In this document: piece by piece, positions 1 to 64,000 of the stretch
Position numbering within the stretch: the first letter of the stretch is position 1
Layout of the letters: each line of letters begins with the position of its first letter
Assembly (NCBI GenBank): GCA_034520945.1
Contig: JAXHNB010000001.1
Coordinates: 32,001 to 96,000, forward strand
Direction: 5' to 3'
DNA length: 64,000 nucleotides
Source: Trueperaceae bacterium
GTDB taxonomy: Bacteria > Deinococcota > Deinococci > Deinococcales > Trueperaceae
Position numbers and translations under genes: made by a program
Notes under the pieces: generated by a model
What the model saw: only the letters and a program-made list of their open reading frames with translations
The model's database searches: none
Told to the model about the DNA's origin: nothing

Positions 1-870
1 GCGACCGTCGGTGCACGTCACCGGGAAGGAGTAGATCAGCCCCTCCGCGACCCCGTAGGCACCAGAGCTCGGAATCGCCATGCTCACCCAGTCGCCCTCG
101 GGCGTGCCGTGCACCCAATCGCGCACGTGGTCGACCGCCGCGGACGCGGCCGACGCCGCGCTCGAGGCACCCCGCGCCTCGATGATCGCGGCGCCCCGCT
201 TTTGCACCGTCGGGATGAAGGTCTCCTCCACCCACTCGGACTCGACCAGGTCCAACGCCGGGCGCCCGCCGACCGTGGCGTGGGACACGTCCGGCACCTG
301 CGTGCTCGAGTGGTTCCCCCATACCGTCATGCGACGCACGTCCGCGACCTTCGCCCCCGTCCGGACCGCCAGTTGACTGATGGCGCGGTTATGGTCCAGT
401 CGCGTCATGGCCGTGAATGCCACGCTGGGAAGGTCGGGCGCATTGCGCATCGCGATCAGCGCATTGGTATTGGCCGGGTTGCCGACCACCAACACCCGCA
501 CGTTCCGGCGGGCCACCTCGTTCAGCGCCTTGCCCTGTTCGGTGAAGATCGTGCCGTTGGCTTCCAGCAGATCCTTGCGCTCCATCCCCGGCCCCCGCGG
601 GCGACTGCCGACCAGCAGCGCGACCTCCGCGTCGCGGAACGCCTCGCGCGGATCGCTGCTCGTCTCCACCCCGTGCAGCAGCGGATACGCGCCGTCGTGA
701 AGCTCCATCGCGACCCCTTCGAGCGCCTTCATGGCAGGGGGGATTTCGAGCATCTGCAGGATCACCGGCCGGTCCTTGCCCAGCATTTCCCCCGCGGCGA
801 TGCGAAACACCAGCGCGTAGCCGATCTGCCCGGCCGCACCGGTGACGGCGACCCTCGTCGGTTCCTTCAT
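1..870 (-). CDS. mdh: Malate dehydrogenase (3' end runs off window)
   Basis: Manual translation from ATG at 870: [18 protein letters not shown]...[13 protein letters not shown]...MTRLDHNRA...[16 protein letters not shown] upstream. Confidence 0.95.
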
Positions 871-1004
871 GGCTTCCTCCTCGCGGGACGCCGCGGCCGC
901 CCGCGTGCCGCGCAGGCGCGCACGTCCCTGGTGGGCCGATCTTACCACCCCCGGGCGCGCGCCGGCTCCGCGCCCCGCGCCGTCCACCCGTCGCCTCACT
1001 TCGC

Positions 1005-1020
1005 CGTTTCACGTGAAACG
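1005..1020. promoter_or_regulatory. parS site
   Basis: Perfect palindrome CGTTTCACGTGAAACG, near the parS consensus TGTTTCACGTGAAACA, just downstream of parB. Confidence 0.9.
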
Positions 1021-1041
1021 CGCGGCGGCCGGGACCGGCCG

Positions 1042-1857
1042 CTACGCCTGATACCCCAGCATCTCGAGCAGCCGTTCCAGCTCCTCGCGCGACCGAAAAT
1101 GCAGCTCGATCCGCCCCTTGCGCCCACCGCGTATGCGGACCGGCGTCCCGGCATGCCGCGCCAGGTCGTCCTCCAGCTCACGGTAGCGCCCGTCGCTGGC
1201 ACTGCGCCCCTGCGGCGCCTTGGGCCGCTGCAGCGCCTCGGCCTGCCGCACCGACAACCCCCGCTCCACGATCCGTGCCAGCGCCCAGGCGCGATCCTCC
1301 TCGGGCTGCGCCAGGATCGCGCGGGCGTGGCCGGCCCGGATCTCGCCCCGGTCCAGCGCCGCCTGCGCCTCCTCCGGTAGGCTCAGCAGCCGCAGCGCAT
1401 TGGCGACCGCGCTGCGGCTCTTCCCCACCGCCCGGGCCACCTCCTCCTGCTCCATGCCAAAGCCCCGAAGACGCTCGAACGCGCGCGCCTCCTCCAACGC
1501 GGTCAGATCTTCGCGCTGCAGGTTCTCCACGATCGCGAGCTCCAACGTCTCCCGATCGTTCAACTCGTGCACCACCGCCGGTACCGAACTCAACCCCGCC
1601 TTCTGGGCGGCACGGAACCGACGTTCACCCGCCACGATCTCGAACCCGCCCTCAACGGGTCGGACCAACAGCGGTTGCAGCACCCCCTTGTCCGCCATGG
1701 AGGCCGCCAGCTCCGCCACCTTCGCCTCGTCCAAACGCGACCGCGGCTGGAACCGCGACGGCAACAACGATGACAGCGCCACCATCCGTGGGCCCTTCTC
1801 CGACTTCGGCAACAGCGCGTCCAGGCCCCGTCCAAGCCCCCTAGCCTTCGCTGACAC
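1042..1857 (-). CDS. parB: Chromosome partitioning protein ParB/Spo0J
   Basis: [29 protein letters not shown] and HTH motifs. Confidence 0.97.
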
Positions 1858-2599
1858 GGCTCATCACCTCCCGGCCGAGCGCTGAATAGGCACTGGCCCC
1901 TTGCGACTGCGCAGCATAGGCGAAGATCGGCTGACCATAGGACGGCGCCTCGGCCAAGCGGACATTGCGCGGGATCACCGTGTCGAACACCTCGTCTCCG
2001 AAATGGTTGCGCACGCTCTCCTCCACCTGGCGCGACAGATTGGTCCGGCCGTCGTACATCGTCAACAGGATGCCGAGGATGCGCAGCGCCGGGTTCAGCG
2101 ACTCCCCGACCCGCTCCACGGTCTCCATCATCCCCACGATGCCCTCCAAGGCGTAGTACTCGGTTTGGATCGGCACGATTAGCAGGTCCGCAGCGACCAA
2201 GGAGTTCAGCGTCAACGCCCCGATCGATGGCGGTGCGTCCACGACGATGAACTCGTAGTTGGGCCGCACCCCGATCAACGCGCGTCGCAGCAGCGACAGG
2301 TCCTCCGTCGAGGTGTCGAGCTCGACCGCGGCGCCGGCCAGGTCCCCCGAGGCGGGCAGCACCCAGAGGTTCTCGGTCGAGGTCTCCACGATCGCCTGTC
2401 GTGCGGAGGCCTCGCCCACCAGCACGTCGTAGATGGTCGATTCCGGCCGCGCGATCCCCACGCCCGAGGTCGCGTTGGCCTGCGGGTCCAGGTCCACCAG
2501 CAACACCCGCCGGCCCTCCGCGAGCGCCGCCGCCAGGTTGACGGCCGTGGTCGTCTTTCCGACCCCGCCCTTCTGATTGATCACTCCGAGGATGGGCAC
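1841..2599 (-). CDS. parA: ParA/Soj ATPase
   Basis: [11 protein letters not shown] deviant Walker [25 protein letters not shown] start at 2599. Confidence 0.96.
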
Positions 2600-3198
2600 G
2601 GCCGACCTCCCAGCGCGCGAACGGCTAGGAGCGTACCATGGCCCGGACGCGGCAGCGCGGCCAGCACCTCCGGGGTCGCCCCGAGGCGGTCCTCGAGCGC
2701 GTCCACCTCCGCGCGCCAGCCCGCACCCTTCCGCGCCACCAACACCACCGCCTCGCCATGCCGGTGTCGCGTGGCCGCGTAGATCTCCGTCAATGGCCCG
2801 ACCGCCTGCGCCGTCACCACGTCGAGGGCCGGGCCCTCCAATCGTCGCGCATCGCCCAAGCGCACCTCGGCACACGTGGGGCCGACCGCGGCCACGGCCA
2901 TGGACAGGAACGCTGTGCGCTTGCGCCGACGCTCGATCAGTTCGACGGGCAGCTCCGGAAGCGCCGCGGCGAGCACCACCCCCGGCAACCCCACGCCCGA
3001 GCCGAGGTCGGCAAGCCGCGCCGGGGCGGGGGAGAGGTCGGCCACCAAATCCGCATAGGCCCACGCCTCGGCCAGGTGGTCCGACAACCTTTCCAGCGCC
3101 GCCCCCGAGACGAGGTCGAGCGTCCCGTGATACCGCCGGATCAGGGCGGCGTAGCGCGCCAGCGCCGCGTCGACCTCAGCCGGCGAGCGCTGTTTCAC
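2581..3198 (-). CDS. rsmG: 16S rRNA m7G527 methyltransferase (GidB)
   Basis: [13 protein letters not shown]-binding motif; position between mnmG and parA. Confidence 0.9.
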
Positions 3199-4999
3199 GT
3201 GAAACGCCGCCGCGCCGCTTGACGTGCACCAGCAGCGCCGTCACGTCGCTGTCGCGCACGCCCCGCATCCGCTGCGCCGCCCCCAACGTGGCCGGCTGCT
3301 GGTTTTGCAGCGCTTCGCGCCCTTCGTTGGACAGGCTCGGCACCTCCTGGAACGACACGCCCTGCAGGCTCAGCCGCTCGTACTCCCCCCGCGCCTCGAG
3401 CTGCTTCCGACTCCGCTCGATGTAGGAGGCGTAGCCCACCAGGATCTCGACGCGCCGGATCTCTTCGCCGCTCAGCGGCACGTCGGCCGCCCCCACCCGG
3501 GCCGCCACGGAGGCGTAGTCGGCGCCGGGCCGCCGCAGCAGCTTGCTTCCGCTGTCGGCCCCGTCCCGCACCCACTCCAAGCGCGCCACTTCGGCCTCGA
3601 CCCGCTCACGCGATTCCGTCACCGCGGCCTCCGTCGCGGCGTCGACCATGCCCCAGGCGTGCCCCAGGCCGGTCAGCCGGTCCGCGGCGTTGTCCTGCCG
3701 ATGCAACAAACGATACTCGTTCCTACTGGTAAGCATACGGTACGGTTCATCGATTCCCCACCGAACCAGGTCGTCCAACAGTACGCCCACGTAGCCTTGG
3801 TCGCGCCGCACCGTCACCCGTCCTTGGCCCCCGGCGTGCCGCGCCGCGTTCACGCCCGCCACCAAACCTTGGGCGGCCGCCTCCTCGTAGCCGCTGGTGC
3901 CGTTGATCTGTCCGGCGCTGAACAGCCCCGGCAGCCGCTTGGACATCATCGACACGTCCAACTGCGTCGGGTCGAACGCGTCGTACTCGACCGCATAGGC
4001 GTACCGCTGGATCGCCGCTCGCTCGAAGCCCGGCAGCGTCCGGATCATGTCGTCTTGCAGGATCGGCGGCATCGACGAGGAGAACCCTTGCAGGTACACC
4101 TCGCTGGTCTGCAGCCCGTCCGGCTCCACGAACAGCAGGTGACGGTCCTTGTCGGCGAACTTGACCACCTTGTCCTCGATCGAGGGGCAGTAGCGCGGGC
4201 CCTGCGTGTCGATCGCGCCGCCGTACATCGCCGACGCCTCCAGGTTCTCCTGGATCAGCCGGTGCGTCGCCGGCGTCGTGTGCGTCAACCAGGTGGGGCT
4301 CTCCGCCGCACGCGGGCCCGGCGTCCCGGTGAACGAACCCGGCGGGTCGTCGGCCGCGACTTCGTCCAGCACCGAGAAGTCCACCGAATCGGCCCGCACC
4401 CGGGGCGGGGTGCCCGTCTTGAACCGGAGCAGGTCGTGGCCGGTCGCGCGAAGGCTGCGCGAGAGGTGCCGCGCCGGCGCCTCGCCCTGCCGGCCGGCCT
4501 CCCGGCTCTTCTTGCCGTACCAGACCACGCCGGACAAAAACGTGCCGGTGCACAGCACCACGGAGGGTGCGTCCAACACGCGCCCGTCGGTGAGCCTCAC
4601 GCCGCAGGCGCGCCCACGGGACACCGCGAGCTCGGCGACCTCGCCCCGCACCAACTCGATGCCGACCGTGCCCTCGATCCGATCTCGGGCGGCGGCCGCG
4701 TAGGCGTCGCGTTCGTTCTGCACGCGGAGCGATTGCACCGCGGGTCCCTTGCTCGCATTCAGCGTGCGCGCGTGGATCGCGGTCGCGTCCGCCAGCGACC
4801 CCATCACGCCGCCGAGGGCTTGCAGCTCGAACACCAGTTGGGACTTCCCGGGGCCGCCCACCGCCGGGTTGCACGGCATCAGGCCGATCTTGTCGGGGTG
4901 GGGGAGAGCCAACGCCACGCGCGACCCCAGCTTCGCCGCGGCCGATGCCGCCTCGATGCCGGCGTGGCCGCCGCCGACCACCACTACGTCGAAGGTCAT
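3176..4999 (-). CDS. mnmG: tRNA uridine-5-carboxymethylaminomethyl modification enzyme (GidA)
   Basis: [53 protein letters not shown]; an alternative in-frame leaderless ATG lies at 5074. Confidence 0.97.
3191..3206. promoter_or_regulatory. parS site
   Basis: TGTTTCACGTGAAACG (1 mismatch to consensus) at the mnmG/rsmG overlap. Confidence 0.88.
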
Positions 5000-5170
5000 G
5001 CGGGTTCCCCCTCTCCAAGGTTCCGCGTCTTGGACGGCCCCGCCCGGGCGTACCCATCGGGGCCGATCGCGCATCCGCGCAGTATAGCGCGCCCCTTGGA
5101 GCTCGCCCGCAAGCCATCTGGCCATCTGATATGGTGCTCGCCAGGCCGCCGGGCGGAGGACCCCACATCC

Positions 5171-6511
5171 ATGACACGAGACGCTGCCATCTGGGACGAC
5201 ATTCTCGACTACGTCCAGCGGGAAATTCCCGACGTGGAGTTTCGGACGTGGTTCCAGCAGGTCCGCCCGCTGGGGATCGAGAACGGCTCGTACATGATCG
5301 GCGTCCCCCACTCCTTCGCACGGGACTGGCTCAAGTCGCACTACGCCCCGGTGTTGGAGACGGCGCTGCGCGATCTTGGCGCCCCCTCGCCGCACGTCGG
5401 ATTCCAGGTCGTGCCGTTTCAGCAGAGCGAGCAACAGGACCTCTTCTCGCTTCAGGAGGAACCCGAGCCGACCGACCCGCCCCCCGCCCGCACCAAGGTG
5501 GCGCTGAATCCGAAGTACGTGTTCACCAACTTCGTGGTCGGCCCGAACAACAACCTCGCGCACGCCGCGGCGTTGGCGATCGCGGAGTCACCGGGGCGCG
5601 CCTACAACCCGCTGTTCGTCTACGGCGACGCCGGCCTGGGCAAGACGCACCTGATGCATGCCGTCGGGCACGCCGTGGTCGGCCGCTATCCGCGACTGCA
5701 GGTCGAGTACGTCACCACCGAAGCGTTCACCAACGACCTGATCACCGCGATCCGCGAGGACCGGATGACGTCGTTCCGGAACCGCTACCGCTCGATCGAC
5801 CTGCTGCTGATCGACGACGTGCAGTTCATCGCCGGCAAGGAGCGCACCCAGGAGGAGTTCTTCCACACCTTCAACGCGCTGTACGAATCCGGCAAGCAGA
5901 TCCTGGTCACTTCGGACCGGCCCCCCAAGGACATCCCCACGCTCGAGAACCGCCTCCGCAGCCGGTTCGAGTGGGGCCTGATCACCGACATCCAGGCCCC
6001 GGCCCTGGAGACGCGCATCGCGATCCTGACGATGAACGCCGAGTACCGGGGCGTGAAGGTGCCGGACGAGGTGATCGACTACATCGCGCGTCACGCCACC
6101 AGCAACATCCGCGAACTCGAAGGGGCGCTGGTCCGCGTGATCGTGTTCGCCAGCATGAACAACGTGGACATGTCCCGCCAGGTGGCGGCGCAGGCGCTGT
6201 CGGACGTGTTCACGCCCAGCGACGTCGTGCCCACCATGGCGGACGTGCTGCGGGTCACGGCCAAGCACTTCGGCTTGGAGCCGGCCGATGTCCGCTCGAA
6301 GGGCCGGCGGCAACAGATCGTCGTGCCCCGGCAGATCACCATGTACCTGATCCGCGATCTGACCTCGCACTCGTTTCCCGAGATCGGCCAGTTCTTCGGG
6401 GGCCGCGACCACTCGACGGTTCTGTATGCGGTCCAGAAGGCGCAGGATCGGCTCGAGAACGACCCCGAACTGGCCAAGTCGGTCGCCGAGATCCGCGCCC
6501 AACTGTCCTGA
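5171..6511 (+). CDS. dnaA: Chromosomal replication initiator DnaA
   Basis: [56 protein letters not shown]. Confidence 0.98.
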
Positions 6512-7168
6512 GCGCGCTCCGCCTGCAACGTGGGCGGCCCGAACCGAAGTCGGCCCGTCCCTCGGGCGTCGCCGACCCGCGCACCGCGATCGCCGCACCC
6601 CCGTATCCACCCCTTGTCCACAGTTTCGCGCCGGTTATCCACAACCCGGCGCGCGCTGCGTGCGTCTCCGTCGCGCCGGATCCAGCCGCCCCGTCCCAGC
6701 CGGCGTACCGGCGACACGCCCAGCGGAACGCCCCGCCGAAACACGGCACATATCGCGTGTGTGACGTCGTGATTCAGCTCCTGGGCCCATCGTGTGGACA
6801 AGGGTGTGAACGGCCTGTGGGCATCGTGTGGAGGAGGGTGTGCAGAAGCGGGGGGCCTGGATCGCTGTGGAAAGATGTGGACGAATCCGCCGGTTATCCA
6901 CAGGCCGCCGTCGTTCCTCCACAGCGCTGTTCACAGCGACGCGGCCGTCCGATACGCGGTTCTTTGCGGTTGTCCACTCGGTCCACAACCCCTACGACTA
7001 GGTCTATGCCCATATTTCGTTCTAAGAAAACCTCGCCACCCCCGTTGATGCCTCCCGATGCTAGGCCAAGCCTCATCGATGAGGCGCCCCCAGGCGCACG
7101 AATGCCCACAGGACGCATATACGGTATGCTACGTTCACATTGACGCCTGAATTCTCCAGGAGAGACGC
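6512..7168. other. Replication origin oriC
   Basis: dnaA-dnaN intergenic region with perfect TTATCCACA boxes (6635, 6894), TTGTCCACA (6614), TGTGGACAA (6793), many degenerate boxes in 6793-6987, and an AT-richer patch at ~7004-7030. Confidence 0.92.
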
Positions 7169-8257
7169 ATGAAGGTCCAGATCCCCACCAAGTCTCTAGC
7201 CGAGACCTTGCAGCGGGTCGAACGAATCGTGCCGACGCGCAGCAGCAATCCCGGCCTGACCCTCATTCGACTGGAACTCCTGGACGACGCGCTGCGCTTC
7301 AGCGGCAGCAACCTCGACCTCGACATCGAAGCCACCGTCGCCGCGGACGTCCGCGGCGACGGCACCTTCGCGCTGCCCGCGCAGGTGTTCTCGCAGGTCG
7401 TCAGGGCCCTTCCGGGCGACACGGTCGATCTCGAGGCGGAAGACAACGAGTTGGGCGTGTCGTCGGCCGCCTTCGCGACCAAACTCCAACTCGTCGATCC
7501 GGAAAGCGCGCCCAGGGTGACGTTTCCGGACAGCTACAGCGGGTCGCTGCCCGGCGACGCCCTGGCCGAAGCGCTCGGCAGCGTTCGGTACGCCGCCGCC
7601 GTCGCGGAGTACCAGGCGATCTTCCGGGGCGTGAAGCTGGAACTGAGCGACGCGGGGAGCCGCGCCGTGGCGACCGACGGCTTCCGCCTCGCCTACCGTG
7701 ACATGGAGCACGTCAGCGGCCTCAGTGCTGAGATGGTGGTGCCGGCCCGCAGCGTCGACGAGATGATCCGCATCGTCGGGGACGGCCCCGCCGAGCTCGA
7801 GCCCGGCGATGGACAGGTCTCGGTGCGGTGCGGCGCCTACCGCGTGAACGTGAAGCTGATGGAGGGGACCTTCCCCGACTACCGGCGCGTGATTCCCAGC
7901 AGTTTCCCGGTGACCGTGACCATGAACGCCGCGGCCTTCGCGGAAGCCGTCGAGCGCGTGGCGGTCATGGCCGACAAGACGGCCAACAACCGCGTGGACC
8001 TGTTCATTCGCGAGGGCGTGCTGCAGATCACCGCCGAGGGCGCGTACGGGCGCTCGCAAGAGGCCCTCGAGGTGCGTCAGGAAGGCACCGACTCGCAGAT
8101 GGCGCTGGCGTACAACGCCAAGTACCTCACCGACGCGTTGCATCCCATCCAGGGCGAGCTTCGTGTGCAGTTCTCCGGCCCCACCAGCCCCAGCGTGCTG
8201 GTCGACCCGGACGAGCCGTCCTACCTCGCGATGGTGGTGCCCCTCCGCACCGGCTGA
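7169..8257 (+). CDS. dnaN: DNA polymerase III beta sliding clamp
   Basis: VATDGFRLA, LMEGTFPDY, YNAKYL, C-terminal MVVPLR; follows oriC. Confidence 0.97.
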   Translation: MKVQIPTKSLAETLQRVERIVPTRSSNPGLTLIRLELLDDALRFSGSNLDLDIEATVAADVRGDGTFALPAQVFSQVVRALPGDTVDLEAEDNELGVSSAAFATKLQLVDPESAPRVTFPDSYSGSLPGDALAEALGSVRYAAAVAEYQAIFRGVKLELSDAGSRAVATDGFRLAYRDMEHVSGLSAEMVVPARSVDEMIRIVGDGPAELEPGDGQVSVRCGAYRVNVKLMEGTFPDYRRVIPSSFPVTVTMNAAAFAEAVERVAVMADKTANNRVDLFIREGVLQITAEGAYGRSQEALEVRQEGTDSQMALAYNAKYLTDALHPIQGELRVQFSGPTSPSVLVDPDEPSYLAMVVPLRTG

Positions 8258-8359
8258 AGGCGGGAGGTACGGCGTGCGCTCGGTGTCGCTGTCGCGCGGC
8301 CGGCGCCCCCGGCGGCCCTGCGCTCGTCGGTGCGGCCGCACGGCCCGATGCGAGGGTAG

Positions 8360-11191
<2,832 letters not shown>

Positions 11192-11208
11192 GTCCGCAGG
11201 TCCCACGA

Positions 11209-11244
11209 GCCGCCCCTCCCGCGCCCAGGCGCGGGAGGGGCGGC
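11209..11244. terminator. GC hairpin between convergent pyk and merR-family gene
   Basis: 17-bp inverted repeat GCCGCCCCTCCCGCGCC / GGCGCGGGAGGGGCGGC; no U-tract. Confidence 0.65.
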
Positions 11245-11261
11245 GCCCCTAGCCTGCGCCC

Positions 11262-11714
11262 CTAGCCATGAACCGTGCCCAGAGCGGACGCGTCCGCATC
11301 GTCCGCCACGTCGGGCGGACAGCCGCAGCCGGGTCCGCACGGCCCGGACGGCGGGTGGCCCATCAGCCGCCCGTAGGCGTCCTCGAGGTGCGCTCCGAGC
11401 GTGCGTAGCTCCTCGATGCGGTGGCGGACCTCCTCGAGCTTGCTGGCGAGGAGGCGCTGAAGCTCCTCGCGCGTCATCGAGCACGCGCCTTCGCTCCAGC
11501 ACCCGAGCAGCTCGGCGGTGTCGTCGAGGGACAGGCCGAGCCGCTTGGCGCGCCGTACGAAGTGCAGCGCCTCGATCGCGTCGTCGTCGTACAGCCGGTA
11601 CCCGGACGCGCTCCGGCGCGGCGCCGGGAGCAGGTCGATTCGCTCGTAGTAGCGAATGGTGGGCGCCGTGAAGCCGGTGGCCCGTGCCAGTGCCGAGATG
11701 GTCATCCCGTCCAT
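11262..11714 (-). CDS. MerR-family metal-responsive regulator
   Basis: TIRYYERIDLL, GYRLY, AKRLGLSL; Cys at start of the dimer helix and C-terminal CGPGCGC. Confidence 0.92.
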   Translation of the reverse strand: MDGMTISALARATGFTAPTIRYYERIDLLPAPRRSASGYRLYDDDAIEALHFVRRAKRLGLSLDDTAELLGCWSEGACSMTREELQRLLASKLEEVRHRIEELRTLGAHLEDAYGRLMGHPPSGPCGPGCGCPPDVADDADASALGTVHG

Positions 11715-11720
11715 GCCCTC

Positions 11721-11752
11721 AGCCTAAACCCCGAAGTCGACTTCAAGGTGAA
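11721..11752 (-). promoter_or_regulatory. MerR-type promoter/operator
   Basis: TTCACC-20 bp-TAGGCT with a 22-bp imperfect dyad ACCTTGAAGTC/GACTTCGGGGT (11728-11749) in the spacer. Confidence 0.75.
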
Positions 11753-11820
11753 GGGGCAGAACCACGGCGCCGCCCGGCACCGACTCGCCGGTGAGGGTGG
11801 ACCGGTCGAGGTCGAGGTGC

Positions 11821-11851
11821 CGCTCACGGCGTGCGCGTGCCGCCGTGAGCG
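11821..11851. terminator. Hairpin downstream of rplI
   Basis: 11-bp stem CGCTCACGGCG / CGCCGTGAGCG. Confidence 0.45.
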
Positions 11852-11918
11852 TGGTGGGAATCCACGTCCGCGATCATATCTCGGAATTGTTCCGAAAATG
11901 GTGCGGGGGTCGAAACGT

Positions 11919-11950
11919 GCGGGGCGGGACCGATCGTGGTCCCGCCCCGC
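11919..11950 (-). terminator. Hairpin immediately after rplI stop
   Basis: 13-bp stem GCGGGGCGGGACC / GGTCCCGCCCCGC. Confidence 0.6.
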
Positions 11951-11971
11951 GCGTCATTCGCATGTCGGGCG

Positions 11972-12418
11972 TCAGCCCTCGGCGACCACCACGACGTCCA
12001 GGTCGATGGTGACCTCGGGGTGCGGTTTGTAGGGAAGGGTGTAGCGGCCGAGCGTCTTGATCGGCTCGGACAGCTCGATCTTGCGGCGGTCCACCTCGAC
12101 GTCGTACGCCTTCTTGAGGGCGTCCGCGACGTCGCGGTTGGTGACCGAGCCGTAGATGCGCTCTTCGCCCGCCTTGACGCGGATCTCGACGGCGGCGTCG
12201 GCGAGGAGCTCCTTGAGCCGTTCGGCGTCGTTCTTGCGTTCCGACAACTGCCGTGCCCGCTGTTCCAGGCGCGCCTGAAGCTCCTTCTGGTTGCCCTTCG
12301 TGGCGGGCAGCGCCAGCCCCTGCGGGACCAGCCAGTTGCGGGCGTAGCCCGGCTTGACCCCCACCACGTCGCCGGCCTCGCCGAGGGTGCCGACGGGTTC
12401 CAGCAGGATGACGTTCAC
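11972..12418 (-). CDS. rplI: 50S ribosomal protein L9
   Basis: VILLEPVGTLG, VKPGYARNWLVP, IYGSVT; GTG start overlaps the rpsR stop. Confidence 0.97.
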   Translation of the reverse strand: MNVILLEPVGTLGEAGDVVGVKPGYARNWLVPQGLALPATKGNQKELQARLEQRARQLSERKNDAERLKELLADAAVEIRVKAGEERIYGSVTNRDVADALKKAYDVEVDRRKIELSEPIKTLGRYTLPYKPHPEVTIDLDVVVVAEG

Positions 12419-12687
12419 TTGCGCACCAGCTTCTCGGTGATGGGGACCAGGGCCAGCATGCGGGCCCGCTTGATCGTCGTCGCCAGCCGGCGTTGGTGCT
12501 TGGCGCACACGCCCGTGCGGCGGCGCGGCAGGATCTTGGCGGTATCGCTGATGAAGCGGCGCACCATGCGTTGATCGTGGTAGGCCGTGATCTCCATCTC
12601 GCCCGTGCAGAACGGGCATACCTTGGGCCGGCGGCCCCGCCGGCCACCTGGGCGGCGGCGTTTGGCGTCTTTCGCGTCTCGTGCCAT
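12415..12687 (-). CDS. rpsR: 30S ribosomal protein S18
   Basis: KILPRRRTGVCAKHQR, IKRARMLAL; CxxC zinc form. Confidence 0.96.
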   Translation of the reverse strand: MARDAKDAKRRRPGGRRGRRPKVCPFCTGEMEITAYHDQRMVRRFISDTAKILPRRRTGVCAKHQRRLATTIKRARMLALVPITEKLVRK

Positions 12688-13535
12688 CAGAAGGGTAGAT
12701 CCTCCTCGGGTGGGAATTCGTCGTCGATGTCCAATCGGCGTTCCTGCCCTGCCTGGGCGCCGCGGGCGTCCTCGCGGGATTGCGAGGCCGGTCCGCCGCG
12801 GGTCCCGGTTCCACCACCACCGGGACCGCGGGTCAGGAACTCCACGCGCGACCCTTCGATGCGCGTCGTGAAGCGCCGATTTCCGTCACGGTCGGTCCAA
12901 GAGTCGTTCACCAGGCGGCCGGACACGAGGACCGGGTCGCCCTTGCTCAACTCGGCGCAGCCCTCCGCCAACTCGCGCCAGACGTTGATGTCGACGAAGT
13001 GGGTCCGTTCCTGGTCCTGGCCGCTCTTGTCGCGAAACCGATCGTTCACCGCCATGCCGAAGCGCGCCACCGCCGCCCCTGAGGGCGTGTAGCGGAGCTC
13101 GGCGTCGCGGGTGAGGTTGCCGATCAGCGTCACCTGGTTCAACGCGCCGCGGAGGCGCTGTTGGCCCTTGGCGTCGCCGACCGTCGTCTCGCCGCTGCGG
13201 GGGCCGAACGTCATGGCCTCCACGCGCGTGGCGACCACGTCCAGTGCGCTGCGCCGTTGCCCGTCCTGGCTCTCCCAGGTGCGGTAGTCGACGCGCCCTT
13301 CGAGGAACACGGGGTCTCCTGCGTGCAGTTGGTCGGCCAGCATCTCGGCCTGGCCGCCGAACACCGTCGCGCGGTGGTACCAGGCCAGCTCGCGCTCCTT
13401 GCCGTCGTCGCCGACGACGTGATCGTTGCCGGCCAGGTTCAGCTCCAGGATGGCGAGGCCCCCGGGCGTGTAGCGCATCTCGGGGTCCTGCACCAGGGTG
13501 CCGACCATCAACACGTGATTCAGTCCTCGTGCCAT
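12687..13535 (-). CDS. ssb: Single-stranded DNA-binding protein, two-OB-fold Deinococcus/Thermus type
   Basis: Two copies of LN-V-L-G-L--D-E-RYTP; C-terminal EEDLPF. Confidence 0.97.
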   Translation of the reverse strand: MARGLNHVLMVGTLVQDPEMRYTPGGLAILELNLAGNDHVVGDDGKERELAWYHRATVFGGQAEMLADQLHAGDPVFLEGRVDYRTWESQDGQRRSALDVVATRVEAMTFGPRSGETTVGDAKGQQRLRGALNQVTLIGNLTRDAELRYTPSGAAVARFGMAVNDRFRDKSGQDQERTHFVDINVWRELAEGCAELSKGDPVLVSGRLVNDSWTDRDGNRRFTTRIEGSRVEFLTRGPGGGGTGTRGGPASQSREDARGAQAGQERRLDIDDEFPPEEDLPF

Positions 13536-13602
13536 GCGTTCCTCTGTCTCTGTGGGCGCGCCGCGTGGCGCGGCGACAATGTGGCTCCCTGCGGCGGGCG
13601 CC

Positions 13603-13947
13603 TCAGTCGGCCGCCGGGGCCGCCGCGGGCTGGGCCTTGCGGGTGTGCCACTCGGGGCGGTCCTTGACGACCAGCACGCGCATCACGTTGTCGCGCTGGC
13701 GCAAGGAGGCCTCGATCTGCTTGGGCGTGTCGTTCGGGAGCGACAGCCGGTAGATCAGGTAGTACCCCTCGTTCAGCTTGCGGATCGGGTAGGCCAGGCG
13801 TTGGCTGCCCCACTCGTCGAGCTTGACGAGCGTGCCTCCGGCGCGCTGAATCTGCGCGTCGACGGCGTCCTTCTCCGTCTGCACCTGGGCGTCGGACAGG
13901 CCCGGGTCGAGGATCAGATTCAGGTCGTACTCTGCGGTCTTGGTCAT
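13603..13947 (-). CDS. rpsF: 30S ribosomal protein S6
   Basis: YDLNLILDP, WGSQRLAYPIRK, VMRVLVVK; AGGAGGT RBS. Confidence 0.96.
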   Translation of the reverse strand: MTKTAEYDLNLILDPGLSDAQVQTEKDAVDAQIQRAGGTLVKLDEWGSQRLAYPIRKLNEGYYLIYRLSLPNDTPKQIEASLRQRDNVMRVLVVKDRPEWHTRKAQPAAAPAAD

Positions 13948-14103
13948 GCGTTCACCTCCTCTCCGCTTGGAATCGCCGCGGGGGCCCTGGGCCGTCCCGT
14001 TCGAAGGGGGCACGGCGCGACGCGAACCGGCGTGCGGTCCGCCCTCAGGGACGCATTCCCTGCCGCGGGGGCCGCCGAGCGGCGGCAACTGACGATTGTA
14101 GCA
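13948..14103 (-). promoter_or_regulatory. rpsF promoter (extended -10 TGCTACAAT) and ~140-nt 5' leader
   Basis: TACAAT at 14095-14100 preceded by TG; GC-rich leader ending in the SD. Confidence 0.55.
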
Positions 14104-14141
14104 CGATTCGTCCGTCCAGCACGGTGACGCGGCGGGGCGCG

Positions 14142-15566
14142 TCACCCGCGCGGCGCGGCGTCCGCGTCCACGACCTCGTCGCCCGTCCAGGCGCGCGCCA
14201 CGGCCCGGGCGTCCCGCACGCAGGCGTTCACGCCGGCGCCGCCGTACGCGGCGCCCACGAGCGCCAGCGGACCCAGCGCGGCGGCCCGCGCCCGCCAGCG
14301 AGACACCCGGGCGGGGTGCCCCACGAGCGGTTGGGGGATGGCCCGAGGCCAGGTGAGGGTGCGCACGTGGGTGGGCGGGGCGTTCACCCCGAGCGTGACG
14401 CGCAGGTCGCGCCGCGCCACGGCCAGCGCCTCGTCCGCGCCCATGCGGACCAACGCCGGGTCGCGGCGCCCGCCGGCCAGGACACGCAACAGGGCGGTTC
14501 CCTCCGGCGCCTGCCCGGGGAATAGGGTGGAGGCGAACAGCACGCCCAGGCTGCGGGCGCCCCGGCCGGCGGGGATCAGGTAGCCGAAGCCGCCCAGGGG
14601 ATGCGGCACGTCGACGCGCCGGTAGCCGAGCGCGATCACGCGCATGGGCGCGTAGGGAAGGGCGGCCAGTTCGTCGGCCAGCTCGGCGTCGTGGGGCCCC
14701 AGCAGCTCCGCCGCCGCGTGGGTCGGCACCGCCAGCGCGACGCGGCGGGCCCGCACCTCCTCGGCGCCTGCGCAGCGGAGCCGCCAGCCGTCACGCTCGC
14801 GCGTCAGGGCGTGCACGGGCGTGCCGGTCCGCAGCGCATCGCCCGCGGCGGCGGCCAGGGCGTCGGTGAAGGCCTGCATGCCGTCGGCCCCGAAGCCGTG
14901 GAGGCGTGGGCGTGGCGGCGCGTCGGCGGTCGATGCGTCAGCGTGCGGTGCCGCGGCCTGGGCCCGTTTCGTGCGGGCCCGGACGGCACGCAGCAGGCTG
15001 CCGTGCCTCCGCTCCATGGCACGCAGCTCGGGAAACGCCGCGTCCAGCGAGACCTCGCGCGGGTCGCCGCCCAGGACGCCCAGCACCAATGCTTCGCCCA
15101 GCGCGTCGGCGGCCGGACGCCCGAACCTGCGCGCGAGGAAGGCGTCGACGCTCTCCTCTTCGGTGCCCACGGGCGCCCACGGCTCGGCCAGCGCGATCGC
15201 CTTGCCAAGGGGGCCGAGCAGTTCGCTACGCAGCGCCTCCCGCGGCGACGTGGGCAGCGGGCGCAGCCCGCCGTCCCGGTAGATCCAACGCGTGCGGGCG
15301 GCTGGATCGGCGGGCCGTGGGTCCGCCCCCAGCGCCCGGGCGAGGGGGACGGCGCCGTCTGCGTCGTCCAGCACGCCGCTGGGCCCCCAGTCGGCGAGGT
15401 ACCCCTCGGCGCGGCTGCTCCGCGCTGCGCCGCCGGGGGCCTCGTCGGCCTCCAGCACGGCGATCCGCCACGACGGCCGGGCGCGCCGCAGCAGGGCGGC
15501 CAGCGCCAACCCGCTCACGCCGGCGCCTACCACGGCGGCGTCGAACGTCGGCTCGGGGTGCGTCAC
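14142..15566 (-). CDS. hemY: HemY-type protoporphyrinogen/coproporphyrinogen oxidase
   Basis: VVGAGVSGLA FAD motif, GFGYL, WPRAIPQ, GAGVNACV; GTG preceded by TATCGT -10. Confidence 0.9.
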   Translation of the reverse strand: MTHPEPTFDAAVVGAGVSGLALAALLRRARPSWRIAVLEADEAPGGAARSSRAEGYLADWGPSGVLDDADGAVPLARALGADPRPADPAARTRWIYRDGGLRPLPTSPREALRSELLGPLGKAIALAEPWAPVGTEEESVDAFLARRFGRPAADALGEALVLGVLGGDPREVSLDAAFPELRAMERRHGSLLRAVRARTKRAQAAAPHADASTADAPPRPRLHGFGADGMQAFTDALAAAAGDALRTGTPVHALTRERDGWRLRCAGAEEVRARRVALAVPTHAAAELLGPHDAELADELAALPYAPMRVIALGYRRVDVPHPLGGFGYLIPAGRGARSLGVLFASTLFPGQAPEGTALLRVLAGGRRDPALVRMGADEALAVARRDLRVTLGVNAPPTHVRTLTWPRAIPQPLVGHPARVSRWRARAAALGPLALVGAAYGGAGVNACVRDARAVARAWTGDEVVDADAAPRG

Positions 15567-15625
15567 GGCGTGCACGATACCGCGGCCGTCGCGGCGTGCC
15601 GCCGGCGCGCGGGGTGGCCCGCCGT

Positions 15626-16618
15626 TCAGGGGCGGCGGTACACGAAGGTGGACCGGATCACGTACGGCCAGGTGGGGCGGGGGTCTTCGCCGGTGAACAG
15701 GCGGTCCAGGACCAGGCAGCGCACCTGGTGCCAGCCGGGGCTCAGGGGTGGGGTGCGGGCCGGGATCAGGGCGGCCGTGCCGCGCGGGACCTTGCCGTAC
15801 CACAACAGGCGCCCCTCGAAGGCGGGGAACTGCCGGTCGTTTAACAGGCAGGTGAGGGCGTACGGCCCGTCGTGGCGCGCGGACTCGCCGTACCACAGGC
15901 CGAAGCGCCAGACCTCCTCGCCGGCCGGCAGCACGTGGATCGATGCCGGGGCCCGCGGCGTGCCGCGGTCGTAGAGGTAGGCGTCGGGCAGGGGGGCCTC
16001 GGCGCGGGTCGCCTCGGTGGACGCCAGGCCGGGCGGTGGTGGCCGTGCTTCGCCGAAGGCCACGCGACGCATGTCGGCCTGGTCGTACGCGTACGTGACG
16101 GCGTCGGCGGGGGAGAGGGGCTGGTCGGGGCCGGCTTCGCGGATCGCCTCGGGCACGGCGGGCGAGGGGTGAGGGGTCAGGTGCACGTCGAGCGCTGTGC
16201 CGGCGGGATGCGGGAGGTGAACGCTCCACGCCGCCGTTTCCCCACACGCAACGGTGCGGACCGGATCAGGCCCGTGGCGCTGCACGCCGTCGGCGAAGGC
16301 CAGCATGGCGACGTCCACGGGCTGTGGGACCGAGATCAGGCGGAAGGTCGCACGAAGCGAGGTTGCGTCCGCGTCACGCTTCGTGTCGCTGCCCACCGAG
16401 TAGCGGATCCGGTCGGGCTGCGGGTCGGCGCAGGGATCGCGTTGGGCGTCGGCAGGATGGCCCGCCGCGAGCAGCGCGGCGGATAAGAGCAGGGTACGTC
16501 CGACCTTCCTTGCGCGGCGCACCCGCCCCGCCCCCATGTCGGGGGGCGGGGCGCCAGGGCGCGTGAGGGCAAGCCGGAACAAGGGCGGAGATGCGGGCGT
16601 ACCGGGGGGTCGGCTCAT
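15626..16618 (-). CDS. Hypothetical exported protein
   Basis: Basic then hydrophobic signal-like segment (RRARKVGRTLLLSAALLAAGHPADA); ATG overlaps the upstream stop; true start uncertain. Confidence 0.65.
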   Translation of the reverse strand: MSRPPGTPASPPLFRLALTRPGAPPPDMGAGRVRRARKVGRTLLLSAALLAAGHPADAQRDPCADPQPDRIRYSVGSDTKRDADATSLRATFRLISVPQPVDVAMLAFADGVQRHGPDPVRTVACGETAAWSVHLPHPAGTALDVHLTPHPSPAVPEAIREAGPDQPLSPADAVTYAYDQADMRRVAFGEARPPPPGLASTEATRAEAPLPDAYLYDRGTPRAPASIHVLPAGEEVWRFGLWYGESARHDGPYALTCLLNDRQFPAFEGRLLWYGKVPRGTAALIPARTPPLSPGWHQVRCLVLDRLFTGEDPRPTWPYVIRSTFVYRRP

Positions 16619-17163
16619 CGGTCGTATGTTTCGTCGTACTCGGGAAAGTCCCCCGCGTTCTCGATCCCCTTGTGCCAGCCGTCCGCCCGCAAGGAGTACT
16701 CTTCGTACTCCTGGCAGGGGGCGCTGTACGACACCGAGGCCGAGATCGCCGAGATCGGGCCGTAGCTGTCCTCGAACGTCTGATTGCGCAGCACGCCGTT
16801 GGCGTACAGCTTGACGTCGGCCGCCAGATAGTAGGCAGAGCGGTTGGCGACGGTGGAGGCGTAGGCGTCGGCGCTCCAGGTGAAGAAATCGCTGTCGGGG
16901 TAGAAGCAGTCCATGGCGAACACGTTCAGGTCGGTGGCGGAGTCGTCGAGGTGGAACGGCTCGTCGTCGTCGTACCCTTCGTCGTACCCGTCATCGTCGT
17001 CCCCGCCCCAGCCGGCGACGGTACGTGCCAGCGCGTCGGACGGGGCCGGAACGGGCCCCTCGGCTGCGGCGAGGCCCGCCAGCAGCAGCGTGAGCGTGAG
17101 CAACGTGGCCGTCCACGCCAGGCGTGCGCCCGGCGCCACGTCTCGGTGGGGATGGGCGTTCAT
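16615..17163 (-). CDS. Hypothetical secreted acidic, Tyr-rich protein
   Basis: Signal peptide ending LAAA-E, GDDDDGYDEGYDDDE tract, two Cys; GGAGG RBS; ATGA coupling. Confidence 0.8.
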   Translation of the reverse strand: MNAHPHRDVAPGARLAWTATLLTLTLLLAGLAAAEGPVPAPSDALARTVAGWGGDDDDGYDEGYDDDEPFHLDDSATDLNVFAMDCFYPDSDFFTWSADAYASTVANRSAYYLAADVKLYANGVLRNQTFEDSYGPISAISASVSYSAPCQEYEEYSLRADGWHKGIENAGDFPEYDETYDR

Positions 17164-17684
17164 CGCGGGCCTCCCTTCAGGCCGAGCTGCCGGGCCAACG
17201 CCGGGTCGGCGCCGGGGTGAGAGACGAGGCGGCGCAGCTCGGCACGGCCGACACCGCGTCCCTGCGTCCGGGCCCAGGCGGCGCGCACCTGCCCCATGGT
17301 CACGCCGGCCGCGTCGAGGTGACGGCGCAGCGCCTCGGGACCGGCGTGGAGCAGCACGTCGCGCGTGGCGGGCGGAACCTGGTTCAGCACCGCGTCGTCC
17401 AGGCGCAGCAGGTTCAGGTCGCGGCCGTGCGACAACGTTCGCGGCAGGCCGGGCGGGAGGCGCTTGCCCCCCAGCAGGAAGGTGCCGTCCTCCGCGACGG
17501 TGATCTCACCGAGTTCGGCGAGGTCCAGGGTGCGCATCACCTCGGCGCGCGTCCAGGTGGGGTGCGGCCGGTCGGCCGTCTCCACTTCGGGGGCGTCGGG
17601 CGTGCCGCAGGCGGCCAGCATCACCGCGAGCGCGGCGAGGGCGACGGCGACGCGTGTACGCGTGGCGGGGGGTGTGCGTGTCAT
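17160..17684 (-). CDS. Hypothetical lipoprotein
   Basis: Lipobox LAAC after a hydrophobic signal; GGAGGG RBS. Confidence 0.8.
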   Translation of the reverse strand: MTRTPPATRTRVAVALAALAVMLAACGTPDAPEVETADRPHPTWTRAEVMRTLDLAELGEITVAEDGTFLLGGKRLPPGLPRTLSHGRDLNLLRLDDAVLNQVPPATRDVLLHAGPEALRRHLDAAGVTMGQVRAAWARTQGRGVGRAELRRLVSHPGADPALARQLGLKGGPR

Positions 17685-17712
17685 AGGGGTCCCTCCGTGA
17701 ACGACTCGGGGC

Positions 17713-19137
17713 TCAGGGTCGGCGTCTGCGTGGCGTCAGCGGCCTCACCCCCCTTCGGCGCGTCGCCCCGGCCGCCAGGGCCAGGGCGGGAAGGTCGAGG
17801 GTGCCGCCGAAACGGGCGTAGGGCGTGCGGGCGCGTGCCCAGGCGAGGTCGTGCACCAGGACGGCCGGGTCCCGCCCCGAGGTGTGGGCCACGGTGCGGC
17901 CGCGTGCGTCCAGCACGGTCGTGGGCCCGGTCGCGGTGACGAACAGCACGGGCGTGCCGTTCTCGGCGGCGCGGAGGCGCGCCACCGCGAGCTGCAGGTG
18001 CGGCATGGCGCTTCGCCCCGCGAAGGCGGCGTCCGACACGGCGACGAGCGCGTCCGCGTCGCGGGTGGCGGCGCGGATCTCGGCGGCGTACACCAGGTCG
18101 AAGCACACCGCCAGGGACAGCCGTCGTGGGCCGAACGTCACCTGCGCGGCCTCCGTGCCCGCTTCGAAGCGATCCTCGTGCCAAGGCACGGGATGACGCT
18201 TGACGTAGCGCACGGCGGCGTCGTCGGCCAGGTCGACCACGGCGTTGCGGAGCCCGGCATCGTCGCGAACCGCTGCCCCGACCAACACGGCGAACGGGGC
18301 CGTACCGAAGACGGGCGCCACGCGCGGGCCGGCGACGCCGGTGGGGGAGAGCGTCCCCTCCGGCCCAATGATCAGCCTGGCGCCCTGGCGCACGGCCCGC
18401 CGCAGCTGCCCGTCCAGGCGCGCCCGTAGGGCACGGCCCGCCTCCGGCCACCGCGCCGCCCAGGCGCGATCGGCCCGGCGGACGCCGGTCTGCAGCAGGG
18501 CGACGCGGGTGGTCGCGTCCCCCGGGGACGCGCGCAGCGTGCGCGGCGGCACGGCGAGGTGGGTCGCCAGCAGCAGCGCGGTCAGGCAGCCGAGCCACAT
18601 CGCGGGGCGCCGCAGGGTGGCCGCCCGTGGGCGCCGCGTCGCCAGCGGGAGGTCCGCCACCGCGAGCGCGGCCAGCCATGCCGCCACGCTGGTCGTGCTG
18701 ACGCCGGCGAGGGCGGCGGTCGGTCCCAGCGGCGTGGCGGCCACCAGGTAGCCGACCCGGACGAGCGGCAGGCCGCCGAGGTGGCCCCAGGCGGCTTCGA
18801 CGCTCAGCCAGGCCGCGGCGAAGCCCAGCGACGCCGCCTGCATGGAGGCGCCGCCGCGTAGGGCGCGGGCGTGGACCGCGCCGGCGAGGGCGAAGGGCGC
18901 GGCGACGGGCAGGGCCGCCAGCGGCGCCCACGGCCACACCTGCACGGCGCCGCCCGCCGTTACCGCCAGCGCGGATGCGACCGGCAGGGCGGACGCCGCG
19001 CAGGCCCCGAGGTAGCTGCGGGCGCGACGGGCGGCGTGCAGGGCCAACGCCAGCGCGGGCACCACCAGGATCGCGAGGGCCTCGTGGGCGGTTCCGAGCG
19101 CCATCGTTGCGGTGGAGGCCGCCAGAAGCAGACGCAT
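17713..19137 (-). CDS. Apolipoprotein N-acyltransferase-like (Lnt paralogue, nitrilase fold)
   Basis: Multi-TM N-terminus; VALLQ, GPEG (E), YVKRHPVP (K), AVCFD (C), LRAAENG; ATG overlaps the C39 gene stop (TGATG). Confidence 0.85.
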   Translation of the reverse strand: MRLLLAASTATMALGTAHEALAILVVPALALALHAARRARSYLGACAASALPVASALAVTAGGAVQVWPWAPLAALPVAAPFALAGAVHARALRGGASMQAASLGFAAAWLSVEAAWGHLGGLPLVRVGYLVAATPLGPTAALAGVSTTSVAAWLAALAVADLPLATRRPRAATLRRPAMWLGCLTALLLATHLAVPPRTLRASPGDATTRVALLQTGVRRADRAWAARWPEAGRALRARLDGQLRRAVRQGARLIIGPEGTLSPTGVAGPRVAPVFGTAPFAVLVGAAVRDDAGLRNAVVDLADDAAVRYVKRHPVPWHEDRFEAGTEAAQVTFGPRRLSLAVCFDLVYAAEIRAATRDADALVAVSDAAFAGRSAMPHLQLAVARLRAAENGTPVLFVTATGPTTVLDARGRTVAHTSGRDPAVLVHDLAWARARTPYARFGGTLDLPALALAAGATRRRGVRPLTPRRRRP

Positions 19138-19730
19138 CAGCCCGCCTCCGGCACGAAGACGAGGCCGGTCCATGCGGCGCGGAAGTCGTCCAGGGCGAGG
19201 CCGCGCAGGCCGCGCGCCGGGTCGGCCAGCAGCACGGCGCGGTCACTCAGGCGCCGCACCACCACCAGGTGGCCGGGCGCGGCAGGGGTGGGCGGCGCCA
19301 ACTCGGCGGCGAAGGGGCGGGGCAGGGCCGGCAGGTCGGTCAGGCGGGCGTGCAGCCAGCGGCCTTGGATCCCCACCTCGGCCGCCAGCGCCGCGACGTC
19401 GTCGAGGCGGAGGCCGGCGGGTCCCAGGCGGTCGCCGGCGCGGACGGCCAGATCCCCTTGGTCGAGGGACCGCCCGCGCGACGCGGCCAGCATGGCGACG
19501 ACGGCCAGGCCACAGTCGGTGGGCCGCCGTTGCAGCACCACGCCCTGGGTGCCGAGCGATAGGCTGCCGTCCGGCCGCTGGAGCGACGGAGGCAGCGGGC
19601 GCGCCAGCGGCGCCCAGGCCAGCACCCATGGCAGCAGGAACGCCAGCAGCCGGGCGGGGCGCGCCCGGCCGTGCGGTGCGCGGCGGGCAGGCCGGGGCGT
19701 GGGCTGGGGGGCGGGGCGCGGGAACGGCAT
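19137..19730 (-). CDS. Stand-alone C39-family cysteine peptidase with signal-like N-terminus
   Basis: GVVLQRRPTDCGLA (Q, C), GHLVVV (H), LADPARG (D), FRAAWTG; no ABC domain. Confidence 0.88.
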   Translation of the reverse strand: MPFPRPAPQPTPRPARRAPHGRARPARLLAFLLPWVLAWAPLARPLPPSLQRPDGSLSLGTQGVVLQRRPTDCGLAVVAMLAASRGRSLDQGDLAVRAGDRLGPAGLRLDDVAALAAEVGIQGRWLHARLTDLPALPRPFAAELAPPTPAAPGHLVVVRRLSDRAVLLADPARGLRGLALDDFRAAWTGLVFVPEAG

Positions 19731-19830
19731 GCCGCCACGGTAGGGGGGCCGCCGCCACGGTGCGCGGGGTGGTGGGCAGCCTGCCTAGCGCAGGGGTGCA
19801 CGCGGCCGTGTCGCCTTGGCGTCACGGACG

Positions 19831-19862
19831 GGCGGCGCCGTGGCCCGGCCTACGGCGCCGCC
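19831..19862 (-). terminator. Hairpin after hemH
   Basis: GGCGGCGCCGT / ACGGCGCCGCC stem between the hemH stop and the cassette promoter. Confidence 0.55.
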
Positions 19863-19926
19863 GCGCGACCCGGCCGAGCCCCCGGTTCGCGCTGGGCGAG
19901 GCGGTGCGCGGCTGGACCGGCCGGCC

Positions 19927-21051
19927 TCAGTCCGTCGCGTAGCCACCCTTCTTCAAAGACGGGCTGACGTTGGTGCGCTTGTACGGTGCCACCGGCTTCA
20001 GGACGTTGCGGCACTGCGGGTTGACGCAGCCGGGGCAGCGCAGGCCGTACTGGGTGCTGCACGCTTCGCCGCGCTTGAGGTGCTCGGCGACGATCTCGCT
20101 CAGCGCGTCCTGGAAGCGCGGCATGCCGTTGAGGGCCGGGGCGCGCACGTAGTTGTCGATGCCGACCTTCTCGGCCAGCTCGCCGTACTCGATGTCCAGT
20201 TCGTGCAGCGTCTCGATGTGGTCGCTGGTGAAGGCGATCGGGACGACCAGGACGTTCTTGCGCCTCTTGGCGCCCAGCTGCTCGATGACCGACTCGGTCG
20301 ACGGGCCCAGCCACGGCACGGGACCCACCTCGGACTGGTAGGCGATCAGGTACTCGTAGGCGTAGCCCAGCCGCTGCATCACCTCGTGCGTGGTGGCGCC
20401 GACCTCGGCCGGGTAGGGATCGCCCCGGTTGACGACGCTCATCGGCAGCGAGTGGGCGCTGAACACGATCGCCACGTCCTCGCGATCCTCGTCCGAGAAC
20501 TCGGCCAGGCCCTGGCGCACCGTTTCGGTCATGGCGTCCACGAAGGTGGCGTGCGTCGGCCAGCGGTCGATCACGCTCCATGTGAACGCGTCCTGCAGCC
20601 CCACGCGGCGGGCGGCCCGCCACAACTCGTTCAGCGACGAGCCGGTGGTCGCGCAACTGAACTGCGGGTACTGCGTGAACGCCACCGCCCGGGTGATGCC
20701 GTCGTCGTGCATCGCCTTCAGGGCATCCTCGCTGAGCGGGTCGATGTAGCGGAACGCCACGTAGTGGCGGTGCGGGGCCGTCTGGGGCGAGAGGGTGTCC
20801 AGGCGCTCGCACATGCCGCGGCCTTGGAGCTCGGTCCAGTCCAGGATGGGGCTGCCGCCGCCGATGTCCTGGTAGTTGCTCTGCACGCTCTTGGTGCGCC
20901 TGTTGGCGATGAACGGCCCCAGCCAACGCTGCGCCGGCAGCTGAATGATCTCCCGGTCGGCGAACAGCCGGAGCAGGAACGGGTTGACCTCGTCCAGGCG
21001 CTTCGGCCCACCGAGGTTCATCATCACGATTCCGGTACCACCTTGGCTCAT
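19927..21051 (-). CDS. hemH: Ferrochelatase with animal-type [2Fe-2S] Cys motif
   Basis: MMNLGGP, GGGSPI, YPQFSCATTGSS, FSAHSLP, GPVPWLGP, FTSDHIETLHELD, C-terminal CPGCVNPQC. Confidence 0.96.
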   Translation of the reverse strand: MSQGGTGIVMMNLGGPKRLDEVNPFLLRLFADREIIQLPAQRWLGPFIANRRTKSVQSNYQDIGGGSPILDWTELQGRGMCERLDTLSPQTAPHRHYVAFRYIDPLSEDALKAMHDDGITRAVAFTQYPQFSCATTGSSLNELWRAARRVGLQDAFTWSVIDRWPTHATFVDAMTETVRQGLAEFSDEDREDVAIVFSAHSLPMSVVNRGDPYPAEVGATTHEVMQRLGYAYEYLIAYQSEVGPVPWLGPSTESVIEQLGAKRRKNVLVVPIAFTSDHIETLHELDIEYGELAEKVGIDNYVRAPALNGMPRFQDALSEIVAEHLKRGEACSTQYGLRCPGCVNPQCRNVLKPVAPYKRTNVSPSLKKGGYATD

Positions 21052-21109
21052 GCTGGCATCCTCTCCGAACCCGTGCATCGTCGCGTCACGGGGGTGCGAT
21101 GTGCGCTGA

Positions 21110-22186
21110 TCACGCGCCTTCGGGCGTCCGCGGGCGCTCGCTCGCGGCGAGCTCGCGCTCGATCTCGTCTCGCGCCGCCTCCGGCGTCAGGGCGGCCCAG
21201 TCGCGCGGTTGGTAGAACCGCAGCGCCCGGGCCTCCTCCGTCCCCGCCGCCGGCCTCGCGTCGAAGCGCCAGGACGCCTCGGGCGGCATGCTCATCAATA
21301 TCGCCTCGACGTTGCCGCGCGTCTGCAAGCCGAACAGCGTTCCCCGGTCGTACACCAGGTTGAACTCGACGTAGCGCCCGCGGCGCAGGCGTTGCCAGTC
21401 CTTCTCCCGCGCCCCCCACGGCGCCGAGGCGCGGCGGCGGACCAGCGGCAGGTACGCCTCCAGGACGGTGGCGAGGCCGTCCTCGACGAACGCCAGGTCG
21501 GCGGCGAAGTCGCCCGCGCCGGGGGGCGAGAGCTCGTCGAAGAAGATGCCGCCCACCCCCCGCATCTCGCCCCGATGCCGGATCGTGAAGTAGTCGTCGC
21601 AGGTTCGCTTCATCACGGCGTGATCGGCCTGCGGGTGCCGGTCGCACTGCGCCTTCAGCGCCTGGTGGAACTGCACCACGTCCGCTTCGCGGGGGTGGCT
21701 GGGGGTCGCGTCCGCCCCGCCGCCGAACCACCACACGCCGCTGTCCTCGCCCCGCCCCACCTCGAAGTAGCGGTAGTTGGCGTGAAACGCGCACACGTGG
21801 GGGTTCGTCGGGTGCAACACCATGCTGAGCCCCGTCGCGAAGAACGGCCGCCCCTCCGTGCCGGGATGCTGCGCCGCCAGGCTGGGCGGAACCTCGGCGC
21901 CGTGCACGGCCGACATGTTCACGCCGCCCCGCTCGAACGCCGCGCCGCCCTCGATCACGCGGGCGCGACCGCCCCCACCACCGGGCCGATCCCAGGCGTA
22001 CGGCCGGAAGGTGCCGCCGTCCTCCGCCTCCAGCGCGGAGACGATGCGCTCCTGCCACGTCCGCATGGTGCGCGCCACGCGTTCGCGACGCGTGCCGGGC
22101 GCGCCGGCCAGGCGGGCGACGTCGGCCAACGCCTCGGCGTCGGCCTCCCGGGTCCACGGCGCGTCGCCGGCGCCCCCGCCCCTCAC
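21110..22186 (-). CDS. hemF: Oxygen-dependent coproporphyrinogen III oxidase
   Basis: HANYRYFE, WWFGGGAD, RGVGGIFFD, RRGRYVEFNLVYDRGTLFGL; start uncertain. Confidence 0.95.
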   Translation of the reverse strand: MRGGGAGDAPWTREADAEALADVARLAGAPGTRRERVARTMRTWQERIVSALEAEDGGTFRPYAWDRPGGGGGRARVIEGGAAFERGGVNMSAVHGAEVPPSLAAQHPGTEGRPFFATGLSMVLHPTNPHVCAFHANYRYFEVGRGEDSGVWWFGGGADATPSHPREADVVQFHQALKAQCDRHPQADHAVMKRTCDDYFTIRHRGEMRGVGGIFFDELSPPGAGDFAADLAFVEDGLATVLEAYLPLVRRRASAPWGAREKDWQRLRRGRYVEFNLVYDRGTLFGLQTRGNVEAILMSMPPEASWRFDARPAAGTEEARALRFYQPRDWAALTPEAARDEIERELAASERPRTPEGA

Positions 22187-23223
22187 GCCGGCGCCTCCGC
22201 GGTCGCGGCGTGACGGTCGAAGCTTCGCACCGTATCGACGAGGACCTCGACGCGGGCGGGATCCACCATCGGCAGCATGCCGTGGCCCAGGTTGAACACG
22301 TGCGCACCGCCCAGGCCCGCACGCAGCACGCGCACGGCCTCATTGCGAACCGCCTCCGCGGGCCCCAACAGCGCGGCGGGGTCGAGGTTTCCCTGCAGGG
22401 CCGGCACGCGGCCGCCCACCGCGGCGCGCACCTGGTCCAGCGGGGTGCGCCAATCGACGCTCAGCGCCTCCAGCGGCAGGGTGGCGAAGGCGTCGTAGAG
22501 GTGCGCCGCCCCCACCGCGATGTAGATCCGCGGCACGCCCGTGTCGGCCAGGGCCTCCAGCACGCGGGCCGCGTAGGGCCGGCCGAAGGCGGCGTAGGTG
22601 CGGGCGTCGTGCAGGCCGGCCCAGGAGTCGAACAGCTGCACCGCCTGCGCCCCCGCCTCGATCTGGGCGCGCAGGTAGGCGATCGTCGTGTCGGTCAGCT
22701 TGTCCAGCAGCCGGTGCGCCAGCGCGGGCCGGGCCCGCAGCAGGCCGCGAAGCTGGGGGTACTCCTTGCTGCCGCCGCCCTCCACCAGGTAGGTGGCCAG
22801 CGTCAGCGGCGCGCCGCCGAACCCGATGAGCGGCACCTGCAGCTCGCCGCGCAGCAGGCGGATCGCTTCGGGCACGAACGGCGCGATCTCGCCCGCGTCC
22901 GGCACGCGGAGCGCGTCCACGTCGGCGTCTTGGCGGACCGGCCGGCGGATGATGGGGCCGGGCTGGAAGTCCACGTCGACGCCCATCGCCGGGAGCGGCG
23001 TCATGATGTCCTGGAACAGGATCGCGGCGTCCAGGCCGTAGCGCCGCACCGGTTGCAACGTCACCTCCGCCGCCAGCTCGGGGGTGCGGGCCAGCTCCCA
23101 GAACGCGTGGCGCTCCTTGAGGGCGCGGTACTCCGGCAGGTGCCGTCCGGCCTGCCGCATCAGCCAGATCGGCGCGCGCTCGGTATCTTCGCCGCGCACC
23201 GCGCGCAGGAACAGGTCGTTCAC
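22183..23223 (-). CDS. hemE: Uroporphyrinogen decarboxylase
   Basis: PIWLMRQAGRHLPEY, QLFDSWAG, LQGNLDP, FNLGHG. Confidence 0.96.
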   Translation of the reverse strand: MNDLFLRAVRGEDTERAPIWLMRQAGRHLPEYRALKERHAFWELARTPELAAEVTLQPVRRYGLDAAILFQDIMTPLPAMGVDVDFQPGPIIRRPVRQDADVDALRVPDAGEIAPFVPEAIRLLRGELQVPLIGFGGAPLTLATYLVEGGGSKEYPQLRGLLRARPALAHRLLDKLTDTTIAYLRAQIEAGAQAVQLFDSWAGLHDARTYAAFGRPYAARVLEALADTGVPRIYIAVGAAHLYDAFATLPLEALSVDWRTPLDQVRAAVGGRVPALQGNLDPAALLGPAEAVRNEAVRVLRAGLGGAHVFNLGHGMLPMVDPARVEVLVDTVRSFDRHAATAEAPA

Positions 23224-23930
23224 GATTCCTCCTCGGGCGTGAAGCGGTAACCCACGCCCCACACGGTGTGGAAGTGCACCGGGCGGGCCGGGTCTGGCTC
23301 CAACGTCTTGCGGAGCCGCATCACCACGTTGTCGACGGTGCGGCTGCTGGGGAAGGCGTCGCTGCCCCACACCTCGTCCAGGATATCGTCGCGGCTGACC
23401 ACCTCGCCGGGTCGCGAGGCCAGCAGCCGCAGGATGCCGATCTCGCGCTCGCCCAGCGTCTCCTGCCGCCCGTCCGCAAGCGTCGCCGTCCAGGCGCGCA
23501 GGTCGACCTCGTGGCCGGCGAAGCGGATCGCGCGCCGCCCCTCGCCCCAGCCGCGGCGCCGCAGCACCGCCTCCACCCGCAACAGGAACTCCGGCAGGTG
23601 GAACGGCTTCGCCAGGTAGTCGTCGCCCCCGGCGGCCAGGCCCTGCACGCGCTCCTCGGGGCGGCCCTTCGCGGAGAGGAACAGGACGGGCGTCTCGTCC
23701 CCCTCCTCGCGCCGGATCCGGCACACCTCGAGCCCGTCCACGTGCGGCAGCATCACGTCGAGCACCACCAGGTCGAAGCCCCCCTCGCGCCAGCGCGCCA
23801 ATCCCTCGCCGCCGTCGTGCGCCAGCACGATCTCGTGCCCCTCCTCGCGCAGGTTGTCGGCCAGGACCTCGGCCAGGCCGCGCTCGTCCTCGATCACCAG
23901 CACGCGGGGACGCCGGCCGGGCGCGCTCAC
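23220..23930 (-). CDS. OmpR/PhoB-family response regulator
   Basis: LVIEDE, LDVMLP, DDYLAKPF, RTVDNVVMRLRK, TVWGVGYRF. Confidence 0.95.
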   Translation of the reverse strand: MSAPGRRPRVLVIEDERGLAEVLADNLREEGHEIVLAHDGGEGLARWREGGFDLVVLDVMLPHVDGLEVCRIRREEGDETPVLFLSAKGRPEERVQGLAAGGDDYLAKPFHLPEFLLRVEAVLRRRGWGEGRRAIRFAGHEVDLRAWTATLADGRQETLGEREIGILRLLASRPGEVVSRDDILDEVWGSDAFPSSRTVDNVVMRLRKTLEPDPARPVHFHTVWGVGYRFTPEEES

Positions 23931-25090
23931 CGTCCCTCCTCCGCCGCCGGGGTGGAGGGGGCGTCCCTCGCCTGGCCCGCGGCCTCGACGCGGCGCGGGA
24001 ACACCACCGTGAAGCGCGTGCCCCGGCCCGAGGGGGCGTCTTGGACGCGCATCCATCCGTTCATCGCCTCGACGGTGCTTCGTGCCAGGTGCAGGCCGAG
24101 GCCGGTCCCGATCGCGCGCCGCGTGGACTCGTCCCCGCTGCGGTAGAAACGCCCGAAGATCTTGTCACGTTCGGCCGCGGGCACGCCCACCCCCTCGTCG
24201 TCCACGTGCAGCATCACCACGTCGGGCCCCTCCTCCAGCCGGACCGTCACCGGCTTGTCCTCGCCGGGGCTGTACTTGACGGCGTTGTCCAACAGGTTGG
24301 AGAGCACCATCGCGAAGGCGTCCTCGTCCAGCGACACGGGAAGCCGCCCCTCGGGGGGTACCCGCCGCACCGTCGCCCCGCGCGCCTCCAGGCCGGGCCG
24401 CGCCTCCTCCACCAGGCGGCGTACGACCGCGCCGAGGTCGACGGGCCGAAGATCGGTGGCGAGGGGCGCCTGCTCCAGCCGCGCCGCCGCCAGCACCTGT
24501 TCGGAGGTCCGCTCGAGCCGGTCCAGTTCGCCCACCATGCGCGTCAGGTAGTCGCGGCGGCGCTCCGGCGACAGGTCCCGCACCTGCGCCGTCTCGACCA
24601 GCAGGCGCAGCGTGGCCAGCGGCGTTTTGAACTCGTGGGTGATCGCGGACAGGAAGTTCTGCTGACTGCGCTTCAGCGCCCGCTCCTCCCGGAGCGACCG
24701 CGCGATCAGCGCCAGCATCGCCAGCATCACCAGCACGAAGAAGGGGCCCTCCCACGCGAACATGCGCAGGTAGCCGCGCTGCTCGCGCAGGAACGCCTCC
24801 CGCCGCGCCGGGTCGACCCGGAACGTGCCGTCCTGAAACGTCAGGTGCGGCTGCTGCGACAGGACCGCGTCGCGAAGCGCGGGGTCGTGACCCGACGTGT
24901 CCCACGCGGCCTGCGCCACCGCGGCGTCGTTGCGCCACGCCGCCAACCGCGACTCCGAGACCCCCTCGATGTAACTCCGCTGGAACAGCAGCCACCACAC
25001 CACCTGCGCCAGCAGGAACACCACGATCACCGCGAAGGCGATCCGCGTGGTGGTGCGGGAGGAGAGGCGGGGCCAGCGGGGCGGGCGCAT
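23927..25090 (-). CDS. Membrane sensor histidine kinase
   Basis: Two TMs, THEFKTPL H-box, NLLDNAVKYS, DEGVG, GTGLGL. Confidence 0.95.
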   Translation of the reverse strand: MRPPRWPRLSSRTTTRIAFAVIVVFLLAQVVWWLLFQRSYIEGVSESRLAAWRNDAAVAQAAWDTSGHDPALRDAVLSQQPHLTFQDGTFRVDPARREAFLREQRGYLRMFAWEGPFFVLVMLAMLALIARSLREERALKRSQQNFLSAITHEFKTPLATLRLLVETAQVRDLSPERRRDYLTRMVGELDRLERTSEQVLAAARLEQAPLATDLRPVDLGAVVRRLVEEARPGLEARGATVRRVPPEGRLPVSLDEDAFAMVLSNLLDNAVKYSPGEDKPVTVRLEEGPDVVMLHVDDEGVGVPAAERDKIFGRFYRSGDESTRRAIGTGLGLHLARSTVEAMNGWMRVQDAPSGRGTRFTVVFPRRVEAAGQARDAPSTPAAEEGR

Positions 25091-26143
25091 TCAGGGCTCC
25101 AGCCACCCCTGCTCCAGGGCCGGGACCGCGTAGTAGGTGGCGATCAGGTCGGCGCCGGCCCGCCGGATCGCCAGCAGCGTCTCGCGAACCGCGGCGGGCC
25201 GGTCCAGCACGCCCGCCTCGGCGGCAGCCTCGAGCATGGCGTACTCGCCGCTCACATGGTACGCCGCCACCGTACGCGTGGTGCAGGCGCGAACGCGCGC
25301 GATCACGTCCAGGTAGGCGTGCGCCGGCTTGACCATCAGCACGTCCGCCCCCTCCGCGTCGTCCAGCGAGGCCTCGAGCTCGGCCTCGCGCACGTTGCGG
25401 GCGTCCATCTGGTAGCTGCGGCGGTCCTCGGGGGGTTCCAGTTCGCCGTGGCCGCCCCCACCCGCCGGGGCGCTCCCCGCCGCCTCCCGGAACGGCCCGT
25501 AGAACGCCGAGGCGTACTTCACCGCGTACGACAGGATGCCGACCTGCGTGTGACCGTTCGTGTCCAGCGCCTGCCGCAAGGCGGCGACGCGGCCGTCCAT
25601 CATGTCGGAGGGGGCCACCAGGTCGGCGCCGGCGTCGGCGTGCACGACCGCCATCTCCGCCAGTCGCGGCAGGCTGGCGTCGTTGTCCACCACGGCGCCG
25701 CGCCGGCCGGGCGACAGGACGCCGCAATGCCCGTGATCGGTGTACCCGCACAGGCACACGTCGGTGATCAGCGCCAACTCGTGGCCGAAGGCGCGGCGGG
25801 CCTCGCGCAACGCGTGCGGGACGGGCCCCTCCGGGTCGCTGGCGTCGCTCCCGCGCGGGTCCTTGCGCGAGGCGGGCACCACCCCGAACAACAGTACGGC
25901 GCGGATGCCCAGTTCCAAGGCGCGCTCGAGCTGGGGAAGCAGCAGGTCGACGCTGAGGCGGGACACGCCCGGCAGGGATCCGACGTCTTCGGCGCGTTCC
26001 CGGCCGGGCACCACGAAGAACGGCGCGATCAGGTCGGCGGGACGGACGGCGGTCTCGGCGTTCAACTCCCGAAGCGCCGCGGTGCGGCGCATCCGGCGCG
26101 GGCGGCGAAGCGGCAGGGGCGGGGAAGAGGGATCACTGCTCAT
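25091..26143 (-). CDS. hemB: Porphobilinogen synthase
   Basis: RPRRMR, DVCLCGYTDHGHCG, APSDMMDGR, FYGPFREA, MVKP, YHVSGEY. Confidence 0.97.
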   Translation of the reverse strand: MSSDPSSPPLPLRRPRRMRRTAALRELNAETAVRPADLIAPFFVVPGRERAEDVGSLPGVSRLSVDLLLPQLERALELGIRAVLLFGVVPASRKDPRGSDASDPEGPVPHALREARRAFGHELALITDVCLCGYTDHGHCGVLSPGRRGAVVDNDASLPRLAEMAVVHADAGADLVAPSDMMDGRVAALRQALDTNGHTQVGILSYAVKYASAFYGPFREAAGSAPAGGGGHGELEPPEDRRSYQMDARNVREAELEASLDDAEGADVLMVKPAHAYLDVIARVRACTTRTVAAYHVSGEYAMLEAAAEAGVLDRPAAVRETLLAIRRAGADLIATYYAVPALEQGWLEP

Positions 26144-26892
26144 GAGGTCCTTTCGTGCTCGCTCGCGGGCGCGGGCGGCGCGTCGCTGCGGGCGCCGCCC
26201 GCGCGGGCGAGCGCGTCGATCTCGTCCAGCAACCCGTCCACCTCGGGCCGGCCTGCCACGATCGGGGCGAACCCCGCCTCGCGGAGCGCGGCGGCGGTGG
26301 TCGGGCCGATCGCGAGCAGGTGGGCGGACGCGGCCACGCCGGCCGGCAGGGCGCGGACGGCCGAAGGGCTGGCCAGCACCACGACGTCGAACGACGCCGG
26401 GCCGTGCCAGCGGGCGGTCTCGGTCCGGTACACCACCTGCGTGCGCACCTCGAGGCCGGCGGCCCGAAGCGCGTCCGGCAGGGCTGCCCGCGCCCGGTTC
26501 CCACGCGGCAGCCCCACCGGCCCGCCGGCGCCGGGCAGGGCCAGGAACGCGCGCGCCAGGCCCGCACCGGTCGGCGGGTCGCCCCGCAGCGCCACGCGTC
26601 CACCGGCGCGCGCCAGCGCATCCGCGGTGCCGTCCCCGACCGCCCCCAGCGCCGGCGCTCCGGGTCCCTCGGACAGGGGAAGCCCCAACGCCGTCCATGC
26701 CTCCACCGCGGAGCGGCTGGGGAACAGCAGCCACGGGCATCCCCGCAACGCCTCCGCGCCCGCGCGCGTGGCGTCGTCCAGGCAGGGTCGGGTGCGGACC
26801 AGCGGCGTCCGCGCCACCTGGTGCCCCCGCTCGGCCAGCCGCTCCGCCAGCCCCTCCAAGCGACCCTCGCCCTGCGTAAGCGCGATTCTCAC
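26140..26892 (-). CDS. hemD: Uroporphyrinogen-III synthase
   Basis: LLFPSRSAV, AVGDGTADAL, VYRT, LASPSAV, AIGPTTA; operon position. Confidence 0.88.
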   Translation of the reverse strand: MRIALTQGEGRLEGLAERLAERGHQVARTPLVRTRPCLDDATRAGAEALRGCPWLLFPSRSAVEAWTALGLPLSEGPGAPALGAVGDGTADALARAGGRVALRGDPPTGAGLARAFLALPGAGGPVGLPRGNRARAALPDALRAAGLEVRTQVVYRTETARWHGPASFDVVVLASPSAVRALPAGVAASAHLLAIGPTTAAALREAGFAPIVAGRPEVDGLLDEIDALARAGGARSDAPPAPASEHERTS

Positions 26893-27815
26893 CCGCCGAC
26901 CTCCGCCGTGCCGGCCGGGTCGGGGCGGCCCAGCGCCGCGTACGCCAGCATGGCCGCCCCCTCGCCGGTCGGGTGCTCGACCGACGCCGCCGTCCCTTCG
27001 TACCAGGCGTGCAGAACGATGCGCCCGTCCGCCCGCGTGGCGTGCGCCCCCAACGCCAGTTGACACCCGCCCTGGATCATGGTCATCAGGCCTCGTTCGG
27101 CCGCGACGGCGGGGTAGCCCGCCACGTCGTGCAGGTCGGTCAGCAGGGACGCCAGGCCGTCCTCGCCGCGGCGGATCTCCAGCGCCAGCGCGCCCTGCGC
27201 GGGCGCGGGCACGAACACGTCCGGGTCCAGCGCCGCCACCTCGAGCCCCTCCACGTCGGCCTCCAACCGCGTCAGCCCCGCGGCCGCCAGCACGATGGCG
27301 TCGTACGCGCCGTCCCGGAGCTTGGCGAGGCGGGTGGGCACGTTGCCGCGCAGTTCCTGCAGCGCCAGGTCGGGCCGGTGCGCGGACAGGAGGCGGCGGC
27401 GGCGCACGGCGCTGGTCCCGACCCGCACCCCGTGGCGCAGCGGGACGACGGGCGCGGCGCCGTCGAACGCCCCCGGGCGCACGACCAGCACGTCGCGCGG
27501 GTCGGCGCGCGGCGGGACGGCCGCCACCTCCAGGCCGGGGGCGGGCATGCCGGGAAGGTCCTTGAACGAGTGCACCGCGACGTCGGCCTGGCCGGAGATG
27601 AGCGCGTCCTGCACGGCCTTGGTGAACACGCCGACGCCGCCGAGCTGGGCGAACGGGCGGGCGTCTCGGTCGCCCTGCGTGGCGACCTCGACCAACGTCA
27701 CGCGGGCGCCAAGCGCTTCGAGCCGGGCGCGCACGTAGTCGGCCTGCCACAGGGCGAGGCGGCTGGCGCGCGTGGCGATGCGGACGTGCCGGGGCCGATC
27801 CTGCGCTCGCGTCAT
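26889..27815 (-). CDS. hemC: Hydroxymethylbilane synthase
   Basis: ATRASRLALWQA, AVHSFKDLP, GTSAVRR, RGNVPTRL, PAPAQGAL, GGCQ. Confidence 0.96.
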   Translation of the reverse strand: MTRAQDRPRHVRIATRASRLALWQADYVRARLEALGARVTLVEVATQGDRDARPFAQLGGVGVFTKAVQDALISGQADVAVHSFKDLPGMPAPGLEVAAVPPRADPRDVLVVRPGAFDGAAPVVPLRHGVRVGTSAVRRRRLLSAHRPDLALQELRGNVPTRLAKLRDGAYDAIVLAAAGLTRLEADVEGLEVAALDPDVFVPAPAQGALALEIRRGEDGLASLLTDLHDVAGYPAVAAERGLMTMIQGGCQLALGAHATRADGRIVLHAWYEGTAASVEHPTGEGAAMLAYAALGRPDPAGTAEVGG

Positions 27816-28981
27816 TCGCCCTGGCCCGGCTCGGACCGCACCAGCCCCGTCTCCGCCAGGAAGGTGCGGGCCACCTCCACGCCGTGCTCCCGGGCGATCG
27901 CGCGCAGGCCCTTGATCGGATCGTGCGCCAGCCGGTTGGCCAGCCGGTCCGCCTCGCCCTCCGGCACGACGCCCGCCAGCGTGGCGCGCGTCCGTTCGCG
28001 AAGCATCCGGATGGAGGGACCCAGCTGCTTCTCGTTCCATTCGTCCACGGCGGCGTCCAGCTCTTCCAGCACCAGCCGCTCGGCCTGCGCGAGGGCGTCC
28101 TGCAGCGAGGCGCGCCGCGCCGCGCCGGCCTCCTGGAGCCCGTCGACGTCGAGCAGTCGTACCCTCGCCGCCCGCGCCGCCGCCGGCTCGACGTTGCGCG
28201 GCACGCCCAGGTCCACCGCGATGCGGGGACGCAGGCGCGCCAGCGCCTCCCGCGCGACCAGATGCTTCACCGGCGTGGCGCACACCAGCGCGGCCACGCG
28301 GGGCGGGTCGGCCCACACCTCGTCCAACGACGCGGCCTCCACCCCCAGGCGCTCCGCCACCTCGCGCGCCCGTCCCTCGCTGCGGTTGGCGATCACGACG
28401 CGCGCGCCGATGTCCCGCAGGCCGCGAGCGGACAGCTCGCCGATCTCGCCGGCGCCGAGCACCAAGGCGGTGTCGCCGGGCGTCAGCGTCGCCTCCAGCT
28501 CCGGCCGGGCCAGGCTGAACAGGCTGGCGTTCACCGGGGCCAACGCGACCTCCCGCCGCACCCGTTTGGCCGCTCGCAGCGACCGCTCGAACGCGTACGA
28601 CAGCATCGCATCGGTACGGCCGGCGTCGCGGGCGGCCAGGTAGGCCCGCCGCACCTGCCGCATCACCTGGTCCTCGCCCGGGTTCAGGCTGTCCAGCCCG
28701 GCGGCGACCCGGGTGAGCTGCTCCAGGGCGCCGTCGCCCAGGTAGGCGTACGGCAGGCGCGCGGCGCCGCGCGGCGCCAAGCGCCGGCGCGCCTCGTCGA
28801 CCGAGACCCCGTCGCTCAGGTGCGTGACGAGCTCCCAGCGGTTGCAGGTGGCCAGCACCACGCCGCGCGGAAAGCCAAGCGCCGCCAGCGCGTCCGGGTC
28901 CGCCAGGCGCGCGTGCCAGTCGGCCAACGCGTCGGCACCGCCGCGACGGTGCGAAACGCCGATGAGGGCAAGTCGTTCCAC
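27812..28981 (-). CDS. hemA: Glutamyl-tRNA reductase
   Basis: IGVSH, ATCNRWE, AGLDSLNPGEDQV, LGAGEIG, DLGVPRNV. Confidence 0.94.
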   Translation of the reverse strand: MERLALIGVSHRRGGADALADWHARLADPDALAALGFPRGVVLATCNRWELVTHLSDGVSVDEARRRLAPRGAARLPYAYLGDGALEQLTRVAAGLDSLNPGEDQVMRQVRRAYLAARDAGRTDAMLSYAFERSLRAAKRVRREVALAPVNASLFSLARPELEATLTPGDTALVLGAGEIGELSARGLRDIGARVVIANRSEGRAREVAERLGVEAASLDEVWADPPRVAALVCATPVKHLVAREALARLRPRIAVDLGVPRNVEPAAARAARVRLLDVDGLQEAGAARRASLQDALAQAERLVLEELDAAVDEWNEKQLGPSIRMLRERTRATLAGVVPEGEADRLANRLAHDPIKGLRAIAREHGVEVARTFLAETGLVRSEPGQGE

Positions 28982-29017
28982 CGAGTCGCCATGCTACGCG
29001 CCGGACGGGGGCGAGAG

Positions 29018-29034
29018 TGTCACCGAATTGTCAC
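29018..29034. promoter_or_regulatory. OmpR/PhoB-type direct repeat upstream of hemA
   Basis: TGTCAC-N5-TGTCAC (11-bp period), 21 nt upstream of a minus-strand TAGCAT -10 (28991-28996). Confidence 0.6.
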
Positions 29035-29053
29035 GCGCGCGAGGCGAGGCGCG

Positions 29054-29968
29054 TCACTCGAACCAGGCGGCGGCCCGAGACGCGTTGGCGTCGAGCCAGC
29101 GGCGGGCGGCGTCGCGCGGGAAGGCGCTCTCGCCCTCCACCATCCACAGCATCATCTGCTGCATCTCCTCCGCGCTCCACGCGAACGCGTCCAGGGCGTC
29201 CGCGGCGGCCGGCATGTCGTCCGCCAGGCCCGGCCGGACCACGGTGTGGATCGCCTCGCGCCCGCCGTAGACCCCCTCGGGATCCTCCAGGAAGCGGAGC
29301 TGCCAGCGGGCGTGCACCCAGAGCGGCACCCAGCCGGTCACCACGATGTCGTCGCCCCGCCGGATGGCCTCGCGGAGGCGGTGGATCATGGCGGCCTCGC
29401 TGCCGGTCACGACGAGCTCCCAGTCCTGCAGCCCGTACGCCTCCATCGCCGCCTCGGTCTGGCGCATCACCCCGGCGCCCGGGTCGATGCCGATGATGCG
29501 GCCGCCGTAGCGTTCGGCCCGGCCTTCGAGGTCGGCGATGGACACGATGTCGGCCTCGTTGACGCCGCGCTGCCCGCCCCGGCCGACCTGTCGCGAGCCG
29601 GCCACGTCCGGCACCATCAGCCCGGTGCGCGTGCCCTCCAGGTTGGGGCCGAGGTCGACGAGGTCGTCCTCGTGCTCCGCCCAATAGGGGGCGTGGGTGC
29701 TGGGCAGCCAGGCGGAGAGGAAGGCGTCCGCCTCCCCCTCCGCCACGGCGCGCCAGGCGTCCCCGACGGGGTGCTCGCTGAGCTCGACGCGTACGTCCAG
29801 CTGGCGGGAGATCGCCTCGGCGACGACGTGGGCGCTGGCCACCGACGACGACCAGTCGACGTGCGCGATCCGGAGGGTGTCCTGCGCCAGGGCGCCGACC
29901 GGCAGGGCGAGCGCCAGGACGGCCAGGAGGCCTAGGGGGGCGGCGCGAAGGCGTGCAGCTGGGGTCAC
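29054..29968 (-). CDS. Glycine betaine/proline-type substrate-binding protein (OpuAC/ProX family)
   Basis: Signal peptide, VDWSS, SAWLPSTH, GIDPGAG, TGWVPLW, LEDP; GAGGAGG RBS before the GTG (alternative ATG at 29983). Confidence 0.92.
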   Translation of the reverse strand: MTPAARLRAAPLGLLAVLALALPVGALAQDTLRIAHVDWSSSVASAHVVAEAISRQLDVRVELSEHPVGDAWRAVAEGEADAFLSAWLPSTHAPYWAEHEDDLVDLGPNLEGTRTGLMVPDVAGSRQVGRGGQRGVNEADIVSIADLEGRAERYGGRIIGIDPGAGVMRQTEAAMEAYGLQDWELVVTGSEAAMIHRLREAIRRGDDIVVTGWVPLWVHARWQLRFLEDPEGVYGGREAIHTVVRPGLADDMPAAADALDAFAWSAEEMQQMMLWMVEGESAFPRDAARRWLDANASRAAAWFE

Positions 29969-29979
29969 GTGGTTCCTCC

Positions 29980-31614
<1,635 letters not shown>

Positions 31615-31794
31615 AAGGCGTCCTTTCCAAGGCAGGGGCGTTCTCTCCGGACGGCGGCCCCCCGGAGGCCCGACGCCGCCCGGGTACGTGCACGGGGTCA
31701 CGGCGTACGCGTGAAGGGTACACGATTCTCATGCGGGCGTGCGTGGCGCTGGTTCGTACGGGTTCGGCCCGGGCCGTGGCCCCGCGGGCGCCGT

Positions 31795-32715
31795 TCAGCC
31801 GAACAGGCCACGCAGCACGAAGGCCAGATTGGCCGGCCGCTCGGCCAGCCGGCGCGTGAAGTAGCCGTACCAGTCGGCACCGAACGGCAGGTACACGCCC
31901 ACGCGTTCGCCCTCGGCCCGCAGCGAGGCCTGCAGGCGCGGCTTCACGCCGTACAACAGCTGGAAGGTGGTGCGCTCAGGTGGCACCGCGCGGGCGGCGC
32001 GCTGCGCCTGGGCGAAGGAGATCAGCGCCTCGTCGTGGGTGGCGACGTGCACCAGGCCACCCCCGTCCAGCAGCATCTCCAGTTGTTCGCGGTAGGCCCG
32101 GTCGACGTCGGCCTTGTCGGGGAACGCGACCGACGCCGGTTCCCGGTAGGCGCCCTTGACCAGGCGAATCTCCGGCACCGGCGTCCGGGCCAGCAACCGC
32201 GCCAGGTCGTACGGCGTGCGACGCAGGTAGCTCTGCAGCACCGTGGAGACGTGAACGTGCCCCTCGTCGTGCAGTGCCTCGAGCAGGGCGAGGGTGTCGT
32301 CCACGCGCGGGTGGTCCTCCATGTCGAGGCAGGGCCGCACGCCGGCGCGGGCCGCCTCGACGGCCAACGAGCGCAGGTGGTCCAGCGCCACGTCGAACGA
32401 GATCCCCAGCCCTACCTGGGTCGGCTTGACCGACACCATGCGCGGCGGCGGGACGTCGGCCAGGGCGCGTATGGCCGCACGCACCCCGTCGGCCATCTCC
32501 GCAGCGGCCTCCGGGTCCTGCACGAACTCGCCGAGCAGGTCCAGTACGACGTACTTGCCTTGGCCGGCCAAGGCGTGCGCGACGCGAATGCCGTCCTCCA
32601 GGCGCTCGCCCGCGACGAACCTGCCCGCGCCGAGCTGCAGGCCGCGGCGGCGGGCGAACCGTTCCAGCGGGCCCCAGCCGGCCACGGCCAGCACCAGGTC
32701 GCGGTAGCGGCTCAT
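31795..32715 (-). CDS. Monofunctional proline dehydrogenase
   Basis: RFVAGE, SVKPTQ, DMED, RLVKGAY, ATHD, YFTRRLAERP. Confidence 0.95.
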   Translation of the reverse strand: MSRYRDLVLAVAGWGPLERFARRRGLQLGAGRFVAGERLEDGIRVAHALAGQGKYVVLDLLGEFVQDPEAAAEMADGVRAAIRALADVPPPRMVSVKPTQVGLGISFDVALDHLRSLAVEAARAGVRPCLDMEDHPRVDDTLALLEALHDEGHVHVSTVLQSYLRRTPYDLARLLARTPVPEIRLVKGAYREPASVAFPDKADVDRAYREQLEMLLDGGGLVHVATHDEALISFAQAQRAARAVPPERTTFQLLYGVKPRLQASLRAEGERVGVYLPFGADWYGYFTRRLAERPANLAFVLRGLFG

Positions 32716-32731
32716 GGCGCGCCGTGGCGCC

Positions 32732-33454
32732 TCACCGCGAGGCCGTCTGAGGTGCCTCGCGCCGCGCGGCGGCGTTCGGCGCCGGCTCCCGGCCGCCGGC
32801 CCCGAAGCGGTCGGCCAGCAGCGCGGCGAAGGTCGCCACGTGCGTACGCATGGCGGCTTCCGCACGGGCGCCGTCGCCCGCCGCGATGGCATCGGCGACG
32901 GCGCGATGCTGCTCGCGCGTTCGCGCCGCGGCGTTCTGGTCGCGGGTGTGAACCTTGAGCGGTGTGACGTGACCGGAGAGTCCGTCGAGCGCCAGGATCA
33001 GAGGCTCGTTGGCGGACAGCTCCGCCACGCGCCGGTGGAAGCTCAGGTCGGCCTCCACCTGCGCCGCGACGTCCGCCGTGCCTGCGGCCTCGACGCGGTC
33101 CAGCAGGGCGGACAGCGCGGCGCGGTCGGCGCCCTCGGCGCGTTCGGCCGCCTGGCGCGCGGCCATGCCCTCCAGGTGCTCGCGCACCTCGTAGGCGTCC
33201 AAGGCGGCACGCAGGTCCGGCTGGCGGACGCGAACGCCCTGGGTGGCGCGGGCCTCCAACAGGCCCTCCTGCAGGAGCCGACGGACGGCCTCCCGGACGG
33301 GCGTTCGCGACACCCCGTAGCTGGCCGCGAGGTCGGCCTCCCGGAGGCGCGTGCCGGGGGGCCACGCCCCCAACAGCAGTTGGTGACGCAGGTGCCGATG
33401 CACCTCGTCCCCGACCGTGGGCGGGCGGGCGATCGGGCCGGACGCGCGGTCCAC
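32732..33454 (-). CDS. GntR-family (FCD) regulator
   Basis: LAASYGVSRTPVREA HTH; FCD-like C-terminus (FH..., EHRAV, AMRTH). Confidence 0.92.
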   Translation of the reverse strand: MDRASGPIARPPTVGDEVHRHLRHQLLLGAWPPGTRLREADLAASYGVSRTPVREAVRRLLQEGLLEARATQGVRVRQPDLRAALDAYEVREHLEGMAARQAAERAEGADRAALSALLDRVEAAGTADVAAQVEADLSFHRRVAELSANEPLILALDGLSGHVTPLKVHTRDQNAAARTREQHRAVADAIAAGDGARAEAAMRTHVATFAALLADRFGAGGREPAPNAAARREAPQTASR

Positions 33455-33460
33455 GGCCGA

Positions 33461-35014
<1,554 letters not shown>

Positions 35015-35070
35015 GCGGGCCTCCAGGGCGTCACGGATGGGGTCGCGGCGGGGCGTACGACCCACGCCAC

Positions 35071-35089
35071 ATCGTATACGGTATACAAT
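35071..35089. promoter_or_regulatory. Candidate GntR operator upstream of pruA
   Basis: AT-rich near-palindrome ATCGTATACGGTATACAAT containing two GTATAC. Confidence 0.6.
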
Positions 35090-35160
35090 CTTGGCGTCAT
35101 GAGCGCGCCCGGTCCCCCACGCCACCGCGATGGCCCCCGTCGGATGCGGCCGGTCTCGGC

Positions 35161-35349
35161 CTACCGCTCCGACGACGTGGCCAGCGTGTCCAAGAGGTAC
35201 GCCGCGCTGCCCACGATGAACAACCACACCCCGATCCGTTCCGCAGGGCCCCATAGGAACAGCACGCTGCCGATCAGGAACGAAAGGTTGCCCCACGTGG
35301 CCAGCTGCCGCCGCGCCGTCCGGCGCAGCGCCCGAACCCGCCGGCGCAT
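35161..35349 (-). CDS. Small YrhK-like membrane protein (62 aa)
   Basis: GNLSFLIGSVLFL...GVWLFIVGS pattern; GAGGAG RBS. Confidence 0.75.
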   Translation of the reverse strand: MRRRVRALRRTARRQLATWGNLSFLIGSVLFLWGPAERIGVWLFIVGSAAYLLDTLATSSER

Positions 35350-35699
35350 GGCCGACTCCTCGGGCGCGTCGGGGCGCGCCGCCGCGCTGCCAGGGATCAA
35401 TGCCGTACGGGTCCGCAACACGAGGGCCCCCTTTCCACGCGGTCGTTCGTGCGGAGCCTTGGACCCGGCGGCGCGACCGCCAGGCCCGTGGGCACGGGAC
35501 CGGACTGACAGGGATTCACCCGCGCGTCGCGGGCGTGAATGCTGATTCTAGCGCGCCCATTCACGTGAGGGAAGAGGCTCATGCGACGTTCGGCCGGGGC
35601 GTCCCACGGGCGCGGCCGGGGAGGGCCCGCGGCCGCGCGTCGCGACGACGCGTGAGCTTCCCCGTGCAGGCACCCCTGGCCCGGCCCTATGCTGGACGC

Positions 35700-36218
35700 G
35701 TGCGCCGCCGTCCCCCCCTTGCGCTCGTGGCCGCCTTGGTCCTGGCGTGCGCGGCCGCGACCTTCGCTCAGGCGCAGCCCCAGCCCCGGCCCGGGGCCGA
35801 ACCGGCTGGGCCGATCGATCCGTCGGTGCCGATCCGGGTCGAGCGCGCAGCGGGCGCGATGCCGATCTTCGTCCTGGGCGCCAATCGGTTCACGCCCCGC
35901 CAGATCGCCCACTTCTTGACGGGTCTCCCCGCCTTCCTGAGGCGGGCTCGGGGCGTGCCGCCCGGGCAGCAACTGGCGTGGCGCGTCGAAGGCCTCGGCG
36001 GCTACCTGAGCCTGTCCACCTCGCCGTTCGCGGGGGGCCCGGACTACCTGTTGACCCTGCGCGCCGAGCCCGTGCGGAGCTTCGACGACGAGGGCGCGCT
36101 GCTGCAGGTGATGGAACGCCTGGGCCGCGCCGTGCTGCGCGAAACGGACGGCTTGGTCGATCCCGGCCTGCCCTTGGGCGACCCGCCCCCACCCGGCGCA
36201 CCCAGGTTGGCGCCCTGA
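35700..36218 (+). CDS. Hypothetical exported protein
   Basis: TATGCT-N6-GTG leaderless start; signal peptide ending AFAQA-like. Confidence 0.6.
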   Translation: MRRRPPLALVAALVLACAAATFAQAQPQPRPGAEPAGPIDPSVPIRVERAAGAMPIFVLGANRFTPRQIAHFLTGLPAFLRRARGVPPGQQLAWRVEGLGGYLSLSTSPFAGGPDYLLTLRAEPVRSFDDEGALLQVMERLGRAVLRETDGLVDPGLPLGDPPPPGAPRLAP

Positions 36219-36239
36219 GCGGGCGGTAGACTCGCCGCC

Positions 36240-37442
36240 ATGGACGACAGCGGCCCTGAGGCCCGCGGGGACGAGCAGGCCCCCTCGCCGACGCCCCCAG
36301 TGGGGGAGGCCGGCGCGTGGGTCGCGCGTTTGCACGCCACCGCGCACCGTAGCGTGTTCGCCTTCGCCGGCGCGGGCGCCGAGGCGCTGGCGTGGCTGCA
36401 CGCCGTCGGGGGCAGCAGCCGCACCATCTTGGAAGCGCACGATCACTACCATCCCGCCTCCCTGACCGAGGCGCTGGGCGGCGCGCCCGAGCGGGCTGCG
36501 GCGCCGGAGCCGACCCGTACGCTGGCGCGACGTTCGCTGGCGCGCGCACGCGCGCTGGTGCAGAGCGACCAACGGCCCGGCCCCGTGTTCGGCATGGGCC
36601 TCACCGCGACCCTGGCCACCGACCGCCCCAAGCGCGGCGAGCACAGGGCGCACCTGGCGACGGCGGACGCGCTCGGGACGCGGGGACTGGACCTGCACCT
36701 CCGCAAGGGTGCCCGCGAGCGCGCCGGGGAGGAGGCGCTCGTCGCATGGGCGGTGCTGCACGCCGCGGCCGGCGCGTGTGGCGTGATGGGCATGCCGCCC
36801 CTGGCCACGTTCGGGGACGAGGGGCCCGAGCATGCCTACCATCCCACCGAGGCGTACGCGGCGTTCCTGCACGACCCCTCGGCGATGCTGGCGATGGACC
36901 GGGACGGCGTGCCCGGTCCCGCCGCGTCTTTCGACGCGATGCCGGCCCTGGTGTCGGGGAGCTTCCATCCCTTGCACGAGGGGCACCTTCGCTTGGCCGA
37001 CGCGGCGAAGGCGTGGACGGGCGGCGAGGTGGGCTTCGAACTGCCGCTGGTGAACGCCGACAAGCCGGAGGTGGACGCCTCCGAGCTGGCGCGGCGGGCG
37101 GCGCAGTTCTTCGGGCGCGCGTCGGTGCTGCTCACGCATGCGCCACTGTTCGCGGACAAGGCGGAACGGCTGCCCGGCACGGTGTTCGTGATCGGTGTGG
37201 ACACGGCGCAGCGCGTGCTGGACCCCAGGTTCTACGGCGGCGACGCGGAGCGGGATGCCTCGCTGGCGCGCATCCGGACGGCCGGGTGCCGGTTCCTGGT
37301 GGCCGGGCGCGCCACGGAGGGGGCCTACCGCACCCTGGAGGACCTGGCGCTTCCGGCGGGCAGCGAGGATCTGTTCGAAGCGCTGCCGTCGTTCCGGGTG
37401 GACCTGTCCAGCACGGCGCTGCGGGCTTCCTGGATGCGGTGA
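36240..37442 (+). CDS. CinA-like / HxGH nucleotidyltransferase (NadD-like) fusion
   Basis: N-terminal AVGGSSRTILEA CinA-like segment; SGSFHPLHEGH, VIGVDT, DLSSTALR. Confidence 0.75.
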   Translation: MDDSGPEARGDEQAPSPTPPVGEAGAWVARLHATAHRSVFAFAGAGAEALAWLHAVGGSSRTILEAHDHYHPASLTEALGGAPERAAAPEPTRTLARRSLARARALVQSDQRPGPVFGMGLTATLATDRPKRGEHRAHLATADALGTRGLDLHLRKGARERAGEEALVAWAVLHAAAGACGVMGMPPLATFGDEGPEHAYHPTEAYAAFLHDPSAMLAMDRDGVPGPAASFDAMPALVSGSFHPLHEGHLRLADAAKAWTGGEVGFELPLVNADKPEVDASELARRAAQFFGRASVLLTHAPLFADKAERLPGTVFVIGVDTAQRVLDPRFYGGDAERDASLARIRTAGCRFLVAGRATEGAYRTLEDLALPAGSEDLFEALPSFRVDLSSTALRASWMR

Positions 37443-37779
37443 GGGCAGGCCTTGCGGACGGCGTGGGCGAGGCGCCATCGGCCGCTTTCGGGCACCTCGC
37501 GGTCGTGCCCCCACCGCCCTGTGTACCTGCCTAGCACCTCTCGGCTTCTGCCTAGCGTGCGCGAACCCATGGCCCCGTGATGGGCGACGATTCAGGTGTG
37601 CACGCTCGGCCGGCGCCGGCGCTCGCGTTCGCACGCGCCGCCTGTGCCGTGGGAGCCCGAAGCGGGGACGATCCGACGCCGCGTGCACGCCAAGGTCGGG
37701 TGGGACCGCGACATCCCGCCGACGACCCCTCCGGAACGAGCGGCCGCCCACCCCGTGGTGGGCGGCCGCTCGTGACGCG

Positions 37780-39123
37780 TCACCGTATGCGCACGGGGGC
37801 TTCCACCGCTTCCAGCAGTCCGTGCGTCGCCCGCACGAAGCGAAGCCACGTCCGGACCGCGTCGCGCTCGGCGCGGGCGATCGCACGGCCGTCGCCCCCG
37901 TCCCGCGCGTGGCGGAGCGCGTCCTCCGCCAACCGCCACCGCGCCCGCCGGGCGCATGCCTCCTCGCGGGCGGCGTGGGCCTCCGCGCGGAGCGCAGAGG
38001 CGAGGGCTTCCTGGGTCGCCGCGGCCTCGGCGCGCAAACGTTCAGGGGTCGTCGCGGCGCGCACGCCGTCGCGGCCGAAGCGAAGGGTGGCCGTGACGCG
38101 CGCCCAGCCGCGCTCCTGGATGGTTCCGTCCAGACTGCCCGCCACCTCGGCCCGCGGCCGGCCGGCCCGCATGCCCAGCGTGCCCTCGACCCGCGCGTCC
38201 GACCCGGCATAGCCCACCTCCATCGCCACGTCGGGGATGAACGCCCGCCGGCGGTAGCGCTCGCTGCGCGCCACCTCGGCCGCGAGCCGTAGGGCCCGGG
38301 CCCGGTAGGCAGCCAGCCTCGTCGGATCGGGCGCGGCGGGGTGGTGCAGGTCCCGGCGGGGCGCCGCGGCGGGCGCCGGAAGGAGGGACGGCGCGACCGG
38401 CGTCAGTTCCGCGAGCGCCCGTTCGGCGTCGGCCAGGTCCAGTTCGGCCTCCCGAAGGTCCAGGCGGGCGGCACGGTGCGCTCGGTCGGCCTCGACCTGC
38501 GCCTCGGCGAGCTCGGGGGCGTCCGGGGACGCGGCGGCGGCCGCGGCGCGTGCCTCGTCGCGCCGGGTCCGCGCCGTTGCCACCTCGTTGCGTGCCTCCT
38601 GGAGGTCCGCCCGGGCGGCGGCGCGTTCCGCCACTGCCGCCTCCAGCTCTACCGGGGCGACCAATGCCTCCACGGCCGCGTCCCGCATGGCGTCGGCCAG
38701 GTCGAGCCGCGCCTCGACCACCCGGGCCTCCGCCAAGAGCACTTCGCTGCGCAGCGGCGACCACGCGACCGACGCGTCCGGCCGGGGTGCCAGCTCGGCC
38801 TCCAGCGGGCGTGGCGGGTCGTCGCGCCACGTCAACGTCAGGCGCGGCCGCAGGCGGATCTCGGCGGACAGGCCGAGGCGGGCCTCCTGGAGGGCTCCCT
38901 CGAGGCGCGCCAGCTCCGCCCGGGCCGCCACGATCTCGGCGGCGGCTGCCTCGACGGCAAAGCTCGGGGGTGGGGCCGGGGCGGGCTGGGCCAAGGCCGT
39001 GCCGGCGAGCAGCAGGACGCCCGCCCCCACGCCGAGCAGTCGACGGTGAGCCCGCGGTTGCGGCGCTGCGGGCGCCAAGGTGGGACCGGTTTCGGCGGGG
39101 CGTGCGATAGCGCTCTGTGCCAC
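37780..39123 (-). CDS. Exported coiled-coil protein, TolC-like outer-membrane factor candidate
   Basis: Signal peptide ending ALA-Q; repeated long amphipathic helices alternating with beta-like segments; TACGCT-N7-GTG start. Confidence 0.5.
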   Translation of the reverse strand: MAQSAIARPAETGPTLAPAAPQPRAHRRLLGVGAGVLLLAGTALAQPAPAPPPSFAVEAAAAEIVAARAELARLEGALQEARLGLSAEIRLRPRLTLTWRDDPPRPLEAELAPRPDASVAWSPLRSEVLLAEARVVEARLDLADAMRDAAVEALVAPVELEAAVAERAAARADLQEARNEVATARTRRDEARAAAAAASPDAPELAEAQVEADRAHRAARLDLREAELDLADAERALAELTPVAPSLLPAPAAAPRRDLHHPAAPDPTRLAAYRARALRLAAEVARSERYRRRAFIPDVAMEVGYAGSDARVEGTLGMRAGRPRAEVAGSLDGTIQERGWARVTATLRFGRDGVRAATTPERLRAEAAATQEALASALRAEAHAAREEACARRARWRLAEDALRHARDGGDGRAIARAERDAVRTWLRFVRATHGLLEAVEAPVRIR

Positions 39124-39435
39124 GGCTTGGAGCGTAGGCCCTGCGCTCGGCTCTGTCCCCACTCGCTTGGGCGAAAGCCTAGGATGACCCGGACGCCGAC
39201 CCAGTTGATGACGGGCCTGACCCAAGGAGGGCGAGACCCATGACGCGAATCGCGTTATGCTGATGGGTGCGGCCGCCCGCCCGGCCGTTACGCGGTCCGC
39301 ACCCGCCACACTCGGCGGATCGGACCGCCGCGGACGCCCCGCGGGACCTGTTCGAGCCCTCCCCGGCTCGCGCAGGCCCCGCGGGGCGTCCGCACGTTCA
39401 CGGGCCGTTCTGCGGCGCGGGGCGTCCGAGGGGAG

Positions 39436-39978
39436 TCAGTCGGTGATCTCGATTCGGAACGCCTTCAGCGCGATGCGATCATTGACGTTCACGCGGTGCG
39501 GGTCAGTGTTCGTACCAACGAAGACTTGCACGACCAGGTCGTAGGTACCGGCTGGAGCGTCCTCCTTGAGCTCCAAGGTGGCGTCGGTGCCAATGCCTTC
39601 GCTCAGAGCCTCGTGGTCGTGGACCCTCTGGAAGATCTCCGGTTCGGCGTGTCCGTCGGAGACGATAAGGTGGGCCGCCTGTGGCCAGGGCTCCTGCGTT
39701 TCGACAACGTTGAGGAACGGCACGGCGGACTGGACGGTGTGCTCGGGGTCGATCAGGCGGATGGAGATGCTCCCTCGCACGGTTTCACCGGCCGCGTACG
39801 CGTCCTCCAGACCGCTGGCCATGATCTCGACGCCCTCGGGGTCGGGTGCGGCGCCGCCGCCGTCTTCTCCCGCACCTGCGCCCCCGCAGGCCGTCAGCAC
39901 GACCGCAAGCATGACGAGAGCCACCTGAGCCGAACGGGCCAAGCGGTGAACAGCGACCAACGGTGCGAAGACCTGCAT
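39436..39978 (-). CDS. Hypothetical lipoprotein
   Basis: Lipobox LTAC; beta-rich acidic domain; AAGGAG RBS. Confidence 0.7.
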   Translation of the reverse strand: MQVFAPLVAVHRLARSAQVALVMLAVVLTACGGAGAGEDGGGAAPDPEGVEIMASGLEDAYAAGETVRGSISIRLIDPEHTVQSAVPFLNVVETQEPWPQAAHLIVSDGHAEPEIFQRVHDHEALSEGIGTDATLELKEDAPAGTYDLVVQVFVGTNTDPHRVNVNDRIALKAFRIEITD

Positions 39979-40118
39979 CCAGGGACTCCTTCGGCCAACG
40001 GGCCAAGGTAGCGGCCCGCGGAACCTAGCGCGTACGCTACCACGCGTCGGCGGCGACCGGCCGCCGGCACCGTACCCGACGACCCGCCCCTCGCCCGCCC
40101 CGGTGTACCCTCCTGCGC

Positions 40119-40850
40119 ATGACGTTCTCGCGCCCCGCGTTCAAAGAGGGAGTCAAGGACGTGGCGCCGATGATGCTGGGCGTGGCGCCGTTCGGGATGA
40201 TCACCGGCGTGAGCGCGGCGGCGATCGGCATGGGCACCCCTGACGCGGTGGGGATGTCGGCGTTGGTGTTCGCCGGCGCGTCGCAACTGGCCGCCATCGC
40301 CCTGATCGGCCAGGAGGCCTCGTTCTGGGTGATCGTGGCGACCACGTTCATGATCAACCTGCGCATGGCGATGTACAGCGCCTCGCTGGCGCCCTGGCTG
40401 GTGCACCTCCGGCCCTTGACGCGGCTGGGCTTGTCCTACCTGATGACCGACCAGGCGTACGCGTTTTCGATCCTGCGCTATCCGCGGGAGCCGGACGACT
40501 TCCCGCGCCGCGACTACTACCTCGGGGTGGCGACCCCGCTGTGGGCGTTGTGGCTGACCGCCACCGCCGCCGGGGCGCTGCTCGGCGCGCAGGTGCCCCC
40601 CGCCTGGCAACTGGACTTCGCCATTCCGCTGACCTTCCTCGCCCTGTTGGCGCCCGCGGTTCGAAACGTGCCCAGCCTGCTGGCCGCCCTCACCGGGGGC
40701 GCGCTGGCGGTGGCGCTGCAGGGCCTGCCGTTCAACCTCGGCCTGGTGCTGGGGGCGCTGAGCGGCATCGCCGCCGGCACGGTCGCGGAGGGGCGCGTCC
40801 GGCAGCGCGCCCGCGCGACGTCGGCCGCCGGGGACGGGGATGCCCCGTGA
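40119..40850 (+). CDS. azlC: AzlC-family branched-chain amino acid exporter subunit
   Basis: FAGASQ, INLRMAMYS, MTDQAYA, LDFAIPLTF. Confidence 0.93.
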   Translation: MTFSRPAFKEGVKDVAPMMLGVAPFGMITGVSAAAIGMGTPDAVGMSALVFAGASQLAAIALIGQEASFWVIVATTFMINLRMAMYSASLAPWLVHLRPLTRLGLSYLMTDQAYAFSILRYPREPDDFPRRDYYLGVATPLWALWLTATAAGALLGAQVPPAWQLDFAIPLTFLALLAPAVRNVPSLLAALTGGALAVALQGLPFNLGLVLGALSGIAAGTVAEGRVRQRARATSAAGDGDAP

Positions 40851-41179
40851 CGCACGAGGCGCTGTGGTGGCTGTTCCTGGTGATGGGCGTGGTCACGCTG
40901 GCGTTGCGGGCGTCGTTCATGGTGGCCCAAGACCGGCTGGCGCTTCCGCCCGTGCTGCGGCGGGCGCTGCGCTACGTCCCGGCCGCGGTGCTGGCCGCCC
41001 TGGTCGCGCCCGCCCTGTTCGCAGGCGGCGAATCGCCGCTCGGCCCGGTCGACGCGAGGCTTCCCGCGGGCCTGGTGGCGATCTTCGTGGCGTGGCGCAC
41101 CAAGAGCGTGTTGGCGACGCTGAGCGTGGGCATGGCGACGTTGTGGGCGTTGGGCTGGCTCGGCAGCGCGGTAGGTTGA
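40847..41179 (+). CDS. azlD: AzlD-family subunit
   Basis: LRYVPAAVLAALV, VAWRTKSV; GTGA overlap with azlC. Confidence 0.9.
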   Translation: MTHEALWWLFLVMGVVTLALRASFMVAQDRLALPPVLRRALRYVPAAVLAALVAPALFAGGESPLGPVDARLPAGLVAIFVAWRTKSVLATLSVGMATLWALGWLGSAVG

Positions 41180-41183
41180 GCGC

Positions 41184-42899
41184 ATGGATGCTGGGTGCGA
41201 ACCTTCCCTGCTGGCAGCCCTTCCGCAGGACGATCCGGAGGCGTGCTTGGACGTTCTGCGGCGCGACGTGATCGGCGCCGATGCCTGTGTGGAGGGGCCG
41301 TTCGGGCCGCGCCGCATCGCCTACGCCGATCACATCGCCTCCGGACGCTCACTCGCGTCGGTGGAGGACGCGATTCGGCGCGTCGTCCTGCCTACCTATG
41401 CCAACACGCACACGGAGGACAGCGCGACCGGCGCTCGCACCACGGCATTGGCCCGCTGGGCCGCGGCGTACATCAAGCGCTGCCTGGGCGCCGATGATCG
41501 GTATGCTGTTTCGTTCCCGGGTACCGGTGCGACGGGGACCGTGAAGCGGCTGCAGGAGATCCTAGGCGTGGCCGTTCCCTCGACCTTGCGGGACCGCGTT
41601 CTGGAGGTCCTGCCTCCCGAGGAGCGCTGGGTGGTGTTCGTGGGGCCGTACGAGCATCACTCCAACGAGGTGTCGTGGCGGGAGTCGCTGGCCGAAGTGG
41701 TCACCGTGCCCATGAACGCGAGCGGCGTGCTGGACGTGCACGCACTGGAAGAACGGGTGTCCGATCCCCGCTATGAGGGACGGCCCAAACTGGGTTCGTT
41801 TTCGGCCGCCAGCAACGTGACCGGCCTCCGAACGGACGTGCGCGCCGTCGCCCGCATCCTGCGGCGCCACGGGGCGCGCGTGGCGTTCGACTTCGCGGCC
41901 AGCGGCCCCTACCTCGACATCGACATGCGGCCGGGCCGAGCGGACGCCATCGACGCCGTCATGCTCAGCCCTCACAAGTTCCTGGGCGGCCCCGGTTCGC
42001 CGGGCCTGTTGGCGTTTCACCGCGACCTGTACCGCCTCGCAGCCCCCACCACGGCCGGGGGCGGCACGGTGTCGTACGTGAATGACCGCGAGCATGCCTT
42101 CGTGGACGACGTCGAAGCCCGCGAGGACGCGGGCACGCCCGGCATCGTGCAGCGCATCCGCGCGGCATTGGCCTTCGGCGTCAAGGAACGGGTCGGCACG
42201 GCGACGATTCATGCACGCGAAGTGGACTTCGCCGCGCGGGCGTTGGCGCGACTGGGGGCGCACCCGCGCATCGAGCTGCTCGGCAACGTAGGGGCGCCGC
42301 GCTTGGCGGTGGCGTCGTTCCTGGTGCGCAGCGGGCCGCCCGCGCCTGATGGGCGCCCTGCCCCGTACCTGCACCCGCGCTTCGTGATTCGGCTCTTGAG
42401 CGACCTGTTCGGGATTCAGGGCCGGGCCGGCTGTTCGTGTGCCGGACCGTACGGCCACACGTTGTTGTCGATCGACGCCTCGCGTTCCGCCGCCTACCGC
42501 GCCGCGGTGGACGCCGGGTACGAGGGCATCAAGCCCGGCTGGAGCCGCGTGAGCTTCCATTGGCTGCTGGACGAGGGGGCCTTTGCGTACCTGCTGGAGG
42601 CGCTGGACTTCGTCGGCGATCACGGCGCGCGCTTCCTCCCGCTGTACGCCTTCGATTGGAAGGGCGGCGCTTGGCGGTACCGAGGTGGGCCCGGCATGCC
42701 GGCGCCCACGGCCGACGACGGCCACGATGCGTGGGCGGAGCCACGCCGCTCGTCACGGCCGGTGGCCGATGACCGGCGGCGGTACCTGCAGGAGGCGCAC
42801 GCGTTGGCGGCGCGCTTGGATCCCCCGTCCAGCGGTTCGTCGGGCCGCGGCGACGTGCCGGCCGGCGTCGATCCCGCACTGGTGACATTCGCCCACTGA
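41184..42899 (+). CDS. Class V PLP aminotransferase / cysteine desulfurase-like
   Basis: YANTHT, EHHSN, ASNVTG, SPHKFLGG (PLP Lys), GCSCAGPYG. Confidence 0.9.
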   Translation: MDAGCEPSLLAALPQDDPEACLDVLRRDVIGADACVEGPFGPRRIAYADHIASGRSLASVEDAIRRVVLPTYANTHTEDSATGARTTALARWAAAYIKRCLGADDRYAVSFPGTGATGTVKRLQEILGVAVPSTLRDRVLEVLPPEERWVVFVGPYEHHSNEVSWRESLAEVVTVPMNASGVLDVHALEERVSDPRYEGRPKLGSFSAASNVTGLRTDVRAVARILRRHGARVAFDFAASGPYLDIDMRPGRADAIDAVMLSPHKFLGGPGSPGLLAFHRDLYRLAAPTTAGGGTVSYVNDREHAFVDDVEAREDAGTPGIVQRIRAALAFGVKERVGTATIHAREVDFAARALARLGAHPRIELLGNVGAPRLAVASFLVRSGPPAPDGRPAPYLHPRFVIRLLSDLFGIQGRAGCSCAGPYGHTLLSIDASRSAAYRAAVDAGYEGIKPGWSRVSFHWLLDEGAFAYLLEALDFVGDHGARFLPLYAFDWKGGAWRYRGGPGMPAPTADDGHDAWAEPRRSSRPVADDRRRYLQEAHALAARLDPPSSGSSGRGDVPAGVDPALVTFAH

Positions 42900-42914
42900 C
42901 GGCTGTGCGCCTGC

Positions 42915-44105
42915 TCAGCGCAGCACGGCCAGGCGTCGCTCCAACTCGTCCAGCGTGGCGTCGGACTTGGGAAACGCGAAGCGCAACAGCCCGCGGCCCA
43001 GCCCGGGATCGCTGCGGTAAAAGCTGCTGCCCGGCACCGTGCCCACGCCGACCTCGTCGATCAGGTAGTGGGCGAAGGCCTGGTCGTCCGCGTCCCGGCC
43101 CAGCCGCTCGGCCAACCGCTCCATGCCGGCCATCAGGTAGTACGCCCCTTCGGGCGGGGTCGCCTCGAAGCCGGCCTCGCGCAGCATGCCGACGGTGCGG
43201 TCGCGCCGCGCCCGGTAGAACGCGCGCAACTCCTCGTAGTAGGCATCGGGCAGCCGCGCCGCCGTCACCGCGGCCTGCTGCAGCGGCGAGGGGGCGCAGA
43301 TGGTCGTGAAGTCGTGCACCTTGCGGATCGCGTCGGTGAGCGCCGCGGGCGCGTAGGCCCAACCGACGCGCCAGCCGGTGGCGGCGTAGGTCTTGGAGAG
43401 GCCGCTGATGGTGATGGTGCGTTCCTTCATGCCGGGATGCGTGGCGATCGCCACGTGCGCGTGGCCGTCATAGGTCATGTGCTCGTAGATCTCGTCGCTG
43501 ATCGCGACCACGTCGTGCTGGGTGCACAAGCGGGCGAGGGTGGCGAGTTCGTCTTCGTCGAAGACGCGGCCGGAGGGGTTGTGCGGGCTGTTGAAGATCA
43601 CAGCGCGCACGCCCGGCCGCGCCATGGCCGCGGCCAGCTCGTCCGGGTCGACGCGGTGCGTCGGCGGCCGGATCGGCACGAAGATCGGCGTCGCGCCGGC
43701 GAACACCACGCCGGCGTGGTAGTTCTCGTGCGCCGGTTCGAGGATCACCACCTCGTCGCCCGCGTCGACGACCGCCAGCAGCGCGCTGATCACCGCCTCG
43801 GTCACGCCGCAGGTGACGGTCGTCTCCGTTTCCGGGTCGTAGGCGAGGCCCTGAAAGCGCTGCGCCTTCTCGCTCAGCGCCTGCCGCAGAGCGGGAAGGC
43901 CCCAGGTCGGCACGTACTGGTGCACGCCGTCGGCCAAGGCTTGCCGGGCCGCCTCGACCACCTCGGGCGGGGGCGGGAAGTCGGGCGAGCCCTGCCCCAT
44001 GTTGATCGCGCCGCGCTGATGGGCGTAGGCGGTGAGGCCGCGGATGGTGGAGGGGAACAGCGCCTCCGTGCGGCGCGCGGCCGTGGGGGGTGGGGCGTCG
44101 CCCAT
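42915..44105 (-). CDS. Class I/II PLP aminotransferase
   Basis: MGQGSPD, NSPHNPSG, SDEIYE, LSKTYAATGWRVG. Confidence 0.93.
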   Translation of the reverse strand: MGDAPPPTAARRTEALFPSTIRGLTAYAHQRGAINMGQGSPDFPPPPEVVEAARQALADGVHQYVPTWGLPALRQALSEKAQRFQGLAYDPETETTVTCGVTEAVISALLAVVDAGDEVVILEPAHENYHAGVVFAGATPIFVPIRPPTHRVDPDELAAAMARPGVRAVIFNSPHNPSGRVFDEDELATLARLCTQHDVVAISDEIYEHMTYDGHAHVAIATHPGMKERTITISGLSKTYAATGWRVGWAYAPAALTDAIRKVHDFTTICAPSPLQQAAVTAARLPDAYYEELRAFYRARRDRTVGMLREAGFEATPPEGAYYLMAGMERLAERLGRDADDQAFAHYLIDEVGVGTVPGSSFYRSDPGLGRGLLRFAFPKSDATLDELERRLAVLR

Positions 44106-44108
44106 GCG

Positions 44109-44486
44109 TTACTCGGCCGTGGAGGCGCCGTCGCTGGCGGGGATCCAGCTCGGTTCGGGCGTGACCTCTTCGGCCGGTTCGGGGCCGGCGTCGGACCACC
44201 CTTCGGACCGCAGCGTCATGAGCGGCCGGACCGTCATGTCGTGCGTGAGCACGATCTGGCACGACAGGCGCGCCTGTCCGCTCAGGCCCTTCTCGGCCAG
44301 CTTGTCGGCCTCGGCGCGGGTCATCACGTCCGGTTCGCCGGCGTCGAATTCGACGCGGCAGGTGGTGCAGCGCGCCTGGCCGCCGCAGCGGTGGCCGATG
44401 TCCACCCCGAGCGCTTCGATGGCGCGCACCAGACGGGTGCCTTCTGGGAACTCACGACGCGAATCGCCGACACTCAACATGGGCAT
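44109..44486 (-). CDS. [2Fe-2S] ferredoxin
   Basis: CGGQARCTTC...RLSC; GGAGG RBS. Confidence 0.9.
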   Translation of the reverse strand: MPMLSVGDSRREFPEGTRLVRAIEALGVDIGHRCGGQARCTTCRVEFDAGEPDVMTRAEADKLAEKGLSGQARLSCQIVLTHDMTVRPLMTLRSEGWSDAGPEPAEEVTPEPSWIPASDGASTAE

Positions 44487-44619
44487 GGGAACCTCCAAGG
44501 CTCAAGGGTCTGCCCCGAGGTGGGGCGGGCCGGGCCGGGCCGGGCGGGGCCCGGCCACCTGGGGGACGATACCGCCCCGCGCGCGCCGCCGGTGTCGGGC
44601 GTCGCGGCGCGGGCGAAGG

Positions 44620-46185
44620 TCAGCGGGGGCCGCGGTCACGGGGCGGGGCGAACCGGTCGCGCACCGCTCGCGCCTCGGGCAGGCCCAGGGCCCATACCGC
44701 CAGGGCATAGGTCGCCAGGCCAGCCGTGCCGCCCGCCATCAGGCGCCCGGCCCACGCGAACCAGTGCGGGGTGGGCACCAGGCCGGCCACGGCCCAGGCG
44801 ACCGCGGCGGCCAGCAGGGCGGCCAGCAGCACGCGTCCCCCATGCGCCAGCAGGGGCCGGAGGGCCAGCCCCTCCTGCCGGGCGGTCAGCGTCAGCATCA
44901 CGGCCAGTTGCAGCCAGGCCGCCAGCGCCGACCCCCATGCCAGTCCCGCCACGCCGAGCATGGGACCCAGCACCGCGAACGCCACCCCCTGCGCGCTCAG
45001 GAACCCGACCGCCACCAGGATCGGCGTGCGGACGCGCCGGCGGACGTACCAGGCGCGGGTGAGCAGCTGGTGCAGCCCCAGCGGCAGCACCGCCAGGCCG
45101 ATGCCGGGGGTGGCGGCGACGGTGAGGCGCAGGCGCTCCGCGTCCAGGCCGCCGCCGACCAGGGACAGCCAATCGAACGTCACCCGCACGGCCGGTTCCG
45201 CCAACACCGCCAGCAACAGCCCCGCCGGCGCGCTCAGCACGGTGATGAAGCGCAGCCCGTCGCGCAGGGTGGGGGCGAAGGCGTCCGGATCCTCGCCCGC
45301 CAGGCGCGACAGGCGCGCGTACCAGGACAGGGCGGGACTGACCGCGAACAGCCCGACGCCCAGCGACAGGAACAGGTCGGCGTTGAACCAGGCGGTCTGG
45401 CTGCCGGACGGCAGCCCGTTCAACACCCGGGTGGCGACCACGTTCACGATCTGCCGGCCGCTGGTGGTGACGGCGAACGGAGCCATCAACAACAGCACCC
45501 CCGCCAGCTCGGGGTGCCACGGCCGGCCCAGGCCGGGCCACAGGCCGGCCCGCACCAAGAACGGCACCTGGACCAGGAACTGCGCCGCGCCGCCCAGGGC
45601 GAACGCCGCCGCCAACGGGATCGCTGCGCCGGGAAACGCCAGCATGCCGCCGACCGCCACCAGGTTCAAGGCGACGGGTGCCCACGCCGGCGCCAAGAAG
45701 CGCTCCTCGGCGTTCAGCACCCCCATGGCCCAGGCCGAGAGGCTGACCGCCATCAGGAACGGGAACACGGCGCGGGTCAGGCGGACCGCCAGGGCGGCGT
45801 CGACGCTGCCCTCGCCTCCCAGGAGCAGCGCCACCAGCCAAGGCGCCGCCAACGTCGCGGCCAGGACCAGAAGCCCGTTCACCAGGATCAGCAACGAGAA
45901 CAGCGCCGCCGAGAGACGACGCGCGTCGGCCGGCGCCAGGCGCGCGTACACCGGCACGAAGCTGTTGGTGAGCGCCCCCTCGGCCAGCAACTCGCGGAAC
46001 AGGTTGGGGACGCGCACCGCCACGGCGAAGGCGTCGGTGATGGTGCGGTCGAACAGCTGGTTGAGAAGCGAGTTGCGCAGCAGCCCGGTGACGCGGCTGC
46101 CGAGCGTACCCCCCATCAGCACCGCCGCGCCGCGCCCGGCGGAGCGGCGCGGGCGGGGGGCGGGGGCGTCGGAGCGAGGCGTCAC
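44620..46185 (-). CDS. murJ: Lipid II flippase MurJ (MviN)
   Basis: SRVTGLLR, VPNLFRELLAEGAL, FVPVY; multi-TM. Confidence 0.93.
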   Translation of the reverse strand: MTPRSDAPAPRPRRSAGRGAAVLMGGTLGSRVTGLLRNSLLNQLFDRTITDAFAVAVRVPNLFRELLAEGALTNSFVPVYARLAPADARRLSAALFSLLILVNGLLVLAATLAAPWLVALLLGGEGSVDAALAVRLTRAVFPFLMAVSLSAWAMGVLNAEERFLAPAWAPVALNLVAVGGMLAFPGAAIPLAAAFALGGAAQFLVQVPFLVRAGLWPGLGRPWHPELAGVLLLMAPFAVTTSGRQIVNVVATRVLNGLPSGSQTAWFNADLFLSLGVGLFAVSPALSWYARLSRLAGEDPDAFAPTLRDGLRFITVLSAPAGLLLAVLAEPAVRVTFDWLSLVGGGLDAERLRLTVAATPGIGLAVLPLGLHQLLTRAWYVRRRVRTPILVAVGFLSAQGVAFAVLGPMLGVAGLAWGSALAAWLQLAVMLTLTARQEGLALRPLLAHGGRVLLAALLAAAVAWAVAGLVPTPHWFAWAGRLMAGGTAGLATYALAVWALGLPEARAVRDRFAPPRDRGPR

Positions 46186-46209
46186 GGAGCCGACGGGCCC
46201 GGCGCGCCC

Positions 46210-47442
46210 TCAGGCGAAGCGGGTGAACACCAGCGCGGCGTTCTGGCCGCCGAAGGCGAAGTTCTGGCTGATGGCGACGTCGACCCGCGCTTCGCGCGCC
46301 TCGTTGGGGACGTAGTCCAGGTCGAGGTCCGGGTCGGGCTCGAACAGGTTGCGCGTGGGCGGAAGCACGCCCGACGCGATGGCCTGAATCGCGGCGATCG
46401 CCTCGATCCCGCCGGCCGCGCCCAGGGTATGGCCCGTCATCGACTTGGTGCTGCTCACGGGCGGTGCCTGGGAGACGTCGCCGAACACCGCCTTGATCGC
46501 CAGGGTCTCGTTGCGGTCGTTGGCCGGGGTGCTGGTGCCGTGCGCGTTGAGGTAGTGCACGTCGGAGGCGTCGATGCCGCCGTCCCGCAGGGCCCACCGC
46601 AGGCAGCGCGTGGCGCCGGTCCCGCCGGGCGCGGGCGCCGTGATGTGGAAGGCGTCCGCACTGGTGGCGTAGCCGGTCACCTCGGCGTAGATGCGGGCGC
46701 CGCGGGCCTTGGCGTGCTCCAGCTCTTCGAGCAGGACGATGCCCGCCCCTTCGCCGGCCACGAAGCCGTTGCGGTTCTTCGAGAACGGCCGGCTGGCGGT
46801 GGCGGGGTCGTCGTTGCGGTTCGAGAGGGCCTTCATGACAGCGAAGCCGGCGATCCCCATCGGGGTGATGGGGGCCTCGGTGCCGCCGGCGAGCATCAGG
46901 TCGGCCTCGCCCCGCTGGATGATGCGGTAGGCGTCGCCGATCGAGCCCGACCCGGTCGAGCACGCGGTCACGACGGAGGTCGACGGCCCGGTCAACCCGT
47001 AGCGCATCGCGACATGACCGGACGCCATGTTGGCGATCAGCATGGGGATGAAGAACGGGCTCATGCGCATCGGGGTCCGCTCGAAGCGGACCCGCGACTC
47101 GCGCTCCCACGTCTCGAGCCCGCCGATGCCGCTGCCGACGGAGGTGCCGGTGCGTTCCCCCGCGACCTCGTCGGGGGTGAGGCCGGCGTCCTGAAGCGCC
47201 AGGTCCGAGCCGATCAGCGCCAGGTGCACGAAGCGGTCGAGCCGGCGGGCCTCCTTGCGATCGATGAACGCGGGGACGTCGACGTCGACCTCGCCCCCGA
47301 TCCGCACGCTGAGGTCCGAGGCGTCGAACGCGGTGATGCCACGGATGCCGTTGGCGGCCCGGTGCTGCCCTTCGAGGAAGGCGTCAGCACCGACGCCGAT
47401 CGGCGTGACCGGCCCGAGGCCCGTGACCACGACTCGCTTCAT
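46210..47442 (-). CDS. fabF: Beta-ketoacyl-ACP synthase II
   Basis: RVVVTGLG, TACSTG, NAHGTST, KSMTGH, FAFGGQN. Confidence 0.96.
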   Translation of the reverse strand: MKRVVVTGLGPVTPIGVGADAFLEGQHRAANGIRGITAFDASDLSVRIGGEVDVDVPAFIDRKEARRLDRFVHLALIGSDLALQDAGLTPDEVAGERTGTSVGSGIGGLETWERESRVRFERTPMRMSPFFIPMLIANMASGHVAMRYGLTGPSTSVVTACSTGSGSIGDAYRIIQRGEADLMLAGGTEAPITPMGIAGFAVMKALSNRNDDPATASRPFSKNRNGFVAGEGAGIVLLEELEHAKARGARIYAEVTGYATSADAFHITAPAPGGTGATRCLRWALRDGGIDASDVHYLNAHGTSTPANDRNETLAIKAVFGDVSQAPPVSSTKSMTGHTLGAAGGIEAIAAIQAIASGVLPPTRNLFEPDPDLDLDYVPNEAREARVDVAISQNFAFGGQNAALVFTRFA

Positions 47443-47525
47443 GTTCTCCATCCCAACGCCCACGCGGGCCCACTGCGGCCGAGGCGTGCGTGCACGCCCG
47501 GGACGGCCCGCCCGCGAAGCACGGC

Positions 47526-47765
47526 CTACTGCTTGCTCGAAATGAAGTTGATGGCGTCTCCGACGGTGCGGATGCCCTCCGCTTCCTCGTCGCTGATTTC
47601 GATGTCGAACTCGTCTTCGAGCCCCATGATGAGCTCGACCACGTCCAGAGAGTCGGCGCCGAGGTCGTCGACGAAGGACGCCTCCTCGGTCACGTCGGAG
47701 GGGTCGGCGTCGAGCTTGTCGGCGACGACGTCCTTGATCTTGTCCAAAATGGCTTGCTGGTCCAT
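47526..47765 (-). CDS. acpP: Acyl carrier protein
   Basis: [22 protein letters not shown]. Confidence 0.97.
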
Positions 47766-47870
47766 GAGGGTCCTCCCAGGGTGGGTTCCGTGCTGGCGGG
47801 ATTCTAGCACGGGCCATTCGCGCGGCCCGCGGCGCCTTTTGGGGGGCACGTCCGTGCCGAACGGACGAGT

Positions 47871-48629
47871 CTACGCCATCGACAGCCCGCCGTCCACCGC
47901 CAGCGTCTGGCCGGTCACGTACGCGGCATCGTCCGACGCCAGGAACGCCACGGCCCGGGCGACCTCGCCTGGGTCCCCGAAGCGGCCGGTCGGGATCCGT
48001 TCCAGGTAGGACGCGGCCAGGCGTTCGTCCAACCCCTCGGTCATGTCGGAGGCAATGAAGCCGGGCGCGACGGCGTTCACCGTCACGCCGCGCTTGGAGA
48101 CCTCCCGCGCCAACGACTTCGTCAGGCCGATCAGGCCGGCCTTGGAGGCCACGTAGTTCGCCTGGCCCTCGTTGCCGAGCAGGGCGACCACGCTGGATAC
48201 GTTCACGATCCGTCCCCAGCGGGCCTTGATCATGCCGCGCAGCACGCCGCGCGCCAGGCGGAAGGCGCCCCCCAGGTTGGTGTCCACCACCGCCTGGAAA
48301 TCCTCGTCCTTCATCCGCATCGCCAGCGTGTCCCGGGTGATGCCGGCGTTGTTCACCAGCACGTCCACGCCCCCGAAGGCCGCGGTGACCTCCTCCAGAA
48401 GGCGCGCACACGCGCCTGCGTCGGCCACGTCGGCGCCGAACGCGGCCGCCCTCCCCCCGGCCGCTTCGATCTCACGCACCACCTCTGCGGCGGCGTCCTG
48501 ACCGCGCACGTAGTGGACGGCCACAACGTGCCCGCGGGCCGCCAGCTCCAAGGCCGTCGCGCGGCCCAATCCCCGGCTCGAGCCGGTCACGAGGGCGACG
48601 CGGGGCGCGCCGGTCGACGATCCGTTCAT
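47871..48629 (-). CDS. fabG: 3-oxoacyl-ACP reductase
   Basis: TGSSRGLG, NNAGITRD, NYVASK; fab operon. Confidence 0.95.
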   Translation of the reverse strand: MNGSSTGAPRVALVTGSSRGLGRATALELAARGHVVAVHYVRGQDAAAEVVREIEAAGGRAAAFGADVADAGACARLLEEVTAAFGGVDVLVNNAGITRDTLAMRMKDEDFQAVVDTNLGGAFRLARGVLRGMIKARWGRIVNVSSVVALLGNEGQANYVASKAGLIGLTKSLAREVSKRGVTVNAVAPGFIASDMTEGLDERLAASYLERIPTGRFGDPGEVARAVAFLASDDAAYVTGQTLAVDGGLSMA

Positions 48630-49570
48630 GGGGTGCCCTCCTCCCGCTGCGTGCCGCCCTCGGCGAGGGCGTTCTGCAGCCCTCCCGGGTCGGACGCGGC
48701 GCGCGCGTCGGCGTTCGGCACGGTCCGGCGCACCAATCCGCACAGCACGCTGCCGCTTCCGAACTCGACGAAGCGGTCCACGCCGCGGGCGTGCATGGCC
48801 TGCACGCACGCCTCCCACCGTACCGGCGCCGTCACCTGGCGCACCAACAGTTCGGGGATCTCGGCCTCCGACGCCACGACTTCGGCCGTGACGTTGGCGA
48901 TCACCGCGAAGGCGGGCGGGCGAACGCGGACCGCTGCCAGGTCTTCGGCCAACCGCCGCGCGGCCGGCTGCATCAGGCTGGAATGGAACGGCGCGCTGAC
49001 GCGCAGCGGCACCGCCCGGCCGCCCTGCGCCTTGGCGGCGCGGGCCGCCGCCGCGACGGCGGCCGCCTCGCCCGACACCACGATCTGGCCGGGCGCGTTC
49101 AGGTTGGCCAGCTCGACCAGGCCCGGCACTTCGGCACAGATCGCCTCCACCTGGGCGGCGTCCAGCTTGAGGATGGCCGCCATGGCGCCCTCGCCCTCGG
49201 GGACCGCCTCCTGCATGTAGGTGCCGCGCGCCCGCACCAGGCGCACCGCCTCGGCCACCTCCAGGCTGCCCGCGGCGACGTGGGCGGTGAACTCGCCCAG
49301 GCTGTGCCCCGCCGCCACCACCGGCATGGGCCCGTCAGCCTCCTGCCACGCCGCGAACGCCGCGGCCCCCGCCGCGACGAGGGCGGGCTGCTGGTTGGCG
49401 GTGCGGGTCAGCACCTCCTGCGGCCCCTCGAACATCACCGAGAGCAGGCCCGGGAGCGCGTCCTCCGCCCGGTCCAGCACGGCGCGGGCGGCCTCGCTGC
49501 TCTCGTAAAAGGCCTGGGCCATGCCCACCGCCTGCGAACCCTGCCCCGGGAACAGCGCCGCGATCCTCAC
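48626..49570 (-). CDS. fabD: Malonyl-CoA:ACP transacylase
   Basis: FPGQGSQ, GHSLGE, SAPFHS. Confidence 0.96.
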   Translation of the reverse strand: MRIAALFPGQGSQAVGMAQAFYESSEAARAVLDRAEDALPGLLSVMFEGPQEVLTRTANQQPALVAAGAAAFAAWQEADGPMPVVAAGHSLGEFTAHVAAGSLEVAEAVRLVRARGTYMQEAVPEGEGAMAAILKLDAAQVEAICAEVPGLVELANLNAPGQIVVSGEAAAVAAAARAAKAQGGRAVPLRVSAPFHSSLMQPAARRLAEDLAAVRVRPPAFAVIANVTAEVVASEAEIPELLVRQVTAPVRWEACVQAMHARGVDRFVEFGSGSVLCGLVRRTVPNADARAASDPGGLQNALAEGGTQREEGTP

Positions 49571-50577
49571 GCGCCCGCTCCCCGGTGCGCATGCGGGCCG
49601 CCCCCCCAGGTGAGCACGCCGGCCGCCCAGGTGAGCCCCCCGCCGAACGACACCAGCAGCAGCGGATCGCCGTCCTGGATGCGGCCCTGGTCCAGGGCGT
49701 GGGCCAGGGCGAGGGGGATGCTGGCGGTCGAGTTGTTGCCGTACTCGTCCACCGTGACGATCACCCGCTCGGGCTCCAGCCCCAGGCGTTCGCGCGCGGC
49801 GTCGATGATGCGGAAGTTCGCCTGGTGGGGCACGAACAGCCGGATGTCGTCCGTCGTCATGCCGGCACGCTTCATGGCCTCCACCGTGGCCGTGTCCATC
49901 ACCCGCACCGCGAACTTGAACACCTCCCGACCGTTCATGTAGAGGTGATCGGTGAGCGGCTCGCCCCCCGGCAGGCGGCGGCCCGTCGCGCGGGCGTGCA
50001 GGTAGCGCCCGCCCGAGCCGTCGGCGCCCAGCACCATCGGCGCCAGGCCGTACGGCGGCGGCACCTCCTCCACGACGGCGGCGCCCGCCCCGTCCCCGAA
50101 CAGCACGGCGGTGCTACGGTCCTCCCAGTCCACCAGCTTGGTCAACGCCTCCGCGCCGATGGCCAGCACCTTGCGGCACTGGCCGCTCAGCACGTACGCC
50201 TTGGCGACGCTGAGCGCGTACAACCAGCCCGGGCACGCCGCCAACAGGTCGAACGCGCCGGCGTCCAGGCCGAAGCGATCCTGCACCAGCGACGCCGTGG
50301 AGGGAAACAACGCGTCCGGCGTGTTGGTCGCCAAGATGACCATGTCGACGCCCGCCAGGGCGCCCTCGCCGTAGCGGCGCACCAGCGCCTCGACGCTGCG
50401 GAACGCCATGTCGCTGGTGAACTCGTCCTCGGCGGCGATGTGGCGACGCCGGATCCCGGTGCGGGTGCGGATCCACTCGTCGCTGGTGTCCATCCGTGCC
50501 GCCAGGTCGTCGTTGGTCAGCACCGTCTCCGGCGCGTACGCCCCCAGTGCGGTGATGCCGGCACGTCGTTCGCTCAC
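49567..50577 (-). CDS. fabH: Beta-ketoacyl-ACP synthase III
   Basis: DTSDEWI, AACPG, FGDGAGA, PHQAN, GNNSTAS. Confidence 0.96.
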   Translation of the reverse strand: MSERRAGITALGAYAPETVLTNDDLAARMDTSDEWIRTRTGIRRRHIAAEDEFTSDMAFRSVEALVRRYGEGALAGVDMVILATNTPDALFPSTASLVQDRFGLDAGAFDLLAACPGWLYALSVAKAYVLSGQCRKVLAIGAEALTKLVDWEDRSTAVLFGDGAGAAVVEEVPPPYGLAPMVLGADGSGGRYLHARATGRRLPGGEPLTDHLYMNGREVFKFAVRVMDTATVEAMKRAGMTTDDIRLFVPHQANFRIIDAARERLGLEPERVIVTVDEYGNNSTASIPLALAHALDQGRIQDGDPLLLVSFGGGLTWAAGVLTWGGGPHAHRGAGA

Positions 50578-50629
50578 GACGGGCCTCCGTTCCCCCGTGG
50601 CCCCTGATCGCCGAGCCGGCACGAAACAC

Positions 50630-50657
50630 GCCCGGGACCGCACCTGCGGTCCCGGGC
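50630..50657 (-). terminator. Hairpin between rpmF and fabH
   Basis: 13-bp stem GCCCGGGACCGCA / TGCGGTCCCGGGC. Confidence 0.55.
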
Positions 50658-50686
50658 CGACGACCGACCGCGCGGCGGCGCCAGGG

Positions 50687-50875
50687 TCAGGCCTCCACCT
50701 CGAAGACCTGGCGGCCGGCGTAGCTCCCGCACTCGGGGCAGACCACGTGCTGCGGCTTCTGCGACTTGCACTGCGGACATTCCGTCAGGTTCTTCGGCGT
50801 CAGCGCGTGGTGGCTGCGCCGCTGATCGCGTCGCGCCTTCGATGTCTTCTTCTTGGGGACGGGATGCTTGGCCAT
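50687..50875 (-). CDS. rpmF: 50S ribosomal protein L32
   Basis: VPKKKTSKARRDQRR, CxxC...CxxC. Confidence 0.96.
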   Translation of the reverse strand: MAKHPVPKKKTSKARRDQRRSHHALTPKNLTECPQCKSQKPQHVVCPECGSYAGRQVFEVEA

Positions 50876-50938
50876 GGTGGGATTCCTCCTGGGATGCGGC
50901 CGGTCGGGCCGGGGTGTGTGGGCCTAGGGGTGCGAGGC

Positions 50939-51544
50939 CTACGAGCGCGAGTCCACGTCGAGGTCCTTGAGGACCTCGAACGGCGAGGCGGGCCCGCCCT
51001 CCGCGTTCGGCGCGACGTGGTCGGGGTGCTGGTTGAGGTCGACGCCGTCGACCGACAAGCCCCTGCAGTCGGGCCGGCACAGCCCGGTGAGCGGCAGGTC
51101 GATCGCGAACACCTGCCTGAGGAGGGGGCCGAAGTCGGCTTCGGGGGCGCCGAAGGCCAGCACGTCGTCCTGATCGAGCGCCTCCTCGAGCTCGCCGTCG
51201 CGGAGCGGCGCTTCGAGCAGCAGGAGGTTGGCCTCCTGCGCCGGACGGTACACCATCGGGTAGATGAACGACGCCTTCACCTCGACGAACGCGTCGGAGA
51301 GGCAGCGCCGGCACTCCATCACGGCCGTGCCCGAAACCTCGCCCTCGGCGAGGAAGTCATCGGTGCCGCCCGTGCTGCGCACCACGACGTGCCAGCTCAA
51401 CGGGCCATGGAGCCGTAGGCCGTCGGCCTCCAGCTGCGCCGCGGTGGGCGCCAGCATGCCATCGCCCACGACCTCGGGGTCGAGCCCGGGGGCGTGGGAC
51501 AGCAGGCGGGACAGATTGAGGATCGCGTCCTGCCTCGGGACCAT
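50939..51544 (-). CDS. DUF177/YceD-family protein
   Basis: MECRRCL, LCRPDCRGL, PFEVLKDL; upstream of rpmF. Confidence 0.9.
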   Translation of the reverse strand: MVPRQDAILNLSRLLSHAPGLDPEVVGDGMLAPTAAQLEADGLRLHGPLSWHVVVRSTGGTDDFLAEGEVSGTAVMECRRCLSDAFVEVKASFIYPMVYRPAQEANLLLLEAPLRDGELEEALDQDDVLAFGAPEADFGPLLRQVFAIDLPLTGLCRPDCRGLSVDGVDLNQHPDHVAPNAEGGPASPFEVLKDLDVDSRS

Positions 51545-51671
51545 CTCCTGAAAGTATAGGGGCGCCCCAGACCTTGTCAAGGCTCCTGCGAACGTAGCGC
51601 ACGGGGTGCAGCGCACACCTTCGTACGACTTCGCACCGCCTGCGGCGCGGACGTCGCGGTACCGTTCGGCC

Positions 51672-52616
51672 ATGGCCGACGCCCGTCGCGACCCGCCGCA
51701 CGTCCTGGCGATCGACGACGACGACACGAACCTGAGGTTGCTCCGGTCGGTCCTCTCGGCTTGCCGGGTCACCACGTTCGAGGGGCCCGAGGAGGCGCTG
51801 GCCGCCCTGCGCGGGGGGCTTCGCCCCGATCTCATCGTGTGCGACGTGACGATGCCGGGCATGACCGGCTTCGAACTGCACGGCGAACTGCGCGCCATGC
51901 CTGCGGTGCAGGGCGTTCCGTTCGTTTACCTCACCGCGTTGGACGCCCCGACCGACCGGCGCCACGGCATGGGCCTCGGGGCCGACGACTACCTCACCAA
52001 GCCGTACACCCCCGCCGAGCTGCGGGAGGCGATCTTCTCGCGGTTGGCGCGCGTGGAGGGGCTTCGCAGCGCACCGGACGGTGCCTGGCGCATCGTCAGC
52101 CTGGGCGGGTTCGACGTCCGGGTGGGCGAGACGCGGATGCACTGGGAGTCCCGCCGCTCGGCCGAGCTGTTCCTGTTGTTGCTGGAGGCGTACGAGGCGG
52201 GCGGCGTGCCGGTGCGCGAGGTTCGCCAGGAGCTGTGGTGGCACCCGCCGGAGGGGAATCAGCTCCACGCGCTGGTCAGTCGGCTGCGCAAGGCGCTGGC
52301 GGGCGCGGCGCACGTCGACAGCGACGGCGAGGTGCTGGCGCTCTCGGGCTTCAGCGAGGTGCATTGGGACGTGCCCACCTTCGAGCGGGCCGCACGCGAG
52401 GCGCTGGCCAGCGGCCGGCCGGACGCGCTCGAGGGGGCGCTCGCCGCCTACCGCGGCCCGTTCCTGAAGGGGTCGGACGGCCCGTGGGTCGAGCGGGTGC
52501 GCGCACGCCTGGAGGAGGCGACGGTCGCCCTGCTGGACGCGACGATCGAAGCCAGCGACGGCGCGCGGCGCGAGCGTGCCCGCCGCCGGCTGGAGGCGTT
52601 CCTCGACGAGCCCTGA
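51672..52616 (+). CDS. Response regulator with winged-helix/BTAD (SARP-like) output
   Basis: IDDD, CDVTMPGMTG, DDYLTKP; C-terminal SRLRKAL, WDV..FE, YRGPFL. Confidence 0.85.
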   Translation: MADARRDPPHVLAIDDDDTNLRLLRSVLSACRVTTFEGPEEALAALRGGLRPDLIVCDVTMPGMTGFELHGELRAMPAVQGVPFVYLTALDAPTDRRHGMGLGADDYLTKPYTPAELREAIFSRLARVEGLRSAPDGAWRIVSLGGFDVRVGETRMHWESRRSAELFLLLLEAYEAGGVPVREVRQELWWHPPEGNQLHALVSRLRKALAGAAHVDSDGEVLALSGFSEVHWDVPTFERAAREALASGRPDALEGALAAYRGPFLKGSDGPWVERVRARLEEATVALLDATIEASDGARRERARRRLEAFLDEP

Positions 52617-52770
52617 GGAGCGACGCCGTGCTTCGCTGCGCTCGAACCCGGTCCTGCACGGCCCGTGCCGCATCGTTGTACGCACCGGGCTCGGGGGTCA
52701 CTGCGCGGTCCGCCCTCGCCGGTCTACGCTGAATCTCCCTCGGGCGCTCCTCGGGGGGTTGGGAGGCACC

Positions 52771-52977
52771 GTGCCCGCGCACCTCAGGATTCGCAGCAGG
52801 GATGACGACATGCGCCGCGTCGTGCGACGCTGGCAGGCCCGCCACCGCACCAGCGGGGCCGTGTGGGACGGACCGCCGGGTGAGATGCTGATCGGCGGGG
52901 ACACCGGGGTCGCCGCGGTCGAGGACCTGATGCGCCTGCTCGACGTCAGCGAGGTGGAGATGATCTGGCGCGCCTGA
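52771..52977 (+). CDS. Small hypothetical protein (68 aa)
   Basis: GGGAGG RBS before the GTG; upstream TACGCT -10; GC3-biased codons. Confidence 0.55.
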   Translation: MPAHLRIRSRDDDMRRVVRRWQARHRTSGAVWDGPPGEMLIGGDTGVAAVEDLMRLLDVSEVEMIWRA

Positions 52978-52989
52978 GCGCGTCGCACC

Positions 52990-53679
52990 TCACGATCCGT
53001 CCTCAGTGCGATGCACGACCCCTTGGCGCCAGGCGTACACGGCCGCCTGCGTGCGGTCGGCCAGGTGCAGCTTGGACAGGACGTTGCTGACGTGCCCCTT
53101 CACGGTCTTGTCGCTGACGCCCAGGCGCCCAGCGATCTCGGCGTTGGTCATGCCCTCCGCGATCGCCTTCAGCACCTCCAGTTCGCGCGGCGTCAGTTCG
53201 GTGAACGCCTGGGGCCCCTCGCCGAATTCGCCACGGACGTCGCGCATGAGCCGAAGGGCCACACGTGGATGCAGCGTCGGCTCTCCGCGGGCGGCACGGC
53301 GGACCGCGCCGGCCAACTCGCCGGATCCGACGTCCTTGAGGACGTAGCTCAGCGCCCCGGCCCGTAACGCGGAGAACACGTGCCCGTCGTCGTAGTGCGA
53401 GGTGAGCACCACCACCTGAGTTCGGGGCGACACCTCCTTTAGGCGCCGCGTCGCCTCGACCCCGTCCATGCCCGGCATCAACAGGTCCATCAGCACCACG
53501 TCCGGCACGGCCTGCGCCGCAAGTCGCAGCGCCTCCTGGCCGCTGCCCGCCTCGCCCACCACGTGCAGGTCGTCCTGTGCGTCCAGGAAGCCCCGTACCC
53601 CCTCGCGCACCAGCGCATGATCGTCCACGATCAGCACCGTGATCGGCTCGCCCCCAGCAGGGTTCGGTGCGGCGCTCAC
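52990..53679 (-). CDS. NarL/LuxR-family response regulator
   Basis: IVDDH, MDLLMP, LTPRELEVL, TVKGHVSNVLSKL. Confidence 0.95.
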   Translation of the reverse strand: MSAAPNPAGGEPITVLIVDDHALVREGVRGFLDAQDDLHVVGEAGSGQEALRLAAQAVPDVVLMDLLMPGMDGVEATRRLKEVSPRTQVVVLTSHYDDGHVFSALRAGALSYVLKDVGSGELAGAVRRAARGEPTLHPRVALRLMRDVRGEFGEGPQAFTELTPRELEVLKAIAEGMTNAEIAGRLGVSDKTVKGHVSNVLSKLHLADRTQAAVYAWRQGVVHRTEDGS

Positions 53680-55244
53680 GCCGGCGCCCACGCCTCGGCG
53701 TCGCGCCCGCTCGCCACGGGGATGCGTGCCTCGATGCGGGTCCCGTCCCCACCCACGCGCGTGTCGATGTCGATACGGCCACCGAGCGCCTCGGCCCGCT
53801 CGCGCATCGAGGCGAGGCCTACGCCGCGGTCGCGCGTGCGCGCCACGTCGAAACCGCGACCGTCGTCCGCCACGCGCAACACCCAGGCCGCGTCGGTGCG
53901 GTGCAGGCTGAGCGTGACGCGCGTGGCACGGGCGTGACGCACGGCGTTGGCGAGGGCCTCCTGCGCGATGCGGTACAGCGCCGCGCTCCGCTCCGGCGTC
54001 GGCGACGCGCCGGCATCGACGTCCAGGTCCACCCGGGGACCGCCCGACTCGGCGAAGGTCTCGGCCAGTTCGTGCAAGGCCTGGCCCAAGGGGCGCGGGT
54101 CGAGCGTGGGCGGACGAAGCTGGTAGATGAGGTCGCTCAGTTCCTGTTGGGCCTGGCGCACCAGCGCCTCCGCCGCGGCGACGTGCGAGGCGGCCGCGTC
54201 GCCCCGTGCCGCGCGGGCCGAACCCAGCCGCATGCTGGCCGCGAACACCTGTTGCTTGACGCTGTCGTGCAGCTCGCGTGCGATGCGGGTCCGCTCGCGC
54301 GTGCCGGCCAGGGCCTGCCGGGCGCGCACCAACTCGCGCAGCTCTTCGGCCATGTGGTCCAGCCTGCGCGAGAGGCGGCCGAGCTCGTCGTTGCTGGAAT
54401 CGTTCACCGCCCGCGCGAAGTCCCCTCTGCCCCAGGCGTCGGCGGCGCCGGAGAGCGCCTCGATCCGTCGCACCAGGGGGCGGGAGGCGTACAGGCCGAA
54501 GACCGTGCCGATCAGCACCACCAGCACCGTGGCGACCGCCAGCACCGACAGGCCGAACGCCAGCAGCCCGGGCGTGGCCGGAAGCAGGGTGGACACCAAC
54601 AGCAGCGCACCGCGCGTGCGACCGTCCTCGCCGACGAGGGGGTGGGCGGAGGAGGTGTGCAGCAGCCCGCGGCGACGCGCGGGCTCTCCGCCGTCCAAGG
54701 TGCGCTGAACCAACGCGCGGTCGGGGCCTTCCAATCGTTCGGGCAGGTCCTGAAACCGGCGGGTCCCGGCCGCCCCCGCGTCGTCGCCCCCTTCGGGCGC
54801 GACGCGGTTGTCGAACCACACGCCACCCTCGCCGTCGGTGACGACCGTGTACCCCTTCGAGCCCTTGGGCACCATGACGCCGAGGGGCGGCTGCTCGCTG
54901 CGGAGGCTGGTCGGACGCTCCAGGTACGCCAGCAGGGCGTCGCCGTCGACGCCCGCCGCGAGCAGGTCGCTGGCGACGGGCGACAGCTGCTCCGCCACCT
55001 CGGTGTGGTTCTGTTGAACGGCGTACAGCACGGCCTGCGTCAGGACCACCAGGCCGACGAGCTCCACGATCATTACCGCGACCAGCGTCACCCGCATGTA
55101 GGTCGTGCCCAACCACCAGCGAAGCGAGCCGACCCGGCGCCACGGCCACCACCGCCGGACGCGGGGCAGCGGCGGCGTCCACTCGTTGGACCCGGTGCGC
55201 TGCGGGTGCGCGCCGGCCGGCGACGGCGGGATCGAGTCGGCCAT
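53676..55244 (-). CDS. HAMP + HisKA_3 sensor histidine kinase
   Basis: DELGRL HAMP, ERTRIARELHDSV, QEALANAVRH, DDGRGF, GVGL. Confidence 0.94.
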   Translation of the reverse strand: MADSIPPSPAGAHPQRTGSNEWTPPLPRVRRWWPWRRVGSLRWWLGTTYMRVTLVAVMIVELVGLVVLTQAVLYAVQQNHTEVAEQLSPVASDLLAAGVDGDALLAYLERPTSLRSEQPPLGVMVPKGSKGYTVVTDGEGGVWFDNRVAPEGGDDAGAAGTRRFQDLPERLEGPDRALVQRTLDGGEPARRRGLLHTSSAHPLVGEDGRTRGALLLVSTLLPATPGLLAFGLSVLAVATVLVVLIGTVFGLYASRPLVRRIEALSGAADAWGRGDFARAVNDSSNDELGRLSRRLDHMAEELRELVRARQALAGTRERTRIARELHDSVKQQVFAASMRLGSARAARGDAAASHVAAAEALVRQAQQELSDLIYQLRPPTLDPRPLGQALHELAETFAESGGPRVDLDVDAGASPTPERSAALYRIAQEALANAVRHARATRVTLSLHRTDAAWVLRVADDGRGFDVARTRDRGVGLASMRERAEALGGRIDIDTRVGGDGTRIEARIPVASGRDAEAWAPA

Positions 55245-55520
55245 CCGCTCAGTCTAGCAACGGCCGTTTCGGGCTGGACACGGCCTCGCGTCGGGGGTGC
55301 AGGCGGGACCCGAGACGGGGCATCTGACCGGCTGGGGCCGGGGGGGCGATGCGCGACGCGCGCGGACGGAGCGGGCCGCGCGGCGGGGTGCGGCCTGCGC
55401 CCGAGGTGCCGTCCACGACGGGCCTGCGGACCGATGCGCCGAAGGGGGTCGCGGACCTATCCTCATCTCACGCCGCCAAGGGCAACGTCCCGGCGGTAGG
55501 GAGATAGGGGAGGTACAGAC

Positions 55521-56036
55521 ATGACGCACATTCGTACGCTGGTTCTGTCGCTGGTCGCCTTCACGCTGGTGCTCGGCACCGCCGTGGCGGCCGGGGTCGC
55601 CTTCGATGCGCGGAGCTTCGACGCCTACTTGGAGGACAACGACGAGGGCTACGTCGACATCGTCAAGGTCGGCGACGTGCTGACGGTCATCTTCGACGAG
55701 GAGATGGGCAGTCTGCCCGCCACTATGGAGGGCGCGACCCTGCCGGTGGACGAGGACTTCGACGAGTTCCGCCTTCTGAGGGACACGGCGTTGGCGCTGT
55801 ACGGCGGGCTGCCGGTCGAGACCTCGACGACGACCGTTCTGGTCGAAGTCGATGGCGATGCGGACGTCATCCACGATGCGCTTCTGGCCCGCCTGAACAC
55901 GCTGGGCGTGACGGTCGAGCCCGAGCATCTCGCGGGTCCGATCCGCAGCTACGATCTGAGCGACGGTGACGCCTCCTGGCGGCTGGCGTTCACCGATACC
56001 GCGGACGGCGGCGTGATTCACCTGCAGGCCTTCTGA
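55521..56036 (+). CDS. Hypothetical secreted acidic protein
   Basis: Signal peptide; GGGGAGG RBS; followed by a hairpin. Confidence 0.8.
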   Translation: MTHIRTLVLSLVAFTLVLGTAVAAGVAFDARSFDAYLEDNDEGYVDIVKVGDVLTVIFDEEMGSLPATMEGATLPVDEDFDEFRLLRDTALALYGGLPVETSTTTVLVEVDGDADVIHDALLARLNTLGVTVEPEHLAGPIRSYDLSDGDASWRLAFTDTADGGVIHLQAF

Positions 56037-56062
56037 GCCCGACACCGACGCCATGCACGACC

Positions 56063-56089
56063 CGAAGGGCCCCGCGCAGGGGCCCTTCG
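56063..56089 (+). terminator. Hairpin after secreted protein gene
   Basis: 11-bp stem CGAAGGGCCCC / GGGGCCCTTCG. Confidence 0.65.
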
Positions 56090-56191
56090 CGCGTCGGGCT
56101 ACTGCTGCGCCCGGCCCGCGTGCGCCGGCGCCGTGCGACCGGTTCCAACGTGCGACCCGCGAAGCGTGGCCGGCCGGGCTATCATGCCGCC

Positions 56192-56893
56192 ATGTTCGAG
56201 ATCATTCCCGCCGTGGACGTGCAGGACGGCCGAGCGGTCCGCCTGTTCGAGGGCGACCCCGACCGGGAGACGGTGTACTTCGAGACACCGCTGGAGGCGG
56301 CGCGTCACTGGGCGGAGCTCGGGGCGCGCACGCTGCACCTGGTGGACCTGGACGCCGCGCTGGGACGGGGCGACAATCGCGCCGCCATCGAGCGCATCGC
56401 GCGGGAGCTTCCCCTCCGCACCGAGGTCGGCGGGGGGGTGCGCAGCGAGGAGGCGGCCCGGGGTTGGCTCGAGGTGGTGGACCGGGTCGTGCTCGGCACC
56501 GTGGCGGTGGAGCGCCCCGACGTCGTCGACGCGCTGTTGCTGGCGTTCGGCCCGTCGCGGGTGGTGGTGTCGGTGGACGCGAAGGACGGCCGGGTGGCGG
56601 TCCGGGGCTGGCGCGAGGTGACCGAGCTCTCCGCCGTCGAGCTGGCGGAGCGCGTGGCACGCCAAGGGGTCCGCGAGTTGATCTACACCGACGTGGGACG
56701 GGACGGCACCATGCGGGGCGTCGACGCCGAACCGGTCGCGCGCCTGCGAGACGCCTTCCCGCACCGCCTGGTCGCGGGCGGCGGCGTGGCCCGGGACGAG
56801 GACCTGGACACCTACGAGCGCTTGGGCCTGGACGGCGCGATCGTCGGTCGGGCCTTGTACGAGGGAACGGTCCGCTATCCCCGAACTGCCTGA
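56192..56893 (+). CDS. hisA: ProFAR isomerase
   Basis: IIPAVD, LHLVDLD, VGGGVR, YTDVGRDGT, GAIVGRALY. Confidence 0.95.
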   Translation: MFEIIPAVDVQDGRAVRLFEGDPDRETVYFETPLEAARHWAELGARTLHLVDLDAALGRGDNRAAIERIARELPLRTEVGGGVRSEEAARGWLEVVDRVVLGTVAVERPDVVDALLLAFGPSRVVVSVDAKDGRVAVRGWREVTELSAVELAERVARQGVRELIYTDVGRDGTMRGVDAEPVARLRDAFPHRLVAGGGVARDEDLDTYERLGLDGAIVGRALYEGTVRYPRTA

Positions 56894-57749
56894 GGTCGAG
56901 ACCGTCCGGCGCGAACTGGCGCCGTGGTTGCGCGGACGGACCATCGTGCAGGCGGAACGGGTCGGCGCCCCGCCGGGCCCCAAGTACGCCCACCTGGAGG
57001 AGGCCGCGGGCCAGCGGATTCGGGGCGTGCGTAGGCGCGGAAAGTTTCTGCTGCTTCCGCTGCAGGGCGGCGCACGGCCGGGCGACGTGTTGGTGATCCA
57101 CCTCGGCATGACCGGCCGCCTGAGCGCCCGCGCGCCCGAAGGGTACGAGCGCGCGCGCCTCACGTTCCAGGAGGGGCCCGACCCGGTGCTGCACTTCCAG
57201 GACGTGCGGCGGTTCGGGCGTTTCCTGCTCTTGCCCGGCGGGGACCCCGCGGGATTGCCCACCCTGGCGGCGATGGGCCCGGAGCCGATGTCGCGCGCCT
57301 TCGACGCGGCCGCGTTCGCCCGGTCCCTGCAGCGCAGCCGAACGGCGGTCAAGACCTACCTGTTGAGCCAACGGCCGGTCGCGGGGGTCGGGAACATCTA
57401 CGCCGACGAGGCGTTGTGGCGGGCCGGCATCCATCCGGCCACGCCGGCGCGGTGCGTGAGCGGCGCACAGGCGGCGGCGCTCCGCGAGGCGATCCGCGCC
57501 GTGCTGAGAAACGCGATCCGTGCGCAGGGCACCACCCTGAACGACTACCGCACGGTGAACGGCGCGCTCGGCGCGTACGCGGCGGCGCTGAGCGCGTACG
57601 GCCACGCCGGCGACGCCTGTCCGCGCTGCGGCGGCACCATGGAACGCATGGTGCTGGGCGGTCGGGGCACCCACCTGTGCCCGCGCTGCCAGCCTGCATC
57701 CGCGGGGCCCGCCACGCCTCTTGGCCCGAGCGGTAGGCTCACGCCATGA
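56877..57749 (+). CDS. mutM: Formamidopyrimidine-DNA glycosylase (Fpg), with ATC at the start position
   Basis: PELPEVETV, RRGKFL, HLGMTG, DVRRFG, GVGNIYADE, CPRC...CPRCQ zinc finger. Confidence 0.92.
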   Translation: MPELPEVETVRRELAPWLRGRTIVQAERVGAPPGPKYAHLEEAAGQRIRGVRRRGKFLLLPLQGGARPGDVLVIHLGMTGRLSARAPEGYERARLTFQEGPDPVLHFQDVRRFGRFLLLPGGDPAGLPTLAAMGPEPMSRAFDAAAFARSLQRSRTAVKTYLLSQRPVAGVGNIYADEALWRAGIHPATPARCVSGAQAAALREAIRAVLRNAIRAQGTTLNDYRTVNGALGAYAAALSAYGHAGDACPRCGGTMERMVLGGRGTHLCPRCQPASAGPATPLGPSGRLTP

Positions 57750-58192
57750 CCGCCCGTGACGACCCTGGCGGCGCGGACGGCCGCGGCCCCACGGGGCGTA
57801 CGCACCGTACGCCGATCCAGCTGCGCTTTCGAGACACCGACATGTTCGGTCACGTCAACAACGCCGTGTACGCCACCTGGGCCGAGATCGCCCGTATCTC
57901 CTTTCTGCGGAACCTCGATCCGCCCTCGGGCGACCTGATCCTGGCGCGGATCGAGCTGGATTTCTTGGCGCAGATCTCGTTCGGGCAGCAGATCGAGGTG
58001 CATTCGAAGGTGGTGCGCGTCGGCCGCACCAGCGTCACGCTGGATCAGACGGTCCTGGCGGACGAGGCCGAGGCCGCACGGATCGGCAGCGTGGTGGTGT
58101 TGTACGACTACGCGCACATGCGGGCGCGCCCGGTGACGGATGCCTACCGCGCCGCGCTACGGCCGTACCTGATCGATCCCACGGGGGGCTAA
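57746..58192 (+). CDS. Acyl-CoA thioesterase (hotdog, 4HBT family)
   Basis: RFRDTDMFGHVNNAVY. Confidence 0.92.
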   Translation: MTARDDPGGADGRGPTGRTHRTPIQLRFRDTDMFGHVNNAVYATWAEIARISFLRNLDPPSGDLILARIELDFLAQISFGQQIEVHSKVVRVGRTSVTLDQTVLADEAEAARIGSVVVLYDYAHMRARPVTDAYRAALRPYLIDPTGG

Positions 58193-58525
58193 CGCCCACG
58201 CCACACCGGCCATTGCCGGGGCTGCGCCGGACGGAGGCGTAGCGGGGTAGGGCGCGGCCGGTCCGCCCTCGGGCGCCGTGCCGGACCCACGCGGCTCGCG
58301 TCCCGTCGGTGCGAATGCGTGCGGCGACGGCTTCCTATCCTACGAGGGCGCCGGACATCCGGCGCCGACCCATCCCGCCGGGCGGCGTGCACGTCCTCCC
58401 CGCGCGTGTGCCGCCGCCCGGTCCCCGCCCCGCCCGCCGAGCCGGCCGACTGCCCGATGCGCCGGCTCGGACGGTCGGGCGCTCGCTGGGGCCGCCCCGC
58501 CGCTATGGGGCGGAAATGCCGGCGT

Positions 58526-59788
58526 CTACGCCGCAGAGGGTTCGGCCTCGCCCAGGCGTTCCACGTCGAAGCCGCGCTGAAGCTGCGGGTGCATGCCCGG
58601 CCATCCCTCGGGGTGGTGCCGCATCCAGCGGCCGTCGGGCTGCCCGGGACCGGCGCCGAGGAAGGCCACCGTGAAGTGCCGCACCAGGTCGCCGACCCGC
58701 CGCGGGTCCCACACGCCGTCGGCGTACCGCAGGTAGGCGTGCGGCCGCGCGGCCCGGTACGCGGCGGACGGCGGCGGGTCGGGCGCCACCACGTGCCCCG
58801 CGCCGGCCAGGGTGAGCAACCATCGTTCCGTCCCGCGCAGCCCCTCGTGAATCCGGCGCACCCCGTCTCGGTAGCCGCTCACCGTGTCCCGGTCTCCGCA
58901 GGCGCACAGGACCGGCACGCGCACATCGTCGAGGCTGGACCGTGCGATCGCCGCCCGGCCGCCCCATGGCGCCAGCGCCACCACCGCCCCGATCCGGGCC
59001 GCGAAGGCGTCCAACGCCGCGCCGTGCCGCCCCTCCTGCACCGGCCGCAGCGTCTCGCTCCAGGTGGGCGGCACGTTCTCCTCGCGCGCCAACGCCTCGG
59101 CGTCCAGCCGCGCACCGGCCGCCAGCAGCGCACCGTAGCCGCCCATCGAGTAGCCGATCAGCGCCCGCGGGCCGTCGTCGACGGCGGCGAAGAGGGCGGG
59201 ATCGGCCTCCGCGAGGCCGTCCTCCAGCCAGCCCAGCAGGAACAGCAGGTCGCGCGGCCGGTGCAACAGCGAATCCACCACAGCCGCCGCGTCGGTGTGC
59301 GTGCTGCGCTCGTGGTCCGCCGCCAGCACGATCCAGCCACGGCTGGCCAACGGCTCCGCCAGGTGCGTCATCATCGTCCGCGAGCCCGGATGCCCATGCG
59401 CCAGCAGCACCACGGGGTGGGTCCCCTCCGCCACCGCCGCGTCGCGGACGCCGCGCCCCCGGAAGGCGAACGGGACCGGGGCCTCGCCCTCCAGCGCGGG
59501 CAGCGCGTCGTGATGCAGGCAGGTTCCACGCGCCGGGCTGGGGTACCACGCCTCGAGCACCAACACGCGGTCGCGGCGTCCGCCCTGGACCGGGTCGGGC
59601 TGGTCCCGGTGTCGCGCGCGCAGGGTCCGCACGCCGACGCCGTGCATGCCGCGATACGCCAGGTCGGGGGCGCCCGGCAGCGGATCGCCGGGCAGCAGCG
59701 CCAAGGGCGCGTCCACCGCCGCGGCCGGGTCACCGGCGTGCGACGGCTCCCACCGGAGCGCCCCCTCCTCGTTCGGATCGGTGCTCAT
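58526..59788 (-). CDS. Alpha/beta hydrolase (dienelactone hydrolase-like)
   Basis: HGHPGSR, LASRG, GYSMGGYG nucleophile elbow, GDRD, GAGH. Confidence 0.88.
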   Translation of the reverse strand: MSTDPNEEGALRWEPSHAGDPAAAVDAPLALLPGDPLPGAPDLAYRGMHGVGVRTLRARHRDQPDPVQGGRRDRVLVLEAWYPSPARGTCLHHDALPALEGEAPVPFAFRGRGVRDAAVAEGTHPVVLLAHGHPGSRTMMTHLAEPLASRGWIVLAADHERSTHTDAAAVVDSLLHRPRDLLFLLGWLEDGLAEADPALFAAVDDGPRALIGYSMGGYGALLAAGARLDAEALAREENVPPTWSETLRPVQEGRHGAALDAFAARIGAVVALAPWGGRAAIARSSLDDVRVPVLCACGDRDTVSGYRDGVRRIHEGLRGTERWLLTLAGAGHVVAPDPPPSAAYRAARPHAYLRYADGVWDPRRVGDLVRHFTVAFLGAGPGQPDGRWMRHHPEGWPGMHPQLQRGFDVERLGEAEPSAA

Positions 59789-59811
59789 GCGGTTCACGCT
59801 ACCCTTCCGGT

Positions 59812-60030
59812 ATGGACGGTACCGAACTGTGGGTTCGACGGCCCGGCTCGCCCGAGGCCCTGCGCCTGTTCGTCGGGCGGATGGAGGGGCACGAAGGCCC
59901 CGTGCTCGCGCTGATCACCGAGTCGGGCCCGAAGCTGCTGGCGGTGGTGCTGGACGACGATGCCGAGATCGCCCTGTCGGAGCTTCTGGCCGAGCTCCCC
60001 GGCTCCGCGTTGGAGGTGCGTAGCGCCTAG
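59812..60030 (+). CDS. Small hypothetical protein (72 aa)
   Basis: TACCCT-N6-ATG leaderless start; ordinary globular composition. Confidence 0.6.
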   Translation: MDGTELWVRRPGSPEALRLFVGRMEGHEGPVLALITESGPKLLAVVLDDDAEIALSELLAELPGSALEVRSA

Positions 60031-60144
60031 CGACGATGGGTCGCGCCGGCACGCCCCCGCGTCCCGGCGCGGCGGCGTGCCGGTATGCTGCCCCGGAACA
60101 CGCCCCCGACACCGCAACGAGACCGCGACGAAAAGGAGACCCCC

Positions 60145-60933
60145 ATGGACCTCGGACTGAAGGACAAGCGTGCCCTGGTACTGGCCGCCAGCAGCGGCCT
60201 GGGCCGCGCGACGGCCACCGAACTCGCCCGCGAGGGCGCCCGCGTGGCGCTGTGCAGCCGCGACGCCGGCCGCGCCGCCGACGCCGCCCGCGACATCGCG
60301 GCGGAGACGGGCGCCGAGGTGCACGGCTTCGCCTGCGACGTGGCCGACGCCGCGTCGTTGGCCACGCTGTTCGAAGAGGCGACCGGCGCCCTGGGCGGAC
60401 TGGACGTGCTGGTGACGAACGCAGGTGGGCCACCCGTCGGCAACTTCGAGGGCGCGGACGAGGCGGCGTGGGACCGTACCTATCAGTTGACGCTGCAGAG
60501 CGTGGTGCGCGCGGTCCGCCACGCCGTTCCGCACTTCCGGCAGGCGGGCGGCGGCGCGATCCTCGCGCTGGCCAGCAGCAGCGTGGTGCAGCCCATCCCG
60601 AACCTGCTGATGTCGAACGTGTTCCGCCCCGCCGTGCGGGCGTTGTGCAAGCACCTGTCCGAAGAGCTGGCCGGCGACGGCATTCGCGTCAACGTCCTGT
60701 CGCCGGGCCGGGTGCATACGGAACGGACCGAGCAGCTGGACGCGAACCGCGCCGAGCGGAGCGGCCGGACGGTCGAGGAGGTGCGCGCCGACACGATCGC
60801 CCGGATTCCCCTGGGCCGGCTGGGCCGCCCCGAGGAGTTCGGCCGCGTCGCGGCGTTCCTGGTCTCGGACGCCGCCTCCTACCTGAACGGCATCCACGTG
60901 CTGGCGGACGGCGGGATGGTGCGGGCGCTCTAG
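60145..60933 (+). CDS. SDR-family oxidoreductase
   Basis: AASSGLG, TNAGGPP, IPLGRLG, DGG; AAGGAG RBS. Confidence 0.92.
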   Translation: MDLGLKDKRALVLAASSGLGRATATELAREGARVALCSRDAGRAADAARDIAAETGAEVHGFACDVADAASLATLFEEATGALGGLDVLVTNAGGPPVGNFEGADEAAWDRTYQLTLQSVVRAVRHAVPHFRQAGGGAILALASSSVVQPIPNLLMSNVFRPAVRALCKHLSEELAGDGIRVNVLSPGRVHTERTEQLDANRAERSGRTVEEVRADTIARIPLGRLGRPEEFGRVAAFLVSDAASYLNGIHVLADGGMVRAL

Positions 60934-61847
60934 GCGCCCATCGCCTCCCGCACGGCCTGCCGGGTGGGCATCGGGGCGACCGCGCCGTGGCCCAGGGTGG
61001 ACAGCGCCGCGGCGACGACCCCCCAGCGGGTGGCGTCGAAGGCGTCGGCGCCGCGCAGGATCTCGGCCAGGAAGGCGCCGTCGAAGGTGTCGCCCGCCGC
61101 CGTCGCGTCCACCGGCGTGACGGGGTGGCCGGGCACGCGCTCGCGGCGCGAAGGGGTGGCCACCAGGGCCCCCTCGGCGCCCAACTTCAGCACCACCGTC
61201 CCGGCGCCCAGCGCCAGCAACGCGTCCGCGGCGGCGTCCGGATCGTCGACGCCCAGCACCTGATACGCATCGTCGGCGCTGGGGAGGCAGTGGTCGACCC
61301 TGGGAATGGTGGCCCGGATGATGGCGCGGGCGCGCGGCAAGGGCCACAACTTGAGGCGCAGGTTCAGGTCGTAGGCGACCTGCGTGCCGTGCTGGCGGGC
61401 GTGGTCGATGGCGGCGAAGGTGGCGTCGCAGCTGCCCGTCGAGATCGCCTGCGTGATGCCGGACAGGTGCAGGATCCGCGCGCCTGCGAGGGCATCGTAG
61501 GGGAGGAGGTCTGGACGCATCCGCGTCGCGGCCGAGGTGCTGCGGAGGTAGGTGAAGTGATGGCCGGCCTCGTCGTAGTCGATGAAGTAGGCGCCGGTCG
61601 GGGCGTGCGCGTCGCGCTGGACCAGGGCGGTGTCGATGCCCTCGCGCCGCCACAGGGCCTCGAAGGCGCCTGCGAAGCCGTCCTCGCCGACGCGCGCCAG
61701 CATGCCCACGGAGGCCTCCTGGCGGGCGGCGGCGACCGCCACGTTGGAGGTGTCCCCGCCGAAGCCCTGCAGGAACAGGGGGCGGTCCGGGTCCTCGAGG
61801 CGCGCGAACTCGACCATCGGTTCGCCGAAGGCGATCAGGTCGCGCAT
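60930..61847 (-). CDS. PfkB-family sugar kinase, KdgK-like
   Basis: FGEPMVE, GGDTSNVA, YDLNLRLKLW, DATAAGDTFDG. Confidence 0.9.
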   Translation of the reverse strand: MRDLIAFGEPMVEFARLEDPDRPLFLQGFGGDTSNVAVAAARQEASVGMLARVGEDGFAGAFEALWRREGIDTALVQRDAHAPTGAYFIDYDEAGHHFTYLRSTSAATRMRPDLLPYDALAGARILHLSGITQAISTGSCDATFAAIDHARQHGTQVAYDLNLRLKLWPLPRARAIIRATIPRVDHCLPSADDAYQVLGVDDPDAAADALLALGAGTVVLKLGAEGALVATPSRRERVPGHPVTPVDATAAGDTFDGAFLAEILRGADAFDATRWGVVAAALSTLGHGAVAPMPTRQAVREAMGA

Positions 61848-62501
61848 CTAGATGCGGTCGTACTTCGCGAGCCCCTCGCGCAGGGAGCCCGTCTCGAGGA
61901 TGAAGCGCGTCTGCTCGGCCTCTTTCCGCTCGATGTCCTCGGCCATCTCCAGAACGCCGTCGACGTGGGCCTGAGGTACCACCACGACGCCGTCGCGGTC
62001 GGCGACGATCAGGTCGCTGGGGTGGACGGTGACGCCGCCGCAGTCGACCGGCACGTCCTTGTCCAGCGTCCGGTAGCGGCCCACGGTGGTGCCGGGGGAC
62101 ACGGTGCGGGCGTACACGGTGAAGTCGAAGTCCCGTTCGATTTCGCTCACGTCCCGTACCCCGGCGTCGAGGACGGCGCCCGCCAGGCGGTTGGCGACGG
62201 CGCCGGCGGTCATCAGGCCGCCCCACACCGCGACGTCGCGTTCGCCGCCCACGCCGATGACCAGCACCGTGCCGGCGTCGGACTCGTCGATCATGTCGAG
62301 GGCGTGCTTGGGAGGCTGCGGCTCCTCGGTGGGGCCCTCCAGCACGGTGGCGGCCGGACCGACGATCTTGTGCGAGCCGGCCCGCGGCTTGATCTCGTAC
62401 TGCATGTAGCCCCGTTGGCCGGCGACCTTATCGACGGCGTCGGCGACGGAGGCGGTGGCGAGTTTGCGGAAGCGTTCGATGATGGTGGAATCGTAGCTCA
62501 T
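61848..62501 (-). CDS. RraA/HMG-aldolase family protein
   Basis: VADAVD, AVWGGLM, GVRD, ADRDGVVVVP. Confidence 0.9.
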   Translation of the reverse strand: MSYDSTIIERFRKLATASVADAVDKVAGQRGYMQYEIKPRAGSHKIVGPAATVLEGPTEEPQPPKHALDMIDESDAGTVLVIGVGGERDVAVWGGLMTAGAVANRLAGAVLDAGVRDVSEIERDFDFTVYARTVSPGTTVGRYRTLDKDVPVDCGGVTVHPSDLIVADRDGVVVVPQAHVDGVLEMAEDIERKEAEQTRFILETGSLREGLAKYDRI

Positions 62502-63142
62502 AGGGTCTCCTCGGAATGCGATTCGGGGCGGGGGTGGGCCGCGTCGAGGTAGCGACGGGCGGAGGCTTCGATGGCGGCTCGGTCGGTGCCCTTGCTCAGC
62601 GCGCTCCCGACGCCGACGCTGTGGGCGCCCGCGCCCAAGTGGGCCCGGAGATTGTCCAGGTTCACGCCGCCGGTAGGGATCAGCGGTAGCTCCGGAAACA
62701 CCGCGCCGACCGACTTGACGTGCGCGGGTCCGCCGACGCTGTCGGCGGGGAAAATCTTGATGGCGTCGGCGCCCAGGCCGCGGGCGGTCAGGATCTCGGT
62801 CGGGGTGAGGCCCCCGAGAATGGCGGCCGCCCCACCCTCGTGCGCGGCGGCGGCGACCTCGCCGCAGCCGGCCGGGCTGACGACGAACCGCGCCCCGGCC
62901 TCGGTGGCCCTACGCGCGTCGTGGGCGGTCAGGACCGTGCCGACGCCGACCGTCACCGCCGGGTCGGTGGTGAGGTCGCGGGCGAGATCGGTGGCCCCGG
63001 GCACGGTCATGGTGATCTCGAACACGCGGAACCCGGCGCCGTGCAGCGCCTCGATCACGAGCTCCGCTCGGCGCACGTCGGCCTCGCGGATGACGGGGAT
63101 GATCACGTGCTGGCGCAGGACGTCCAGCACCTCAGCGGCCAT
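62498..63142 (-). CDS. eda: KDPG/KHG aldolase
   Basis: IIPVIR, FEIT, GVGTVL, TPTE, KIFPA, PTGGV. Confidence 0.9.
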   Translation of the reverse strand: MAAEVLDVLRQHVIIPVIREADVRRAELVIEALHGAGFRVFEITMTVPGATDLARDLTTDPAVTVGVGTVLTAHDARRATEAGARFVVSPAGCGEVAAAAHEGGAAAILGGLTPTEILTARGLGADAIKIFPADSVGGPAHVKSVGAVFPELPLIPTGGVNLDNLRAHLGAGAHSVGVGSALSKGTDRAAIEASARRYLDAAHPRPESHSEETL

Positions 63143-63300
63143 AGAAGCGTCCTTTCCCGCCGCCCTCCTTGGGCCGGGCGTGGGGCGTGCCCGGCCCAAG
63201 GAGGGCCGAGCACGCCGGGGGGATGGTGGGGCGGCTCACGGTGTTCGCGGCGCGCGGGCCCGGGTGCCGCCGTCGGCGACGCGGCCCGCGGCCGTCCCCT

Positions 63301-64000
63301 TTAGTTCTGGGCGGCCTCGACGGCCTCGAACAGGCTGTCGACCCATTCGTCGCCCACCGCGTCGCGCAGGTACTCCTCGACGGCTGGCTGGGCGATTTCG
63401 CGGAAGGCCGCGATCTCGTCCGGGCTGAGGACGGTGACCTCCATGCCCACCTCGGTGAGGATGCTCTCCGCGTTCATGTCCTGCGCCGTGGTCATGCCGC
63501 GGTGGATGCCTTCAGCGATGTCGGCGCCGGTCTGGACGATGCGCTGCTGCTCCTCGTCGAGCTGATCCCAGAACGCGCCGCTCATCAGGTACAGGTGCAC
63601 GCTGTACACGTGCCCGTCGAGGGTGATGTAGCGCTGGTTCTGGTACAGGTCGGCGGCGAGAATGTTGGTCACGCCGTTCTCCTGGCCGTCGACGACGCCT
63701 TGCTGCAGGGCGCTCGGCAGCTCGGGCCAGGAGATCGCGCTGGGGCTGGCGCCGAGCGACTCGACCAGGTTCTGGTAGATGGGGCTGGGCTGCACGCGGA
63801 TCTTGAGGCCGTCCATGTCCTCGGGCGTCACGACCTCGCGCACGTCGTTGGTGAAGTGGCGGATGCCGTTGTCGCCGACACCGAGAAGCTGCATGTCGGA
63901 CTCCGCGCGCATCGCCTCGCCGAACTCTTCCATGAAGGGCCCGTCGAACACCTCCCAGGCGACGGCCTGGTTGGGGAACAGATACGGCATCTGCAGCACC
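63301..64000 (-). CDS. TRAP transporter substrate-binding protein, DctP family (5' end off window)
   Basis: GIRHFT, GLKIRVQ, ALQQGVVDGQEN. Confidence 0.93.
   Translation of the reverse strand, partial: VLQMPYLFPNQAVAWEVFDGPFMEEFGEAMRAESDMQLLGVGDNGIRHFTNDVREVVTPEDMDGLKIRVQPSPIYQNLVESLGASPSAISWPELPSALQQGVVDGQENGVTNILAADLYQNQRYITLDGHVYSVHLYLMSGAFWDQLDEEQQRIVQTGADIAEGIHRGMTTAQDMNAESILTEVGMEVTVLSPDEIAAFREIAQPAVEEYLRDAVGDEWVDSLFEAVEAAQN

Follow-up and report, generated by a model that had tools for sequence, protein, structure and literature searches.

Bacteriocin maturation is typically marked by double-glycine leaders and C39 peptidases, and bacterial protein lipidation was long held to need a lipobox cysteine together with the Lgt-Lsp-Lnt enzymes. 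In a Trueperaceae genome, a stand-alone C39 peptidase gene is followed by a gene for an Lnt paralogue (LntL) and by three genes for exported proteins, i.e., a lipoprotein, an acidic protein and a 330-aa protein. The locus lies in the window, i.e., the whole stretch of 64,000 nucleotides that was analyzed. What does this cassette do, and do its five genes form one system? Read from sequence, the pairing of C39 with an Lnt paralogue and with leader-bearing exported proteins points to an undescribed trimming, and probably lipid-anchoring, of envelope proteins. The cassette was tentatively interpreted as a two-enzyme processing pair joined to a cargo module, in which C39 would expose an N-terminus and LntL would acylate it.

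Gene layout and the two enzymes

The five co-oriented genes of the original prediction were all recognized on the minus strand in the ORF listing of the window (Table 1). GC3 was coding-type in all five ORFs (0.90-0.93), and the coding signal of the C39 and LntL ORFs was normal (GC3 0.93). Three of the four junctions overlap, as had been claimed. The C39 stop and the LntL start share TGATG, the lipoprotein/acidic junction is an ATGA overlap read directly in the letters, and the acidic/330-aa junction is a 4-base overlap according to the ORF coordinates. The fourth, i.e., LntL/lipoprotein, is a 28-nt spacer with GGAGGG 7 nt upstream of the lipoprotein gene. The LntL start that overlaps the C39 stop (ATG 19137) is more likely than ATG 19173. 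Contigs of two further studies, with approximately 94-98% likeness, span the junctions from the acidic protein gene through the lipoprotein and LntL genes to C39.

The cassette had also been credited with its own promoter and with a hairpin separating it from hemH. The TACCGT hexamer and its spacing were found, but no promoter-type site was detected in a sigma-70 consensus scan. The hexamer is a possible candidate promoter of a leaderless transcript. The 11-bp hairpin was found as well, but the 196-nt hemH-C39 spacer folds no better than its shuffles (z 0.42; 130 of 200 shuffles equally good), the hairpin has no T-run, and the scan of the minus strand gave no terminator-like site.

Table 1. 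Features of the cassette and its flanks (positions in the window)
Feature	Position	Strand	Basis
Stand-alone C39 cysteine peptidase, 197 aa	19137..19730	-	PF03412
LntL (Lnt paralogue), 474 aa (ATG 19137) or 486 aa (ATG 19173)	17713..19173	-	PF00795
Lipoprotein, 174 aa, first trio gene	17160..17684	-	LAAC lipobox, Cys26
Acidic exported protein, 182 aa, candidate cargo of C39 and LntL	16615..17163	-	Alignments, structure model, complex prediction
Codons for the 18-residue propeptide EGPVPAPSDALARTVAGW of the acidic protein	17008..17061	-	Homologue alignments
Exported 330-aa protein, third trio gene	15626..16618	-	Alignment, structure model
TACCGT, -10-like hexamer, 6 nt before the C39 ATG	19737..19742	-	Read from letters
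11-bp GC-rich hairpin, without T-run, in the hemH-C39 spacer	19831..19862	-	Sequence and folding
hemH, cassette flank	19927..21078		
hemY/protoporphyrinogen oxidase, other cassette flank	14142..15575		

The C39 ORF matched Pfam PF03412 with 52.1 bits (cut-off 22), and its Q67, C73, H154 and D170 align with the catalytic residues of PCAT1. The protein has an Arg-rich N-terminus, one hydrophobic segment (28-42) and the C39 domain (64-194). By the positive-inside rule, C39 presumably faces the periplasm. No fusion to ABC transmembrane or ATPase domains was found in this 197-aa ORF, and the best ABC-fused model scored 24.6 bits against a cut-off of 853. The expectation of a C39 peptidase with intact Q/C/H/D residues and no ABC domain was thus confirmed.

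LntL is a polytopic membrane protein with a CN-hydrolase domain (PF00795, 53.6 bits). It scored 106.7 bits against the Lnt equivalog TIGR00546, i.e., under the cut-off of 132.9, and Pfam LNT_N was not detected in it. A canonical lnt gene was found elsewhere in the genome (277.7 bits, TIGR00546). E260, K313, E321 and C345 (474-aa numbering) are invariant in 13 aligned Lnt-type proteins including canonical Lnt, and the catalytic Cys aligns with C387 of E. coli Lnt. The assignment of this product as an Lnt-like enzyme stands on the PF00795 match and the invariant E/K/C residues. A stretch of approximately 24 residues, which canonical Lnt has between its catalytic Lys and Cys, is missing from the paralogues. 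In the tree, 46 paralogues clustered together (SH-aLRT 94), separately from 11 canonical Lnts, and the LntL of the window grouped with the copies of its genus-mates (SH-aLRT 92 and 97). Its branch is very long, i.e., 1.41 against a median of 0.23-0.33, and this could reflect adaptation or relaxed constraint. LntL is approximately 30% identical to the copies of genus-mates, whereas their hemH is 81-85% identical. Relatives with 93% (P0033) and 47% identity (P0034, an LntL) were also identified, and the longest contig listed for P0034 and for P0002, a C39 with 51% identity, is one and the same, of 4234 nt. In tblastn of LntL against plasmids, only ordinary lnt genes were found among the best 25 of 38 records. 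A word-based homologue search gave three C39 relatives and no C39-Lnt fusion among 92 Lnt-type matches; negatives of this search are weak evidence because only the 8000 candidates with the most words in common were scored.

The C39/LntL pair in relatives

In a scan of the phylum with C39, 67 places scored at least 129 bits. All of them belong to Trueperaceae and a sister family, and the next best match scored 71 bits. Forty-one of the 67 strong matches were examined, i.e., 39 loci of relatives and two in the window's own genome. The Lnt paralogue lies directly downstream of C39 in 40 of these 41 loci, and in the sole unpaired one (L030) the contig ends 188 nt past C39. Among the loci of weaker C39 matches (n = 18), 17 had no paralogue nearby. 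Of the 41 strong-clade C39 proteins, 37 retain the complete QCHD tetrad, and the linkage to the paralogue is kept even where C39 is catalytically dead. A dedicated, conserved pairing of C39 with the Lnt paralogue is supported. No published description of such a pairing was found in a literature search, in agreement with the original prediction, which knew of no described system with both.

The gene next to the pair encodes F2, a Sec-exported protein, in 24 of the 39 loci of relatives. All 24 F2 proteins have a classical double-glycine leader (ELxAVT[GA]G), with [GA]G-x0-2-C-x2-4-C behind an E/D-L-x-x-V-type leader, and 21 have the strict pattern. For database homologues of F2, the [GA]G-C-C core motif was found in 27 of 28 and the strict leader pattern in 18. 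Judged by these motifs, F2 is a likely C39 substrate. The cargo set of the pair in the 24 loci is composed of F2, F17/F31/F36 and the TolC-like F18. The TolC-like gene often follows the pair and gives weak Pfam OEP matches. In the pair loci no ABC exporter was found, and a Sec signal is present on the cargo itself. One F2 matched the NCBIfam 'lipo-invert putative C-terminal anchoring domain' with 17.1 bits (cut-off 37), which was judged compositional.

With these queries, F2, F17, F31, F36 and F18 were not found in the window's genome. A profile comparison of the window's three downstream proteins with the same families gave nothing (probabilities ≤9.4). Genus-mates and another genus have the pair next to hemH as well, at the corresponding site; in genome G019 this is between hemH and hemY.

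The cargo module and its possible readings

The lipoprotein, the acidic protein and the 330-aa protein form a trio that adjoins its own Lnt paralogue in other genera, where no C39 match was found in any of 32 loci and where the trio again lies beside hem genes. The trio functions elsewhere without C39, and this was counted against the proposed mechanism given below. The first product of the trio was called a lipoprotein correctly, with a signal peptide and a LAAC lipobox (Cys26); L23, A24 and C26 do not vary among 8 homologues, and no Pfam or NCBIfam family was matched. As a classical lipoprotein it is an ordinary Lnt-type substrate, which was counted against the reading of cleavage followed by acylation. 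Signal or export features were found in the acidic protein and the 330-aa protein, as predicted, and all five products of the cassette carry export signals, in keeping with the envelope targeting that had been proposed. The 330-aa protein is built of two beta-sandwich domains (model pLDDT 69); it contains conserved Cys residues and, at its C-terminus, the motif PGWH..C. Its best PDB matches, i.e., RbmA and transglutaminase beta-barrels, indicate a generic fold.

The acidic protein consists of a signal peptide (approximately 13-34), a propeptide (35-52), an invariant GG (53-54), an Asp-rich linker and a beta-sandwich (75-165). The linker is disordered in the model, and the fold search gave no match at E ≤0.001. 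Among 8 aligned homologues, the window's protein alone has the 18-residue insert that separates the invariant GG from the signal peptide, and none of the 20 distinct homologues of the 32 trio loci without a C39 match has it. A propeptide with AG at its end is retained in two metagenomic relatives with 59% and 62% identity (P0130 and P0132; contigs of 1123 and 1549 nt). In homologues without the insert, the signal peptide runs directly into a Gly run, e.g., LAFA/GTGGG. By eye, under the AXA rule, the mature part begins with Gly in 19 of these 20 homologues from other genera and with WGG in the remaining one. The predicted mature end of an insert-less homologue, WGGSGG, is what cleavage at AG/WGG would leave in the window's protein.

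In complex prediction, C39 and the acidic protein scored 0.63, and the best control scored 0.00; 116 of 157 solved complexes attain this mark, as do 2 of 215 mismatched pairs. At least 50% of contacts were common to the runs, but the partner pLDDT was low, at 48-51. The predicted interface sets propeptide residues 36-53 against C39 residues 67, 70-74 and 151-155, i.e., the active-site groove. This pass may reflect likeness to PCAT1-substrate complexes, because such complexes have been solved. A profile of the F2 leader run over the window's genome found neither the acidic protein nor anything else (best E 1.5), so the likeness of the propeptide to a double-glycine leader rests on a short motif, in which L(-7) and AG (-2/-1) alone fit, and on the complex model.

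In the proposed mechanism, the cargo, here the acidic protein, would be exported by Sec. The membrane-anchored C39, facing the periplasm, would bind the short propeptide that comes after the signal peptide and cut after its AG or the following GG, like C39 domains acting on double-glycine leaders. LntL would acylate the new N-terminus made by C39, and the product would be a lipid-anchored envelope protein without a lipobox cysteine. The lipoprotein and the two-domain 330-aa protein are probable envelope partners of this cargo. In most relatives the same enzyme pair would serve F2, and the TolC-like protein may carry F2 outward. Cleavage of F2-type cargo by C39 in relatives is considered probable. 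For the acidic protein of the window, cleavage is slightly favored, and acylation of the new N-terminus by the paralogue is close to an even call, leaning a little against. The analysis shows gene linkage, intact catalytic residues, a conserved leader motif, the propeptide insertion and a predicted C39-propeptide interface. Cleavage and its exact site, acylation and localization are what we infer. The original prediction of a pathway that cleaves a secreted precursor and acylates it gains from the conserved pair and the double-glycine-leader cargo; its five-gene form is not supported. On a wider scale, and with more reserve than for the cassette itself, Trueperaceae and the sister family may hold a second lipobox-free lipoprotein route. 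C39 would remove a double-glycine propeptide and LntL, arisen separately from AatD, would N-acylate the product. Dead C39 would be the substrate receptor in some lineages, and cargo modules would be swapped between genera with the propeptide gained or lost to match.

Other readings of the locus were weighed. LntL might be a specialized or spare apolipoprotein N-acyltransferase for lipobox lipoproteins, while C39 independently trims another protein with no hand-over between the two. The intact catalytic triad and the full-length alignment with Lnt agree with this, as does the lipobox-Cys lipoprotein of the trio (8 aligned homologues), which stands beside an Lnt paralogue in other genera. It is nevertheless unlikely, as a canonical lnt is already present, and the F2 that follows the pair in 24 loci is lipobox-less with a double-glycine leader. 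The paralogues stand apart from the canonical Lnts and all lack the canonical loop, and the C39 linkage (40 of 41, dead C39 included) would be left unexplained. Somewhat less likely again, the pair could make and export a secreted antagonistic or signaling protein of bacteriocin-like kind. C39 would then remove a leader, and LntL, rather than N-acylating proteins, would serve as an amidase, provide immunity or modify a non-protein substrate. Loci without an ABC exporter, cargo with its own Sec signal and a paralogue that retains the whole polytopic Lnt architecture speak against this. F2 and the acidic protein also resemble envelope proteins whose beta-sandwich is tethered through a disordered linker. 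What such a reading does account for is the co-occurrence of double-glycine leaders and C39 (with PCAT1 matches), the weakly OEP-like TolC-like gene in many relatives, and cargo genes swapped between genera, as in polymorphic toxin loci.

The pair might also be a leftover in the window's genome, drifting without a link to the trio after its own cargo (F2/F36) was lost when the trio replaced it. The families missing from this genome in our queries, the long terminal branch of LntL with its low identity beside that of hemH, and a trio that needs no C39 elsewhere would fit such decay. The two ORFs are intact and have kept every catalytic residue, with normal GC3 and an overlapping stop/start, the contigs of two studies bridge the junctions, and the cargo gained a propeptide predicted to fit the C39 groove, which makes the leftover reading improbable. 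The least credible reading, and a very improbable one, is that of the original prediction, i.e., five genes as one co-evolved system that entered the hemH-hemY interval by a single insertion. Co-orientation, overlapping junctions and export signals in all five genes suggested it, but the pair and the trio are found separately in other genomes. The proposed co-occurrence check found C39 and the Lnt paralogue adjacent as counted above, and inheritance of the five genes as one unit was not supported: the pair goes with the F2 set in 24 loci, and the trio with its own Lnt paralogue and without C39. A recent insertion is not supported either: genus-mates and G019 share the hemH-adjacent position of the pair, LntL groups with the copies of genus-mates, and the trio lies beside hem genes in other genera.

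Significance and comparison with known systems

If processing by the C39/LntL pair is true, the known kinds of bacterial lipoprotein would widen and the stand-alone periplasmic C39 peptidase would gain a defined job. The leader and the pair would make a compact two-enzyme tag. With a dead protease in one of them, the three types of operon offer a natural series in which to study the coupling of substrate recognition to acylation.

PCAT1/ComA/LagD-type transporters have in common with this locus the C39 fold, the Q/C/H/D residues and leader (ELxxVxGG) substrates cut after GG or AG. Here, the peptidase is a stand-alone 197-aa protein with one N-terminal membrane segment, presumably periplasmic, its substrates have a Sec signal before the leader, and its partner is an acyltransferase rather than a transporter. 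FapD of the Pseudomonas Fap system had been named as a stand-alone periplasmic example. It shares a stand-alone exported C39, Sec-exported substrates and an adjoining outer-membrane channel gene. However, it proved a loose analogue only: the FapD model NF058616 scored 18.5 bits against the window's C39 (cut-off 330), no Fap neighbors were found, and C39 is partnered here by an Lnt paralogue.

E. coli Lnt (5N6H, 5XHQ) and LntL have in common a polytopic N-terminal part, a CN-hydrolase domain and the Glu-Lys-Cys triad with a second Glu. LntL differs by its score below the equivalog cut-off, the missing residues between Lys and Cys and its separate clade. Unlike those of canonical Lnt, the substrates predicted from the neighbors of LntL lack a lipobox, and the housekeeping lnt lies elsewhere in the genome.

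The closest parallel in function, which the original prediction did not name, is the Aat system of enteroaggregative and enterotoxigenic E. coli (AatPABCD with dispersin Aap or CexE). The Aat work of 2020-21 showed that an Lnt paralogue can acylate an N-terminal Gly instead: once signal peptidase has cleaved CexE and Aap, their N-terminal Gly is N-acylated by the Lnt homologue AatD (PMC7943197). Both systems have an Lnt paralogue with the same catalytic residues, and that of Aat lipidates a lipobox-less Sec-exported protein at its new N-terminus (PMC7943197). A TolC-like outer-membrane protein belongs to the Aat system as described there (PMC7943197), and a weakly OEP-like gene occurs here in relatives only. 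Aap reads NAFA/GGSG and the acidic homologues of the trio LAFA/GTGGG, with the AFA end and the Gly run in common. As judged by sequence comparison, LntL is not a member of the AatD family: kinship was rejected because BLASTP gave E 7.4, i.e., no detectable pairwise similarity (≤19% identity), and AatD forms a separate long branch. The specificity of AatD is not simply transferable, because cleavage after AG or GG would leave Trp or Asp, not Gly, as the new N-terminus. The Aat system has an ABC transporter and a periplasmic adaptor, whereas the window's five genes include no ABC permease/ATPase, adaptor or TolC-like gene. The two systems also differ in phylum and in the folds of their cargo. 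Here C39, and not signal peptidase I alone, would set the new N-terminus; the term 'C39' is absent from the main text of PMC7943197. This comparison suggests at least one further recruitment of Lnt paralogues in a distant phylum, here alongside a dedicated protease, which fixes the new N-terminus.

Gene layout and the two putative enzymes

The original prediction had placed five co-oriented genes between hemH and hemY. This was borne out by the ORF coordinates, by coding-type third-position GC (0.90-0.93 in all five ORFs) and by overlaps at three of the four gene junctions, i.e., TGATG, ATGA, and a 4-base overlap taken from the ORF coordinates. The remaining junction is a 28-nt spacer containing GGAGGG. 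Contigs of two further studies bridged the junctions from the acidic protein gene through the lipoprotein, Lnt-like, and C39 genes to hemH at approximately 94-98% likeness; therefore, the arrangement is not an assembly artefact.

Genes of the cassette and its flanks (window positions)
Feature	Position	Strand	Remark
Protoporphyrinogen oxidase gene (hemY)	14142-15575		flanks cassette
330-aa exported protein	15626-16618	minus	
Acidic exported protein	16615-17163	minus	
Lipoprotein	17160-17684	minus	LAAC lipobox
Lnt-like protein	17713-19137, or to 19173	minus	
C39 peptidase	19137-19730	minus	197 aa
hemH	19927-21078		flanks cassette

The hexamer TACCGT, a putative promoter, stands 6 nt upstream of the C39 ATG, and no site was found there by a consensus promoter scan. 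An 11-bp hairpin, proposed to separate the cassette from hemH, lies at 19831-19862 in the hemH-C39 spacer. The spacer as a whole folded no better than its shuffles (z 0.42), and no terminator-like sites were found by a scan of the cassette strand.

The C39 peptidase passed the Pfam cut-off (52.1 bits vs 22), and in the PCAT1 alignment its Q67, C73, H154, and D170 match the catalytic residues. Its single hydrophobic segment has seven Arg before it and one after it. By the positive-inside rule, the C39 domain should face the periplasm. The Lnt-like protein matched the Pfam CN_hydrolase model and fell under the Lnt equivalog cut-off (106.7 vs 132.9); a canonical lnt was found on another contig of the same genome (277.7 bits). 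In an alignment of 12 paralogues and the canonical enzyme, E260, K313, E321, and C345 were invariant, and a stretch of approximately 24 residues of the canonical enzyme, between the Lys and the Cys, was absent from all 12 paralogues. In the tree, the 11 canonical Lnts fell outside a single group of all 46 paralogues (SH-aLRT 94).

Conservation of the pair and its usual putative cargo

A C39-clade profile was searched over 364 genomes of the phylum. It scored at least 129 bits at 67 places, all in the Trueperaceae (f1) and the sister family f5, and the next place reached 71 bits. Flanks were examined at 39 of the 67 places, from 37 genomes, which with the window and the second locus in its own genome makes 41 loci. 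The Lnt paralogue was immediately downstream of C39 in 40 of them; at the sole exception, L030, the sequence stops 188 nt past C39. Where stand-alone C39 genes matched more weakly, this neighbour was absent at 17 of 18 loci. The stand-alone C39 genes of families f2-f4 (L086-L100, L102, L103; approximately 200 aa), with no Lnt paralogue nearby, score 36-67 bits against the clade profile, and in four of these proteins the catalytic His is replaced by Arg.

The gene after the pair in 24 of the 39 relatives' loci encodes F2, a protein of approximately 200 aa. From the N-terminus, F2 has a Sec-type signal, a short spacer, E/D-L-x-x-V/I-T-[GA]-G, 0-1 residue, and C-x2-4-C, followed by a Gly/Asp/Pro-rich linker and a beta-rich domain of approximately 130 residues. 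All 24 loci have the [GA]G...C...C motif in F2, 21 of them under the strict pattern; of 28 database homologues, 27 have it, 18 of these under the strict pattern. The second Gly and second Cys were invariant in an 18-sequence alignment, from which six of the 24 sequences were omitted because they met a contig end or had doubtful start codons. This motif is the classical C39 recognition signal, and its place behind a Sec signal fits a periplasmic peptidase.

After F2 comes a secreted protein of approximately 300 aa (F17/F31/F36), and then often a 430-540-aa protein with weak matches to Pfam OEP (TolC-type). No Pfam or NCBIfam models were found for F2 and the other cargo-set families, and in a collection of 5.8 billion proteins F2 comprises only 28 clusters, all unnamed or 'hypothetical'. 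One F2 (L029:1857-2501, genome G009) weakly matched NCBIfam NF058595, 'lipo-invert putative C-terminal anchoring domain' (17.1 bits vs cut-off 37), across the signal, GG, and Cys region; this match is probably compositional.

At loci of the lower-GC family f5 (L022:3804-6522; L017, L082, L083), an OEP-like outer-membrane gene precedes the pair, and the flanks examined there contained no F2-type cargo. In L022, genes for a 262-aa secreted protein and an OmpH/Skp-like chaperone (PF03938, 40.7 bits) also lie ahead of the pair.

A third operon type is represented by a second pair in the window's genome (G000), on contig C2 at 85320-87499 (L012, L050; region 85320-89323), with two genes for secreted proteins, of 338 and 352 aa, ahead of it. 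The C39 of this pair and three relatives' copies (L026, L027, L085) no longer have the catalytic Cys or the catalytic His. These C39 copies still adjoin intact Lnt paralogues, which form one clade. C39-like domains are substrate receptors in some type 1 secretion ABC transporters. Retention of the dead peptidase suggests a further role for the C39 domain, as the acyltransferase's substrate receptor.

The putative cargo trio of the window

The five genes had been proposed as one system, and this did not hold. The lipoprotein, acidic, and 330-aa genes recur in unchanged order in metagenome contigs and in other genera of the Trueperaceae, where they precede another Lnt paralogue of their own, seen in 15 non-redundant loci (in most others the contig ends first). 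A C39 profile gave no match over 32 trio loci (L120-L151), and in the phylum scan none of the 10 genomes of the genus richest in trio loci had a C39 match. Therefore, the cassette combines a processing pair with a cargo trio that elsewhere occurs without C39. F2, F17, F31, F36, and the TolC-like F18 were not found in the window's genome, nor was an F2-type leader by profile search.

The suggested insertion between hemH and hemY was likewise not upheld. Genus-mates hold the pair at the same hemH-adjacent site, and the window's paralogue clusters with their F2-type copies (SH-aLRT 92 and 97); its own branch is very long (1.41). These sequences point to an exchange of cargo at a long-standing locus and not to a recent insertion.

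Both operon types, i.e., C39-paralogue-F2 and the trio with its own paralogue, repeatedly adjoin heme-biosynthesis genes in different genera: hemH, hemY, and genes resembling hemA, hemC, hemB, and hemE (window 14142-23250; L023, L120, L123, L125-L128). This recurrence may reflect inherited position or a functional link. A conserved rpsF-ssb-rpsR-rplI cluster lies downstream of hemY at 12002-14013, and also follows the operon in relatives L032 and L035. Contigs of other runs show strain-level variation in the cargo genes: in X3, 287 unlike letters stand in place of 290 nt of the 330-aa gene, at its 5' end (16323-16614), and the acidic protein gene of X3, X4, and X5 lacks six bases within its Asp-rich linker (16985-16993).

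In all 20 distinct acidic-protein homologues from C39-less loci, the signal peptide directly abuts a glycine run, e.g., LAFA-GTGGGDD. By the AXA rule, applied by eye, their predicted mature N-terminus is Gly, except in one reading ALA-WGGSGG, which starts WGG. Compared with these, the window's protein alone carries an insert of 18 residues, EGPVPAPSDALARTVAGW, which follows the signal peptide and precedes the invariant GG. Two metagenomic relatives (59% and 62% identity), on contigs too short to include neighbouring genes, have a similar propeptide that ends in AG.

Complex prediction of the C39 domain with acidic protein residues 30-100 scored 0.63 against 0.00 for the best control; because solved PCAT1-substrate complexes exist, this pass measures likeness to known complexes and is not proof of binding by this pair. 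Among solved complexes, 116 of 157 attained the 0.63 mark, as did 2 of 215 mismatched pairs. At least 50% of contacts were common to the runs, with partner pLDDT at least 48, and the predicted interface sets cargo residues 36-53 against C39 residues 67, 70-74, and 151-155. In the model of the acidic protein (pLDDT 62), residues 36-73 are disordered and lie between a signal helix and a beta-sandwich, and no PDB match was found at E <=0.001. Such a tether with a globular domain behind it would be typical of lipid-anchored envelope proteins. The 330-aa protein was modelled as two beta-sandwiches (pLDDT 69); its best PDB matches, RbmA and transglutaminase barrels, indicate a generic fold.

Proposed maturation route and comparison with AatD

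In the proposed route, which is the most likely reading, the cargo would be exported by Sec, C39 would cut after the AG or GG of the leader, and the paralogue would N-acylate the new N-terminus; at F2-type loci, the TolC-like protein may move the cargo outward. The linkage, the intact residues, the motifs, and the predicted interface are direct results, and localisation, cleavage, its site, and acylation are predictions. Several points count against this route. The F2 leader profile gave no match to the window's propeptide, a cut after AG or GG would leave Trp or Asp, not Gly, at the N-terminus, the trio elsewhere needs no C39, and the classical lipoprotein of the trio is an ordinary Lnt-type substrate. 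The long branch of the window's paralogue could also reflect relaxed constraint.

In a full-text literature search, no paper pairing a C39 peptidase with an Lnt-type enzyme was found. Another protease is joined to an Lnt-type enzyme, as a fusion, in two metagenomic proteins (P0036 and P0037; 682 and 725 aa), where a PF02517 domain (CPBP/Rce1-like intramembrane protease) lies between LNT_N and CN_hydrolase.

The nearest functional likeness is to AatD of the E. coli Aat system. In PMC7943197, the N-terminal Gly of Aap and CexE is described as N-acylated by this Lnt homologue. Dispersin Aap (NAFA-GGSG) has the same signal and Gly-run layout as the acidic-protein homologues from C39-less loci. However, AatD forms a separate, very long branch away from the 46 paralogues and shows no pairwise similarity to the window's Lnt-like protein (E 7.4). 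The system is predicted to work like AatD and is not a member of the AatD family. Lnt paralogues are already known to lipidate proteins that lack a lipobox, and the same is predicted here; a dedicated protease and new cargo families would be the new elements.
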